A stretch of 64,000 bases of DNA, taken from the NCBI GenBank assembly GCA_963757735.1, contig CAVWST010000021.1, positions 88,373 through 152,372 on the forward strand, in the 5' to 3' direction. The notes beneath the pieces were generated by a model. The model worked only from the letters and a program-made list of their open reading frames with translations. It was not told where the DNA came from and did not search any database. The first letter of the stretch is position 1. Each line of letters opens with the position of its first letter. Shown here in pieces: positions 1-64,000 of this stretch. The DNA comes from an uncultured Acidobacteriota bacterium (lineage in GTDB: Bacteria > Acidobacteriota > Vicinamibacteria > Vicinamibacterales > UBA2999). The translations under genes were made by a program, and so were the position numbers.

Positions 1-64
1 CAACACGTTAAACCGACGGATTCAACGACATCCAAGCGGCTTCTCGCTTGCTTTCGAGAGCGGC

Positions 65-721
65 GTGGCCGGAATGCACGATCGATTGCTCGTTGCGGAG
101 ACAGAGTGGCGTGGGGGCGAAAAGCTTCCTGAAGCTGAAGCCTCTCGTCACAGTCGCCACTGCGAAGGGGGAGCGGGCTACACGCTCCTCGAGGTCCTGT
201 TCGCTTCGGCACTGCTTTGCATCCTGGCGGGCATCAGCGTCTCGAGCGTCGGCGCAGTCGTCGATCGATCGCGAGGGGCAGGCGCGGCGCGATATCTCGC
301 AACCCGGGCCGCGCTTGCACGATCGCGTGCGGTCGGCCGCTCGGCCACCGTCGCGTTGTATTTCGAACAGGACACGAGAGGCATGAGGTTCTCGATGGTT
401 GAGGACGGCAACGGCGACGGCGTGCACATGGCGGATATCACGCAGCAGATCGATCGCGTGATTGAAGCACCTTTACATCTGTCCGATCTCTATCCCGGAG
501 CCGCGATAGGGCTCGCTCCAGGAACTCCGGGGACGAGCGCCGTAGCGCTGGGCGGAACGATGATTCTCTCCTTCAGTCCGAATGGCACGGCCACATCGGG
601 AAGCGTCTACGTCGTCGGACGCGACCAGACGCAATGGGCCGTGCGCGTGCTCGGTGTCACCGCCCGCGCTCGCGTGCTGCGGTACGAGCGGGCGATGGGT
701 GCGTGGGTCAATGCAGACTGA
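65..721 (+). CDS. FimT/GspH-family minor (pseudo)pilin with type IV N-terminal methylation motif; start uncertain
   Basis: G|YTLLEVLFASALLCILAGI prepilin motif; C-terminal FSPNGTATSGSVYV typical of FimT/GspH. An alternative start is GTG 111 (GGAG at 97-100) if one G is missing near 177, which would give ..KGERG|YTLLE. Confidence 0.8.
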   Translation: MAGMHDRLLVAETEWRGGEKLPEAEASRHSRHCEGGAGYTLLEVLFASALLCILAGISVSSVGAVVDRSRGAGAARYLATRAALARSRAVGRSATVALYFEQDTRGMRFSMVEDGNGDGVHMADITQQIDRVIEAPLHLSDLYPGAAIGLAPGTPGTSAVALGGTMILSFSPNGTATSGSVYVVGRDQTQWAVRVLGVTARARVLRYERAMGAWVNAD

Positions 722-1094
722 GCCCCACGAGCGCCGGCAGGGCTGTCGCTGGATACCTATGGCCACGGATCCGCTCTCGCGCGTCCGGCTGCGTCTGGGT
801 CGGGAATTGTCGGTGATCAACGTGTCGGCGAGTGGGGTTCTTGTTCATGGAACGACGCGATTGCTACCGGGGACCCACGTTGACGTGCACGTGACCGCAT
901 CTCGGGGACGGGTCCTGATCCGCGCTCGCGTGGTCCGATGCGCGGTCTGGGACGTCAGCGCGGACGTCGTTCAGTATCGAGGTGCGCTGGCGTTCAACAC
1001 ACCAGTCGAACTACGGCCGATCGACCTGGCAGCGATGCCCGTGCTCACAGATCCGCAAGCTGCCGAGAACTTTCAGCTTTTGGAACCGGTGTAG
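711..1094 (+). CDS. Stand-alone PilZ-domain (c-di-GMP-binding) protein
   Basis: ERRQGCR (RxxxR) and NVSASG (D/NxSxxG) motifs; ATG 711 overlaps the end of the pilin gene. Confidence 0.8.
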
Positions 1095-2349
1095 TCCGGC
1101 TGCCGTTCAGTTCGGCCGTGAGTCTGGCCATGTCGAGCTCGTTCTCCCAGCGCGCTACGACGATCGCCGCAACGCCGTTGCCGATGAAGTTGGTGATCGA
1201 GCGCGACTCCGACATGAAACGATCGATACCGAGGATCAACGCCAACCCCGCGACGGGAATCGACGGGACGACAGCCAACGTTGCTGCGAGCGTGATGAAG
1301 CCGGCTCCTGTGACGCCTGATGCCCCCTTCGAGGTCAGCATCGCTACGCCAAGGAGCGTCAACTCCTGCCGCAGCGTCAGCTCGATATTGAGCGCCTGCG
1401 CCACGAAGATGGCAGCCATCGTCAGGTAGATGTTCGTGCCGTCCAGATTGAATGAGTAACCCGATGGCACAACCAGCCCAACTACCGAGCGAGAGCACCC
1501 GAGTCTCTCAAGCTTCTGCATCAGCGGCACGAGCGCCGACTCCGATGACGAGGTCCCGAGCACCGTCAGCAGTTCCTCCTTGATGTAAACGATGAAGCGG
1601 ATGATGCTGAAGCCGGTGAAGGCCGCGATGCTGCCAAGGACGACCAGGATGAAGAGGAGGCACGTCAGATAGAAGCTGCCCATCAGGGCGGCCAGCGGCC
1701 TCAGCGCCTCGATTCCATAGCGGCCAATGGTGAAGGCCATCGCGCCACCGGCGCCGATAGGCGCGAGCTTCATCAGCGCGTTCATCATGGCGAAGAAGAT
1801 GTGCGAGCACGCCTCGATGAACTGGTGCACCGTCTTACCGCGCTCGCCCATATGCGTCATCGCGTACCCAAACAGGATCGCGACGAACAGCACCTGCAAC
1901 AGATTCCCTGACCCGGCAAACGCGTCGAAGAACGTGACCGGGATGATTCCGAGGATGAAGTCTGTCGTCGTCTGGGCATGAGCCTGCTTCGCATAGTCGG
2001 CGACGGCGTTCGCATCCAGCGTCGCCGGATCCACATTGAATCCGCTGCCCGGCTGGGCGACGTTGATCACGACCAGACCGATGACCAGGGCGATGCTCGA
2101 GACCACCTCGAAGTAGATCAGCGCCTTCGCGCCCACCCGGCCGACCTTCTTCATGTTTCCCGCGCCGGCGATGCCCAGAACGACCGTGCAGAAGATGATC
2201 GGGCTGATCAGCATCTTCACGAGGGCGATGAACCCGTCGCCGAGCGGCTTCAGCTCGACCGCGGTTACCGGGTCTACGTAGCCGATTACTCCCCCTGCAA
2301 GGATGGCAAGCAGCACCCAGAAGTAGAGATGTCCAGTCAGGCTTTTCAT
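1045..2349 (-). CDS. dctA: C4-dicarboxylate:cation symporter DctA
   Basis: [48 protein letters not shown] and GIDRFMSE motifs. Confidence 0.95.
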
Positions 2350-2575
2350 TCGAGGCCGCAAGTGTATCGCAGGGGGTATGGGCTTCTCGACCCTTCAAAC
2401 GGCGTCCCGCACGCCGAGGGCACAACCTACCCGAAGTCGCTGTGCCTATTACGCCTCGTTCAGGTGAAACCGTTGCACGTGCGGACGTTAGTGAGAGTTG
2501 TCAAAAGTGGCATCGCCTTTGGTATCTCCTCGGCGGAGGGCCTTGTGAGTGAGACCTATGCCGTGACGCGAGGGA

Positions 2576-3958
2576 ATGACGAGACCAGTGTGCGACCTGA
2601 GGGGAACGTCGCGAGCCTGCGGCAGAGTACTCGAGGCGCTCGGGACTGCACTTGCTAACGCTGCCAACGATGATCTCGGAGCCACATTCGAGCAGCACGT
2701 GAGGCAGGCGCTGCAGCTTCGAGCCGTGCGATTGCGAGAGGTGCGAGCTCGATATCAAGCGCGGCTGGTCACGCCAACGCGGACCTCCGACTCGATCGTC
2801 CTCGGTGTGCCGACGGCCGATCCCCGTATCCAGGCTGTCTTTGAGGCGTCGTGTCAGCCAGACCGGCCGCTGGCAGAACCCGACTACGACATGCTGGTCG
2901 CGCTTGCGCATGTCGGGGGGCTCGTGCTCGAGATCGGTCGCGGACGAACGCCCTCGACGAGCGCGACGCTCGGTGCTGGTCCGATGATCGGATCGACCGA
3001 CGTCATGAAGGCGCTGCGCGCGCAGATCGAGCGCGTTGCAGCGACCGACTTTACCGTGCTGATTGAAGGCGAGAGCGGCACTGGCAAAGAACTCGTTGCT
3101 CGACAACTCCACGAGCTTGGCCGTCGACGCCGTGGGCCGTTCGTCGCCGTCAACTGCGCCGCTGTCGTCGAGACGCTGCTCGAAGCGGAACTCTTCGGCA
3201 TCGAAGAGCGGACGGCCACCGGTGTTCGCGGCCGGCGCGGCAAGTTCGAGCACGCGGATGGCGGAACCATGTTCCTTGACGAGGTGTCCGATCTCTCGCT
3301 GTCCGCGCAGGCGAAGTTCCTCCGGGTCCTTCAGGATCTCGCCGTCGAACGGGTCGGAGGCCACGGCACAAAGCGCATCGACACGCGCATCGTCGCGGCT
3401 ACCAACCGGCCGCTCTCCGAACTGGTCGCACGCGGCCTCTTCAGGGCCGACCTGTACTACCGGCTCAGTGGAGTGGAGATTCATGTGCCGCCGCTCAGAA
3501 ACCGCAGCGAGGACGTCCCCGAGCTCGTGCGGTACTTCCTCGGCCGGCACCGGAGCCGGGAATTGACGCTGTCGGCCGAGGCCGAGCAAGCGCTGCGTAT
3601 CTATCCGTGGCCGGGGAATGTCCGCGAGTTGGAGCGCCTGGTCGAACGCGCGCTCGCGCTGATGGAGTCGGACCGAATCGAGCTGGATGATCTACCGGCC
3701 AGAATCCGGGGAGAGTTCGCCGAGGTGCTTGGCCCGGCCATCGGGCGCGATGAAAGCATGCGTGCCTGGGCCTGTCATTACGCGCGGCTCGTGTTCGAGA
3801 AGTGCGGCCGCAACAAACGCCGTGCGTGTAAGAGGCTCAACATCAGCTATCACACGCTCGAGGCCTACCTGCGCGTCGCAGGCACGAGCGGGCGCGGTCC
3901 CGGCAAACGACTCCCGCGTTGGGTCAGGACGATGAGCACGCCTCACGTGGAGTCGTGA
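2576..3958 (+). CDS. Sigma54-dependent (NtrC/Fis-family) enhancer-binding protein, no receiver domain
   Basis: GESGTGKE Walker A, FLDEV Walker B, FRADLYYRL, WPGNVRELE, C-terminal HTH. The GAFTGA loop is replaced by RTATGV. Confidence 0.9.
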   Translation: MTRPVCDLRGTSRACGRVLEALGTALANAANDDLGATFEQHVRQALQLRAVRLREVRARYQARLVTPTRTSDSIVLGVPTADPRIQAVFEASCQPDRPLAEPDYDMLVALAHVGGLVLEIGRGRTPSTSATLGAGPMIGSTDVMKALRAQIERVAATDFTVLIEGESGTGKELVARQLHELGRRRRGPFVAVNCAAVVETLLEAELFGIEERTATGVRGRRGKFEHADGGTMFLDEVSDLSLSAQAKFLRVLQDLAVERVGGHGTKRIDTRIVAATNRPLSELVARGLFRADLYYRLSGVEIHVPPLRNRSEDVPELVRYFLGRHRSRELTLSAEAEQALRIYPWPGNVRELERLVERALALMESDRIELDDLPARIRGEFAEVLGPAIGRDESMRAWACHYARLVFEKCGRNKRRACKRLNISYHTLEAYLRVAGTSGRGPGKRLPRWVRTMSTPHVES

Positions 3959-3968
3959 CGAGGGTGCG

Positions 3969-4675
3969 ATGGGCGACCTTCGGTATCTCGTCCGCTTCTT
4001 CCATGTAGTGCCACCAGTCCCCTCGATGATGACGGGGACGTTCGCTGTGCTCACCCTGGCGGCCGGCATCGCCATCGTCGGCGATTCAATTGCGGCTGCC
4101 GGCGCTCTCGTGCCAGTACTGCTGCTGCAGGTGTTTGCCGCGTCGTCTGGTTTCGCGCTCCCGGCCAGACGCGGCCATTACGATCTCTTGTTCACGCGAG
4201 TGAACAGTCGCGCGTCGATCGCACTGATGCACTGGACGTCGTCTATCGGCACCGGCATCGCAAGCTGGCTCGTTCTAGCGATGCTGGAGTTCATTGTGAG
4301 CGCCGGAACTCGGACGACGCTGCTGGCCTCTGGAACATGCGCGGCAGTACTCTGGTCTCCACACTTCCCTGGGCACTGGGCGTGGCACTTCCGCGCTTCT
4401 CGGCTGGCATTGGCTGGCTGCTTCTGGCCGTCACGACGGCAACGACCTTCTCGAGAGGTGTCATAGGCGATTGGACTGCACCCTCGACGCGCATCGAAGA
4501 ACTCGCGTGGCCAGCCTGGGCTTTCTTCGTCTATCCGATGGGTGCCATCGGTCAGCACCTTGCACGCCCACAGATCATGGCCGTGGTTCCTGCGTTGACT
4601 CTCGCCGTCTTCGCGATGGCGATCTCCTGCAGGTGGATCGCACAACGGGACGTGCCACTCGAGGCCTCCCAATGA
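3969..4675 (+). CDS. Putative ABC exporter membrane subunit (apparent frameshift near 4350)
   Basis: Hydrophobic ORFs 3969-4466 and 4337-4675 join into one multi-TM protein; its stop overlaps the ATPase start (ATGA). Confidence 0.6.
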
Positions 4676-5361
4676 CGTTGGCCGTCTCAATCCGTAGCCT
4701 CGCGATGCAATACGGCCGGCGGCTCGTCTTTCAGGAACTCTCGTTCGATCTTGCTGCGGGCCAGGCGGCAGGGGTCGTCGGTCCCAACGGCTCCGGCAAG
4801 ACAACGCTCCTGCGCGCAATCGCGGGCTGTCTGACCCCGCGATCGGGAGAGATTCGTATCAACGGACTGACACCTCGTGATGCGATCGCGCGAACCGGCA
4901 TCGGCTACTTCGCTGGCGAAGCCACGTTGCCTGGCAGTGTGCGAGCCGCGAACTGGGGGAGTCTCGGGGCGGGCGACCACGTGACGCTGGAGAGCAGGCG
5001 GCTCCGAACGCTGTCGCGAGGCACCCGACAACTTCTTGGTCTGCGGACGGTACTCGGACGCCATCCGCTCGGGCTCATCGTCCTTGATGAGCCATGGGAA
5101 GGGCTCGATCCGGATGCAGGTCGCTGGCTATCGACGATGCTCGAGACGAAGCGCGATCGCGGTGCCGCCGTCGTGCTGTCGTCGCACCGGCTGCACGATC
5201 TCGCCGGGCTATGCGATCTCTACGTGTTTCTACTCCCGCACCACGTGACTGTCCTGCGGGCCCACGAGATCGTTTCCGTCGGCCCAGTCACGGCCGAGCA
5301 TCTGGTCGGCGTGTTCGACCGTCTCCGCGGTGGCGCGATGCTTCTGAGAGCGACCCCCTGA
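4672..5361 (+). CDS. ABC transporter ATP-binding protein
   Basis: GPNGSGKTT, LSRGTRQ signature, VLDEPWEGLD, SSH switch. Confidence 0.9.
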   Translation: MTLAVSIRSLAMQYGRRLVFQELSFDLAAGQAAGVVGPNGSGKTTLLRAIAGCLTPRSGEIRINGLTPRDAIARTGIGYFAGEATLPGSVRAANWGSLGAGDHVTLESRRLRTLSRGTRQLLGLRTVLGRHPLGLIVLDEPWEGLDPDAGRWLSTMLETKRDRGAAVVLSSHRLHDLAGLCDLYVFLLPHHVTVLRAHEIVSVGPVTAEHLVGVFDRLRGGAMLLRATP

Positions 5362-5441
5362 TATCGCCTGTGCCTTGACCCTCTCGTTCAGCGGCGAGTA
5401 CAGTCATAGCAGTTGGGTCCTGCCCCGTCCCGTTCTGCTCC

Positions 5442-6590
5442 ATGACCGACACGGCCGCCACCAGTCTTCGCACAACCCCTTTACACGCACGGCATCGCGC
5501 ATCGGGTGCCCGCATGGTGCCGTACGCCGGCTGGGAGATGCCCGTCGAGTACTCCGGCATCACCGACGAACACATGGCCGTGCGTACGCGCGCCGGGGTG
5601 TTCGACGTGAGCCATATGGGGGAGATCGAGATCGCCGGCAAGGGCGCGCTCGAGGCCGTGCAGCGAATCTCGAGCAACGACGCGAGCGCATTGAACGTTG
5701 GCCAGGCACAGTACGCTGGCCTGCTCACAGCAGACGGCACCTTCGTCGACGACATGCTCGTCTACCGCATGGCATCGAGCCACTTCATGCTCGTCGTCAA
5801 TGCGGCCAACGCGGCCAAAGACTACGCGTGGATTAGCGAGCAGGTGAAGCTTGCGGGCGATGCGGCAGTCGTTGATTCGAGCAGCCGCTACGCGTTGATC
5901 GCGATCCAGGGTCCTGCAGCCCGAGACGTTCTCCAGCAACTGACCGCTGTCGACCTCGACGACATTCGCTACTACTGGTTCTCTTATGGGGAAGTGGCGA
6001 ACGCACGCGTAACCATCTCGCGCACCGGTTACACAGGCGAGGACGGGTACGAGATCTTCGTCCCACCCAACATGGCCGACCGCGTCTGGCAGGGCCTGAT
6101 TCAGGCGGGCCGGGGCGACGTAATACCCTGCGGCCTCGGCGCGCGCGACACGCTGCGACTTGAAGCCGCGATGCGCCTGTACGGAAATGAGATCGACGAA
6201 TCGACGACGGCGCTCGAGGCCGGCCTGGGTTGGACGATCGGGTGGAAGAAGGGCGACTTCATCGGGCGCGAACGCCTGCTCGAGCAGAAAGAACGCGGAA
6301 TTACGCGTACGCTCGTTGGCTTCGAAATGCTCGAGCGCGGTATCGCGCGCCAGGGCCACATCGTCACGAGCGGCGGAGACGAAGTCGGCAAGGTCACGAG
6401 CGGCACGCAAACGCCCTTCCTCAAGAAAGCCGTCGGCATGGCGTACGTCCCCGTCTCGCTCTCAGCGCCGGGAACGCAGATTGACATCGACATCCGCGGC
6501 CGCGCGACAAGGGCGCAAGTCGTGCGTTTGCCGTTCTACTCACGATCCCGTTCGGGTCCCGGGCCCCGGATCCCGGGACCCGGCCAGTAG
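5442..6590 (+). CDS. gcvT: Glycine cleavage system aminomethyltransferase T
   Basis: GWEMPVEY, FDVSHMGE, SRTGYTGEDGYE, GLGARDTLRLEA. Confidence 0.97.
   Translation: MTDTAATSLRTTPLHARHRASGARMVPYAGWEMPVEYSGITDEHMAVRTRAGVFDVSHMGEIEIAGKGALEAVQRISSNDASALNVGQAQYAGLLTADGTFVDDMLVYRMASSHFMLVVNAANAAKDYAWISEQVKLAGDAAVVDSSSRYALIAIQGPAARDVLQQLTAVDLDDIRYYWFSYGEVANARVTISRTGYTGEDGYEIFVPPNMADRVWQGLIQAGRGDVIPCGLGARDTLRLEAAMRLYGNEIDESTTALEAGLGWTIGWKKGDFIGRERLLEQKERGITRTLVGFEMLERGIARQGHIVTSGGDEVGKVTSGTQTPFLKKAVGMAYVPVSLSAPGTQIDIDIRGRATRAQVVRLPFYSRSRSGPGPRIPGPGQ
6553..6583. repeat. Tandem 7-mer repeat CGG(G/A)NCC x4 that also forms a hairpin
   Basis: CGGGTCC CGGGCCC CGGATCC CGGGACC CGG; 11-bp inverted arms CGGGTCCCGGG / CCCGGGACCCG at the 3' end of gcvT. 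Confidence 0.7.
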
Positions 6591-6598
6591 GTGCCTCC

Positions 6599-6976
6599 AT
6601 GCCGTATCCCACTGACCTGAAGTACACGAAAGACCATGAGTGGATCCGCATCTCGGGCGACATCGCTGAGATCGGCATCACTGACTTCGCGCAGGATCAG
6701 CTCGGCGACGTCGTGTTCGTCGAGCTCCCGGAACCCGGACGCACGATCAAAGCGGGCGAGTCGTTCGGCTCGATCGAATCGGTCAAGGCGGTCTCGGAGC
6801 TCTTCGCGCCGATGAGCGGGGAGGTCATCGAGGTGAACCCGTCGCTCAAGGATCATCCTGAGGTGGTCAACAGCAAGCCTCATGAGACCTGGATGGTGAA
6901 GGTGCGCGTGTCAGATCCGAAGGAAGCCGGATCGCTGCTCGACAGCGCGCAGTACGACGGCATCACCCGCGCGTAA
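6599..6976 (+). CDS. gcvH: Glycine cleavage system H protein
   Basis: YTKDHEW, GITDFAQDQLGDVVFVELP, lipoyl-Lys motif IESVKAVSE. Confidence 0.97.
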   Translation: MPYPTDLKYTKDHEWIRISGDIAEIGITDFAQDQLGDVVFVELPEPGRTIKAGESFGSIESVKAVSELFAPMSGEVIEVNPSLKDHPEVVNSKPHETWMVKVRVSDPKEAGSLLDSAQYDGITRA

Positions 6977-9879
6977 TGAGCTCACTGGACGCCAGCGACT
7001 GGTTTGCACGCCGCCACATCGGACCGTCGCCGGACGAGCGCGCCGCGATGCTCGCCGCCGTCGGCGCGCCGACGCTCGACGCGCTGATGGACGAGGCGAT
7101 TCCCGCCTCGATCCGCCTCAAGAAACCGCTCGCACTTCCGCCTGCTGAAAGCGAGCATCAGTACCTCCATCGTCTCGGCCATCTCGCCCATCGCAACAGG
7201 GTCTTCAAGTCCTACATCGGCCTCGGCTACCACGACACGTTCACGCCGAGCGTGATCCTTCGGATGGTGATGGAGAACCCGGGTTGGTACACGCCATACA
7301 CGCCCTATCAGGCGGAGATCGCACAAGGCCGCCTGGAATCGCTCCTGAACTTCCAGACGATGGTGACGGATCTGACGGGGATGGAGGTGGCGAGCGCCTC
7401 CTTGCTGGATGAGGCGACGGCCGCCGCCGAAGCGATGGCGTTGATGCACCGCGCGCATACCAGCCAGAAGAAGGGCGTCGAACCGACTGTCTGCTACGCC
7501 AGCGACGGCTGTTTTCCGCAAACGATCGATGTCCTGCGTTCGAGAGCCGAGCCGCTGGGAATCGATCTCCGCGTCGTGCCCATCGATCGGATGATGTTCG
7601 ACGCGTCGGTGTTCGGCGCGATCGTTCAGTACCCCGATGCGGGTGGAGACTTGCTCGACCTGAGACCGCTGATCGCACGGGCCCACGAGGCGGGCGCGCT
7701 CGTGTCGGTGGGAGCGGACCTCTTGTCGCTCGCGTTGGTCGTTCCGCCGGGTGAGATGGGCGCAGATGTCGTGTACGGCAACTCGCAGCGCTTCGGCGTC
7801 CCGCTCGGATATGGTGGCCCGCATGCGGCGTTCTTCGCGACGCGTCACGGCTTCGTCCGCCAGTTGCCCGGCCGGCTCATAGGTGTCTCAGTCGACGGTC
7901 ATGGCGAGCGCGCGTATCGCATGGCGCTGGCCACGCGCGAGCAACACATCCGGCGCGAGAAGGCGACCTCGAACATCTGCACGGCCCAGGCGCTTCTCGC
8001 CAACATGGCGGCGATGTACGCCGTATACCACGGCCCGAAGGGCATCGCGGCGATCGCATCGCGCGTCCATACGCTCGCGCGCATTCTCGAAGAGGAGCTC
8101 GCCTCGCTTGGGATCACGCAATTCAATCCGCACTACTTCGACACGCTGCTCGTAAAGGTGCCAGGCGAGGCGGAGCGTGTCAGACGCCGCGCGGAAGACG
8201 CGAGCATCAACTTCAACATCTTCGACGCCGATACGATCTCGATCGCACTCAACGAGACGCTCGACACCGCCGGGCTCCGTGACATCGTCGGCGTCTTCGC
8301 GACCGCGCTGGGCAAACGTCCGCGCGTGATCGATTGCGAGGCCGCGGCAGCGGCACTCCAATCTGCGTCGCCAGACAAGTTGCCATCAGGGCTGCGGCGA
8401 ACGAGCACCTTCCTGACGCATCCGGTGTTCAACACGCACCATTCCGAGACAGAGATGATGCGGTACATCCGCAGCCTCGAGCGAAAGGACCTCGGGCTCG
8501 ACAGCTCGATGATCCCGCTCGGGTCGTGCACGATGAAGCTGAACGCGGCAACCGAGATGCTCCCGATTACGTGGAATCCGTTCAGCCGCATGCATCCGTT
8601 CGCGCCGGAAGAGCAGACCGAAGGCTACGCGCACGTTTTCAGGGAGCTCGAGGCGGCGCTCTGCGAGATCACCGGCTTCGCGAAGGTCTCACTGCAGCCG
8701 AACTCAGGCGCGCAAGGCGAGTTCACCGGGCTGATGGTGATTCGCGCGTATCACCACGATCGCGGAGAGCCGGGACGCAACGTCGTGCTGATCCCGGCCT
8801 CGGCTCACGGCACCAACCCGGCCAGCGCTGCCACGGCCGGCATGCGCGTTGTCGTCGTCCGCAGCAGGGCAGACGGCAGTGTGGACGTTGATGATCTGCG
8901 GGCGAAGGCGGCGGAGCACCGCAGCCATCTGGCGTGCCTGATGATCACGTATCCGTCGACGCACGGCGTCTTCGAGGACGACATCCGCCAGATCTGCGAC
9001 GTCGTCCACGAGCATGGTGGTCAGGTTTACATGGACGGCGCCAACATGAATGCGCAGGTCGGGCTGACGAGCCCCGCCGCGATCGGCGCCGACGTCTGCC
9101 ATCTGAATCTGCACAAGACGTTTGCGATCCCTCACGGTGGCGGTGGCCCGGGCATGGGACCAATCGGCGTCGCGCGTCACCTGGCGCCGTTTCTGCCGGG
9201 TCATCCGATCGTGCGTGTTGGCGGAGAGAAGGCGATTCATGCCGTCTCGGCGGCGCCGTGGGGCAGTGCAAGCATCCTGCTGATCTCTTACGCTTACGTC
9301 CGCATGCTGGGCGCGGGCGGATTGGCCGATGCGACGCGGCACGCAATCCTCAACGCCAACTACATCAAGGCGCGACTCGAGCACCACTATCCCGTGCTGT
9401 ATTCACGCGACAACGGACGCGTGGCCCACGAACTCATCTTCGATCTGCGTGTGTTCAAGGGAGGCGGCATCGACGAAATGGATGTCGCCAAGCGGCTCAT
9501 CGACTACGGCTTTCACGCGCCGACGGTCTCCTTCCCGGTGGCCGGCACGCTCATGGTTGAACCTACCGAGAGCGAAGACAAAGCCGAGCTCGATCGCTTC
9601 TGTGACGCTATGATCGCCATCCGAGAAGAGATCGAGGATGTGATCACGGGCAGAGTGGACGCACAGGACAACGTCCTCAAGAACTCCCCGCACACGGCCG
9701 CTGCAGTCACGGCATCCGAGTGGTCGCACCCGTACACGCGGGAGAAGGCGGCGTTTCCGTTGCCATTCGTGCGCGAGCGCAAATACTGGGCGCCGGTCGG
9801 ACGGATCGACAACACATACGGCGATCGAAATCTGTTCTGTTCGTGCCCACCAGTCGACGATTCTGGAGGTATGCAGTAG
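6976..9879 (+). CDS. gcvP: Glycine dehydrogenase (decarboxylating), single-chain P protein
   Basis: YTPYQAEIAQGRLE, REKATSNICTAQ, PLGSCTMKLN, HLNLHKTF (PLP Lys), GDRNLFCSC. Confidence 0.97.
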   Translation: MSSLDASDWFARRHIGPSPDERAAMLAAVGAPTLDALMDEAIPASIRLKKPLALPPAESEHQYLHRLGHLAHRNRVFKSYIGLGYHDTFTPSVILRMVMENPGWYTPYTPYQAEIAQGRLESLLNFQTMVTDLTGMEVASASLLDEATAAAEAMALMHRAHTSQKKGVEPTVCYASDGCFPQTIDVLRSRAEPLGIDLRVVPIDRMMFDASVFGAIVQYPDAGGDLLDLRPLIARAHEAGALVSVGADLLSLALVVPPGEMGADVVYGNSQRFGVPLGYGGPHAAFFATRHGFVRQLPGRLIGVSVDGHGERAYRMALATREQHIRREKATSNICTAQALLANMAAMYAVYHGPKGIAAIASRVHTLARILEEELASLGITQFNPHYFDTLLVKVPGEAERVRRRAEDASINFNIFDADTISIALNETLDTAGLRDIVGVFATALGKRPRVIDCEAAAAALQSASPDKLPSGLRRTSTFLTHPVFNTHHSETEMMRYIRSLERKDLGLDSSMIPLGSCTMKLNAATEMLPITWNPFSRMHPFAPEEQTEGYAHVFRELEAALCEITGFAKVSLQPNSGAQGEFTGLMVIRAYHHDRGEPGRNVVLIPASAHGTNPASAATAGMRVVVVRSRADGSVDVDDLRAKAAEHRSHLACLMITYPSTHGVFEDDIRQICDVVHEHGGQVYMDGANMNAQVGLTSPAAIGADVCHLNLHKTFAIPHGGGGPGMGPIGVARHLAPFLPGHPIVRVGGEKAIHAVSAAPWGSASILLISYAYVRMLGAGGLADATRHAILNANYIKARLEHHYPVLYSRDNGRVAHELIFDLRVFKGGGIDEMDVAKRLIDYGFHAPTVSFPVAGTLMVEPTESEDKAELDRFCDAMIAIREEIEDVITGRVDAQDNVLKNSPHTAAAVTASEWSHPYTREKAAFPLPFVRERKYWAPVGRIDNTYGDRNLFCSCPPVDDSGGMQ

Positions 9880-9881
9880 GC

Positions 9882-11447
9882 ATGCGAATCCTGACTGCCG
9901 CGCAGATGCGCGAGGCCGATCGCTACACCATCGACGAGATCGGCATCCCGTCCCTGGTGCTGATGGAGAACGCCGGCAGGCAGGTCGTCGCCGCCATCGA
10001 ATCCACATACGAGTCGAAGCTGGATGGCCGGGTAGCCGTGCTCTGCGGCCGCGGCAATAACGGAGGCGATGGCTTCGTCGTCGCGAGGACGCTGCTCCAG
10101 CACGGCATCGAGACGTCCGTCTTTGTAATTGGTGCCCTCGCCGATGTGCGCGGCGATGCGCGCACCAATCTCGACATCCTCGGTCGACTCGGAGTGACGG
10201 TCGTTGAGATCGGCGACGAGCAGAGCTGGGAACTGCACTTCTCCGAGATCTCACAGTGCAGCCTGATCGTCGACGCGATCTTCGGAACCGGACTCAAGAC
10301 AGCTGTTGCCGGAATGATCGAGACCGTCATCGCTGACGTGAACGCGTCGGAGATCCCGGTCGTGTCGGTCGATCTGCCAAGCGGTTTGTCCGCAGACACG
10401 CCGCATCTGATCGGCGACTGCATCGACGCGTCGCTCACGGTCACGCTTGCCGCGCCGAAGCTGCCACTCGTGTTGCCGCCGGGCGAAGCCTACGCCGGCG
10501 AGGTGGTCATTGCCGATATCGGCATCCCGTACGAAGTCATTGAAGGTCTCGAAGGCTCGCATGTCGAGTTGCTCACGCCCGAGCAACTGCGCAGCTCTGT
10601 CGGCCCGCGTGCTGCCGATTCGCACAAAGGTGACTTCGGCCGGCTGACGATCGTGGCTGGATCGATGGGCAAGACCGGGGCAGCGCACCTGGCGGCAATG
10701 GGAGCGCTCCGATCCGGAGCCGGCCTCGTCACAGTCGCGACGCCTCGATGCTGCCTTCCCGTGCTTGCCGCGTTGTCGCCGGTGTTCATGACGGTCGATC
10801 TACCAGACGACCCTGCGGGAACTCTCGACGCGAGCGGCGTCGATAAGCTGCTCGAGCAGGAGCACGACGTCATTGCATGCGGCCCTGGCCTCGGTCGCAC
10901 GCCGCAGGTCGCACAGTTCGTGCGCGCATTGCTCGACAAGGCCACTGTGCCTCTCGTCCTCGATGCTGACGCGCTCACGGTGCTAGCCGACGATCCTGGC
11001 CAGCTCAGCGGGCGCGAGGAGCGCGCCCTGATCATCACGCCGCACCCCGGTGAGATGGCGCGCCTCGTCGGCGTATCGATTGCTGATGTGCAGGCGAATC
11101 GAATCCAGGTGGCAAGCGACTTTGCGACGGCGCACCAGGTGTATGTCGTCCTGAAGGGTCATCGCACCGTGATCGCCACACCGGAGGGGCGGGTGTTCAT
11201 CAATCCCACCGGCAATCCGGGCATGGCAACGGGCGGCACCGGCGACGTGCTTACTGGGATGATCGCGGCGTGGCTCGCGCAATTGCTCGACGCCGAAGCG
11301 GCGTGCCGTCTTGCGGTCTTTCTCCACGGCGCGGCGGGCGATTTGGCGGAGGTGAACCAGGGACAGGTGAGCATGATCGCCACCGATCTCCTCGATCATC
11401 TCGGCGGCGCGCTCAAGGTGCTCACCGATCCTCCTGCCAGTGCCTGA
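9882..11447 (+). CDS. nnr: Bifunctional NAD(P)H-hydrate epimerase/dehydratase (YjeF/Nnr)
   Basis: LMENAG, GRGNNGGDG, DSHKGDFG, TPHPGEMARL, ATGGTGDVL. Confidence 0.93.
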   Translation: MRILTAAQMREADRYTIDEIGIPSLVLMENAGRQVVAAIESTYESKLDGRVAVLCGRGNNGGDGFVVARTLLQHGIETSVFVIGALADVRGDARTNLDILGRLGVTVVEIGDEQSWELHFSEISQCSLIVDAIFGTGLKTAVAGMIETVIADVNASEIPVVSVDLPSGLSADTPHLIGDCIDASLTVTLAAPKLPLVLPPGEAYAGEVVIADIGIPYEVIEGLEGSHVELLTPEQLRSSVGPRAADSHKGDFGRLTIVAGSMGKTGAAHLAAMGALRSGAGLVTVATPRCCLPVLAALSPVFMTVDLPDDPAGTLDASGVDKLLEQEHDVIACGPGLGRTPQVAQFVRALLDKATVPLVLDADALTVLADDPGQLSGREERALIITPHPGEMARLVGVSIADVQANRIQVASDFATAHQVYVVLKGHRTVIATPEGRVFINPTGNPGMATGGTGDVLTGMIAAWLAQLLDAEAACRLAVFLHGAAGDLAEVNQGQVSMIATDLLDHLGGALKVLTDPPASA

Positions 11448-11856
11448 GCACGTCACCGCATCAGAAGCCGAGACAGCCGCCGTAGCCAACGAGTTGGCTC
11501 GTGGCCTCGTGGTGGGCGATGTGCTGCTGCTGTCTGGAAATCTCGGAGCGGGGAAGACCGCGTTTGTGCGGGGGCTAGCGGCTGGACTCGGTCTCGATCC
11601 AGAGGAGGTCAGCAGCCCGACATTCACGCTCGTTCACGAGTATCGAGGCGGGCGCCTGACGCTGTATCACGCCGATCTCTATCGCCTCGAACGAGCCGCC
11701 ACTGACGATCTGGGGCTCGAGGAGCTGCATCGGGGCGTCCTCGCGATCGAGTGGCCGGATCGGCTGACGCACGCGCTTCCCGGGGCGCGCCACATCACCA
11801 TCGAGATCCTCGATGGCGATCGACGGCGCATTAGGTTGGTAGTTGGTGGTTGGTAG
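11440..11856 (+). CDS. tsaE: tRNA threonylcarbamoyladenosine biosynthesis ATPase
   Basis: GNLGAGKT, VSSPTFTLVHEY, HADLYRL, IEW. Confidence 0.95.
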   Translation: MPEHVTASEAETAAVANELARGLVVGDVLLLSGNLGAGKTAFVRGLAAGLGLDPEEVSSPTFTLVHEYRGGRLTLYHADLYRLERAATDDLGLEELHRGVLAIEWPDRLTHALPGARHITIEILDGDRRRIRLVVGGW

Positions 11857-11918
11857 TTAGTGGTTTCGTTCGTTGTTCCGGTTCACCACCTACCACGAAC
11901 CACGATCTACCAACCAGC
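11834..11918. repeat. Inverted arrays of 7-mer repeats between convergent tsaE and guaB; possible bidirectional terminator
   Basis: GGTTGGT AGTTGGT GGTTGGT AGTTAGT followed by the complementary-type run CACCACC TACCACG AACCACG ATCTACC AACCAGC. Confidence 0.65.
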
Positions 11919-11922
11919 AGAG

Positions 11923-13450
<1,528 letters not shown>

Positions 13451-13469
13451 GGAGTTCCTCTAAATGCAC

Positions 13470-13499
13470 AAAAGGCCGACAATCGTCGGCCTCTGTTTT
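13470..13499 (-). terminator. Probable intrinsic terminator after secA
   Basis: Stem AGGCCGAC / GTCGGCCT with 4-nt loop and short T-tracts on both strands, directly after the secA stop. Confidence 0.6.
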
Positions 13500-13500
13500 C

Positions 13501-16458
<2,958 letters not shown>

Positions 16459-16548
16459 GCGAATGGGGAGAGCTAACTACGAAGGAATGTCTACCGATTG
16501 TAGCCAGCGGCTCCGCAATCGGCAAGGAAACGACAGAAACGCGGGGAG

Positions 16549-17484
16549 TTACTGAGCGCGAGGCTTCTGCTGTGTGAGCAGTCTGAGCGGATTGAGGAGG
16601 CGGCCGTTGGCGAGCACCTCGTAGTGGAGGTGGGTGCCGGTTGCGCGGCCAGTGGCGCCCAGGCGGCCAATCAGATCGCCGCGTTGAACGCGGTCGCCCT
16701 CATGGACCTGGAAGCCGGAAAGGTGTCCGTAGCGCGTTTGGAGTCCGAACCCGTGGTCGATGACGATGAGATTGCCGTACGCACCCTGTCGCCCCGCGTT
16801 GGTGACGACGCCGGCGGCTGTCGCATAGACCGGCTGACCCTTATCACCGGCGATGTCCAGACCCGGATGGTAATCAGCGCCGCCCGTCATCGGATCCGTG
16901 CGCCGGCCCATCGTCGATGTCAGCCATCCGTGAGCGGGCCAGATCGACGGCGTCGCATTCGCGAGGGCGTTCCGCTTCTCAACGTTCCGCTGCACGACGT
17001 TCAGGCGTGATTCGAGCCCTTCCAGCAGCGTGCGGAGCAGACCGAACGTGTCCTCGGGATTCGCGAGGGCGGTCAATGCGTTTGTATAGGTAGCGTCCTG
17101 CTTGGCGGTAGTGCCGACGTTGCCGCCCATCGCTCGCGACTTGACGAAAGCGGGTAACGTCTCCATGGCGCGGGCGAGGCTCGGGTCGAGTGCGGCCCTG
17201 GCACCAAGGTCGGTAATCGCCGTCTGCAGGGATTGAATCTGGCTCGAGAGTTCCGCGGTAGCGGTTCGATAGCTCGCGTTTTCCTGCTCGAGGGCGCGCT
17301 CGCTGACGTAGAGCTCGGCGACGTCGCTCTTCGCCTTCCAGGCCGCGCCGATACCGACGAGCACGGGAAGGGTGACAACGGCGCAGGCAAACACGACCGC
17401 CGGGCGGGCGGCGACCGTCACACGACGGACAACGCCTGTCGTGCGATCCGCAACGAGAATCGTGTAGCGCCGGGCTGGTTTCAA
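16549..17484 (-). CDS. M23-family metallopeptidase with N-terminal TM and coiled coil
   Basis: HPGLD (HxxxD), YGHL, TGTHLHYEV (HxH). Start assumed at TTG 17484. Confidence 0.88.
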   Translation of the reverse strand: MKPARRYTILVADRTTGVVRRVTVAARPAVVFACAVVTLPVLVGIGAAWKAKSDVAELYVSERALEQENASYRTATAELSSQIQSLQTAITDLGARAALDPSLARAMETLPAFVKSRAMGGNVGTTAKQDATYTNALTALANPEDTFGLLRTLLEGLESRLNVVQRNVEKRNALANATPSIWPAHGWLTSTMGRRTDPMTGGADYHPGLDIAGDKGQPVYATAAGVVTNAGRQGAYGNLIVIDHGFGLQTRYGHLSGFQVHEGDRVQRGDLIGRLGATGRATGTHLHYEVLANGRLLNPLRLLTQQKPRAQ

Positions 17485-17680
17485 AACAGATTCACTCGAG
17501 CAAAAATACGGGCCCCGATTGGGCACAGCGGCCGGTCCGCGCCATACGGACCATACTATCGGGTGTTGACACGCCGGTGGGGAGGGGTGCCGACGTAACG
17601 AGCCTACCACAGGACGAAATGGGTCCTCAACGAATCAGAATGAAAGCGAATATCAGGCGAAAGTCATACGGATCAGCCTC

Positions 17681-18553
17681 GTGAGTGCCGGCAGGGCTCG
17701 ACTGCAGGTGCTCGCTGCTGCTCTCTTGTTTTCGACGGGGGGAGCGGGGATCAAAGTTGCCGCTTTCTCAGGTCTGCAGGTATCGGCACTCCGATCTGGT
17801 ATCGCGGCGATCGCGCTGCTGGTCTTCCTCGGCGGCCGAATCGTGTGGTCGTTGCACGTCGTTCTGGCTGGCATCGTTTACGCCGCAACGCTGACGCTAT
17901 TCGTCTTGTCCACCAAGCTCACGACGGCGGCTAACGCGATCTTTCTTCAGTCAACGGCGCCGCTGTATCTCCTCCTGTTGGGCCCCCTCCTTCTGAGTGA
18001 GCACTTCAAGCGCCGTGACCTGATCTACCTGCTGGCCGTTGCGTTGGGGATGTTCAGTTGCTTCATGGGACGGCCGGACGCGACGGTCACTGCGCCCGAT
18101 CCAGGACGCGGAAATCTACTGGCCCTGATGTGCAGCATCACGTGGGCGCTCACGCTCGTGGCGCTTCGGTACGTAGAACGCGATCATTCGCGGCCAGGTC
18201 TCGGCATGTCGGTCGTGACAGCAGGCAATCTGTTCGCATCGATTGCGGCACTCCCGTTCGCTCTGCCACTGCCGGCGGCGTCGACAGGGGAGTGGATCAC
18301 GATCGTGTACCTCGGTGTGTGTCAGATCGGCCTCGCGTATGTATGTCTGACCGCAGGGATCCGCCATCTGCCGGCTCTCGACGTGTCCCTGCTCCTTCTG
18401 GTCGAACCGGTCCTCAATCCAGTGTGGACCTGGATCCTGCGGGGAGAGTCGCCGGGCTCATGGACGATCGTGGGAGGCGCGATCATCCTGGCGGCCACAG
18501 CGCTGCGCAGCCTTCACGATGCACGCGTGTCCCCACGGCTCATCGCCGAGTGA
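17681..18553 (+). CDS. EamA/DMT-family transporter
   Basis: About 10 hydrophobic segments in two repeats; ANAIFLQSTAPLY, LVEPVLNPVW. Confidence 0.85.
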   Translation: MSAGRARLQVLAAALLFSTGGAGIKVAAFSGLQVSALRSGIAAIALLVFLGGRIVWSLHVVLAGIVYAATLTLFVLSTKLTTAANAIFLQSTAPLYLLLLGPLLLSEHFKRRDLIYLLAVALGMFSCFMGRPDATVTAPDPGRGNLLALMCSITWALTLVALRYVERDHSRPGLGMSVVTAGNLFASIAALPFALPLPAASTGEWITIVYLGVCQIGLAYVCLTAGIRHLPALDVSLLLLVEPVLNPVWTWILRGESPGSWTIVGGAIILAATALRSLHDARVSPRLIAE

Positions 18554-18607
18554 GACCCGAGGTGCGCGGCGCGCACCCCGGGTCCCAGCGAGACGTGTCC
18601 GGCCCCC

Positions 18608-18910
18608 TCAGCGAAGCAGAGGAAACAAGAGACTCAGACCGGTGAGCAACGACGTTCCGCCCACGATCACCGGAGCCCAGGCGTACCGGCGAAGCGTTTG
18701 CGAATGATCGAGCCCGAGTTTCCGTACGAGACGGAGATTCTGAACGGTCCAGATCGACGGATACACGACGGTCACGATGTAGAAGAGAAGCCACTGGACC
18801 GCCGCCGTTCCGGAATGATCCGGATACCTGCGGAACGTCACGTACGAAAGGCCAGTGGCCATCGCGTAGATGACCACCAGACACGCAATCGCGACTTTGT
18901 TGTTGTTCAT
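18608..18910 (-). CDS. Small 3-TM hypothetical membrane protein (candidate immunity protein)
   Basis: 100 aa from ATG 18910, overlapping the upstream stop (TGATG); three hydrophobic stretches with basic loops. Confidence 0.6.
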   Translation of the reverse strand: MNNNKVAIACLVVIYAMATGLSYVTFRRYPDHSGTAAVQWLLFYIVTVVYPSIWTVQNLRLVRKLGLDHSQTLRRYAWAPVIVGGTSLLTGLSLLFPLLR

Positions 18911-19647
18911 CAGCAGCCGTACCACCAGCCGACGGCATAGACGCCGAGGTATGCGGACGCCACCATTCCACACGGTTCGGGAACCCAATAGAACCACGGT
19001 GCACACCAGAACACCATCTGGACGTTGAGGTAAGAGAGTTCCTGCTGGATCATCCGGCAGACTGACGGATCGACCTGCGCTACCAAGGTGACTCCAGCCG
19101 ACCGCGCGGACGCAATTCGATCGAGCGCTCGAGCGGCATCGTCCAACGTGGCGGCGACTGCTTGCCAACGCGGGGTGACGCCGTTGGCGAGCAGATCGTC
19201 AACAACCCACTGCCGCGTCGCGAGGTCAACGGGCGCCGGCACCGGCAACGGAACGGCGGACGTCCCGTCGAATCCGAACTCGCGCGCCTCCGCCTTGAAC
19301 ATCGCGGCATCGAGGTTGCGACGAAGCAGTGCGTCTCGTCCCTCGCGTCGCACGACATCGCGCAATGTCTCCTTCACCCGCGAGTCGAACTGGTTCGACG
19401 CGCCCCATGCCGCAAACACCCGCAATGACGAAGCGAGGCGGCGGGTGTGCTCACCAGAGCCCGCCTGGCTGAGACTTCGGACGGCCCCCTTCATGTCAGT
19501 CAACAACTGATCGATGACCGGATCCTGGACTCGCGTTGCGCCTTTCTGGCGCTGCGCAAACGCCAGCGTTGCACCCCCTCCGACCAGCAGCGGGAGACCT
19601 GCAGCCACTGATCCCACGAACACGCGACGACCGACTTCCACGCTCAT
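18910..19647 (-). CDS. Hypothetical Tat-exported protein with Cys/Trp-rich hydrophobic C-terminal domain (candidate bacteriocin precursor)
   Basis: GRRVFV twin-arginine motif, h-region and AFA cleavage site; all four Cys lie in the last 49 aa; ATG overlaps the comM stop. Confidence 0.65.
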   Translation of the reverse strand: MSVEVGRRVFVGSVAAGLPLLVGGGATLAFAQRQKGATRVQDPVIDQLLTDMKGAVRSLSQAGSGEHTRRLASSLRVFAAWGASNQFDSRVKETLRDVVRREGRDALLRRNLDAAMFKAEAREFGFDGTSAVPLPVPAPVDLATRQWVVDDLLANGVTPRWQAVAATLDDAARALDRIASARSAGVTLVAQVDPSVCRMIQQELSYLNVQMVFWCAPWFYWVPEPCGMVASAYLGVYAVGWWYGC

Positions 19648-21191
19648 ACATCACCTGCATCCCCGCACCCAATCCCGTGTTCCACCACTCTGTATTGCAG
19701 CGCCTCGGCGACGTGCTCTGACGTGACCCTCTCGTCGCTGGCCAGATCGGCAACCGTCCGCGCTACTTTGAGCACGCGGTCGTAGCCGCGCGCGCTCAAT
19801 CCCAATTGATCGACGGCCCTCCGCAACAACTGCCGTCCTTTTGCGTCGGGCCGGCACAACGTTGCGACGCGCGAGCCGCGCAGAGCCGCATTCGTGCGAG
19901 GGCCAGCGTCACCATAGCGAGCATGCTGCGCGCGACGCGCGGCGATCACACGCTCGCGAACAATCGCAGACGGCTCACCAGCGACGCCGTCGACGATCGA
20001 GCCCACCGCGACAGCAGGGACATCGACGATGAGATCGATGCGATCGCGGAGCGGACCGGAGAGGCGGTTCTGATACTTCGCGATCTGTATGGGCGTACAC
20101 CGGCACGGCCGGCGATCGTCTCCGGCAAACCCGCAGGGACACGGATTCATCGCACCTATGAGAACGAAGCACGCAGGGAAGACTGCGGTCCGCGCGGCGC
20201 GTGCGATCGTCACGTGTCCCTCTTCGAGAGGTTGCCGGAGGACTTCGAGGACCCGTCGATCGAATTCCGGCATTTCATCCATGAAGAGGACCCCGTGATG
20301 CGCGAGGGAGATTTCGCCCGGCCTTGGAATGGAGCCGCCGCCAACAAGGGCAACGGTCGAAATCGTGTGGTGAGGCGCACGGAAGGGGCGCTCTGAGAGA
20401 AGCCCCTGACCAGCAGGGAGAGTGCCGGCGACTGAATGGATGGCTGTGCACTCGAGCGCTTCGTCGAACGTGAGGGGTGGCAGAATCGTTCCCAATCTTC
20501 TCGCCAGCATCGTCTTGCCGGCACCGGGAGGACCGGTCATCAGCAAGTTGTGACCGCCAGCAGCCGCCACTTCGAGCGCGCGCCTGGCGAGCAATTGCCC
20601 GCGAACGTCGGCCAAATCGCTGTCGGCTGGTGTCGTACAGCTCGTGCTCACTGGGCCGGTGGTCGCCCGCTTGGCGCGCTCGGGCTCGTTCAACGCCTCA
20701 ACGGCCTCCGCCAGCGATTGAGCCACGCAAATATCCAGGCCCTCGACAACTGAGGCCTCGGTCGCATTCTGCGGCGGTAGAAGGAGGCGCTTGAGCCCCA
20801 GCCGACGTGCGCCGACTGCAATTGGCAGCACACCGCGAATGCCGTTGATCGCGCCATCGAGCGAGAGCTCGCCAACGATTACGGTGTCGTCAACGCATCG
20901 ACGTGTGAGTGGACCGGAGGTCGCGAGCAATCCGAGCGCAATCGGAAGATCGAACGACGATCCGGCCTTGCGCACGTCGGCCGGCGCAAGATTGACAGTG
21001 ATTCGATGATGGGGAAACTCGAATCCCGAGTTTCGGATCGCGGCGCGCACGCGGTCGCGACTCTCTTTGACGGTCGCATCTGGCAGGCCCACCATCGAGA
21101 AGTGGGGGAGCCCGAAGGCGACGTCTACTTCGACGTGAACCGGATAGGCCTCCACACCGAAGACCGCTGCACTGCGAAGACTGGCGAGCAC
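19644..21191 (-). CDS. comM: YifB/ComM-family Mg-chelatase-like AAA+ ATPase
   Basis: VGLPDATVKESRDRV, NLAPADVRKAGSSFDLPIA, GPPGAGKTMLA, RPFRAPHHT, NPCPCG, LSGPLRDRID. Confidence 0.93.
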   Translation of the reverse strand: MLASLRSAAVFGVEAYPVHVEVDVAFGLPHFSMVGLPDATVKESRDRVRAAIRNSGFEFPHHRITVNLAPADVRKAGSSFDLPIALGLLATSGPLTRRCVDDTVIVGELSLDGAINGIRGVLPIAVGARRLGLKRLLLPPQNATEASVVEGLDICVAQSLAEAVEALNEPERAKRATTGPVSTSCTTPADSDLADVRGQLLARRALEVAAAGGHNLLMTGPPGAGKTMLARRLGTILPPLTFDEALECTAIHSVAGTLPAGQGLLSERPFRAPHHTISTVALVGGGSIPRPGEISLAHHGVLFMDEMPEFDRRVLEVLRQPLEEGHVTIARAARTAVFPACFVLIGAMNPCPCGFAGDDRRPCRCTPIQIAKYQNRLSGPLRDRIDLIVDVPAVAVGSIVDGVAGEPSAIVRERVIAARRAQHARYGDAGPRTNAALRGSRVATLCRPDAKGRQLLRRAVDQLGLSARGYDRVLKVARTVADLASDERVTSEHVAEALQYRVVEHGIGCGDAGDV

Positions 21192-21204
21192 GACTTGAGA
21201 TCAG

Positions 21205-21220
21205 TGCAAGATCGCGTGCC
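21205..21220 (-). promoter_or_regulatory. Sigma54-like -24/-12 element upstream of comM (GG-N11-GC, one base longer than canonical)
   Basis: The minus strand reads GGCACGCGATCTTGCA, ending 13 nt before the GTG start. Confidence 0.5.
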
Positions 21221-21269
21221 TCACGAATTCATTCGAGTTTCTTCGGGATCGAGCGAGGCAACGTCCTGA

Positions 21270-21322
21270 ACGTCGCAGCTTCTGCAACGTCGATCTCGCG
21301 TCTTTATCGCAGTTTCTGCGAT
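21270..21322. promoter_or_regulatory. Two tandem palindromic boxes TCGCAG-N3-CTGC(G/A)A; candidate enhancer (UAS) for comM
   Basis: ACGTCGCAG-CTT-CTGCAACGT (21270-21290) and ATCGCAG-TTT-CTGCGAT (21306-21322); centres 34 bp apart. Confidence 0.55.
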
Positions 21323-21327
21323 GCGGG

Positions 21328-23049
21328 TCAGTTGGTGGCGAGCGTAGACAGGCGCTCGATGATCAAGCGCTGCCCAACATGGATCACGTTATTGCGGAGG
21401 CTGTTCAGCTCTTTGATCTGAGCTACGGTGGTGCCGTAGAGCTTGGCGATCATGGAGAGCGTTTCGCCGCGTGCGACACGATGGGTCGTCGTCGTGCGTG
21501 CCGGCGGGTCGTCGTCGGCCGCTTCCACCCGCCGAGGCGCAGTCACGGGGACAGCGTCAGCAGGCTGGCCGACAGTCTCTGTTCGCGCCGCGAGAAGCGT
21601 AGGAGCGCGCGGGATAATCAGTTGCTGGCCGGTTCGCAGCTTTGACTTGGTCGACAGATAGTTGGCCTCGGCCAGATCTGATCGACTGACACCCAGCTTC
21701 TTGGCGATGGAGGGCAGCGTTTCGTTCTTCTTGACGGTGTAGTGACTGAGCGGCGCGAGATCGTCGCCTCCTTGCTCAGTCAGCCGTGTGTTGATCACCT
21801 CTGCGGCCCCCATCGGAACCTTGAGCTCGTACTCGGTTGCGCGAATCGGTGTGGTCCACCGACGCAACTCGGGGTTCAGATTCTGGATGTCCTGGACCGA
21901 TGCGCCCGCCCACTCGGCGACGCGGCGAATGTCCACGGCGCCGGCAACGGTGACCGTTTCGAAGAGCGGCACATCGATGGGCGTCACTTCCATTTGGTAC
22001 TGAGCAGGGCTTCTAGCGATGATGATGGCCGCGAGAATGAGCGGAACGTAGTCACGCGTCTCGCGCGGGAGATAGCGTGAGGTTGCCGACAGCTTCCAGA
22101 AGTCGTCCCGTCCTGAGCGCTTCATCGCGCGCTGCACACGCCCCGGCCCACCGTTGTACGACGCAAGCGCGAGGTGCCAGTCGCCGAACATCGAGTAAAG
22201 CGTCTTCAGATACTTGGCAGCTGCGCGCGTAGCTTTCTCCGGATCGGCGCGCTCGTCGATGTACCAATCGTGGCGGAGACCATTCTCCAGCGCCGTCCCG
22301 CGCATGAACTGCCACATACCCTTGGCCTTCGCGCGTGAAAGAGCGTTCGGCTTGAAGGCGCTCTCGATCAGTGGAACATAAGCCAGATCGAGCGGCACAC
22401 CCTCGGCCCGGAAGACCTCCTGGATCATCGGAAGGTAGCGCGCGCCGCGGCTCAGGCCTTCTTCCAGATACCCCTTCAGTCGGCCGGTAAACAGCTCTAC
22501 ATAGGTAAGGACGCGGGCGTTCTGCGGGATCTCGATGTCGTGAACAACTACCTGAAGATCGTTGGCGACCGTGCGTTCCGTTTCGGGAGTCGGCGCCGGG
22601 GGCTCGAAGGTCGCAATCGTAAGGAGATCGTCGATCGATGCCGGTTCAGGGGCCTTTTCTGCGAAGCCGTCCGCCTGCGCCAGCGCCGTGAGCTCGTGGC
22701 CGCTGATCCGCTCGATCAGGCGGTCGTAGTGCGCACTCAGTTGCGGGTTCGAACGGGCGCCACCGGGCGATTCGAGCAGGACGTCAACCGCGCGGTCGAA
22801 CTCGGCAGTAGCCGCATCGAGGTGACCTTCACTCAGCTCGCGTTCACCCGCCTGAAAATGCTGTTCTGAAAGGGCGATGAGTTCCTGAACGGGATCGGGC
22901 GGCGCTGGAGCAGGCGCCGGTTGGGGCGCAACGACTTGTTGTGGCGCCTGCACAGTCGTCGGCTGTGGCGATCTCGCGGCACAGGCGCCTGACAGCAGCA
23001 GTCCGACGGCGCAGAGAACGCCGCTCACTCCTCGGCGAAACGACAGCAT
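21328..23049 (-). CDS. MltD-like lytic transglycosylase lipoprotein with two LysM domains
   Basis: Lipobox LSGAC; LIESAF catalytic Glu, GMWQFM, ASYNGGPG, ETRDYVP; LysM repeats YTVKKNETL and HRVARGETL. Confidence 0.9.
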   Translation of the reverse strand: MLSFRRGVSGVLCAVGLLLSGACAARSPQPTTVQAPQQVVAPQPAPAPAPPDPVQELIALSEQHFQAGERELSEGHLDAATAEFDRAVDVLLESPGGARSNPQLSAHYDRLIERISGHELTALAQADGFAEKAPEPASIDDLLTIATFEPPAPTPETERTVANDLQVVVHDIEIPQNARVLTYVELFTGRLKGYLEEGLSRGARYLPMIQEVFRAEGVPLDLAYVPLIESAFKPNALSRAKAKGMWQFMRGTALENGLRHDWYIDERADPEKATRAAAKYLKTLYSMFGDWHLALASYNGGPGRVQRAMKRSGRDDFWKLSATSRYLPRETRDYVPLILAAIIIARSPAQYQMEVTPIDVPLFETVTVAGAVDIRRVAEWAGASVQDIQNLNPELRRWTTPIRATEYELKVPMGAAEVINTRLTEQGGDDLAPLSHYTVKKNETLPSIAKKLGVSRSDLAEANYLSTKSKLRTGQQLIIPRAPTLLAARTETVGQPADAVPVTAPRRVEAADDDPPARTTTTHRVARGETLSMIAKLYGTTVAQIKELNSLRNNVIHVGQRLIIERLSTLATN

Positions 23050-23139
23050 CGGTCCCGCGTACTCTAGCATCCGGTCGATCCGAGGGTCAAAACTCCGTAA
23101 GCTCAAGTGGGAACTCCCGAGCAAGACCGCGAACAAGTT

Positions 23140-24870
23140 CTACCGCGGGTAACCGGCCTGGACGAACACCTTGTTCGCCTCGCCAAGTTCTCGTGCCGAA
23201 GGCGTGACGATCGTTCTGTCTCCGACGATGAGGGTCTTCCCGCTCTTCAACGCAGCCCGGACATCGTCTTCGCAGATGAAGTCCTTTGGGTTATCGGCCG
23301 CAAGCGGTTTTTCCTGCGCGTCCATCGGTGGGTCGGGGGAAGACTCACCGGGACGGAACCCTCGAGATGAAAGGAAGGCATCGACACGCGCCGAGAGCGC
23401 CTGCGCGGAGATCCCCGTGGAAACAGCGGGTGCCGGCGCCTTTGGAAGGCGCACGATCGGGGCTTGATTACTAGCTGACTTCGCGGGCGACCCGACGGCG
23501 GGCCGCACTTCGTACGCGAGACGCTTGATGTTGAGCAGATGGCGCGGCGAGATGTTGTCGGAGGTGATGTTCCCGCCCCAGCCTCCGCAACCCAGCGTCA
23601 TCGCGGGATCCAATCCGGTCGTCAACCCGATGGATCCATGGGTCGTCGGCGTGTTCACACAAATGCGAAACGCAGGTTTCTTCAGCCCAAATTGCAGGAT
23701 CACATCGTCGTTTTTCGAGTGGATCGACATGGAGTGACCCATGCCGCCGTATCGAAGGATCTGGATGCAGCGCTCGCAGCCTTCGCGCCAGTCCTTGACG
23801 ACATACCAGGAGAGGACCGGACACAGCTTCTCTATGGAAAGGGGATAGTCGCGGCCGACGCCGGCCAGCGGGGCAATGAGAACTGTCGTCCCTGCGGGTG
23901 CGGAGATCCCGGCCTTGCCGGCGATGAACAGGGCCGACTTCCCAACGAGCGCAGGATTCGGGAGGCGCTGTGGGGTGACGAGTACCTTCGCAAGCAGGTC
24001 CATCTCGGCCTGATTGAGGAAGTAGGCCCCGCGCGCTTCGAATCGGCGACGCGACTCGTCTGCCACTGATTCATCGACGACAACCGAGTTCGGCGACGAA
24101 CACAGCACGCCAAAGTCGAATGTCTTTCCAAGCACGATGTCGCTGGCCGCTTTATCGAGATCAGCGCTCGCTTCGATGTAGCAGGGAGCGTTCCCTGGAC
24201 CAACACCGTACGCAGGTTTACCGGCGCTGTACGCCGCACGCACGAGTCCCATGCCGCCGGTCGCGAGAATCACCGCGACCTCGCGCTGCTTCATCAGTTC
24301 CTGGGTCCCTTCGAGCGTGACCGTCTTCATCCACCCGATACTTCCCGTCGGTGCAGCAGCCCGCTCCGCAGCCTCTGCCATGATCTCCACGGTTCGCGTG
24401 ATGCATCGCGCGGCCGAAGGATGAGGGCTGATGACGATGGGACAGCGCGCTTTCAGGGAGATCAACACCTTATAGATCGCTGTTGACGTCGGGTTCGTGG
24501 ATGGAACGATCGCTGCGACGACGCCGAAGGGCTCTGCGATCTCGACGATCTTCCTGTCCTCGATTCGGTTCACCACCCCGACGGTCTTCATCGGCTTGAT
24601 GAACTCGTACACCTGCCTCGACGAGAACAGGTTCTTCTGGACCTTGTCGGCAACCACGCCGTAACCGGTCTCCTCGACCGCGAGCTGCGCCAGTGCCTCG
24701 GCGTGAGCGGTGGCCGCTTCCGCCATCATCGTGACGATGCGATCGATCTGTTCCTGTGAGAGCTCGGCGAGAAGAGGTTGCGCCTGACGGGCCGCGCGAG
24801 CTAATGCCCGCGCCTCGGCGATCGACGTCAGATCCTTGTCCGTCTGAGGGGCAGTGTCCTGGACAGCCAT
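23140..24870 (-). CDS. Acylating aldehyde dehydrogenase (EutE/PduP/AdhE-N type) with C-terminal extension
   Basis: [33 protein letters not shown], catalytic Cys in [23 protein letters not shown]; about 120 aa of extra C-terminus. Confidence 0.9.
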
Positions 24871-24894
24871 GACTCGGTCAGGCCCTGGGGGTTC

Positions 24895-25170
24895 CTACGA
24901 CTTGGGAAGTATGCGCTCGACCTCGGCGTGGGGGCGCGGGATCACATGAACTGAGACGAGTTCCCCGACGCGTCGCGCGGCCGCGGCACCGGCATCAGTG
25001 GCAGCCTTGACAGCTCCGACATCTCCGCGGACGAGAACCGTTACATAACCGGCCCCGATATATTCCTTGCCCACGAGCACGACGTTGGCGGTCTTGACCA
25101 TTGCATCCGCAGCCTCAATAGAGCCGATCAAACCGCGGGTTTCAACCATTCCGAGTGCGTCGGATGTCAT
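24895..25170 (-). CDS. Bacterial microcompartment hexameric shell protein (BMC-H, EutM/PduA-like)
   Basis: [49 protein letters not shown]. Confidence 0.95.
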
Positions 25171-25179
25171 GCGGTGGAG

Positions 25180-25189
25180 ATAGTATCAT
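25180..25189. promoter_or_regulatory. Overlapping divergent -10 elements (bidirectional, near-leaderless promoter)
   Basis: Minus-strand TACTAT (25180-85) lies 9 nt from the BMC-H ATG; plus-strand TATCAT (25184-89) lies 10 nt from ATG 25200; the intergenic gap is only 29 bp. Confidence 0.5.
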
Positions 25190-25199
25190 TCCACCCGAG

Positions 25200-26081
25200 A
25201 TGCTCAGATATTCCGCGCCCTTCACAGTGGCGATGACTATATTGATCGTCGCCTGTAACAGGTCGCCCGCCGACGACGCGAAGCCGGTTGCCTCGGCGTC
25301 GGTGTCGGTCAGCCCCGCGGTCGTGGCCTCCGGTATGCCGGTGGAGCTCGATGTCAAGTTCGCCGTCGCCCCTGACGCCCCTCCGTTTCACGAGGATTAC
25401 GAGGTCTTCGTCCACGTTGTCGACGACGACGGTCGTATGATCGGCGCGGCCGATCATGCGCCGCCCACTCCGACGAAGGAGTGGAGGGCGGGCTCAACCA
25501 TTGAATACAAACACACCGGTTATGCGCCCATTTCCGACTACGTCGGATACGCGACGTTCGTGGTGGGACTCTATTCGAAGTCATCGGGCGAGCGACTGCC
25601 CCTGGCAGGTGAGGCCATCGAGGGGCGCGCGGTGAAAGCAGGCTCGTTCGAGATTCGCGAGCGGTCGGAGCCGTACACGGTGATCTTCCGAGACGGTTGG
25701 CACCCTCCGGAAGCACCGAAGGGATCGGGGGTCGAATGGCGATGGTCAACCAAGTCGGGCACATTGACGTTCGCGAACCCAAAGCAGGACGTTGAGCTCA
25801 CGCTCGAGCTCGACCAGCCGAATAGGGTGTTTTCGGTGCCCCAGCACGTTGAAATCCGTTTGGGAGGCTCGGTCGTAGACGATTTCGATCTGGAACCAAG
25901 TACCCTGATGGTGCGCAAGATTGCACTCGGTCCGGACCAGTTCGGGGAGAGTCAGAGCGTCGCGTTGGCGGTCGTGTCTGACAAGACCTTTGTGCCGGCC
26001 AGGCTCGTTGCGCTTCAAAGCACTGACACACGACAGTTGGGGGTGCGGGTATTCCGCGCGCTCGTGCAGCCGAAACAATAG
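25200..26081 (+). CDS. Hypothetical lipoprotein (beta-rich), first gene of the pilus/secretion operon
   Basis: Signal peptide ending in lipobox IVA|C; the ORF runs up to the pilC RBS. Confidence 0.7.
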   Translation: MLRYSAPFTVAMTILIVACNRSPADDAKPVASASVSVSPAVVASGMPVELDVKFAVAPDAPPFHEDYEVFVHVVDDDGRMIGAADHAPPTPTKEWRAGSTIEYKHTGYAPISDYVGYATFVVGLYSKSSGERLPLAGEAIEGRAVKAGSFEIRERSEPYTVIFRDGWHPPEAPKGSGVEWRWSTKSGTLTFANPKQDVELTLELDQPNRVFSVPQHVEIRLGGSVVDDFDLEPSTLMVRKIALGPDQFGESQSVALAVVSDKTFVPARLVALQSTDTRQLGVRVFRALVQPKQ

Positions 26082-26103
26082 AGGAGCAGGTCTAAAGGAC
26101 GAA

Positions 26104-27308
26104 ATGGAGTTTCGGTGTCGACTCGGTACGCCAGGCGGCGAGATTGTAGAAGGCGTCTACAACGCCGATAGCGAGGCACGCCTCCGTCGCGAACTGGAGG
26201 AAAAGGGGATGTACGTCCTGTCCCTCCAGCGCCGGGCCGTGCTCTCTCTATCCTTGGCCGCCCGTCGGCAGCGGATTAAGCGCCAGGAGTTCCTGGTCTT
26301 CAATCAGGAGCTGGCCACCCTGCTGAAGGCCGGAATGCCGCTGGTCCAGTCGCTCGACATCCTTCGCCAGAGGGTCGGAAACCCGACATTCAAGTCGGTT
26401 CTGGACAGCGTTTACGACAGGGTCAGGAGCGGAACAGCGCTATCGGACGCCTTCAACGAGCACGGGACGCTGTTCCCGCCGGTCTACTCGGCGTCGCTGC
26501 TCGCCGGCGAGCGGAGCGGAAACCTGGATGCCGTTATCCGGCGGTATGTCGCCTACGAAAAGATCATCGGGGCCGTCAAACGGCGCACGCTTTCTGCCCT
26601 GATTTACCCGGCGATCCTGGTGACGATGATGATCACCCTCGTCGGAATCATCGTCTTGAGGGTGGTGCCCGCCTTCTCCGATTTCTATGCGACCTTCGAT
26701 AAAGGACTACCCCTTTCTACACGGATCGTCGTCGCGATCTCAAACGGGGTCGTCTCCAACATCGGTTTTATCGCTGTTGGGGTAGTTGGCCTGGCTGTTG
26801 CAGCGACGGTCTGGTCCCGCCAGCCCGCTCAGCGTCACCGACTGGACAGATGGGTGCTCGACCTTCCGTGGGTCGGCGAGACCGTCCGAAAGTTTTCCAC
26901 GTCGCAATTGGCGCGCATGTTGGCGACACTGCTTGGGGGTGGGATTCCGCTCGTGAACGCCCTCGAAATCAGCGTGCGGTCGTTGTCGAACCAGCATCTC
27001 GCCCGTGAGTTGGATCGGGTTCGCGTGCGCGTTCAGGAAGGGCAGGGGTTTGCCGCGGCGCTGCGCGAACGGAACATCTTCCCTGACGTGGCCGTGAAGA
27101 TGGTGGAAGTTGGAGAGTCCACCGGTGCTCTCCAGGAAATGTTGAATAGCCTGGCAGAGTTCTACGACGAGGAAATTGAGACGGAGGTCGGGCGGTTTAT
27201 CACCTTGGTGGAGCCAGTTCTGCTCGTGTTCATGGGGATCGTCATTGCCATCGTCGTGCTGGCCCTGTATATGCCGCTGTTCGAATTGAGCTCCATAGTA
27301 GGCGTGTA

Positions 27309-27309
<1 letters not shown>
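26104..27309 (+). CDS. pilC: Type IV pilus/T2SS inner-membrane platform protein (PilC/GspF)
   Basis: FNQELATLLKAGMPL, AGERSGNL, ALIYP, VGESTGAL, LVEP, ALYMPLF. Confidence 0.9.
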
Positions 27310-28927
<1,618 letters not shown>

Positions 28928-28931
<4 letters not shown>

Positions 28932-29887
28932 GCATCCTCGCGTCATGGCTGGCCAGCCCGCCGCTCGAAGCGGCGCTCGAGATCTCACCCGCCGCGGTGT
29001 CTGTGGCGGTGCTTGGCGGCCGCAGCTCGAACCCGGTGGTACAGGGTTATGCCGTCGAACCGTTACCGCCAGGCGCGGTCACGCCTTCTCTCACATCCAC
29101 GAACATTGCCGACCCTGACGCCGTCGCGCGCGCACTCGACTCCGCCTGCCAGAGTCTGGGTCTCAAGCCGAAGCGCGTCGCCGTCGTGATTCCCGACGTG
29201 GCCGCCAAGGTATCGCTCGTTCGTTTCGATCAGACACCGACCCGGCGTGACGATCTCAATCAGTTGATTCGGTGGCAGGTGAAGAAGTCGACGCCATTTC
29301 CAGTGGACGATGCCTGCCTCACGTACACAGCCGGCGCGCACCAGACGGGCGGCAGCGAATTCGTCGTCGTAGTCGCGCGTCGGGAAACAATCCGCGAATA
29401 CGAGAGCGTCTGCGAACGAATCGGCATTGAAGCCGGTCTCGTGGACATCTCCACGTTTGCGGTGATCAACCTCTTTCTGAGCTCCAATCTCGGCACTGCG
29501 GGCGACTGGCTCGTGGTCCACATGCGCCCGGAGTACACGTCGATTGCGATCCTGCGCCGCGATGACGTCCTCTTCTTCCGCAATCGCGTTGAGGGCGACG
29601 CGGAAGCCATGGAAGATGTCGTCCATCAGACCGCGATGTACTACCAGGATCGACTCGAGGGTCGCGGGTTCAGCCGGATCTTGCTCGGCGGGATCGGGCG
29701 GCTTCAGGGTGAAGTCGATCTGGCGCGTCGAAACCTCGAGGCGCGCATGGGAACTGTCGTCGAGCCCATCGACCCGACTCGCGGAGCCGCGCTCACCGAT
29801 CGCATCACGGCGACACCTGAGTTGATGGCGACACTGTCGCCGCTGGTGGGAATGCTGCTCCGGACTCGAAAAGAGGCAGCGGCCTGA
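28928..29887 (+). CDS. pilM: PilM-like actin-fold alignment protein
   Basis: Operon position; PLPPGAV, IRWQVKKSTPF and ILLGG resemble PilM. Confidence 0.75.
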
Positions 29888-30504
29888 TGCTGAGAACAAA
29901 TCTCTCAACGCGGCCGTTCTATAACATCCGCGCGGTGCAGGTGGCGCTTGGCGCCCTGGCGCTGCTCGTCATTGTCCTGACGCTGCTGAACCTGGTGCAA
30001 CTGATCCGGCTGACCAGCAGCGGACGCGCCCTCGGAGCACGGGCGGAGCAGGCAGAGGCCGATGCCCAGCGTCTGCGCGACGAAGCCCGGCGCATTCGAT
30101 CGCAGATCGACGCGAAGGAATTGAACGACGTAGCGGCCGCCGCAGAAGAGGCCAACGCGATCATCGACCTGCGCGCGTTCTCGTGGTCGGAGCTGTTCTC
30201 GCAGCTCGAGACAACAGAGCCTGAGAACGTGCGACTGACCAGTTTTCAGACCGTGGAAGATCGAACGGGTAGGTTGATCGTGAATCTGCGCGTGCAGGCG
30301 CGTCAGGTGCAGGATCTCGAGTCCTTTATCGACGCACTCGAAAAGACGGGCCGGTTCCACGAAGTGCTCGTCGCGGAGGAGCAAACCACTCCAGAGGGGC
30401 TGATCAACGCGGTCGTTGAAGGGGTCTATACACCTCCAGCCTCAGAACCCACGCCACAGGCCGCGGCCTCCAGGCCGAGCATCACAGGAGCCGCCGGTGA
30501 GTGA
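29887..30504 (+). CDS. pilN: PilN-like protein
   Basis: N-terminal TNLS..P motif, single TM, coiled coil, WSELFSQLE..PENVRLTS. Confidence 0.75.
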   Translation: MLRTNLSTRPFYNIRAVQVALGALALLVIVLTLLNLVQLIRLTSSGRALGARAEQAEADAQRLRDEARRIRSQIDAKELNDVAAAAEEANAIIDLRAFSWSELFSQLETTEPENVRLTSFQTVEDRTGRLIVNLRVQARQVQDLESFIDALEKTGRFHEVLVAEEQTTPEGLINAVVEGVYTPPASEPTPQAAASRPSITGAAGE

Positions 30505-31090
30505 CGCCCACCAGAGCGTGATCCAGCGGGTCATCGCTGAGCACCGGCGTGTGGTATATGCGCTTATCGCCGGCGTCGTGATCAACTTCCTTGTCTTTGC
30601 GTTCTTCGTGTATCCGCTCCAGAGCGATGTTGCCAACGTCGAGCAGCGGACGCGAGCCGCGGAGGAAGCGCTCGCGGCTGCCCAGGCCGACTACGCGCGG
30701 GCGAATGGCACGCTCACTGGCAAGGATCGCGCGCTCAAGGAGCTCGACACATTTTACAGCCGCGTCCTCGCCCAGGATCTGACCGGAGCCAGACGCCTCA
30801 CCTTCGCACGACTGGCGCAGCTGGCCGCAAAGTCGCGACTCGACTTCGAGCGCCGTAAATACGAACCGGTGGTCGAACGCGGAAGCAACCTGACGCGGCT
30901 GAAGGTCACGATGGATCTCGCCGGGAGCTACGCGGATATCCGCGACTTCATTCACGAGATCGAGTCGTCGCCGGAGTTCGTCGTGATCGACGATGTGGGC
31001 CTGATGGAAGGCGTGCAAGACGGCGACTCGGTGCGCCTGACGTTGCAGCTTTCGACCTACTTCCGGACGACGGAGACGACCGAGCCATGA
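30497..31090 (+). CDS. pilO: PilO/GspM-like protein
   Basis: TM plus coiled coil; GSYADIRDFIHEIE motif; GTG 30497. Confidence 0.75.
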   Translation: MSDAHQSVIQRVIAEHRRVVYALIAGVVINFLVFAFFVYPLQSDVANVEQRTRAAEEALAAAQADYARANGTLTGKDRALKELDTFYSRVLAQDLTGARRLTFARLAQLAAKSRLDFERRKYEPVVERGSNLTRLKVTMDLAGSYADIRDFIHEIESSPEFVVIDDVGLMEGVQDGDSVRLTLQLSTYFRTTETTEP

Positions 31091-31626
31091 CGATGCGTTC
31101 TCGTCTGCTGCTCTTGCTTGTCGTCGCCGCGATCGTCGGCGGAGCTTTCTACTTCGTGCGTTCTCCCGCGGCGCCCGTCGACGGCGGTACGACCGTCCCC
31201 GCCGGTGGAGCACAGACGTCGCGTCAGGGCAACCCGGTCGGAGATGTGCGGCTCGAGTCACTGGACCAGCAGGATGACGCCAGGTCGACGCCCAGCCGCG
31301 ATGTATTCCGATTCGAAGAGAAGCGTGCGGCTATTGCCGTACCACCGCAACCAACGCCTCGAGTGCCGGTCGAGCCTGTGCCACAAGCGCCGACCGGACC
31401 GCCACCGCCTCCGCCGATTCCGCTCCGGTACATCGGGTATCTCGATCAGCCCGGGGAAGTCCCACGAGTCGCGGTGCTGAGTGATGGTCGTGGCAACGTG
31501 TTCAACGGGAAAGAGGGCGACGTCATCGAAGGCCGATATCGCGTGTTGCGAATTGGCAACGATTCAGCTGACCTGATCTACGTCGATGGACGTGGACGGC
31601 AGACTATTCGGCTGTCAGGACAATGA
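31087..31626 (+). CDS. PilP/GspC-like periplasmic protein
   Basis: TM, RDVFRF, Pro-rich linker, LRYIG..GDVIEGRYRV beta domain; precedes the secretin. Confidence 0.65.
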   Translation: MTMRSRLLLLLVVAAIVGGAFYFVRSPAAPVDGGTTVPAGGAQTSRQGNPVGDVRLESLDQQDDARSTPSRDVFRFEEKRAAIAVPPQPTPRVPVEPVPQAPTGPPPPPPIPLRYIGYLDQPGEVPRVAVLSDGRGNVFNGKEGDVIEGRYRVLRIGNDSADLIYVDGRGRQTIRLSGQ

Positions 31627-33971
31627 GACATTCACACGCAACTATTGCTGCCTTCGTCGTATTGGCCATTGTGGCCGCTGGCTGCGCGGCCAGGAGCGCC
31701 TACTCGAAAGGCGACACCGCCGCGAGAGCCGGCGACTGGGACGCTGCCGTCGAGCAATATCGCAAGGCTCTTCAGGAGGATCCCCAGAACGTCCAGTACA
31801 GGATCTCGTACGAACGGGCGAATCTCAGCGCGGCCGGCATACACATCGACGCCGGGCGACTCGCCGAAGCGCGGGGACAGCTCGATCAGGCTCTGATGGA
31901 GTTCCGTCGCGCGAGCGAGTACGACCCTGCCAATCGAGCCATCGCAGGGAAGGTGCTCGATCTCGAACGCAAGCTCCGGGATCAAATCGAACAGAGTCGC
32001 CCGCGGCCGTCGGCGCAGCAGCTCCGTCAAGCCGCACGGGCAGGGCAGGCAGCGCCTCTCTTCAACTTCAACAGCGTCGTTCAACCGATTCGCTTCCAGC
32101 AGGCCAGCCTGCGCGACATCTTCAATTTCGTCGGCGAAGCGACCGGCATCAACGTGACGTACGACAGCACCTACCAGGATCGCGTCTACACGGTGAACCT
32201 CGTTGAGGTCACGCTGGAGCAGGCCCTGCAGCAGATCGTCGCGGCCAATGCCCTCTTCTACAAGGTCATGAACCCGAAGACGATCATGATCATCCCTGAC
32301 AACGCGCAGAAGCGCGCGCAATACGAGGAGCAGGTCATCGTCAGCTTCCCGTTGTCGTACGTGGACTCGCAGGAGCTTGCACAGACGATCAACCAGGTCA
32401 TTCGTCCTGTGGGGCAGGCGCTCGCGCCGGCGGTGACCGCCAACAAGAGCACGAACACCGTCACGATCCGAGCGACCACATCGATGATGGCCATCATCGA
32501 GCGCATGATCGAGACGCTCGACAAGCCGCGCGCCGAGATCGTCGTCGACGTGCAGATCCTCGAGGTCAGCCGGAACCGCGCGCAGCAGTACGGCCTCGAT
32601 CTCGGCACGTACGCGATCAACGCGGTGTTCTCGCCTGAGGTCGATCCGCGCATCGCCGGAGGTGGCGGGACGACCGAAAACGGTACGACGCTCAACCCAC
32701 GGCCTTTCAATCTCAACACGGTCTCGCGCGGCATCAGCACCAGCGACTTCTATCTTGCCGTTCCGTCGGCGGTGGTCCGATTCCTCGAGACCGACTCAGA
32801 GACGAAGGTCATCGCCAAGCCGCAGCTTCGCGGCGCCGAAGGCTCGGACCTCAAGCTGAATCTCGGTGAAGACATCCCGGTCCCGTCGACGACGTTCACG
32901 CCGCTCGCGCAGGGCGGAGCGAACTTCAACCCGCTGACGTCGTTCACGTATCGCCCCGTCGGTGTGACGGTGCAGATGACGCCGCGCGTCAGCATCGAAG
33001 GCGACATTCAGATCAAGCTGATGATCGAGAGCAGCAACCTCGGCGCGGGGATCACGATCGCGGGACAGGAGCTGCCATCGTTCGGATCGCGGCGCGTCGA
33101 GACGGACCTGAGACTGCGGGAAGGTGAATCCACTCTGCTCGCGGGTCTCTTGCAGGAGCAGCAGCGCCGGCAGCTCTCCGGGTTGCCCTGGGTGATGCAT
33201 CTGCCCGTGATCAAGCAGCTGTTCTCGGCGAACGACAACTCGATTCAGCAGTCGGACGTCGTGATGCTGCTGACTCCGCGAATCGTGCGGTCTCGCGAGT
33301 TCACCGCCAACGACCTCGGACCCATCTACATCGGCACGCAGTCGAACCTCGGGCTCAGCGGACCGCCTCCGTTGATCGGCGCGGCGCCCGAACCCGGCCA
33401 GGCTGGCGCCGCGGCACCCGCACCGGCGGGACAGCCGCTCGCGCAGCCCCAGGCACCAGCTCCGGCTGCGGTCCCAGCACCCGCTCCGCAGCAGCCGGCG
33501 CCGCCCGTTCCGAATCCATTGGGTGCTGCGGTGCCCGGCCCCACGTCTGTCGCGGCGGGGCAGGTCGTGGTTTCGGTTCCTGGTCCAGAGTTCCGTGTCG
33601 GCGGAGGGCCGTACCTCGTGCCGATTTCGATCACGAACGCATCGCAACTCTCCGGCGTGACGCTCACCGTGACATACAACCCTGCCGTCATTCGACTCGT
33701 GAACGTGCAGGAGGGGAGCTTCATGCGCGCCGGCGGCGTGAATGCGTCGTTCACCCAGCAGCCTGATCCTGTCGCAGGACGCGTGGACATCGCCGTCGTT
33801 CGCCGCGGTGACATCACAGGCGTGGCGGGAACCGGGTTACTCGCGGGGCTGCTCTTCGAGCCTGTCGCACCTGGCGCCGCAAATCTGAATGTGACCGGAT
33901 CGGCGAGCGGGCCGAATGGGAGTCCCGTCAGCCTGCAGTTTTCTGCGGTCCCGGCGGTGAGAGTGCAGTGA
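31623..33971 (+). CDS. Secretin (GspD/PilQ family) lipoprotein with N-terminal TPRs and C-terminal cohesin-like domain
   Basis: Lipobox AAG|C, TPR-like helices, LDKPRAEIVVDVQILEV, IAKPQLR, LREGESTLLAGLL, LTPRIVR; Pro/Ala linker, then LTVTYNPAVI cohesin-like domain. Confidence 0.88.
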   Translation: MRHSHATIAAFVVLAIVAAGCAARSAYSKGDTAARAGDWDAAVEQYRKALQEDPQNVQYRISYERANLSAAGIHIDAGRLAEARGQLDQALMEFRRASEYDPANRAIAGKVLDLERKLRDQIEQSRPRPSAQQLRQAARAGQAAPLFNFNSVVQPIRFQQASLRDIFNFVGEATGINVTYDSTYQDRVYTVNLVEVTLEQALQQIVAANALFYKVMNPKTIMIIPDNAQKRAQYEEQVIVSFPLSYVDSQELAQTINQVIRPVGQALAPAVTANKSTNTVTIRATTSMMAIIERMIETLDKPRAEIVVDVQILEVSRNRAQQYGLDLGTYAINAVFSPEVDPRIAGGGGTTENGTTLNPRPFNLNTVSRGISTSDFYLAVPSAVVRFLETDSETKVIAKPQLRGAEGSDLKLNLGEDIPVPSTTFTPLAQGGANFNPLTSFTYRPVGVTVQMTPRVSIEGDIQIKLMIESSNLGAGITIAGQELPSFGSRRVETDLRLREGESTLLAGLLQEQQRRQLSGLPWVMHLPVIKQLFSANDNSIQQSDVVMLLTPRIVRSREFTANDLGPIYIGTQSNLGLSGPPPLIGAAPEPGQAGAAAPAPAGQPLAQPQAPAPAAVPAPAPQQPAPPVPNPLGAAVPGPTSVAAGQVVVSVPGPEFRVGGGPYLVPISITNASQLSGVTLTVTYNPAVIRLVNVQEGSFMRAGGVNASFTQQPDPVAGRVDIAVVRRGDITGVAGTGLLAGLLFEPVAPGAANLNVTGSASGPNGSPVSLQFSAVPAVRVQ

Positions 33972-34432
33972 ACGGCGAGCGCGGCTTCACGTTCATCGAG
34001 ATGATCGTCGTCACGACGATCCTGCTGGTCCTGGCGTCGACGGTCATGCCGCTGGCTCAGGTCACCATGCAGCGACAGCGTGAGGCGGAGCTCCATCGCG
34101 CGCTGCGCGAGATGCGGACGGCGCTCGACAAGTTCAAGGACGCCGTCGATCAGGGTCTCATCCCGTCAACCGAGCTCGAGCCGGCCAACGAAGGCTATCC
34201 GCCGGATCTCGAAACGCTCGTCGATGGCGTGTCGGTGGCCAACGACGCGTCGGGACGGAAACTCAAGTTCCTCCGTCGCATTCCGGTCGATCCGATGACC
34301 AGGGATGAATGGGGGTTGCGTTCGTATCAGGACGATCCCGACTCCAAGTCGTGGGGCGGCCAGAACGTGTTCGATGTCTATACGAAGAGCGAGGGCACGG
34401 CGCTCGACGGAACGAAATACCAGGACTGGTAA
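33968..34432 (+). CDS. GspG-like pseudopilin
   Basis: ERG|FTFIEM; YPPDLETLV; LRRIPVDPMT. Confidence 0.85.
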   Translation: MNGERGFTFIEMIVVTTILLVLASTVMPLAQVTMQRQREAELHRALREMRTALDKFKDAVDQGLIPSTELEPANEGYPPDLETLVDGVSVANDASGRKLKFLRRIPVDPMTRDEWGLRSYQDDPDSKSWGGQNVFDVYTKSEGTALDGTKYQDW

Positions 34433-34435
34433 CCA

Positions 34436-34858
34436 ATGGTGCGAAGAAACAACGGCGCTAACCTGCGCGACCGTCTCGACGGCTTCACGCTGATCGAGTT
34501 GCTGATCGTCATGGTGCTGCTCGTCCTGCTCGCAGGTGTAAGCCTGACCGTCTACGGCACGAGCGTTCAGCGCGGCAAGGAAGCGGCGCTCAAGGAAGAT
34601 CTCTTCCAGATGCGGAAAGCGATCGACGAGTACTACGCGGACAAGGGCAAGTACCCGTCAGACCTGCAAACGCTGGTGACGGAGAAATACCTGCGGACCA
34701 TCGCACCCGATCCGTTCACGGGATCGGCCGAGACGTGGCAGACGGTGCCGTCGGAGGCCGATCCATCCAATCCGTCGGCCGAGCCGGGCATCTCTGATGT
34801 GAAGAGCGGCTCCGATCAAACGGGGTCTGACGGCAAACCCTATTCTGAGTGGGAATGA
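34436..34858 (+). CDS. GspG-like pseudopilin
   Basis: DG|FTLIELLIV; AIDEYYADKGKYPSDLQTLV; PDPFTG. Confidence 0.88.
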   Translation: MVRRNNGANLRDRLDGFTLIELLIVMVLLVLLAGVSLTVYGTSVQRGKEAALKEDLFQMRKAIDEYYADKGKYPSDLQTLVTEKYLRTIAPDPFTGSAETWQTVPSEADPSNPSAEPGISDVKSGSDQTGSDGKPYSEWE

Positions 34859-35866
34859 TGATGTTGAGTCGAATCAGCTTTGTATGCGCGGTGCTCGTGG
34901 CCATCGTGGCTGTGGCGTGCGATACGATGCCACTAACCGCACCGTCAGGTTCGGCGCTGACGATCTCCGCCGGAAGCGCGTTCGTCGACCCCGGAGGCAC
35001 GACTCAAATCACCGCATACGTGCTTGAGTCGAGTGGGACGGCAGTACAAAACGGCACCACGGTCCACTTTTCGACCAATCTTGGTCGCGTGGATCCGGTC
35101 GACGCACTGACGACGAATGGTTATGCAGTAGCGACTTTCATGGCCGGTGATTCCTCCGGCGTCGCAGATGTTACGGCAACCTCCGGCGGCACTGGTGGGA
35201 CGACGTCCTCCGAGCACCGACAACGGGAATGGCGGGACCAGTACTCCGTCCACGACCAACAGCAACGTTGTGCGAATCACCGTGGGCGCAGCAGCCGCGG
35301 AGACGGTCGTTCTCGCAGCGAACCCAGGGTCTGTACCCTCGGGCGGTGGGACCGTCGACCTGATAGCGACCGTCACGGCCTCGAACGGTCGCAGACTGCC
35401 GGGACTGCTCGTAACGTTTGCGTCGTCAGACGGTACGCTCTCGAGTTCCTCGGCGGTGACCGACGCGAACGGTCAAGCACGAGTCACGCTGACGACAGAT
35501 CGGACGGCAACGGTGACGGCATCTGCGGGCGCGAAGCAGAGCACGGCAGTTACAGTGACACGTCGCGACCCTGCAGGCGTCGCAACGGCAACGCTCACTG
35601 CGACCGCTGGCACTCCCGTGCTTGGGTCCGGACAGTCGTTCGCGTTCACGGCCACCGTGAGCGTTACTCCGGCTGACCCGGCAATTCAACCGACCCGGTT
35701 TGAGTGGGCGTTCGGCGACGGCAGCTCGATCACCGCCAATAGCCCGAGTACGACTCACGTATACACGACCGGCGCGAATTCGCCAATTACCGTGACCGTG
35801 AAGATCGACCTCACGAACGGACAGACACTGGTCGCAACGACGCAGATCCAACTTGGAATGTTCTGA
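34855..35866 (+). CDS. Lipoprotein with two invasin-type Ig-like domains and a PKD domain (apparent frameshift near 35205)
   Basis: Lipobox AVA|C; TTNGYAVAT and VTDANGQARVTL Big_1-like motifs; FEWAFGDG..THVY PKD motif; ORFs 34849-35676 and 35147-35866 join. Confidence 0.7.
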
Positions 35867-36712
35867 TGAAGAAGGTTCACGTTCGGCGACAGGAGCGCGG
35901 CTATGCGATGGCCGCGCTTCTCGTCGCGATGAGCGTGATGGCGATCGTCGCTGAGCACGGCAATGCCGGTGTATCAGACGGTCGCGCGGCGTGAACGCGA
36001 GGCCGAGCTCGTCTTCCGCGGAGAACAGTACGCCCGCGCCATCGCGCTCTTTCAACGCAAGTACGGCAATGCGCTGCCGCCTGACGTCGACGTCCTGATC
36101 GACCAGCGATTCCTTCGGAAGAAGTACAAGGACCCAATCACCGGCGGCGACTTTCAGTACCTCGGCGCCGGCAACCCGGAGCTCTCGCAAGCCCTGAGCA
36201 CGACACCGCAGCAGGCACTCGACGCGCAACGCGGTCGCGGTGCGGGTGGTACGGGAGCAACCGGCGGGCGCGGCACGCCGATCGGCGCAGGAGTCACCGG
36301 CGCCTCTCGCGGCGGACAACAGCAGTCACCGACGCAATCGACCTTCGGCCGAGGAACGCCACTCGGCGCACAAGGCATGCAGGCCGGACGCAGTCCATTC
36401 ACGGCTGGCGCGCAGGCAGCGAATGCGCAGGCCGCCGGAGGCATTCTTGCCGTCGCAAGCAAGAGCACTCAGACCTCAATGCGTCTGTACAACGGCAAGA
36501 ACAAATACAACGAGTGGCTCTTCATGGCCACTGCCGCTTCGACCCAGGCCGGGGCACCACCGGGATCAGGCGGGCAAACACCTGGCGGCCGAGGGGGCAG
36601 AGCCGGTGGTCGAGGGGGCGTGGGTCCCGGCCGCGGCAGCGGTGCGTCAACGCCGGTCGGGGGCGCGCGCGGACGGGGCGGGTTCTCGCCGATGGGCGCA
36701 AGAGGGAACTGA
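35866..36712 (+). CDS. Minor pseudopilin with Gly-rich low-complexity insert and tail (apparent frameshift near 35950)
   Basis: ATG 35866 gives MKKVHVRRQERG|YAMAALLVAMSVMAIV, which joins REREAELVFRGEQY..FLRKKYKDPITG of ORF 35963-36712. Confidence 0.7.
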
Positions 36713-36713
36713 T

Positions 36714-37778
36714 CTAGTTCCTGCCGAGTTCGTCCATCACTGCATCGTGCAACGCAGGGCGTATCTGCTTGATCGCGTCATTGTCCGGGGTTGGATGCAC
36801 GCGATTGGTCAGCAGAACGACATAGATCGCCGCATCCGGATCAATCCATAGCGACGTTCCCGTGAAGCCCACGTGGCCGAAGGCATGTGGCGAGAGGCGT
36901 GTTCCGCACGAGGACGTGGGTAGCATCGTGTCCCAACCAAGCGCGCGCGAACTCCCCGGTACGTCCGTACGGCGCGAGATGAACGTGCGAAGCGTCTGCT
37001 CCTGAAACGCGCCTTGCCGGCCTTCACGGATCTGGAGCAGATGCCGCGCGCATTCGCCGACTGCCTGCGCCGTCCCGAAGAGCCCGGCATGGCCGGCGAC
37101 ACCTCCGAGCGCCCACGCGTTGTCATCATCGACTTCGCCGACGAGCAATCGCCCTCGCCATTCGTCCCGCCTCGTCGGCGCGGTTCTCGCGCCCCACAGC
37201 ACCGGCGGGTGAAATTGCAAGTCCTGGATGCCACCCATCTGCTGTCGGAGCGTGTCGAATTGCAGTGAAAGGGGAGCACCGACGTCCTCGAGAATAAAGC
37301 CGAGGAGCATGAATCCAAGGTCGCTGTAGATCGACTTCGATCGCGGCGGATACGCAAGGGGAGTCGAACAGATCGCGCTCTCGAATGCGGCGCGTCCTTT
37401 GAACTCTCTATAGAAAGGCAGGTGCGCAGGTAACCCGCTGCAGTGAGTCAGCAGATCGCGGATGGTGACCGGTGCGCCACCGTGTTCGTCTCTCCAGAGC
37501 GAGACGTGGGTCGAAACTGGATCGTCGAGGCCCAGGCCGCCGTGTTCGACCCTTCGCATGATCAGCGGCGTCGTCGCCAGGACTTTCGTCAGCGACGCGA
37601 GGTCGAACACCGTGTCCTCACGCGTGTTCGCAGCCTCAATTTCCAAGGAAAGACGCCCGAAGGCCTGGCACCAGAGTGGCCGGTGCGCGGTGCCTACTTC
37701 GACGACGGCGGCGGGGAAGGCCTTGGCGGCAACTGCGCGCTCGAGTACCTGTCGTGCCCCCGCGAATGAGTGCGCCAC
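36714..37778 (-). CDS. Serine hydrolase, beta-lactamase/PBP-like (AmiE-type)
   Basis: FDLASLTK (SxxK), LLTHCSGL, YSDLG, GHAGLFG, FGHVGFTGTS. Confidence 0.88.
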   Translation of the reverse strand: MAHSFAGARQVLERAVAAKAFPAAVVEVGTAHRPLWCQAFGRLSLEIEAANTREDTVFDLASLTKVLATTPLIMRRVEHGGLGLDDPVSTHVSLWRDEHGGAPVTIRDLLTHCSGLPAHLPFYREFKGRAAFESAICSTPLAYPPRSKSIYSDLGFMLLGFILEDVGAPLSLQFDTLRQQMGGIQDLQFHPPVLWGARTAPTRRDEWRGRLLVGEVDDDNAWALGGVAGHAGLFGTAQAVGECARHLLQIREGRQGAFQEQTLRTFISRRTDVPGSSRALGWDTMLPTSSCGTRLSPHAFGHVGFTGTSLWIDPDAAIYVVLLTNRVHPTPDNDAIKQIRPALHDAVMDELGRN

Positions 37779-37787
37779 GGCGCGCGC

Positions 37788-38858
37788 CTATCGCGGGCCG
37801 CCAACGCCTGCGGCCTGCACACCTGACGGAGCGTCCGAGACTGACGCGAACACGCCGTCGCCCGAGAGCAGCACTGCGCCCGTCGAACGACTGTGATATC
37901 CAACGCGATCGACGATGCCTCGATCGAGCCACGCGCGCCAGGCCTGAAAATGCTCCCGGAGCGACACATCCGCATCCGCACGAGCGCCCGCCGCAATCGA
38001 GATCGTGGGACTCTTCGCGGTCAACCCGCTGCGCACGCGTTCCAGCAGATCTGTCAGCGCGGACTCTCTAAATCGCCGCCACTCGTCCGGGAACTCTTCG
38101 GCGTACGCGAAAGGATCGATCGCCTCAATCTCGTCGAGCCGTACGCGTTCGGCGGACGACATCGCGCTGCGCATCCGCGTGCGAAACAGATCCATCGCAT
38201 GCCGGCTGTAGTCGAAGTCCTCGCCCGGAAACTCGACGGCATCCAGGAACACGCCATCCGCCGCGTATCGTCCAACTGCAGTGACGACTGCGTCCACCAA
38301 ATACTGCGTCGCGGCCGGATCCAGAGGTGAGACGTACAAGCCGGCAACGCGATCCACGTTCGCTCGTGTCCAGCGCGCAATCCGTCCAAGGTAAGCAGGG
38401 CTGCGCGAATCGATCTTGAGCATCTCCGTGGCGATCTGCCGCGGCACCATCAACCATTCCGGATGCTGGTAGATGACGTGATCACGCGAGGCGGGAAGTT
38501 CGTCGGCGCTGGCCGCCATGTTCACGGTGACCGAGAGGTGAGCGGCGACACCGCGCTCGCGCGCCTCGCGAAGCAGCTCTGCTCCCGCATCGAAGGAATC
38601 GGAATCGCTGCGAGCACCGATTGCCAGCGGAGCGATCACCGCGTCATAGCCGCTCGACACCGCCGATGAGATCGCTCGCCGGATGTTGAGCGTCGACGAC
38701 ATCGACGACGACGGAATCCAGAACGCGCGCATCGACGTGCCGCCCGCAGCGACGAGGGCTGCGTGCGCCGCGGCGACGATCAGGGCTGCAGACGCGACTC
38801 GAAGCGGAATGCCCGCGCGCCGGAATCGGTGGCGGAATTCAGTGTGGCCGTACGCCAT
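37788..38858 (-). CDS. Secreted glycoside hydrolase-like 10 (DUF187/YddW-like) protein, divergent
   Basis: Signal-like N-terminus; RAFWI, HPEW, RYAADGVFLD..FP, QAWRAWLDRG resemble GHL10. Confidence 0.6.
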   Translation of the reverse strand: MAYGHTEFRHRFRRAGIPLRVASAALIVAAAHAALVAAGGTSMRAFWIPSSSMSSTLNIRRAISSAVSSGYDAVIAPLAIGARSDSDSFDAGAELLREARERGVAAHLSVTVNMAASADELPASRDHVIYQHPEWLMVPRQIATEMLKIDSRSPAYLGRIARWTRANVDRVAGLYVSPLDPAATQYLVDAVVTAVGRYAADGVFLDAVEFPGEDFDYSRHAMDLFRTRMRSAMSSAERVRLDEIEAIDPFAYAEEFPDEWRRFRESALTDLLERVRSGLTAKSPTISIAAGARADADVSLREHFQAWRAWLDRGIVDRVGYHSRSTGAVLLSGDGVFASVSDAPSGVQAAGVGGPR

Positions 38859-38895
38859 CTAACGAGCGGAATGTACCATACTTATCGCGTTCACG

Positions 38896-39831
38896 ATGTA
38901 TGTATTGGGTATCGATGCTGGCGGCACGAAGACCGTGTGCTTGCTTGCCGACGATAGTGGTCGCGTACTCGCCGAGTCACACGGAGGTGGCGCCAATTTG
39001 CAGGCGTCAGGCGAGCTCGCCGTCGAGAAGGTCCTGCATCAAGTGATGGAGGACACGCTCGCGCAACGCGACGTGCGACCGGACGCGATTTGCCTGGGGA
39101 TTGCAGGCGTCGATCGTCCGAACGACGCTCAAGCGATTCAAGGCATCATGCGACGGATTGGTTTCAAGGCGCGCGTCACCGTCGTCAACGATGCGCTCGT
39201 CGCGTTGGTGGCGGGCGCTGGCGAACAAGCCGGTGTGGTTATCGTCGCCGGTACAGGGTCGATCGCGTACGGCGTCGATGCGTCAAAACGCGCGTGTCGC
39301 GCCGGAGGCTGGGGTTACCTGCTTGGCGACGAAGGCGGTGGGTACTGGATTGGTCGCGCGGCGCTTTGGGCGGTCGTGCGGGCATTCGATGGCCGTGGAC
39401 CAGCAACCAGGCTCACCGAGCTCGTGCTTGCCGAGATGCATCTCGCGACGCCCTCCGAGCTTATTCACGCCATCTACGATCGTGGACTTCAGCGACCGCT
39501 CCTGGCCGGCCTCGCCGCTGTCGTGCGAGAGGCCATGCTCACGGGCGACGCGGTCGCCTCGGACATCCTCGCGCGCGCAGCCGAAGAACTCGTCGGTGCG
39601 GCGGCATCAGTGGTGACACGACTCGGGATGCGCGGCGATGTCTTTCCGACGATCCTTGCAGGCGGAATCTTCAGAGCAATACCGGCGCTCTCGGCTGATG
39701 TCTGTCAACGTATGGCCGAGGTCGCACCTCGAAGCGAGGTCCGCTCCCTCGACGTTGAGCCTGCACGAGGGGCAGTCACCCTCGCTCTTGCGGCCGCGCG
39801 AGGAACGCTCTTGCTGCCGTCCTACATCTGA
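38896..39831 (+). CDS. BadF/BadG-family N-acetylglucosamine/N-acetylmuramate kinase
   Basis: GIDAGGTKT, VNDA, AGTGSIAYG, GGWGYLLGDEG. Confidence 0.88.
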   Translation: MYVLGIDAGGTKTVCLLADDSGRVLAESHGGGANLQASGELAVEKVLHQVMEDTLAQRDVRPDAICLGIAGVDRPNDAQAIQGIMRRIGFKARVTVVNDALVALVAGAGEQAGVVIVAGTGSIAYGVDASKRACRAGGWGYLLGDEGGGYWIGRAALWAVVRAFDGRGPATRLTELVLAEMHLATPSELIHAIYDRGLQRPLLAGLAAVVREAMLTGDAVASDILARAAEELVGAAASVVTRLGMRGDVFPTILAGGIFRAIPALSADVCQRMAEVAPRSEVRSLDVEPARGAVTLALAAARGTLLLPSYI

Positions 39832-39836
39832 CGCTC

Positions 39837-40565
39837 TTGGACGTCACGATCTTCGAAACCGCAACGGAAGCCAGCCGGGCGCTTGCTCGACGTGTCGCTG
39901 ACACGTTGCGCCGCACTCCCGATCTCGTCCTTGGCCTGCCTGCAGGTCGAACACCTGTCGAGACCTACACGGAACTGGGCCGACTCCATTCAACAGGGAA
40001 GGCCGACTTCTCTCATGCGACGGCGTTCCTGCTGGATGAATTCGTCGGTCTCGACGCGTCTCACGTCGGCAGCTTCCGGCGATTCCTGACGCAGCACCTG
40101 CTCTCGGGAATCAACCTCAATCCCAACCAGACACACAGCCTCAATGGAGTGGCGCCCGATCCGGACAGTGAATGCGAGCGTTACGAAGAAACGATCGCAG
40201 CGGTAGGTGGCCTCGATCTTCTGCTGCTCGGGCTTGGCGTCAACGGACACATCGGGTTCAACGAGCCTGGACAGACTCTGGCCGCACGCACGCATCGAGT
40301 TGCCCTGCTCGACTCGACGCGTGCGGAGAACGCAGGCCCTTTCGGCGGAGCGGCTTCCCGCGTTCCGACAGAGGCGCTGTCGATTGGGATAGGAACGATC
40401 CTTCGTGCCGAGACGATCGTGATAATCGCAACAGGCGAGCGTAAGGCGCCCGCGGTGGCTGGAATGCTGCGCGGACCTGTCACGACGACGCTGCCTGCGT
40501 CGTTCCTCCAACTCCATCGTCGAGTCGAGGCGTATCTGGATCGCGCAGCAGCGGCCGCGTTATGA
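39837..40565 (+). CDS. nagB: Glucosamine-6-phosphate deaminase
   Basis: LGLPAGRTP, LDEFVGL, GLGVNGHIGFNEPG, PASFLQLH. Confidence 0.92.
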   Translation: MDVTIFETATEASRALARRVADTLRRTPDLVLGLPAGRTPVETYTELGRLHSTGKADFSHATAFLLDEFVGLDASHVGSFRRFLTQHLLSGINLNPNQTHSLNGVAPDPDSECERYEETIAAVGGLDLLLLGLGVNGHIGFNEPGQTLAARTHRVALLDSTRAENAGPFGGAASRVPTEALSIGIGTILRAETIVIIATGERKAPAVAGMLRGPVTTTLPASFLQLHRRVEAYLDRAAAAAL

Positions 40566-41579
40566 CCGTCGCCTGCGGGTGGTGTCGTCGCCAGACTTCA
40601 CCGTGCTGAACTCATTTGCGACAGCGGCCGCTTCGGCGTGTCCCTGGAGCAAGCCGCGCAGACGAGGCTCGATATCTTCACCGAGCGCCTCGCGCATCGA
40701 GTCATGCGCTTTCCGCAAACGCGAGAGCGCTTTGGTGTACGACAAACCGGTCTTCTGCATGACGATCGCGGCCTTGACGTTCCAATGCGCCACCTTGAGC
40801 AGGCGATCGGCGTCGTCGTACTCGAGGCCGGTGACGATGTTCACGATCCGTCGCGCGCGATCTTTCAGTTTCTCCGAGCCTGTCTGCACGTCGACCATCA
40901 GGTTCCCGTAGGTCTTACCCATTCGAATCATCGCGCCGGTGGTCAACATGTTCAGGACGAGCTTGGTGGCGGTGCCCGCCTTGAGTCTCGTTGAGCCGGC
41001 AATGACTTCGGCGCCCACACCTGGCGCGATCGTGAGATCGACGAACGTCTGCAACTCAGTACCCGGGTCACACGTGACGAAGATGATCCGTGCGCCAACC
41101 TTACGCGCGATTGTGAGGGCACCGCGGACGAACTGCGTCATGCCGCTCGCCGACACGCCGATCACGATGTCTTTCTTGTTTGGCCGGAGACGTGAGACTG
41201 CGCGCGCGCCCTCTTCGTAGTGATCCTCGACACCTTCCTTCGCGGCAAAGATCGCGTCGCGCCCGCCGGCCATCACCGCCTGAATATTCTCTGGCTCCGT
41301 TCCAAACGTCGGCGGCATCTCGGCGGACTCGAGGATGCCCAGGCGTCCACTCGTACCGGCGCCCACGAAAACGATCCGTCCGCCCTTGCGGAGTGCCGCC
41401 GCGATCATCTCCACGCCGACGGCGATGCGTTCGCGCTCGCGCCTCACGGCTTCGAGCATCTTGCGGTCTTCGTTGAGCATCAGGTCGACGATGTCGTCGG
41501 ACGCGAGTTTATCGATCCCGAGACTGACCGCGTTGATGGCCTCGGTGGGCAGCGACTGCCACTTTGAACGCACGGGCAT
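40560..41579 (-). CDS. murQ: N-acetylmuramic acid 6-phosphate etherase
   Basis: GAGTSGRLG, EMPPTFG, GSTRLKAGTATKLVLNM, YGNLMVDV. Confidence 0.95.
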   Translation of the reverse strand: MPVRSKWQSLPTEAINAVSLGIDKLASDDIVDLMLNEDRKMLEAVRRERERIAVGVEMIAAALRKGGRIVFVGAGTSGRLGILESAEMPPTFGTEPENIQAVMAGGRDAIFAAKEGVEDHYEEGARAVSRLRPNKKDIVIGVSASGMTQFVRGALTIARKVGARIIFVTCDPGTELQTFVDLTIAPGVGAEVIAGSTRLKAGTATKLVLNMLTTGAMIRMGKTYGNLMVDVQTGSEKLKDRARRIVNIVTGLEYDDADRLLKVAHWNVKAAIVMQKTGLSYTKALSRLRKAHDSMREALGEDIEPRLRGLLQGHAEAAAVANEFSTVKSGDDTTRRRRS

Positions 41580-41645
41580 ACGACTACAATTCTATCCGGA
41601 GCGGGTCAGGACCGAGGCCCCAACCGGATCAAACTGGCGACCACT

Positions 41646-42533
41646 GTGTCCGCATTAGACGCGTATCTCACGCACCTCACCGTTGAGCGTCGTCTCGCGG
41701 CCAACTCGATCGAGAGCTACGCGCGCGATCTGAATGGGTTGGCCGAATTCGCGGCTGGTCGAGGAACGTCAGTCGAGCAATTGACACGGCAGGACCTCGA
41801 GGAAGTCGTAAGGGACATGATGTCCCAGGGCCGGTCACCGCGATCGGTGGCGCGCGCTGTCGCATGCTATCGAGGGTTCTATCGCTTCCTGCTGATCGAT
41901 GGACGGCTGCGTACGAATCCCTCAGAGGATCTGCATCCGCCGCGCGCGTGGAAGGTGCTGCCACGATATCTTTCCGTCGAGGATGTTGATCTTCTGATCG
42001 CGCAGCCCGATGTCTCGACACCGCGCGGCCTTCGCGATCGCGCCATTATCGAGTTGCTGTACGCAACCGGCATGCGCGTGTCCGAGCTCGTTGCTCTTCG
42101 GCCGGCGGACGTCAATCTGGAGGCGTCGTACTTGACCTGTACGGGCAAGGGTGACAAGCAGCGCATCGTTCCCATCGGCGACGAGGCGGCGACGTGGGTG
42201 AAACGCTATCTGCAACAGCCGCGCAGCGTGCTGCTCGGGAAACGACGGAGCAACCGGCTCTTCGTCAACGCGCGTGGTGGAGGTATCGGGCTGTCGCGGG
42301 TCGGCTTCTGGAAGATTCTCAAGAGCTACGCACGCCAGGCAGGCATCACGAGGTCACTCAGTCCACATATGCTTCGCCACTCGTTTGCGACGCATCTCCT
42401 CGAGCGTGGCGCAGACCTCCGAGCCATCCAGATGATGTTGGGTCACGCCGATCTCTCGACGACGCAGATCTACACACACGTGCTCGAGCAACGCCTGCGC
42501 ACCATTTACGATCAGTTCCACCCACGGGCATGA
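41646..42533 (+). CDS. xerD: Site-specific tyrosine recombinase XerD
   Basis: LRDRAIIELLYATGMRVSEL, GKGDKQRIVP, SPHMLRHSFATHLL, LGHADLSTTQIYTHV, HPRA. Confidence 0.93.
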   Translation: MSALDAYLTHLTVERRLAANSIESYARDLNGLAEFAAGRGTSVEQLTRQDLEEVVRDMMSQGRSPRSVARAVACYRGFYRFLLIDGRLRTNPSEDLHPPRAWKVLPRYLSVEDVDLLIAQPDVSTPRGLRDRAIIELLYATGMRVSELVALRPADVNLEASYLTCTGKGDKQRIVPIGDEAATWVKRYLQQPRSVLLGKRRSNRLFVNARGGGIGLSRVGFWKILKSYARQAGITRSLSPHMLRHSFATHLLERGADLRAIQMMLGHADLSTTQIYTHVLEQRLRTIYDQFHPRA

Positions 42534-44209
42534 ACAAGTGGGTGTGGGCACTGGTTGCCGTCGCCGGGGGTATTGCGTGGCACTTGCTGCTGCCGCCTCA
42601 GTCGGTGACGCTGTCGACGAGTTCGACCGACGAGGCGCCGATCCGCGGCGCGATTCACGTTCACACCCGACGCTCGGACGGCACCGGAACGGTGGACGAC
42701 GTTGCCGCCGCCGCGCGACGCGCGGGTCTGCAGTTCGTGATCTTTACCGACCATGGCGACGGAACACGTGGTTCGGATACTCCGGTGTATCGCTCCGGAG
42801 TCCTCTGCATTGATGCCGTCGAGATCAGCACCAACGGCGGGCATGTCGTTGCGTTAGGCCTCCCACAGTCTGAGTTCCCCCTGGCTGGGGAACTCGCTGA
42901 CGTTCTCGAAGACGTGCGCCGGATGGGAGCGATGTCGATCGCCGCGCATCCGGATTCCCCTCGCGCGGAACTGCGGTGGAATGACTGGAACGCCGCATTC
43001 GACGGTATCGAGTGGCTGAACGGCGACAGTCAGTGGCGCGACGAAGGGTGGGGCACACTTGGTCGCGCGCTGTTCACGTATCCGTTTCGACGCGCGGCGA
43101 CGCTTGTGACGTTGCTCGATCGTCCCGACGATCTCCTGAATCGATGGGACACGATGATTCGCGAAAGGTCCGTCGTCACTGTCGCCGCGGCGGACGCGCA
43201 CGCGCGTGTCGGGCCCGGTGGTGATCCCTACGGCCGCTCGCTGTCAGTACACCTGCCATCGTACGAACAGGTCTTCCGCGGGTTGTCGATTTCATTGCCA
43301 CGCGTGCAGTTACACGGGAACGCGGCAGAAGATGCGGAGGTCGTGCTCGACGCGATCCGCAGCGGCCGTGTCTTCTCGACGATTGATGCGCTCGCGAGCC
43401 CGGCGAAGTTTACGTTCACCGCAATGAGCGGCGCACATCAAGCCGTGATGGGCGAGCGTCTGTCACTCGATGGCCCGGTGATGCTGCGCGTCGAGACCAA
43501 TGGTCCCGATGGTTCGACCATCAGGTTGCTGTCGGAAGGAAAGGCAGTCGCATCGGGCGCGCTGCCAGTTCTGGAATTCACGGCACCGTCGAAGCCAGCT
43601 GTGTATCGCGTCGAGATCGAGAGCCCAGGCGCGCCCGGTTCGCCCGCCATTCCATGGCTTCTGTCGAATCCGATCTACGTCGGGAGCGAAACACCTCCCG
43701 AGACGTCGTCACGAGCCGCTCCGATCGCAGAGACAGTTGTTGTGTACTCAAACGGTTTGGCTGCTGACTGGCGTGTCGAGAAGAGCGTGCGTTCCGAAGG
43801 CACGATCGACGTCGCGAAGAGCGTCGACGGCATGCAGCTACTCCTGCGCTATGGCCTGGGTGGAACGTTGTCGGAGTCGCCATACGTAGCTGCGGTGGTC
43901 GCATCGGGTTCGGATCTCGCAAGGTTTACCCGGATCGTGTTTACCGCACGAGCGCTGCAGCCCATGCGACTCACGTTTCAGCTGCGTGCGTCTGGTGCCA
44001 CGGATCGTCGGTGGGGAAGATCGGTGTACCTCGACAACACGGCGCGCACGGTGACCATCCCCTTCGATGAGATGTCGCCGCTTGGCGCGGCCACCGGCCG
44101 CCCCTTGCTCGAAGACGTCCGTGACCTCCTGTTCGTGGTAGACACGGTTCACGCCAAGCAGGGATCGAGCGGACAGGTCTGGCTCGACGAGATTCGCTAC
44201 GTTCGGTAG
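42530..44209 (+). CDS. PHP-domain (CehA/McbA-like) metallohydrolase with C-terminal beta-sandwich domain
   Basis: N-terminal TM, HVHTRRSDG, TDH, AHP, ADAH, SNPIYV; ATGA overlap with the xerD stop. Confidence 0.75.
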   Translation: MNKWVWALVAVAGGIAWHLLLPPQSVTLSTSSTDEAPIRGAIHVHTRRSDGTGTVDDVAAAARRAGLQFVIFTDHGDGTRGSDTPVYRSGVLCIDAVEISTNGGHVVALGLPQSEFPLAGELADVLEDVRRMGAMSIAAHPDSPRAELRWNDWNAAFDGIEWLNGDSQWRDEGWGTLGRALFTYPFRRAATLVTLLDRPDDLLNRWDTMIRERSVVTVAAADAHARVGPGGDPYGRSLSVHLPSYEQVFRGLSISLPRVQLHGNAAEDAEVVLDAIRSGRVFSTIDALASPAKFTFTAMSGAHQAVMGERLSLDGPVMLRVETNGPDGSTIRLLSEGKAVASGALPVLEFTAPSKPAVYRVEIESPGAPGSPAIPWLLSNPIYVGSETPPETSSRAAPIAETVVVYSNGLAADWRVEKSVRSEGTIDVAKSVDGMQLLLRYGLGGTLSESPYVAAVVASGSDLARFTRIVFTARALQPMRLTFQLRASGATDRRWGRSVYLDNTARTVTIPFDEMSPLGAATGRPLLEDVRDLLFVVDTVHAKQGSSGQVWLDEIRYVR

Positions 44210-44213
44210 CGAA

Positions 44214-46472
44214 TCAGGTTCGGACCGTCAGCAGAAGGTATGCAGCGCCGACGCCAAACAGCAGATTCGGTGCCCAGGCAGCAAGCACGGGTGTCAGGAC
44301 TCCGCCTGAGCCCATCGCCGCGAAGAAGAGAATCGTGATCCAGTACACCAGCGCGATCGCGATGCCAACACCGATGCCTGCCATCGCTCCGCTTCGTCCG
44401 ATCGTGACCGCAAAGGGCACCGCGATGAGCGTCATGACGATCGTGACGAACGGAAAGGACAGTTTTCGGTACAGCGCCACGCGCTGACGAACCACATCGA
44501 AGCCGCTTTGCGCGAGTTGCTCCGTGTAGGCTCTCAGTTGCGTGAAACTCATGAACTCGGGATCGGGCGAATCGGTCGAGAAGTGCTCCGGGGGCTCGAG
44601 CGCACGATTGACCGTCGCGAACTCGGAGTACGACGCCGGCTCTCCGCTCGGATCGAATGTTCTCGTCCAGCCACGACCCACGTTCCAGGTGGCGCCTGTA
44701 TAACGCGCCTCATCGCCGAACGTGCGCTGCGTCATGCGCCGCATCGCACCGTCGAATTCGTAGACCCACAGGCCGCTGAAGCGTTTGGCGACCGGATCGA
44801 AGGATGTGTAGTGGTATATCGAGCCATCGCGCCCTACGACCCACCGGCGATTCAGTACGTCGAACGTTTCTGGTGAGCCGCCGTCGAGGACGTGACGAAT
44901 GACGCGCGCACGATGGTTGGCGGGACCGAGAATTGTCTGTTCAAGCATGAAGAGAAAAGCACCTGCCGCAACGGCGGCGGCCACCATCGGCAACGAGAAG
45001 CGATACAGGCTGATGCCGCATGCCTTCATCACGACGAGTTCGCTGTTCTTGGTCAGGATCGCAACCGTCACGAGTGACGCGAGCAGGACCGAGAGCGGCA
45101 CGATGTAATACAGATACTGGGGAGTCGTGAATACGAAGAACTGACCCAACATTCCCCACGTGCCGGTTCCCCTGAACACCTTCTCCGACAGGTCGATGAA
45201 GGCCGACACATAAAACACACCGATCAGCGCAACACCGGCCAGTGCGAGCAAGCGAAGGTAGGTGAAGGTGACGTAACGATCGAGGATCCCGAAGGGGAGC
45301 GCGGCATGTCCCATTGCCTGCGTGCGCTCCGCAAGCCGTCGGATGAGGGATTGAGCGAACGGGATGGTGATCGGCCGATCTGCGACTCTGTCCCGCCACT
45401 TGAACAGCATTGCGCCGAGAGTTCCCAGAACGATATTGGCGAGCCACGCGGCGAGCCACGACGGCACGAGCTGTCCCCGGACGAGCGACTGCCCGAACCA
45501 GAGAAGCAGGTAATACGCAAAGATCACCGCGACGCCGACGACAAAGCTCGCCAGCTTCGCGTCGCGACGATTGGTCGCGCCGAGTGCCAGCCCGATCAAC
45601 CCGAACACGAGGCAGGCCGCGGGTATCGAGTACCGCTTGTTGAGTTCGAATATCTCGTTGTGTGGCGACTCACCTGCGGTTCGCATACCCGCGATGCGCT
45701 CGCGCAACTCGGGCACCGACATTTCACGCAGACCCTTCGAAATACTCCCCACGCCGAACATGCCAGCCGGATTGATGTTCAGGACGAGGTAGTCGCCTCG
45801 TGCCACCACATATCCGCTCTTCGCATCAGCCGTATGACGCGTCCAGTCCTCGAGGACCAGTTCAACCGTCTTGGCGTTGCGATTGATGACTGCCCGCCCG
45901 TGCCGCGCCAGATAGACGGAGGCACCTTCGCCGGATCGGTTGTCTGCGATGAAGACGCCATCCCAGCCTCCGGTCTGGGGCAACTCCCGCGCGTAGACGA
46001 CGATGTTCGGGAACCCCTCGAAGAAGACCCGCGGTTTGACTTCGTTTTCCGCACTCGACGCAATGATGTTGAAGGTAATTTCGCGGAAGGCCTGGTTCCC
46101 AATCGGAATCAGCACCATGTAGACGTATGCGGTAGCCAGGGCGCTCGTCGTCGCTACAAGAGCAACCGGGCGAAACAACCGATAGAGGCTGACGCCGCAC
46201 GCCTGCATCGCCACGAACTCCCGGTCGGCCGAAAGCCGCCCGAAGGCCACGAGCAGCGCCAAAAGAAGCGACATCGGAATCGTCAGCGCAAGCGCGTACG
46301 GCAGGAGCGTCACGATCAGCCGTCCGACGGTGAGGAGCGGGACCCCCTTCGACACGTATTGCTCGGCGTACCGCATGAGCTCTGGAACGACCAGGAGAAA
46401 CGTGAAGATGGCCAGGCCAAGGCTGAACGGCCAAGCCATCTGACGAAGGATGTAGCGGTCGAGAGTGCGCAT
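44214..46472 (-). CDS. Fused LptF-LptG LPS export ABC permease
   Basis: Two tandem YjgP/Q units, each starting LDRY and containing E(F/L)V(A/V)M(Q/K)ACG(V/I)S; ends AAWAPNLLF. Confidence 0.88.
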   Translation of the reverse strand: MRTLDRYILRQMAWPFSLGLAIFTFLLVVPELMRYAEQYVSKGVPLLTVGRLIVTLLPYALALTIPMSLLLALLVAFGRLSADREFVAMQACGVSLYRLFRPVALVATTSALATAYVYMVLIPIGNQAFREITFNIIASSAENEVKPRVFFEGFPNIVVYARELPQTGGWDGVFIADNRSGEGASVYLARHGRAVINRNAKTVELVLEDWTRHTADAKSGYVVARGDYLVLNINPAGMFGVGSISKGLREMSVPELRERIAGMRTAGESPHNEIFELNKRYSIPAACLVFGLIGLALGATNRRDAKLASFVVGVAVIFAYYLLLWFGQSLVRGQLVPSWLAAWLANIVLGTLGAMLFKWRDRVADRPITIPFAQSLIRRLAERTQAMGHAALPFGILDRYVTFTYLRLLALAGVALIGVFYVSAFIDLSEKVFRGTGTWGMLGQFFVFTTPQYLYYIVPLSVLLASLVTVAILTKNSELVVMKACGISLYRFSLPMVAAAVAAGAFLFMLEQTILGPANHRARVIRHVLDGGSPETFDVLNRRWVVGRDGSIYHYTSFDPVAKRFSGLWVYEFDGAMRRMTQRTFGDEARYTGATWNVGRGWTRTFDPSGEPASYSEFATVNRALEPPEHFSTDSPDPEFMSFTQLRAYTEQLAQSGFDVVRQRVALYRKLSFPFVTIVMTLIAVPFAVTIGRSGAMAGIGVGIAIALVYWITILFFAAMGSGGVLTPVLAAWAPNLLFGVGAAYLLLTVRT

Positions 46473-46556
46473 CAACGGTCGGCGGTTCTTTCAGGCTTAT
46501 CGGCTCGATTATACGGTTTGGCGAAGGATCCGGTCCCTTTCTGAGGGATTTCGTCA

Positions 46557-46584
46557 ACGTCGCATAACAAGCGTTATGTTAACT
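46557..46584 (+). other. dif-like XerC/XerD recombination site
   Basis: ACGTCGCATAA-CAAGCG-TTATGTTAACT, 11-6-11 architecture. The right arm matches the E. coli XerD arm TTATGTTAAAT at 10/11; the left arm shares CGCATAA with GGTGCGCATAA. Intergenic. Confidence 0.8.
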
Positions 46585-46751
46585 ATAGGAGATGCATGCG
46601 GACTCGATTCCGGCTCCCGGTCGGGTCGAGACACCATAATCGCCTCCACCTCTGCCCTCTGGAGGGATTCTCGTGTCCGCCGCAGACGCCCATGGCCCTC
46701 CCGGTCTGCGCCTACTCGAGGGTCTCGGCTGGGGGTTCCGCGAACTGGTTC

Positions 46752-47579
46752 TCAGCGACGCTTGCTGGCTTTCAGTTCTCGAATGATGTTCTCGAGCGCC
46801 TGGATGATTTCGTCCGGCTCGACCTTGCTCTTGCGGAAACTCAGTCGCAGGTCGAAAGCCTTCGTCGGTGGGCGGAACGCGAACACGTAGGACTTCGGCC
46901 GCCCAGCCTTGGCTTTGGCTGTCTCTTCACGCGCCGATTGACGCGTTACGGCGCCGTGGCCAGCCAACTTCTCGACCAGCGCAATCATTTTCTGCGGGTT
47001 GGCCTGTCTAACTACCTGAAGAAGCGTGGACTTAGCGCTAATGTCGGCCAGCCGACAAAGATTTCGGACCTCTTCGGGCATCGCCGTCAAAGACAGCGAC
47101 TCGGTGATCGAGGTTCGGGACTTTCCAAGCTTCCGAGCCAAGTCCTCGTGCGTGTGACCGCACCGGTCGGCCAATTGCTGTAACGCCTCGGCCTCTTCAA
47201 ACGCCGTCAGGTCTTTGCGCTGCAGGTTCTCCACCAGCGCCAGCTCCATAACCTCGGCGTCGTCCACCTCCCGGATGACCACCGGGACTTCGCGCAACCC
47301 GACCTGCACTGCGGCGTGGTATCGCCGTTCGCCAGCGATGATTTGATACCGGTTACCGCGTTGGCGGACGACCAGCGGTTCGATGATCCCTTTCTCGGCG
47401 ACCGAGGCCATCAACTCGGACAAGTCGCCCATGACTTGACGCGGCTGGTCGGGATTGGGATCGAGCAGATCGATGGCCACCATGCGGCCCACGGGCTCCC
47501 CCGCCGAACCCACGAGGGCCTCGACGTAGTGCTCGTCGTGGCGCATTCTCAGCGTTTCAGGCAGTCCTCGCTTCGGCAC
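46752..47579 (-). CDS. parB: ParB/Spo0J-family CTPase, non-canonical paralogue
   Basis: PNPDQPR, GIIEPLVVR, IIAGERRY, ALVENLQRKDL, HTH THEDLARKLGKSRTSITESL; lacks the GHARALL motif. Confidence 0.9.
   Translation of the reverse strand: MPKRGLPETLRMRHDEHYVEALVGSAGEPVGRMVAIDLLDPNPDQPRQVMGDLSELMASVAEKGIIEPLVVRQRGNRYQIIAGERRYHAAVQVGLREVPVVIREVDDAEVMELALVENLQRKDLTAFEEAEALQQLADRCGHTHEDLARKLGKSRTSITESLSLTAMPEEVRNLCRLADISAKSTLLQVVRQANPQKMIALVEKLAGHGAVTRQSAREETAKAKAGRPKSYVFAFRPPTKAFDLRLSFRKSKVEPDEIIQALENIIRELKASKRR
47042..47057. promoter_or_regulatory. 16-bp palindrome inside parB (candidate parS-like site)
   Basis: TGTCGGCCAGCCGACA, one mismatch from the perfect palindrome at 49858. Confidence 0.5.
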
Positions 47580-48336
47580 GCTCGATGACCTCCTCGCAGA
47601 GACTGTAGTAGTCCGTCGCGCCCGTGGACTCCGGCGCGAACGTAAAAATCGATTCTTTATAGGCGGGACTCTCCTCCAGGCGCACGCTCTTACTGATCAC
47701 GGTGCGGAAGACCTTCCCGCCAAACACCTTCTGGATCTGTTCCCGGATGTCCCGCGCCAGGGCGGTCCGCTTGTCGTGCATGGTGATCACGACGCCCAGG
47801 ATACGGAGGCCCGGATTCGGACGCTGTCTGACCTTCTCGATCGTCTCGAGCAAATCGTCCGTTCCTTCGAGCGCGAAGTAGGACGACTGAATCGGAATCA
47901 GGAGGTGCGTCGCGGCCACCAGGGCATTGACCGTCAGCAGCCCGAGAGCCGGCGGACAGTCGATGATGACGTGAGCGTAATCACTCCCCAGCTTATCGAG
48001 CTTGTCCTTCAATCGGAAGTGGGCGTCGAGCTCTCCCACCAATCTCGACTCGAGTTTGGCGAGGCCGATCCTCGCAGGTGCGACGAACAGGTTCTGAAGC
48101 GTCGCCGCCGGCTGGATGATTTGAGCGAGCTCGCACGCCGGATCGGCGATCGCGTCGTACATGCTGCGATCGATCGTGCCGTGGTCCAGGAACGAGATAC
48201 TGCTGTTCGCTTGGGGGTCGAGATCGATGAGGAGCGTCTTCCGTCCCCTCATGGCGAGCGCCGCGGCAAGATTCACGGCGGTGGTGGTCTTCCCCACGCC
48301 GCCTTTCTGATTGGCGATGGCGACGATCATCGGCAT
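47557..48336 (-). CDS. parA: ParA/Soj-family ATPase
   Basis: ANQKGGVGKTTT, IDLDPQAN, IDCPPALG, SVRLEESP. Confidence 0.93.
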   Translation of the reverse strand: MPMIVAIANQKGGVGKTTTAVNLAAALAMRGRKTLLIDLDPQANSSISFLDHGTIDRSMYDAIADPACELAQIIQPAATLQNLFVAPARIGLAKLESRLVGELDAHFRLKDKLDKLGSDYAHVIIDCPPALGLLTVNALVAATHLLIPIQSSYFALEGTDDLLETIEKVRQRPNPGLRILGVVITMHDKRTALARDIREQIQKVFGGKVFRTVISKSVRLEESPAYKESIFTFAPESTGATDYYSLCEEVIERAEARTA

Positions 48337-48455
48337 CCCGCCCCGAGGCAGGATTCATTGGAGCACGCGGTCTCGACACGCCTCCCCGAGAACCAGGTCG
48401 AGGCGATTGTCAGAAAATGGGCCACAGAGCGCAATTTCGGGAAAAGGGTGCGCCC

Positions 48456-48484
48456 ATTGTAGGGAGGGGGCGAAAGCGTGTCAA
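48456..48484 (-). promoter_or_regulatory. Sigma70-type promoter for parAB
   Basis: Minus-strand TTGACA-N17-TACAAT about 120 bp upstream of parA. Confidence 0.7.
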
Positions 48485-48494
48485 CCGACGCGCA

Positions 48495-48510
48495 CGTCGG
48501 CCGGCCGACA
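48495..48510. promoter_or_regulatory. 16-bp palindrome 10 bp upstream of the parAB -35 box (candidate parS-like site)
   Basis: CGTCGGCCGGCCGACA; the duplicate copy at 49856-49875 is a perfect 20-bp palindrome AATGTCGGCCGGCCGACATT. Confidence 0.5.
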
Positions 48511-49874
48511 TTTACATTTCATTTCTTGCCAAGTTACTCAGGATGAAGGACTTTCGAGCCACTTCTGGAGCCGCGCATTATCGGCAGGGTGGAGTCGGCC
48601 GTTGTGGCACTTTCGATGATTCGCCTCTTACATGCAGGATGGCAACGGCGTTCGCCCTTCCTTGGATTTGTTCCCGGTGTCCCGCCAAGGCGGAAGGCTA
48701 CCGGACCCTCTCGATCGCCTCTGGCAAATCGTCTGTTCCTTCGAGCGCGAAGTAGGACGACTGAATCGGAATTAGGAGTGCGTCGCGGCCGGGGTGCGAT
48801 CGATCGTGCCGTGGTCCAGGAACGAGTTACTACTGTTGGCTTAGGGGTCGAGATTGATGCGGCGTGTCTGCACGTCATGGCGAGCGCCGCGGCAAGATTC
48901 ACGGCCGCGGTGGTTCGAGCGCGAAGTAGGACGACTGAATTGGAATGAAGCGACTGAATTGGAATTAGGAAGTGCGCCGCGGCCGCCAGGGCGTTGACCG
49001 TAAGCAACCCGAGGGCCGGCGGACAACCGATGACCCCCGCGAGCGTCGTCACTTCCCCGGCCTTGTCGATCTCGTCCTTCAATCGGAAGTGCGCGTCGAG
49101 CCCTCCCACTTCTGCGACTCGAGTTTGGCGAGCGCGATGGATCGGCGATCGCGTCGTACTGCTGCGATCGATCGTCCCGTGCCGTGGTCCAGGAACGAGA
49201 CGTGGCTACTGGCTTTGGGGTCGAGTCATGGCGAGCGCCGCGGCAAGATTCACGGCCGTGGTTGGTCTTCCATACAACGCAGGAAGCGAAGGCGGGATCG
49301 TCTGTTCCTTCGAGCGCGAGTAGGACGACTGAATCGGAAAATCAAAGAGGTGCGCCGCGGCCACCAGGGCGTTGATCGTCAGCAGCCCGAGAGCTTGCGG
49401 ACAACCGATGACCCGCGAGCGTCGTCACTCCCCGGCCTTGTCGATTTCCTTCAATCGGAAGTGCGCGTCGAGCTCTCCCACCAATCTCGACTCGAGTTTG
49501 GCGAGGTCGATCCTCGCAGGTGCGACCAACAGGTTCTGAAGCGTCGCGGCCGGCTGGATGATGTGAGCGAGCTCCGCAGGCCGGATCGCGTCGTACCATG
49601 CTGCGACCGATCGTGTCGTGGGTCCAGGAACGAGATACGTTATCGGCTTGGGGGTCTTCCCCACGCCGCCTTTCTGATTGGCGATAGCGACGATCATCGG
49701 CATCCCGCTTCGAGGCGGGATTCATCGGAGCACGCGGTCTCGGCACGCCTCCTCGAGAGCCAGGTCAAGGCGGTTGTCAGAAAATGGACTACAGAGCGCA
49801 ATTCCAGAAAGGGTGCGCCCGTTGCGAGGAGGGCGAAAGCGTGTCAGCCGGCGACAATGTCGGCCGGCCGACAT
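48511..49874 (-). pseudogene. Stack of degenerate direct duplicates: DUF151 3' end, three partial parA copies and the parA upstream region
   Basis: 48511-~48655 resembles 49874-50020. ~48703-48915, ~48914-49270 and ~49297-49703 resemble parA 47830-48336 with many indels. 49704-49874 resembles 48337-48511. Confidence 0.8.
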
Positions 49875-50360
49875 TTACATCTTATATTTGCCAAGTTCCT
49901 CAGGATCAAGACTTTCGAGCCACTTCTGGAGCCGCTCATTATCGGCGGGTTCCGTCGTGAAGTCGGCCGTTCTGGCATTTTCGATGACCGCCTCTTCCAC
50001 CAAGATGGGCGACCGCGTTCGTAGCGCCAGGGCGATGGCGTCACTTGGACGAGCATCAACCGCCACAGGTTCTCCGCGAACCGTCAGGTGAATGATTGCG
50101 AAGTAAGTGTTGTCTTTGAGGTCGCTAACCACTACCCGCTCAACGCGCCCTTCGAGGTCCGTGATGATGTTCCGCAGGAGGTCGTGCGTCATCGGCCGCG
50201 GTGTGGAGACATTCTCGATCTGCAGCGCGATGGCATTGGCCTCCGGCACTCCAACCCAAATCGGCAACACCCGCTCGCCCTGCTTGTCCTTGAGGATGAC
50301 GATGGGCGTGCCCGCCATCGGGTCAACCATCAGGCCCTTGATGCTCATTTCAATCAGCAT
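49875..50360 (-). CDS. Bifunctional nuclease family protein (DUF151)
   Basis: LPIWVGVPEANAI, RPMTHDLL, DARPSDAIALALR. Confidence 0.92.
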   Translation of the reverse strand: MLIEMSIKGLMVDPMAGTPIVILKDKQGERVLPIWVGVPEANAIALQIENVSTPRPMTHDLLRNIITDLEGRVERVVVSDLKDNTYFAIIHLTVRGEPVAVDARPSDAIALALRTRSPILVEEAVIENARTADFTTEPADNERLQKWLESLDPEELGKYKM

Positions 50361-51743
50361 GACCGTGTCTCCGTGCTTGGGGCTACCCACGATATGGCCT
50401 CACCTGACAGACTGTGCGGCCCCGATCGAGTGATACGAACGGTGACGGTGCGCCCGATCCAGTCGGCCGCTGCGTCGCTGTGTGAAGTATCGGACGGCAT
50501 TGGCAGACTCACTACCGTATTGCCCGACGTCCGCCCTGACAATTCCTGGCTCCGTCTTCGGCTCGCCGAGTCCACAAGGACATCGAGTTGAGTCCCGAGC
50601 GCCTGCTCATAAAGCCGTGTCTGGATCGAACGCTGCAGTTCCTGGAGCGCCACGATGCGAATGGTCTTCTCCTCCACGCTCACATCGTCGGGCATTCGTT
50701 TCGACGCCAGCGTGTTGGGGCGAGGCGAGGTACTTGAATGAGAACATGCTGTGATACTGGGCCGCTTCGGTTAGCGAGAGCGTGTCGTCGAAGTCCTCTG
50801 CTGTCTCCCCCGGGAAGCCCACGATCACGTCAGTCGACAGCGTGACGCCTGGAATCGACTCCCGAATGCGGGCGATCAGGTCGAGATACTCCTCACGTGT
50901 ATGACGCCGCCGCATGGCTCGAAGGACTCTCGTCGACCCTGATTGAACGGGCAGGTGGAAGTGCTTGCAGACATGCGGCAGATCGCGAACAGCTTCGATC
51001 AGGCGGGTGCCGGTGTGCCGAGGATGAGGGCTGGCAAACCTGATTCGCTCGATTCCTGGAATCGCGTCGACCTCTGAGAGGAGCTGCGCGAAGTCGCATG
51101 CCGGATCGTCTGGGGCCGAGTAGTGATTCACGATTTGTCCGAGGAGCTGCACTTCCCGGCGGCCCGACGCAACCGCCTCTCGGACGTCGGCGAGGATGTC
51201 GGCCTTTGGACGCATGCGTTCGTGGCCCCTGGTATAAGGCACGACACAGAATGCGCAGTGGTCGTTGCACCCCTCGATGATGGTCACGTAGGCGCGCACG
51301 GGATCCGTCCGCCTCACCATCCCTAACGGGAAGCTCACGTCGTCCCAGGGATTGATGTCGACGAGTGGAAACGGCGATCGGGCGACGTCCTCGAGCATGA
51401 TCGGGAGCATCTTCAGGCGCTGGGTGCCCATCACGACGTCGATGACTTTCCCGTTGGTGTTCGAGAGGAGCGATTCTCCTTCCTGCTGTGCGACGCATCC
51501 GGCCACGGCGACAATCGGATTTCGACCGGTCTCCTGCTGCAGCACTCGAAGCTCGCCAAGGCGCGTGTAGAGCTTCTCTTCGGCGTGCTCCCGCACGCTG
51601 CACGTGTTGATGACGATCACGTCCGCGTCCTGATCGTCGGTCGTGGGCTCGTATCCCGCCTGGTCGAGCAACCCCGCCATGCGCTCCGAGTCGTGGACGT
51701 TCATCTGACAGCCGAACGTCTCAATGAGATATTTCCTGGCCAT
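50354..51743 (-). CDS. miaB: tRNA-2-methylthio-N6-dimethylallyladenosine synthase (apparent frameshift near 50730)
   Basis: TFGCQMNVHDSE, NTCSVRE, radical-SAM CNDHCAFC, HLPVQSGS, DVIVGFPGET; the TRAM domain is in ORF 50354-50695. Confidence 0.93.
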
Positions 51744-51745
51744 TG

Positions 51746-53413
51746 CTAGCGACTTTCGCTTTCGCCTTTCGCTTTCTGTTTACCCTTCGCCTCTATACCC
51801 AACATCAGTTTCGCGCTCGCTCGAACTGGCTCTGTGACTGTCCTTCCACTGATCATGCGGCTGATTTCCTCAATACGACCGGCTGCGTCCAGACGTTGAA
51901 CCTCGGTCACCGTCCGGCGACCGCGAATCGACTTCTCGAGATGGTAGTGCGTTGATGCGCGCGACGCGATCTGGGGAAGGTGCGTGATGCAGATCACCTG
52001 AAAGCGTCCGCCAAGCTGCTGAAGCTTGTGCCCCACCACTTCCGCGACCTCTCCGCCGATTCCCGCATCGACCTCATCGAAGATCAGCGTCTTCCCCGCC
52101 CCGCCCGCCACGGCCATGGTCTTCAGCGCGAGCATCATGCGCGACAACTCACCGCCTGAGACGATGCGCGCCAGGGGTCGCAAGTCCTCACCGACGTTCG
52201 GTGAGACGAAGAACTCAGCGTCATCAATCCCCCGCTCGGTCCACATCTCTTCGCCCGCCTCGTCCCCGTTGAACCGCACCTCGAATCGCGTTCGCGCCAT
52301 CGCCAGTTGCGCCAGGTGGCTCTCGATTTGCGAAGCAAAGGACTTCGCCGCCGCGCGACGACGACCTGAAAGCTCCCTCGCCAACGCGAGGTACTCCTGC
52401 CGCGCCTCCGCCAACGCCCGATCGAGATCCTCGGCGGCCTCTTCCGAGCGCGTCAACAGCTGACGCTCTCGGGTGAGGGCGGCCCCCGTCGCAATGACAT
52501 CCTGCAGCGTGGGACCGTACTTCCTCTTGAGGCGTTCAATCAGCGCAAGCCGATCTTCGACCTGCTGCAGCCGCGCGGGCGCCGCGTCGATCTCGTCGCT
52601 GTAGCGACGCAACAAGAAGGCCAGGTCTTCGAGCTGAGATTTGATCGCGTCGCGCGCCTCGAGCTGCGCGGCAAATTGCGGTTCGAGTGCCGCCAGCTCT
52701 CCCACTCGTTTCCAGACTTGAGCCAGCCCCGCCAGGACCGCCTGATCGCTTTCATACAGAGTGGAATACGACTCCTCGCACAGACGCCGTATGCGCTCGG
52801 CATTGGCGAGCACTTGTTTCAAGGTGGCGAGCTCCTCGTCTTCACCGGGCTTGAGGGCGGCCTTCTCGATCTCGCCCAACTGAAAGGCGATGAGATCGAG
52901 GCGCGCAGCTTTCTCGCGTCCATCCATGCGGGCTCGGTCGCGCTGTTCTCGCAGCGCCTTCATCGACGACCACGCGGCGGCTACTGGCGGAATCAGTGAA
53001 TCGAGACCGGATGACTCGTCAACGAGCGGAAGGTGAGAGAGGGGATCCAGAAGCGACTGGTGCTCGTGCTGGCCGTGCAGCTCGACCAGTCGGTCGGACA
53101 GTTCGCGAAGTCCCCCTGCGGTTGCGAGCGCTCCGTTGATGTACGACCGGCTTCGACCCTGGCTCGTCACCTCCCGACGGACGATGATCTCGCCGTCGGT
53201 GGGGTCTTCGAAGATGGCTTCGATCGTGGCTTGGACCTCGCCAGTCCGAACCAGATCGGCGGACGCACGTGCGCCGATGAGGAGACCAACTGCCTCGACA
53301 AGGATCGACTTCCCCGCTCCGGTCTCACCCGTGAGCACGTTGAAGCCCGGCTCGAGCTCGACCTCGACCGCCTCGATCACTGCAAGGTTGCGGATACGAA
53401 GCAGGCGCAGCAT
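51746..53413 (-). CDS. recN: DNA repair protein RecN
   Basis: LTGETGAGKS, HGQHEHQ, SGGELSR, FDEVDAGIGG, ITHLPQIA. Confidence 0.95.
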   Translation of the reverse strand: MLRLLRIRNLAVIEAVEVELEPGFNVLTGETGAGKSILVEAVGLLIGARASADLVRTGEVQATIEAIFEDPTDGEIIVRREVTSQGRSRSYINGALATAGGLRELSDRLVELHGQHEHQSLLDPLSHLPLVDESSGLDSLIPPVAAAWSSMKALREQRDRARMDGREKAARLDLIAFQLGEIEKAALKPGEDEELATLKQVLANAERIRRLCEESYSTLYESDQAVLAGLAQVWKRVGELAALEPQFAAQLEARDAIKSQLEDLAFLLRRYSDEIDAAPARLQQVEDRLALIERLKRKYGPTLQDVIATGAALTRERQLLTRSEEAAEDLDRALAEARQEYLALARELSGRRRAAAKSFASQIESHLAQLAMARTRFEVRFNGDEAGEEMWTERGIDDAEFFVSPNVGEDLRPLARIVSGGELSRMMLALKTMAVAGGAGKTLIFDEVDAGIGGEVAEVVGHKLQQLGGRFQVICITHLPQIASRASTHYHLEKSIRGRRTVTEVQRLDAAGRIEEISRMISGRTVTEPVRASAKLMLGIEAKGKQKAKGESESR

Positions 53414-53442
53414 GTAGACGGAACTTCCATCGTATCATATGT

Positions 53443-53471
53443 TTGACAGCCCTCAGGCGGCATGCTAGTCT
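53443..53471 (+). promoter_or_regulatory. Sigma70-type promoter for tol-pal
   Basis: TTGACA-N17-TAGTCT with extended TG, about 55 bp before tolQ. Confidence 0.6.
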
Positions 53472-53526
53472 GCGGTGTCTGCGCTGTCCCAGCGGCGCAT
53501 CCCCAAATCATGAACCGGAGGCTTCG

Positions 53527-54279
53527 TTGTATACGTTTGGCTCGTCCCTGCTTGCACTACAGGTGCAGGACGCTGCCCCGCCAGCTGGGAGCGGGGGCAT
53601 GTTGCAGATCCTGGCCGACTCAAGTCCACTCAGCCAGGTTGTCCTCGCGATTCTGATCGTGTTCTCGGTCGCCTCGTGGGCGATCATTCTGTTCAAGACA
53701 CTGTCCTATCGAGCCGTTGCGCGTCAGACCGCAACGTTCCTCGACGTATTTCGTCGCAGCCAGAAGTTTTCGGACGTGCAAGCCATCTGTCCGTCGCTTC
53801 CCGCGAGCCCGCTCGTCGGCGTCTTTCAGGCCGGCTATGCCGAGATCACAGCCCAGTTCCGTCTCACGGGACAGGCGGCAGGGAGTCCAGGCGCTGCGCC
53901 TTCTCGTCCAATCCTGAAGAGCCTTGAGGCGGTTGATCGCGCCCTGATTCGCGCCGCGACCTCCGAGGTGAACAAACTCGAACGGCGCCTGACGTTTCTC
54001 GCAACTACAGCAAGCGTCACGCCGTTCATCGGCCTCTTCGGAACCGTCGTCGGAATCACGCTCGCGTTCCAAAGAATCGGCGCCACGGGATCGACGAACC
54101 TTGCCGTCGTCGGCCCTGGCATCAGCGAGGCGCTCATTGCAACGGCGGCTGGACTGTTCGCGGCAATCCCAGCGGTGGTCTTTTACAACCACTTCGTGCA
54201 TCGAGTGAAAGACTTTTCGGCGGCGATGGACGATTTCGCGCTCGAGTTTCTCAATATTGCCGAGCGCAACTTCACCTAA
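53527..54279 (+). CDS. tolQ: TolQ (MotA/TolQ/ExbB family)
   Basis: TPFIGLFGTVVGI, PGISEALIATAAGLFAAIPAV; TTG start after GGAGG. Confidence 0.9.
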   Translation: MYTFGSSLLALQVQDAAPPAGSGGMLQILADSSPLSQVVLAILIVFSVASWAIILFKTLSYRAVARQTATFLDVFRRSQKFSDVQAICPSLPASPLVGVFQAGYAEITAQFRLTGQAAGSPGAAPSRPILKSLEAVDRALIRAATSEVNKLERRLTFLATTASVTPFIGLFGTVVGITLAFQRIGATGSTNLAVVGPGISEALIATAAGLFAAIPAVVFYNHFVHRVKDFSAAMDDFALEFLNIAERNFT

Positions 54280-54737
54280 TGCCTAAGGTCATTGCATCAG
54301 CTCCGAACGCCGGCGGTCGCCACCAGCGCGGCCGACGTGTGGGCTCGAGCCTCGCCGAGATCAACGTCATCCCACTCGTTGATGTAATGCTCGTCCTGCT
54401 CATCATTTTCATGGTCGCGGCCCCCATGTTGCAGAGAGGCGTCGAGGTAACTCTGCCGGTCGCGTCGCGGGCGAGCGACATCGCCAGCGAGCGAATCTTC
54501 GTCGACGTGCCGCTGTCATTCAGCAAGGACCGTCGAGTGTTTCTTGGAAAGGAATCGATCGGCCTCCAGGCGCTCCCTGAGCGCGTCCGGCAACTGATGC
54601 TCACACGCACGGACAAGCAGGTCTTCCTGCGCATCGACGGACGGCTCAACGTGCAACATCAGATGGATGTGTTCGACGAGCTCAAGTCTGGCGGAGTCAG
54701 AGACGTAGGCATCGTCACCGACGCTCCGAAGCAGTGA
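54279..54737 (+). CDS. tolR: TolR (ExbD/TolR family)
   Basis: EINVIPLVDVMLVLLIIFMV. Confidence 0.9.
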   Translation: MPKVIASAPNAGGRHQRGRRVGSSLAEINVIPLVDVMLVLLIIFMVAAPMLQRGVEVTLPVASRASDIASERIFVDVPLSFSKDRRVFLGKESIGLQALPERVRQLMLTRTDKQVFLRIDGRLNVQHQMDVFDELKSGGVRDVGIVTDAPKQ

Positions 54738-54744
54738 TCGTGAA

Positions 54745-55518
54745 ATGACCGAGACCGTCACCGACATCATCGTTGCGCGATCGCGGCAGTCCGAAGGACT
54801 GCAAGCGATGGTGCTCTGGTCGGCGGCCGGACACGTGCTGCTCATGGCCGCCCTTCTGCTTTCCGGAGGTAGGGTCATCGAGGATCGCCAGGAACCAGTG
54901 ATGACGATCAGCCTCGGTGGCGCACCGGGACCCAAGACGGGCGGGCTGACACAGACAGGCGCGCGCGCGGTGCAGGAGCAGGCGCCACCGGATGCTCCGC
55001 CGAAGCCCGTGCTGACGCCACCGGCACCCACCCCGCCGAAGATGACGCTGCCGGATCCTCAGGTCAAACCGCGACCCCAGCCAAAACCAACGACCGCGCC
55101 GCCAGAGGCGAATGCCAGAAAGACCAATACGGGCCCGCAACCAATTGACGGCAATGCGCGAGCTGAGACGGCCGTGGTGCGTGGACAGGGCTTCGGGTTG
55201 AGTTCCGCTGGCGGCGTCGGCGGTCCCGTTCAACTAGACGTCACCAACTTCTGCTGTCCTGATTACCTCGCGCAGATCGTGACCGTCATCCAGCGATCGT
55301 GGGACCAGAACCAGGGCGTAGTGGGATCCACGACCGTGAAATTCACGATCGCGCGCGACGGAACAATTCAGGCGACTCAGGTTGAGAGACCGAGCGGGTT
55401 CATCGCCCTCGACAACTCCGCGCTCCGCGCGGTGCAAATCACACGACTACCGCCATTGCCTGCTGCCTTTCAGAATCCGACGCTGACGGTTCACATGCGA
55501 TTCGACTATCAACGTTAA
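54745..55518 (+). CDS. TolA/TonB-like energy transducer
   Basis: TM with SxxxH, Pro-rich linker, TonB-C domain (FTIARDG, SG..LDNSALRAV). Confidence 0.85.
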   Translation: MTETVTDIIVARSRQSEGLQAMVLWSAAGHVLLMAALLLSGGRVIEDRQEPVMTISLGGAPGPKTGGLTQTGARAVQEQAPPDAPPKPVLTPPAPTPPKMTLPDPQVKPRPQPKPTTAPPEANARKTNTGPQPIDGNARAETAVVRGQGFGLSSAGGVGGPVQLDVTNFCCPDYLAQIVTVIQRSWDQNQGVVGSTTVKFTIARDGTIQATQVERPSGFIALDNSALRAVQITRLPPLPAAFQNPTLTVHMRFDYQR

Positions 55519-55520
55519 TC

Positions 55521-56945
55521 ATGAATACCTACTCACGAATCCGAAGTCGACTACTGCGTTTGAGAAACTGGCGAGTGGGGGCATTGAGCTTATGCGCAGC
55601 CCTCGTTGCGGCCGCCGTCGTTATCGCCGCTCCGCCACAGCAGCCACAACAGCCGCAGCAGCCACCTCCCGCGTCTCCGGCACAGGCGCAGCAGCCATCA
55701 GAGGTGGCACTCGTGATCACCGGCGATCCGGGCACGCCCCCTCGTTACGCAGTGCCTGATTTCGTTGCGCTCTCTCCCGAGGCAGCTGAAGCTGCGAAGA
55801 CAATCGGGCAGGTGCTATGGGACGATCTGAACTTCGAGAAGGAGTTCTACCTGCTTCCGCGCGACACGTACTCCAGCGTGCCGGCAGCAAAGCGTCCAGA
55901 GGACGTACCGTTCGCTTCATGGCGGGAACTCGGCGCCGATGCCGTCGTATTCGGAACCGTGCAGCAACAAGGTGGCAAGTCAACCGTGCAGATTCGGTTG
56001 ATGAATGTACGTTCGCGACAGACGGTGTTCGCCAAGGAGTACTTCAACGCGAGCAATCCACGCGCGTACGCGCACACGATCGCGGACGAGATTCACATGC
56101 AACAGCGCGGACTGCGCGGTGTCGCGCGCACGAAGCTGGCGTTCGTCTCTGATCGCAATCGCGACAGCGTGATCAACACCGTCGAAAAGCGCGAGGTGAA
56201 GGAGATCTACATCGCCGACTACGACGGCGAGAACCAGCGCCGCATGACGGTGAGCCGCCAGCTGAACCTCACGCCTTCATGGTCGGCAGACGGCCGCGCC
56301 ATTGCCTACACCACCTACCGGCCGCTTCCCGACATCGTCGTCTCGTTCATCTATCAGGGTCTGCTGCAGAATCCAACGAAGGGTGTTGGAACGAACTATG
56401 TTCCCGTGTTCTCTCCCGACGGGACGCGCATCGCGTTCATGTCGGGGCGCGACGGCAATCCCGAGATCTACGTAATAAATATGGACGGTTCGAATCTGCG
56501 CCGGCTGACCAACCACCCCGCTGGTGACGGGACGCCAACGTGGTCGCCGAACGGCGCGCAGGTCGCGTTCGTGTCCGACCGGACAGGCACGCCACAGATC
56601 TACCTGATGGGTGCCGATGGATCGAATGTGCGCCGAATCACCATGAACGAATCATGGGCGGATCAGCCGACATGGTCTACTGCGTTCAACGAGATCGCGT
56701 ACGCGGGGCGAACCGGTTCGGGCTACGACATCAAGATCTATGACATCGCGTCCAACCAGGCGCGACAGATTACGTTCGGAGAGGGCTCAAATGAGCGTCC
56801 CGCGTACGCCCCGAACGGGCGACACCTCGCGTTCGCATCCACACGAGCCGGAGGCACACAGATCTTCACGGTCGGCCGCGACGGCAAGGACCTGAGGCAG
56901 GTCACTCGTACCGGGAACAACCAGATGCCCGCATGGTCGAACTGA
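55521..56945 (+). CDS. tolB: Tol-Pal beta-propeller protein TolB
   Basis: AHTIADEI and repeated P.WSPDG/FSPDG PD40 motifs. Confidence 0.92.
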   Translation: MNTYSRIRSRLLRLRNWRVGALSLCAALVAAAVVIAAPPQQPQQPQQPPPASPAQAQQPSEVALVITGDPGTPPRYAVPDFVALSPEAAEAAKTIGQVLWDDLNFEKEFYLLPRDTYSSVPAAKRPEDVPFASWRELGADAVVFGTVQQQGGKSTVQIRLMNVRSRQTVFAKEYFNASNPRAYAHTIADEIHMQQRGLRGVARTKLAFVSDRNRDSVINTVEKREVKEIYIADYDGENQRRMTVSRQLNLTPSWSADGRAIAYTTYRPLPDIVVSFIYQGLLQNPTKGVGTNYVPVFSPDGTRIAFMSGRDGNPEIYVINMDGSNLRRLTNHPAGDGTPTWSPNGAQVAFVSDRTGTPQIYLMGADGSNVRRITMNESWADQPTWSTAFNEIAYAGRTGSGYDIKIYDIASNQARQITFGEGSNERPAYAPNGRHLAFASTRAGGTQIFTVGRDGKDLRQVTRTGNNQMPAWSN

Positions 56946-56971
56946 GTGAGGGCATCTTCTTGAGGAGAGTC

Positions 56972-57556
56972 ATGAGCAGAACGAGCCAGATCGGCGTTGT
57001 GTTGATGCTGGTGGCGGCGCTCGTCGCGACGAGCTGCAATCGGAGCAAACCTGCGACGCCCAAGCCTGCACCGCCACCAGGAGCGACGACAAATCAACCG
57101 CCTGCCGTACCCACTGCCCCACCGGCACCTCAGCGTGTTGACGATGCGCTGCCGGTTCCGCCGCAACCGTTGTCTGAAGACGCGGTCGCCAATAGGTCGC
57201 TGGATGATCTGAACCGTGATTCCCCGCTCAAGCCCGTTTTCTTCGGGCTCGACAGCGCAGACCTCGACGACATGGGACGAGCGGCGGCCCTGGCAAATAC
57301 CGAGGTTCTGAAGCGGTATCCGACCTGGGTCGTGACCATCGAAGGGCACTGCGATGAGCGCGGCACGGCAGAATACAATCTTGCGCTTGGCGAACGACGT
57401 GCAACAGCGGTCAAGACATACTTGACCTCGCTGGGCATCTCGCCCGACCGCGTGCGTACGGTGAGCTATGGAAAAGAGTTTCCATTCAATCCCGGCCATA
57501 CAGAAGATGCCTGGGCGCAGAACCGGCGCGGTCACTTTGTGATTACGTCTCGCTGA
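56972..57556 (+). CDS. pal: Peptidoglycan-associated lipoprotein
   Basis: Lipobox ATS|C; IEGHCDERGTAEYNLALGERRA, SYGKEFP, NRRGHF. Confidence 0.95.
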   Translation: MSRTSQIGVVLMLVAALVATSCNRSKPATPKPAPPPGATTNQPPAVPTAPPAPQRVDDALPVPPQPLSEDAVANRSLDDLNRDSPLKPVFFGLDSADLDDMGRAAALANTEVLKRYPTWVVTIEGHCDERGTAEYNLALGERRATAVKTYLTSLGISPDRVRTVSYGKEFPFNPGHTEDAWAQNRRGHFVITSR

Positions 57557-57565
57557 GGAAGTGGC

Positions 57566-58474
57566 ATGCAGAAGATCATTACAACAGCGGCCGTTTGCCT
57601 GGCACTGCTTCCCGCCCTGGCGACGCCTGCCGCGGCACAGAACCGAGAGCATCTCCAGTTGGCCGCCGAGCTGCGAATGCTGCAGGAGCAGAATCAACAA
57701 CTCAGCCTTGCGCTCAATCAACTGACTGAGACGCTGAAGGCTGTCAACTCGCGACTCGACACGAGCGAGGAATTCCAGCGGCGTCGATTCGCCGACCAGG
57801 AAGTGCTCGTCAAGAATCTGGGATCCGATCTCGGTACCATCCGCGAACGCACGCAGGACACGGATACACGCCTGCGCACGTTGAAGGACGAGATCGACGC
57901 ACTGCGACAGACGTTCCTGTCTCTTCCTACTTTGCTCGCGCAGTCCCAGCAGAGCTCGCTCGCGCCAATCGATCCGAACAATCCCACTGCGGCGCTTGCA
58001 CCCACACCGGATGGGCCGACGCCGGCGGGACCGCCCCCTGCCCCGAATCTGACCCTCCCGGCAAATGCTGGGCTGTCACCGAATCGTCTCTTCGATACAG
58101 CGTTCAGCGACTACACCTCGTCGCAGTACCCGTCCGCAATATCCGGGTTCCAGCAACTGCTCAAGAACTTCCCCACCGCCGAACGTGCCGACGACGCGCA
58201 GTTCTTCATCGGCGAGTCGCTCGCCAATATGAATCGACTGCCAGATGCGATCGACGCATACAATCAGGTCATCCAGAAGTACCCGACCGGAGACCAGGTT
58301 GACATGGCGTACTACCGTCGTGGCTTCGTGGAATCACTGATGGGACGAAACGACGCGGCCCGGGCCACGTTCGAAGAAGTCGTCAAGCGATTCCCCGACA
58401 GCCAGGGCGCGCAACTGGCGAAACAGCGGCTCGCAGGTTTGAGCCGCCCGCCCGCCGCACCCGCCAAGCCCTGA
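57566..58474 (+). CDS. cpoB: Tol-Pal system protein YbgF/CpoB
   Basis: Signal peptide, coiled coil, three TPRs; follows pal. Confidence 0.85.
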   Translation: MQKIITTAAVCLALLPALATPAAAQNREHLQLAAELRMLQEQNQQLSLALNQLTETLKAVNSRLDTSEEFQRRRFADQEVLVKNLGSDLGTIRERTQDTDTRLRTLKDEIDALRQTFLSLPTLLAQSQQSSLAPIDPNNPTAALAPTPDGPTPAGPPPAPNLTLPANAGLSPNRLFDTAFSDYTSSQYPSAISGFQQLLKNFPTAERADDAQFFIGESLANMNRLPDAIDAYNQVIQKYPTGDQVDMAYYRRGFVESLMGRNDAARATFEEVVKRFPDSQGAQLAKQRLAGLSRPPAAPAKP

Positions 58475-58515
58475 CCTGGGCTGTCACTCACCGATCGTAA
58501 ACTTCAGGACGGAGT

Positions 58516-58533
58516 GTCCGGCCTTCGCCGGAC
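58516..58533. repeat. REP-like GC hairpin
   Basis: GTCCGGC-CTTC-GCCGGAC in the cpoB-ssb spacer. Confidence 0.5.
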
Positions 58534-58600
58534 GTGTGAAGCGGGCACGGCAGCAGCTACTGCAGCCGTAGGGGCGGGCAACCGTCCGAAAGGAAGCGAC

Positions 58601-59038
58601 ATGGGCAGTGTGAACAAGGTGATCCTCGTCGGCAACCTCGGTCGCGACGCGGAGTTGCGCTACACGCCAGGAGGCGCGGCTGTGGCCACGCTCAATCTGG
58701 CCACAACGGAGGTCTGGAACGACCGCAACAATCAACGTCAGGAGAAAACCGAGTGGCACCGCATCGTCCTCTGGGGCAAGACCGCGGAGAGCCTGCAGGA
58801 GTACCTGACGAAGGGGAAACAGATCTACGTGGAGGGCCGCCTGCAGACACGCCAGTGGGACGACAAGGACGGCAACAAGCGCTACACCACTGAAATCAAG
58901 GCCGACCGCGTGACGCTGCTCGGGGGCGGCGGTGGAGGCCGCGGCGGCGGCATGGACCGCGGTGGGTCTCACCCGCCAGGCGGCGGTCCGGACGAACCGC
59001 CGATGGAACCGATTACCGACGACGACATTCCTTTCTGA
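58601..59038 (+). CDS. ssb: Single-stranded DNA-binding protein
   Basis: [32 protein letters not shown]-terminal DDDIPF. Confidence 0.97.
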
Positions 59039-59046
59039 GTCTCGAT

Positions 59047-59117
59047 AACTCCCAACGACCAACTCCCAACTTCCAATCATGCTCGTTTGGTAGTTGGGTT
59101 GCTGGGAGTTGGGAGTT
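59047..59117. repeat. Inverted arrays of 7-mer repeats between convergent ssb and cupin genes; possible bidirectional terminator
   Basis: AACTCCC AACGACC AACTCCC AACTTCC ... TTGGTAG TTGGGTTG CTGGGAG TTGGGAG TT. Confidence 0.7.
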
Positions 59118-59119
59118 TC

Positions 59120-59476
59120 TTAAGTCCCTTCTCTCCCGTAGCGATCTTCCAACCTGACGACATCGTCGAGTTCGGGTGTCGACGCCTCGAGCACGTCGCA
59201 GTCGTCGATCGCCGTCATACGGTGCACGGTCTTCGGAAGCACGTGGATGGAGTCGCCCGGTTTCATTTCGATCTTCTTCAACTGGCCGTCGACCTCGATC
59301 TCGTACAACAGCTTGCCGGAGTGGAGGTAGATCGTCTCCTCCTTGCGGTTGTGATACTGGAGGCTGAGCGCGTGCCCGGCGGTGATGTGCAGAATCTTCC
59401 CGACGTAGCGCTCGGTCTTGGCCCAATGAAGCTCGTATCCCCACGGCTTCTCGACTCGTGTGACGATGTTGTTCAT
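59120..59476 (-). CDS. Cupin-domain protein (mannose-6-phosphate isomerase-like)
   Basis: VEKPWGYE, LSLQYH..KEETI, VHRM, STPELDDVVRLEDRYGR. Confidence 0.85.
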   Translation of the reverse strand: MNNIVTRVEKPWGYELHWAKTERYVGKILHITAGHALSLQYHNRKEETIYLHSGKLLYEIEVDGQLKKIEMKPGDSIHVLPKTVHRMTAIDDCDVLEASTPELDDVVRLEDRYGREGT

Positions 59477-59479
59477 TCG

Positions 59480-61249
59480 TTAGCCCTCGCTGCCGACTTC
59501 GTTCTTTGCGACCTCGTCACCGAGATACTGCTCGATTTCTTCGACCGTTCCGAGCGTCAGCACCCGCGCGGCCACCCGCATCATCTGTCGCGCGCTCGTC
59601 TCCTTCACGACGCGTCGTGCCATCGGAATGGCGCCAGGTGTCATGCTGAACTCGCGAAGACCGCAGCCGATCAGCAGCTTCAGCAGCAACGGATCGGCCG
59701 CCATCTCGCCGCAGAGAGACAACGGGATGCCTTCGCGCGACGCAGCACGACGCACGTGACGAAGCAGACGAAGAACCGCCGGATGCAGCGGCTCGTACCG
59801 ATTCGACACGCGGTCGTCCGTGCGATCCACCGCGAGTGTGTACTGAATGAGGTCGTTCGTGCCGATCGTGAAGAAGTCCGCTTCCTTCGCCAGGAGTGAC
59901 GCCGTGAACGCCGCTGACGGGACTTCGATCATGATCCCTACCGGCACATCCGGGACGGTCACGCCGCGCGCTGTGAGCTCTTCCTGCGCCTCGAGCAGCA
60001 GACTCTTCGCGTCACGAACCTCCTGCACCGACGACACGAATGGGAACATGATCCGCAGCGGACCATGAGCCGCCGCGCGCAGCAACGCACGCAACTGCGT
60101 CTTGAAGATACGAGGCTGCGCAAGACCAAAGCGAACGCCGCGCAATCCCGCGTGCCCGCTGCGCTGCGGCTCCGGGAACCAGCGCGCATCGAGAGCCGCA
60201 TCGACCAGCGGTCGCGCGAGCTGACGCTCGTCCACGTCGAACGTGCGGATGGTGACCGGGCGCCCCGCCATTCGTTCCACGAGCTGACGATAGACGTGGT
60301 ACTGCTCCTCTTCGGCCGCCATGTCTGGCGGTCCGCCGACGAGCATGAACTCCGATCGATACAGGCCGATGCCTTCGGCCCCCGCACCCAGCGCACTCGG
60401 CACGTCGTCGGACCGCTCGATGTTGGCCTGGAGGACGATCGACTCGCCGTCGCTCGTCTGCAGGGGTCCGTCCTCCGCGTGCGCGATCGCCGCCACCCGG
60501 TGAAGTGACGAGCGGCCTTCTGCCTCCTGCCACAGCGCCGGCGTCGGATCGATGACGACTTCACCAGTCTCGCCGTCGATGATCACTGATGCGCCGGGAG
60601 GCACCCGCCTGCTGACGTCGTGCAGACCAACCACGGCCGGCACACCCAGCGATCGCGCGAGGATCGCGGTGTGATACGTGCGGCTTCCGGCGTCGGTCAC
60701 GAACCCCTTGATTCGCGTCCAATCGAGCTGTGCGACCACCGACGGAGTCAACTCGTCCGCAATGAGCACGCATGGCGCATCGAGATCCTGTAGACGATCG
60801 CGAGCACCGCCCTTTTCGTCGCGCAAATTCATGCGCAGGCGTCCGGCGACGTCGTGCAGATCGCCCTTACGCTCGTGCAGGTACGGATCGTCAACGTCGT
60901 CGAAGACCGCGGCGGCTTCGTCGAGGGCGCGCTGCACCGCCCACTCCGCGTTGACCCGTTCGTTGCGAACGACGGCGGCAGCCCGTCCCACGAGAATCGG
61001 ATCGTCGAGCATCAGCAGCTGCGCGTCGAAGATGGCCGCGAGATCGGCGCCACGTGCCGCCGCGATCCGCCGGCGGATCTGCTCGAGCTGCGCCCGCGAT
61101 CGCTGCCGGGCCCGCTCGAGGGCGGAGAGCTCACGCGCTACACCATCAGGGCCCACAGGAAAACGCAGCACCTGCGTTCGTTGAATAGCGACGAGCGCGG
61201 GGCCAACGGCGACGCCGGGTGACACGCCGATACCGTTCAGGCGTTCCAC
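59480..61249 (-). CDS. ptsI: PEP-protein phosphotransferase (PTS enzyme I)
   Basis: GSRTYHTAILARSLG (phospho-His), GIGLYRSEF, MIEVPSA, IGTNDLIQY, CGEMA. Confidence 0.95.
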   Translation of the reverse strand: MERLNGIGVSPGVAVGPALVAIQRTQVLRFPVGPDGVARELSALERARQRSRAQLEQIRRRIAAARGADLAAIFDAQLLMLDDPILVGRAAAVVRNERVNAEWAVQRALDEAAAVFDDVDDPYLHERKGDLHDVAGRLRMNLRDEKGGARDRLQDLDAPCVLIADELTPSVVAQLDWTRIKGFVTDAGSRTYHTAILARSLGVPAVVGLHDVSRRVPPGASVIIDGETGEVVIDPTPALWQEAEGRSSLHRVAAIAHAEDGPLQTSDGESIVLQANIERSDDVPSALGAGAEGIGLYRSEFMLVGGPPDMAAEEEQYHVYRQLVERMAGRPVTIRTFDVDERQLARPLVDAALDARWFPEPQRSGHAGLRGVRFGLAQPRIFKTQLRALLRAAAHGPLRIMFPFVSSVQEVRDAKSLLLEAQEELTARGVTVPDVPVGIMIEVPSAAFTASLLAKEADFFTIGTNDLIQYTLAVDRTDDRVSNRYEPLHPAVLRLLRHVRRAASREGIPLSLCGEMAADPLLLKLLIGCGLREFSMTPGAIPMARRVVKETSARQMMRVAARVLTLGTVEEIEQYLGDEVAKNEVGSEG

Positions 61250-61515
61250 GATTCCTCACCAAATCCAGATGCGACGAGCTCGACCAGCGCCTCGACGGCG
61301 CGGTCCTCGTCCGGCCCTTCTGCGATCACCGTCAGCGTCGTGCCGCGGGACGCAGCCAATAACAGAATTCCCATGATGCTCTTTCCATCCATGACCTTCG
61401 AGTCACGTCCGACGCGGATCCGGGATTCGAATCGCGTCGCGAGATGAACGAACCGCGCCGCGGCTCGCGCGTGGAGCCCCAGCTGATTCACGACGGTCAC
61501 AGAACGAGTTGTCAC
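61237..61515 (-). CDS. ptsH: Phosphocarrier protein HPr
   Basis: GLHARAAA (His15) and DGKSIMG (Ser46). Confidence 0.93.
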   Translation of the reverse strand: MTTRSVTVVNQLGLHARAAARFVHLATRFESRIRVGRDSKVMDGKSIMGILLLAASRGTTLTVIAEGPDEDRAVEALVELVASGFGEESWNA

Positions 61516-61516
61516 A

Positions 61517-61924
61517 CTACGTTTTCTCTCCGTGCAGGAGATCGGATGCCACCCAGATGGCATTACGCCCCTGCTCTCGAATGTCGCGTGCAATGTTCAA
61601 CAAGTCTCCTTGCTCCAGCTGATTCGCGAGCTTGATCAACATCGGCAAATTCACGCCGGTGATGACTTCAAGCTTGCCTTGGACGAGAAACGTCATCGCC
61701 AGATTCGACGGCGTGCCGCCGAACATGTCGGTAAGAATCAGGACGCCCGATCCCTTATCCACACGCACGACGGCCTGCTCGATCTCATGCCGTGCATCCT
61801 CGGTGTCTTCGTGCCATCCGATAGATACTGCCGCAAAAGCTGGCATGTCGCCGACAATCGCTTCCGCGGCGTTGACCAGCTCCGTTGCGAGCTGCCCGTG
61901 CGTGACCACGACGACGCCAATCAT
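61517..61924 (-). CDS. PTS mannose-family EIIA component
   Basis: VVVTHG, LTDMFGGTPSN, TGVNLPML. Confidence 0.92.
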   Translation of the reverse strand: MIGVVVVTHGQLATELVNAAEAIVGDMPAFAAVSIGWHEDTEDARHEIEQAVVRVDKGSGVLILTDMFGGTPSNLAMTFLVQGKLEVITGVNLPMLIKLANQLEQGDLLNIARDIREQGRNAIWVASDLLHGEKT

Positions 61925-61945
61925 CGCGATCCCGTGTTTCCGACC

Positions 61946-62848
61946 TTAGCCATCACGATGTTTGACCCGCAGCCGCACACCCGGCGTGTGGTCGAGCGTC
62001 CGCTTGAGTGCCTCCGCGATCATGACCGATCGATGTTGCCCCCCGGTACACCCGATCGCAACGGTCAGATAACTCTTGCCTTCAGTCACGTAATGCGGGA
62101 GGGTGAACCTCAGGAACTCCGTCAGGCGATTGATGAAGTCCTGCGTGACCTTGTGCTGCTTCATGAACCGCACGACTCTCGCGTCACGACCCGTCAGATG
62201 GCGCAACCGATCGACGAAGTGCGGATTGGGCAGAAAGCGCACGTCGAACACGAGATCGGCTTCCGTGGGCGCGCCGTTCTTGAACCCGAAACTCAGCAGG
62301 TTTACCACCATGTCCGCGCGCGTGCTCTCGTCGCGCGTCATCCGCCCGAAGGCATCGCGCAACTCGTGAACAGTCAGATTCGACGTATCGACGATGACGT
62401 CCGCCATGCCACGTATGGCGAGCATCTTCTTGCGCTCTTCGTCGATACCCTCTGAGACCGATCGATCGGGTGCGAGCGGGTGTGGCCTCCGCGTCTCACT
62501 GAACCGGCGCACGAGCGCGGAGCGATTGGCCTCCAGGAAGATCAACTTGGCCTCGACGCCGCGCAGGCTCCGCAGCTTGCGAAACACCGGGGGAAACTGA
62601 CTCAGGAAGCCGCGCTCGCGCACGTCGACGACGATGGCAACGCGCTCGAGATGGGCCTCTCCACGAGTGCAAAGCTCGGCGAACGTCGGAATGAGCTGCG
62701 TCGGGAGGTTATCGACGCAGAAGTAACCGAGGTCTTCGAGTGCGTGAATCGCGTGCGTCTTACCCGACCCGGACAGGCCGGTTACCACCATGAATCGAGT
62801 CGCAGCGCGCTGGGGCGCACGCGATCGCGTCTTCTTCCTGGCGGACAC
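61946..62848 (-). CDS. rapZ: RNase adapter RapZ/YvcJ-family P-loop protein
   Basis: TGLSGSGKT, EDLGYFCVDNLP, RRFSETRRPHPL, DVRFLPNP, GCTGGQHRSV. Confidence 0.93.
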   Translation of the reverse strand: MSARKKTRSRAPQRAATRFMVVTGLSGSGKTHAIHALEDLGYFCVDNLPTQLIPTFAELCTRGEAHLERVAIVVDVRERGFLSQFPPVFRKLRSLRGVEAKLIFLEANRSALVRRFSETRRPHPLAPDRSVSEGIDEERKKMLAIRGMADVIVDTSNLTVHELRDAFGRMTRDESTRADMVVNLLSFGFKNGAPTEADLVFDVRFLPNPHFVDRLRHLTGRDARVVRFMKQHKVTQDFINRLTEFLRFTLPHYVTEGKSYLTVAIGCTGGQHRSVMIAEALKRTLDHTPGVRLRVKHRDG

Positions 62849-62857
62849 GAACGGGAG

Positions 62858-63850
62858 TCATCTCGGTTCTCCAGACCGCGGCTCCTCTTCGGAGTCCGGT
62901 TCAGTCTCCTCCTCCTGGAGTTGACGCTCCAGCCGTTCCACCAGATCTCTGGCAGCGTTCAGCCCACGCGATCGCAGCAACTGGTTCCTGGCCGCCACTT
63001 CCACCAGCGTCGCGAGGTTGCGACCAGGCGCGACGGGCATGCAGATCAACGGCACCTGCACGCCGAACAACTCGTATACGTTCTCATCGAGACCGAGCCG
63101 GTCGTATTCCCGGTGTTCGTCCCAACGTTCGAGCTTCACAACGAGCTCGACGGTCTTGGACGCACGCGTTGCGGCCACACCGAACAGATCCTTGATGTTG
63201 ATGATGCCCAGGCCGCGCAGCTCCATGTGGTATCGCGTCGGTTCGGGGCATTCGCCGAGAACGACCGAGTCGCCTCGCCTCCGGATCTGCACCGTATCGT
63301 CCGCGACGAGCCGATGACCACGTACGACGAGATCGAGCGCACACTCACTTTTGCCGATGCCGCTGTCGCCGATGATCAGCACTCCGAGGCCCAGTACGTC
63401 CATGAGCACGCCGTGAATGATCTCGCGAACCGCAAGCGCATCGTCGAGCAGCGCGCTGATTCGAGAGATGGCAACCGGCGTCGAGACCGACGTGCGCAGC
63501 AGTGGTACTTCGTATCGATCTGCAGCCGAGCGGAGGTCCGCGTGTGCCTCCCATCCACCGGTGATCAGCACACACGGAATGTCGTGTCCGAAGGTCGTGT
63601 CCAGGACGTCCATGCGCGCGTCGTGCGAAAGGCTATCGAGATATCGCACCTCGCTCTCGCCGTATACGACGATCCGCCCCGGACGCAGGTACTCGTGAAA
63701 TCCGGCGAGCGCCAGACCGGTCTTCTGGATGTAGGGACTGGCGATGCGGCGATCGCGCCCCGCCTGTCCGCCGAGCAGCTCGAGCGAAAGGCTCGCCGGA
63801 CCTGAGCCCCTCTCGACCAGGCCCGCAACCGTCAACACGGGCTCCGCCAT
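62858..63850 (-). CDS. hprK: HPr(Ser) kinase/phosphorylase
   Basis: GLALAGF, HGVLMDV, GDSGIGKSECAL, LVADD, ELRGLGII, PGRNLA. Confidence 0.95.
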   Translation of the reverse strand: MAEPVLTVAGLVERGSGPASLSLELLGGQAGRDRRIASPYIQKTGLALAGFHEYLRPGRIVVYGESEVRYLDSLSHDARMDVLDTTFGHDIPCVLITGGWEAHADLRSAADRYEVPLLRTSVSTPVAISRISALLDDALAVREIIHGVLMDVLGLGVLIIGDSGIGKSECALDLVVRGHRLVADDTVQIRRRGDSVVLGECPEPTRYHMELRGLGIINIKDLFGVAATRASKTVELVVKLERWDEHREYDRLGLDENVYELFGVQVPLICMPVAPGRNLATLVEVAARNQLLRSRGLNAARDLVERLERQLQEEETEPDSEEEPRSGEPR

Positions 63851-63862
63851 CGCGAGGCCGCC

Positions 63863-64000
63863 CTATGCCTCCGGCTCGATCAAACCGAGATTGCCGTCGG
63901 CCCTGCGAAAGAGGACCGTGACGGTATCGGTGGCTGAATTTCGAAACACGATCAATCCATCGGCTGCATCGTCTATTTCAACAGCAGCGTCCTCGACCGA
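63863..64000 (-). CDS. hpf: C-terminal fragment of long ribosome hibernation promoting factor (truncated by the window edge)
   Basis: SVEDAA..LIVFRN..VTVLFRRADGNLGLIEP matches the S30AE C-terminal domain; sits upstream of hprK. Confidence 0.8.
   Translation of the reverse strand, partial: SVEDAAVEIDDAADGLIVFRNSATDTVTVLFRRADGNLGLIEPEA

What the first reader, a model, noticed from the sequence alone, without database searches (positions are those of the whole stretch)
46557..49875. Non-canonical ParAB pair with its own 16-bp palindrome, beside a dif site: candidate terminus-linked partition system
Seen: TGTCGGCC(G/A)GCCGACA occurs inside parB (47042-47057) and 10 bp upstream of the parAB -35 box (48495-48510, with a perfect duplicate at 49858-49873). 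I saw no other close copy in the window, and no canonical parS. The ParB keeps the CTPase motif GERRY and an HTH, but reads KSRTSITESL...SAKSTLLQV where chromosomal ParBs read roughly KSRS.VAN.LRL...GHARALL. A dif-like site lies about 170 bp past the parB stop. Known: parS (TGTTTCACGTGAAACA) is also a 16-bp TGT..ACA palindrome, often in or near parAB. ParB paralogues such as Noc change specificity through this HTH region. Chromosomal parAB normally maps near oriC, next to mnmG/rsmG, none of which are here. Inference: a second ParABS system with a new centromere-like sequence, perhaps positioning the ter/dif region, acting in nucleoid occlusion, or autoregulating.
Basis: partly seen in the sequence, partly recalled or inferred. 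Interest (0 to 1): 0.82.

Follow-up and report, generated by a model that had tools for sequence, protein, structure and literature searches.

The report
Second ParAB system marking the terminus
This soil bacterium, like much of its phylum, carries a second chromosome-partition gene pair with its own recognition sequence beside the replication terminus instead of the origin, which may be how these bacteria handle the last-replicated part of their chromosome.

Summary
The palindrome (consensus TGTCGGC-NN-GCCGACA, here called parS2) occurs three times in the 6.03 Mb assembly, all within 2.8 kb of this parAB pair. A canonical rsmG-parA-parB with four canonical parS sites lies on another contig. 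The adjacent dif-like site is unique in the genome and sits on the GC-skew maximum.

The pair (ParAB2) forms a deep paralogue clade found in 173 of 301 sampled Acidobacteriota. In 10 of 10 closed or near-closed chromosomes it lies 0.41-0.50 of the circle from dnaA, usually directly beside dif. The copy inside parB2 is conserved at synonymous positions. All 53 of 53 Vicinamibacteria loci keep at least one site.

In other classes, 5-13 sites cluster around dif across a region of 80 kb to 1.3 Mb. One lineage has lost parA2 together with the ParB2 N-terminal peptide.

Best reading: a ParB-family system specific to the terminus. DNA binding and cellular function are untested.

No paper describing it was found in seven literature searches. 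The scan met the same module before on other DNA (e1-5111659, e1-1401104, e1-2274263). Those notes read it as the core partition locus, whereas here it is shown to be the second system.

The parts
46557..46584 (.). dif-like XerC/XerD site: ACGTCGCATAA, a 6-bp spacer, then TTATGTTAACT
   Evidence: Sequence read. The XerD-type arm is unique in the assembly. The site lies on the plateau of maximal cumulative GC skew of contig C21. A dif-like site lies beside parB2 in 48 of 53 class-level loci. In named loci from across the phylum, 37 of 72 have one within 1.5 kb downstream, at a median of 105 bp.
46752..47579 (-). parB2: a 275-aa ParB paralogue with a CTPase-type N domain, an HTH and a ParB-like C-terminal domain
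   Evidence: ORF. Pfam ParB_N scores 1.5e-29 and HTH_ParB 4.9e-15. NCBIfam parB_part scores 152.8 bits, above its cut-off; the Noc model scores 157 bits, below its cut-off of 315. Identity to the genome's canonical ParB is 36%. It forms a separate clade.
47042..47057 (.). parS2 copy inside parB2, spanning codons C175-R-L-A-D-I180 (TGT CGG CTG GCC GAC A on the coding strand)
   Evidence: Located. Synonymous positions are conserved: this five-codon window has the lowest codon entropy of 117 windows.
47557..48336 (-). parA2: a 259-aa ParA/Soj-type ATPase with the KGGVGKT deviant Walker A motif; its 3' end overlaps the parB2 start by 23 nt
   Evidence: ORF. Pfam AAA_31 scores 1.4e-53. Identity to the canonical ParA on C4 is 43%. 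Identity to orthologues across the phylum is 57-75%.
48456..48484 (-). sigma-70-like promoter of parA2-parB2 (TTGACA, 17-nt spacer, TACAAT)
   Evidence: Consensus scan matches 11 of 12 positions. This is a pattern match only.
48495..48510 (.). parS2 copy 10 bp upstream of the -35 box (CGTCGGCCGGCCGACA)
48511..49857 (-). decayed tandem duplication: a copy of the BFN-gene 3' end (48511-48654), three partial parA2 copies (48704-49656, 73-92% identity with indels), and a copy of the parA2 5' end with a decayed promoter (49649-49857)
   Evidence: blastn mapping. The same structure is present in the closest relative G019. It is absent from 5 other genomes of the genus.
49858..49873 (.). perfect parS2 copy one base after the stop codon of the BFN-domain gene; this is the ancestral position of the upstream site
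   Evidence: Five genus members without the duplication have the same arrangement, BFN gene, palindrome, promoter, parA2.
49875..50390 (-). bifunctional-nuclease-domain (BFN, PF02577) gene, the conserved upstream neighbour of parA2
   Evidence: Pfam 1.4e-41. It lies directly upstream of parA2 in 20 of 20 loci, but is missing from Aminicenantes-labelled loci.

Best explanation
This is a second, complete ParABS-type system (ParA2, ParB2, parS2) dedicated to the replication terminus. It coexists with the ordinary origin-proximal rsmG-parA-parB-parS system.

Shown by computation:
- ParB2 is a deep paralogue that keeps the CTP-binding motifs (GERR, ENLQR), an HTH and a ParB-like C-terminal domain.
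- At three of the positions where canonical ParB contacts parS it carries different residues. These are the equivalents of Caulobacter N178, G201 and R204, which read E160, K183 and L186 here.
- A 16-bp site with invariant arms, TGTCGGC-NN-GCCGACA, travels with the genes across the phylum.
- The module sits beside dif, opposite dnaA.

Inferred:
- ParB2 dimers load at parS2 as CTP-dependent clamps and spread over the dif region, forming a terminus-specific nucleoprotein complex.
- ParA2, bound to the nucleoid, positions that complex the way plasmid ParA systems position their cargo: at mid-nucleoid while there is one copy, and apart once the terminus is duplicated. This would place dif for XerCD/FtsK dimer resolution and help separate sister termini.
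- The copy 10 bp from the -35 box probably also autoregulates the operon.
- In lineages with 5-13 sites spread around dif, and in one lineage lacking ParA2, the same ParB2-parS2 pair likely acts more as a terminus-domain organiser.

My odds: about 0.85 that parS2 is the ParB2 site and the system is terminus-specific; about 0.45 that active positioning or segregation of the terminus is its main job.
For: **1. Site specificity**
- The three copies with up to 1 mismatch in the 6.03 Mb assembly all lie in this locus; the reversed control gives 0.
- In five Vicinamibacterales genomes of few contigs the site occurs once or twice, always in the parAB2 locus.

**2. Two orthogonal systems in one genome**
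- The canonical parAB and 4 canonical parS sites lie on C4.
- Canonical parS lies beside canonical parAB near dnaA in 5 of 5 other genomes tested, including an Aminicenantes-labelled chromosome.
- In a quick tree, 34 ParB2 and 16 canonical ParBs are separated by one branch with SH-aLRT 100.

**3. Terminus location**
- The dif-like site is unique in the genome and lies on the GC-skew maximum.
- ParB2 lies 0.41-0.50 of the circle from dnaA in 10 of 10 chromosomes, while canonical ParB lies 5.5-46 kb from dnaA.

**4. Selection at the DNA level**
- The five palindrome codons keep their modal codon in 79-98% of 52 sequences. Other conserved columns keep theirs in 37-57% (16 Arg), 37-82% (15 Leu), 44-69% (7 Ala) and 54-90% (6 Asp).
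- This window has the lowest codon entropy of 117 windows; the random-5 permutation gives p = 0.0018.
- Where the in-gene copy has decayed although the protein still reads CRLA, a copy upstream of parA2 is present. All 53 of 53 loci keep at least one site.
- In other classes the central codon changes (L, Q, R or S) while the arms stay the same.

**5. Linkage independent of the flanking genes**
- Aminicenantes-labelled loci lack the BFN, miaB and lptFG neighbours yet keep palindrome-parA2-parB2-dif, even at 36-41% GC.
- 41 of 75 named loci hold a site, against 1 of 75 for the control.

**6. Terminus-wide site sets elsewhere (exact 14-bp core; dif positions)**
- G222: 13 of 13 within 2.91-4.20 Mb.
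- G256: 8 of 8 within 0.76-1.52 Mb, four on each side of dif.
- G213: 7 of 10.
- G189: 5 of 6 within 81 kb.
- Five genomes without ParB2 hold 0, 1, 0, 0 and 0 cores.

**7. Specificity logic**
- Jalal et al. 2020 (PMC7383237, passages read) report that R173 reads G1 of parS. They also report that Noc's R201 reads C6:G-6.
- ParB2 keeps the R173 equivalent (R155, invariant), and parS2 keeps G1.
- ParB2 has K/R at the 201 position, and parS2 has C at position 6 (alignment).

**8. ParA coupling**
- The genus that lacks parA2 also lacks the first 31 residues of ParB2.
Against: - There is no binding, localisation or genetic data; everything rests on sequence.
- In this genome all three sites lie within the operon. 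One is promoter-proximal and two are related by duplication, so autoregulation alone could account for this genome.
- 128 of 301 sampled Acidobacteriota gave no ParB2 hit at E <= 1e-45, including whole families at 0 of 22 and 0 of 8. The system is therefore dispensable in parts of the phylum.
- 34 of 75 named loci have no site within about 4 kb.
- In G126 the genome-wide count is no higher than the reversed control (2 against 5; 2 against 2).
- G213 has three outlying cores.
- One lineage works without ParA2, so ParA-driven movement cannot be the universal function.
- The Aminicenantes-labelled chromosome places the module only 0.41 of the circle from dnaA.
- The intervals used for clustering statistics were chosen after seeing the data. 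Related genomes are not independent.
- The window's genome is a 75%-complete draft.
- The tree is the quick version; the careful search did not finish.
Confidence: 0.6

Rival explanations
1. Autoregulated relic. The pair descends from a plasmid or Xer-integrating element that landed at dif. The palindrome is only the operator through which ParB2 represses its own promoter, with no role in chromosome handling.
For: One copy ends 10 bp upstream of a near-consensus -35 box. In 19 named loci a copy lies within 400 bp upstream of parA2. This genome has sites only inside the operon. dif is a known landing site for elements, and G222 shows two dif-like sites 24 kb apart right next to parB2. From memory, not from any call: the gonococcal genetic island at dif carries parA/parB homologues.
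Against: The module is inherited vertically with conserved synteny across classes, and the ParB2 tree broadly follows taxonomy. Only one site with the unique XerD-type arm (TTATGTTAA) flanks it here; a second, weaker dif-like site lies on another contig, C33. The most conserved copy lies inside the coding region, 1.4 kb from the promoter. Other lineages carry 5-13 sites spread over 80 kb to 1.3 Mb around dif, which an operator role cannot explain. The CTPase motifs are invariant, and ParA2 is 57-75% identical across the phylum.
Confidence: 0.1
2. Division-site control from the terminus. A ParB2 complex at dif, with ParA2 acting like MipZ or MinD, tells the divisome where or when to assemble. 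This would be Noc-like or MipZ-like logic run from the terminus, not DNA transport.
For: The terminus sits at mid-cell at division in many bacteria (abstract of PMC4177673, seen in the listing). ParB paralogues and ParA-like ATPases are known division regulators (Noc: PMC8429893, abstract in the listing; MipZ is recalled). The best NCBIfam hit of ParB2 by E-value is the Noc model (4.6e-46). ParA2 has a weak MipZ Pfam hit (2e-11).
Against: The Noc model score is 157 bits against a cut-off of 315. ParB2 has R, S, A, K at the four positions where Noc has Q, K, K, R. The site distribution is the inverse of what I recall for Noc sites, which avoid the terminus. The MipZ hit is far weaker than the generic ParA hit. 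No link to FtsZ was tested.
Confidence: 0.15
3. Terminus-domain organiser without active transport. ParB2 bound at parS2 sites condenses or insulates the dif region, or loads or unloads SMC-type complexes there. This would be functionally like MatP/matS. ParA2 would be an accessory that some lineages have dropped.
For: In one genus parA2 and the ParB2 N-terminal peptide are absent, while 8-13 sites flank dif on both sides over 0.8-1.3 Mb. This resembles my recollection of matS sites in the E. coli Ter macrodomain. Canonical ParB acts as an adaptor for Smc (abstract of PMC8494293, listing).
Against: In most lineages ParA2 is present, translationally coupled to parB2, and more conserved than ParB2 (57-75% against 39-54% in other classes). 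Such conservation is hard to square with an accessory role. Vicinamibacterales genomes have only 1-3 sites, all within 3 kb, too few to organise a large domain unless ParB2 spreads or slides far.
Confidence: 0.15

Closest known systems
Chromosomal ParABS (Soj/Spo0J-parS of Bacillus and Thermus; ParAB-parS of Caulobacter)
   Same: The operon is a ParA ATPase followed by ParB. ParB has the GERR and ENLQR CTPase motifs, an HTH and a C-terminal domain. The site is a 16-bp TGT...ACA palindrome, with one copy inside parB itself. The best solved-structure matches are Thermus Spo0J 1vz0 (4e-36) and Caulobacter ParB 6t1f (6e-35).
   Different: The inner bases of the site differ (CGGCN against TTCAC). 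It lies at the terminus beside dif, not near oriC beside rsmG. The residues equivalent to the parS contacts N178, G201 and R204 are replaced by E, K and L. Jalal et al. describe G201 as absolutely conserved in extant ParB orthologues. It coexists with a true canonical system in the same chromosome.
Noc-NBS nucleoid occlusion system of Bacillota
   Same: It is a ParB paralogue that acquired a new 16-bp palindrome through changes in the same HTH region. A basic residue sits at position 201 and a C at site position 6. Sites occur in multiple copies with a chromosome-region bias in some lineages.
   Different: It has its own ParA partner in most lineages. Its sites are concentrated at the terminus, whereas Noc sites are (from recall) excluded from it. 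The four Noc specificity residues Q, K, K, R read R, S, A, K here. The NCBIfam Noc model scores below its cut-off.
MatP-matS Ter macrodomain system of enterobacteria and vibrios
   Same: This is a functional resemblance only. A short palindrome is confined to a region of 80 kb to 1.3 Mb centred on dif.
   Different: The protein family is unrelated: ParB2 hits only ParB-type Pfam families. Most lineages add a ParA motor. Vicinamibacterales have only 1-3 sites. The properties of MatP and matS are recalled, not tested here.
Secondary-replicon ParABS, such as Vibrio cholerae ParAB2-parS2 of chromosome II
   Same: It is a second ParABS set with its own site sequence working in the same cell as the primary one (abstracts of PMC3688505 and PMC10287910, listing).
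   Different: Those systems serve a separate replicon and sit near its origin. Here both systems lie on one chromosome at opposite poles.
KorB and other autoregulating plasmid ParBs
   Same: The ParB site lies next to the promoter of its own operon. There is a weak Pfam KorB hit (25.3 bits). KorB is a CTP-dependent clamp that represses transcription (abstract of PMC11790492, listing).
   Different: This system is chromosomal, vertically inherited and linked to the terminus. Its most conserved copy is inside a gene, and other lineages carry distant copies.

Membership tests
ParB/Spo0J superfamily (ParB-CTPase fold with HTH) | ParB_N domain with the GERRxR and ENLQR nucleotide-binding motifs | tested here: met
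   Pfam ParB_N 1.5e-29. G83, E84, R85, R86, E117, N118 and R121 are invariant in 16 ParB2 sequences.
ParB/Spo0J superfamily (ParB-CTPase fold with HTH) | HTH DNA-binding domain following the N domain | tested here: met
   Pfam HTH_ParB 4.9e-15. It aligns through the HTH of 1vz0 and 6t1f.
ParB/Spo0J superfamily (ParB-CTPase fold with HTH) | CTP binding and hydrolysis, and clamp closure at the cognate site | not testable with these tools
   Only the motifs can be read. This needs biochemistry.
Orthologue of the origin-proximal chromosomal ParB (canonical ParABS) | Recognises canonical parS; the parS-contacting residues R173, N178, G201 and R204 (Caulobacter numbering) are present | tested here: not met
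   Only R173 is kept. N178, G201 and R204 read E, K and L (with for the residue roles). There is no canonical parS in the window.
Orthologue of the origin-proximal chromosomal ParB (canonical ParABS) | Located near oriC, typically beside rsmG/mnmG | tested here: not met
   The pair lies at the GC-skew maximum beside dif, and 0.41-0.50 of the circle from dnaA in 10 of 10 chromosomes. The canonical set lies elsewhere.
Orthologue of the origin-proximal chromosomal ParB (canonical ParABS) | Groups with canonical ParBs in a tree | tested here: not met
   One branch with SH-aLRT 100 separates 34 ParB2 from 16 canonical ParBs, which include 5 from other phyla. This is the quick tree.
ParABS-type partition system (functional class) | Adjacent ParA with a deviant Walker A motif, co-oriented with and coupled to parB | tested here: met
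   The motif is KGGVGKT and the genes overlap by 23 nt. parA2 lies directly upstream in 74 of 75 named loci. That query was biased towards ParB2 forms that have the N-terminal motif.
ParABS-type partition system (functional class) | Cognate palindromic site in or next to the operon, conserved with the genes | tested here: met
   53 of 53 class-level loci, control 0 of 53. 41 of 75 loci across the phylum, control 1 of 75. Synonymous-site test.
ParABS-type partition system (functional class) | ParB N-terminal peptide that contacts and activates ParA | tested here: inconclusive
   A conserved (K/R)RGLP...MRHD.HYVE motif is present (G5, L6, P7 and H17 invariant). It is missing exactly where parA2 is missing. 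Contact itself has not been shown.
Noc (nucleoid occlusion protein) | NCBIfam TIGR04285 score above its cut-off | tested here: not met
   157.2 bits against a cut-off of 315.
Noc (nucleoid occlusion protein) | Specificity residues Q173, K179, K184 and R201 | tested here: not met
   ParB2 has R155, S161, A166 and K183 at the aligned positions.
Noc (nucleoid occlusion protein) | N-terminal membrane-targeting amphipathic helix | not tested
   Not examined.
Mobile-element ParAB (plasmid or Xer-integrated island) | Patchy distribution, variable context, element borders such as a duplicated dif | tested here: not met
   ParB2 was found in 36 of 40 relatives and 173 of 301 genomes of the phylum. Synteny is conserved. 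Only one site with the XerD-type arm flanks the module; the only other dif-like site lies on contig C33.
MatP/matS | MatP-family protein | tested here: not met
   Only ParB-type Pfam families match ParB2. The resemblance lies in site distribution only.

The most novel reading that the evidence does not exclude
ParB2-parS2 is the missing terminus-handling machine of a whole phylum. On this reading it is a ParB-family counterpart of MatP/matS that, in its ancestral form, has its own ParA motor. That would make it the first partition system dedicated to a replication terminus. It would hold dif at mid-cell, pull sister termini apart after replication ends, and couple this to XerCD/FtsK dimer resolution and division. 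Some lineages would then have turned it into a motor-less, multi-site terminus-domain organiser.
Probability: 0.4. Interest if true: 0.92.

Novelty: new variant of a known kind. Interest (0 to 1): 0.85.

Why it matters
From recall, outside enterobacteria and vibrios (MatP) and a few single cases, how bacteria position and separate the replication terminus is largely unknown. ParABS systems are textbook origin machines. Here a phylum of abundant soil bacteria keeps two orthogonal ParABS sets on one chromosome, one at each pole of the replication map.

If ParB2 binds parS2, several things follow:
- A direct, testable handle on terminus biology in Acidobacteriota.
- A natural second case, after Noc, of ParB re-targeting through the same few HTH positions.
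- A series of lineages running from a motor-coupled system with 1-3 sites to a motor-less one with 8-13 sites.
- A new ParB/parS pair that could serve for orthogonal DNA-locus labelling.

Tried and rejected
- **Chance palindrome:** rejected on genome-wide uniqueness, controls and conservation.
- **Transcription terminator or RNA hairpin of the BFN gene:** the scan lists the 48496-48509 stem as terminator-like on the plus strand only. However, the arm sequence, not merely the ability to pair, is invariant across the phylum. It occurs within genes, upstream and downstream, and hundreds of kb away in other lineages. Rejected as the main role.
- **Partition system of a secondary replicon:** rejected, because ParB2 and dnaA lie on the same single contig in 10 genomes.
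- **Assembly artefact for the decayed parA copies:** rejected, because the closest relative's independent assembly has them too.
- **Complex prediction** (two ParA2, ATP, and ParB2 residues 1-40) returned 'no answer' with score 0.10. It is not used either way.
- **The listing of cluster members** on 10 distant family members gave no organism names.
A 4-sequence alignment worked, but its patterns favour ParB2 forms that have the N-terminal motif.
- **The protein atlas** gave only a lead that the nearest clusters are acidobacterial.
- **The careful tree search** did not finish in the time allowed; the quick tree is reported.
- **Seven literature searches** and passages of PMC12704722 and PMC2099444 turned up no description of a terminus-linked ParABS in Acidobacteriota. 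Supplements were not available and could hold relevant tables, for example the parAB survey of PMC12704722.

Full report
**What is in the window**

On the minus strand, parA2 (47557-48336, 259 aa) overlaps parB2 (46752-47579, 275 aa) by 23 nt.
- ParB2 carries the ParB_N and HTH_ParB domains. ParA2 is a ParA/Soj-type ATPase.
- The palindrome lies at 47042-47057 inside parB2, at 48495-48510, and at 49858-49873. The 48495 copy begins with C, not T.
- A near-consensus promoter, TTGACA-17-TACAAT, lies 10 bp from the 48495 copy.
- The dif-like site ACGTCGCATAA-CAAGCG-TTATGTTAACT occupies 46557-46584, 167 bp beyond the parB2 stop codon.
- The interval 48511-49857 is a decayed tandem duplication. It holds a copy of the 3' end of the upstream BFN-domain gene, three partial parA2 copies (73-92% identical, with indels), and a copy of the parA2 5' end. 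The closest relative, G019, has the same structure. Five other genomes of the genus run straight from the BFN gene through the palindrome and promoter into parA2. The duplication is therefore real and recent, and two of the three palindromes are copies of one another.

**More than chance**

The assembly (6,033,970 bases, 41 contigs, 75% complete) holds 1 exact copy and 3 copies with up to 1 mismatch, all within these 2.8 kb. A fourth copy, with 2 mismatches, lies elsewhere. The reversed pattern gives 0.

**This is the second system**

- Four canonical parS sites (up to 1 mismatch) all lie on contig C4, two of them just upstream of an rsmG-parA-parB operon. That ParB reads KDRSSVANFMRLL...GHARALL.
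- ParA2 is 43% identical to that canonical ParA, and ParB2 is 36% identical to that ParB.
- In a quick maximum-likelihood tree, 34 ParB2 sequences and 16 canonical ParBs (11 acidobacterial, 5 from other phyla) fall on either side of one branch with SH-aLRT 100. The careful search did not finish.

**It is at the terminus**

- The XerD-type arm of the dif-like site occurs once in the assembly.
- Cumulative G-C along contig C21 rises to a plateau at 125-140 kb and then falls. Its maximum is 4.9 kb from dif. Mean skew is +0.009 to the left of dif and -0.025 to the right.
- In nine single-contig genomes and one chromosome labelled Aminicenantes, ParB2 lies 0.41-0.50 of the circle from dnaA. The individual values are 0.479, 0.493, 0.470, 0.473, 0.497, 0.476, 0.417, 0.470, 0.471 and 0.408. 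The canonical ParB lies 5.5-46 kb from dnaA.
- Canonical parS sites lie beside the canonical genes in 5 of 5 genomes checked.

**Distribution**

- One named close homologue is labelled Vicinamibacterales.
- A ParB2-type match (65-97% identity) was found in 36 of 40 relatives: 21 of 24 genomes of the genus and 15 of 16 other families of the order. The four misses are 54-86% complete.
- Across the phylum, 173 of 301 genomes have a near-full-length match at E <= 1e-45. Some families have none (0 of 22, 0 of 8, 0 of 5).
- Among 1.84 billion representative proteins, only 958 reach E <= 1e-30.
- A scan of species-representative genomes returned 75 full-length loci. Their labels are Thermoanaerobaculia, Vicinamibacteria, Blastocatellia, Terriglobia/Acidiferrales, Holophagales, Aminicenantes or simply Acidobacteriota. 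Four carry other labels. The three of these placed in the tree nest inside acidobacterial ParB2 clades. Beyond the 75, only partial canonical hits appear.
- That scan's patterns favour ParB2 forms with the N-terminal motif.
- I did not test other phyla directly.

**The site travels with the genes**

- All 53 of 53 class-level loci hold at least one site with up to 1 mismatch in the 14 specified bases. The reversed control appears in 0 of 53. A dif-like site appears in 48 of 53.
- For the codon test, 3 short matches, 9 duplicates and 2 rows with stop codons were dropped. That left 60 sequences, of which the 52 from this class were analysed.
- In those 52 sequences the palindrome codons keep their modal codon as follows: TGT 79%, CGG 88%, CTG 94%, GCC 81%, GAC 98%.
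- The other conserved columns keep theirs in 37-57% (16 Arg), 37-82% (15 Leu), 44-69% (7 Ala) and 54-90% (6 Asp).
- The five-codon window has the lowest codon entropy of 117 windows (0.57 against a mean of 1.23), and the random-5 permutation gives p = 0.0018.
- A subclade whose protein still reads CRLA has let these codons drift (TGC, CGC, GCG). It carries a copy upstream of parA2 instead.
- In other classes the middle codon changes (L, Q, R, S) while the arms stay fixed, giving the consensus TGTCGGC-NN-GCCGACA.

**Linkage beyond synteny**

- recN-miaB-BFN-parA2-parB2-dif-lptFG is widely conserved. Of 20 loci, parA2, parB2 and BFN are found in 20, miaB in 19, and dif-like and lptFG in 16 each.
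- Where DNA has been inserted, dif stays next to parB2 rather than next to lptFG.
- Aminicenantes-labelled loci lack all these neighbours yet keep palindrome-parA2-parB2-dif, even at 36-41% GC.
- In the 75 named loci, 41 hold a site, against 1 for the control. There are 50 sites in all: 22 in parB2, 19 within 400 bp upstream of parA2, 4 just downstream, and 5 elsewhere.
- A dif-like site follows parB2 within 1.5 kb in 37 of 72 loci, at a median of 105 bp.

**Site sets that span the terminus**

- In Vicinamibacterales genomes the site occurs once or twice, always in the locus.
- Elsewhere the exact 14-bp core clusters around dif:
  - G189: 5 of 6 within 81 kb around parB2.
  - G222: 13 of 13 within 2.91-4.20 Mb, with dif at 3.64-3.66 Mb and the dnaA antipode at 3.52 Mb.
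  - G256: 8 of 8 within 0.76-1.52 Mb, four on each side of dif at 1.11 Mb.
  - G213: 7 of 10 within 0.74-1.87 Mb.
- The reversed controls in these four genomes give 0, 1, 4 and 4.
- The nominal probabilities (3e-8, 3e-8, 5e-7, 2e-3) use intervals chosen after seeing the data.
- Five acidobacterial genomes without ParB2 hold 0, 1, 0, 0 and 0 cores. Their base composition was not checked.
- In G126 the counts are at control level apart from the in-gene copy.

**A lineage without the motor**

In the genus of G213, G222 and G256, the locus reads miaB-BFN-parB2-dif. The only ParA hit at E <= 1e-25 is the canonical one near dnaA. ParB2 there starts at the equivalent of residue 32, so it lacks the conserved (K/R)RGLP...MRHD.HYVE peptide. 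This co-loss is my main evidence that the peptide serves ParA2.

**How specificity may have changed**

- Jalal et al. 2020 (PMC7383237; passages read) report several points. R173 of Caulobacter ParB contacts G1 of parS. N178 and R204 are conserved DNA contacts. G201 is conserved in ParB orthologues. Noc's R201 reads C6:G-6.
- Aligned to 6t1f, ParB2 keeps R173 (R155) but has E160, K183 and L186 at positions 178, 201 and 204. R155, E160 and L186 are invariant in 16 ParB2 sequences.
- parS2 keeps G1 (TGT), has C at position 6, and differs at positions 3-5. The fit between these protein and DNA changes is an inference.

**Mechanism and rivals**

- The best-supported reading is a ParABS-type system specific to the terminus. 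ParB2 clamps load at parS2 beside dif. ParA2 positions or separates the complex. The promoter-proximal copy adds autoregulation.
- In some lineages the system has shifted towards a multi-site terminus-domain organiser that lacks ParA.
- Three rivals cannot be excluded without experiments: pure autoregulation of a relic, division-site control, and motor-less domain organisation or SMC handling. The distant terminus sites and the conserved in-gene copy argue against the first.

**Prior knowledge**

- Seven literature searches and passages of two papers gave no description of this system. Supplements were closed.
- The scan's own earlier notes describe the same module on other DNA.
  - e1-5111659 describes a parAB-palindrome-dif unit in an Aminicenantes chromosome.
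  - e1-1401104 describes a 'core partition locus with unusual centromere'.
  - e1-2274263 describes parAB beside dif.
- My searches show that an Aminicenantes-labelled chromosome also has a canonical ParB with canonical parS 46 kb from dnaA. The module is therefore the second system there, not the core one.

**Unpublished genomes**

The counts include G008. The tallies and listings include G062 and G183. These three genomes are flagged unpublished. No claim depends on them alone.

Noticed in passing
window 48511-49857: A decayed tandem duplication: the BFN 3' end plus three partial parA2 copies with indels. It is shared with the closest relative but not with 5 other genus members. This is a recent duplication-and-decay event right at the terminus.
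   Followed up: yes
G000 contig C9:134285-135415 (L003:1276-2409): A 377-aa protein with the ParB2-type N-terminal motif (GLP..MR.D.HYVE) and a ParB_N domain in which GERR reads GSKR. It has no HTH and an unassigned C-terminal half. It is 38% identical to ParB2 over 118 aa. It was found in 10 of 24 genus genomes and in 0 of 16 other families. It could be a second client of ParA2.
   Followed up: partly
G000 contig C4:10056-13196 (L004), with canonical parS at C4:9371 and 10254: A second canonical-type parA-parB pair that appears broken by frameshifts. It has two canonical parS sites nearby and lies about 50 kb from the intact rsmG-parAB. It could be a decayed duplicate, an assembly chimera or an indel-error region.
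   Followed up: no
G000 contig C33:137659: A second, weaker dif-like sequence (TCGCATAA-TGCCGC-TTATGGTTAC) near the end of a contig.
   Followed up: no
G222:C1:3640936 and 3664961: Two dif-like sites 24 kb apart next to parB2. The one abutting parB2 is degenerate (3 mismatches). This is the pattern expected of an element integrated at dif by Xer recombination.
   Followed up: no
window 44214-46475: LptF and LptG are encoded as one fused 753-aa ORF; both NCBIfam equivalog models hit it. The fused form is matched across the phylum.
   Followed up: no
window 50354-51743: miaB appears split into a 378-aa ORF and an overlapping 113-aa ORF carrying the C-terminal part. The match in the closest relative is also in pieces. 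This could be a real frameshift or indel errors in these assemblies.
   Followed up: no
window 49875-50390 and related loci: A BFN-domain (PF02577) gene sits directly upstream of parA2 in 20 of 20 loci across several classes, but not in Aminicenantes-labelled loci. A functional link to the terminus module is possible but untested.
   Followed up: partly
G000 contigs C4:14327, C4:18244, C21:95432, C35:63713: Four further exact matches to the 14-bp core GTCGGC-NN-GCCGAC lie outside the locus, against 2 for the reversed control. One lies 40 kb from parAB2 on the same contig.
   Followed up: no
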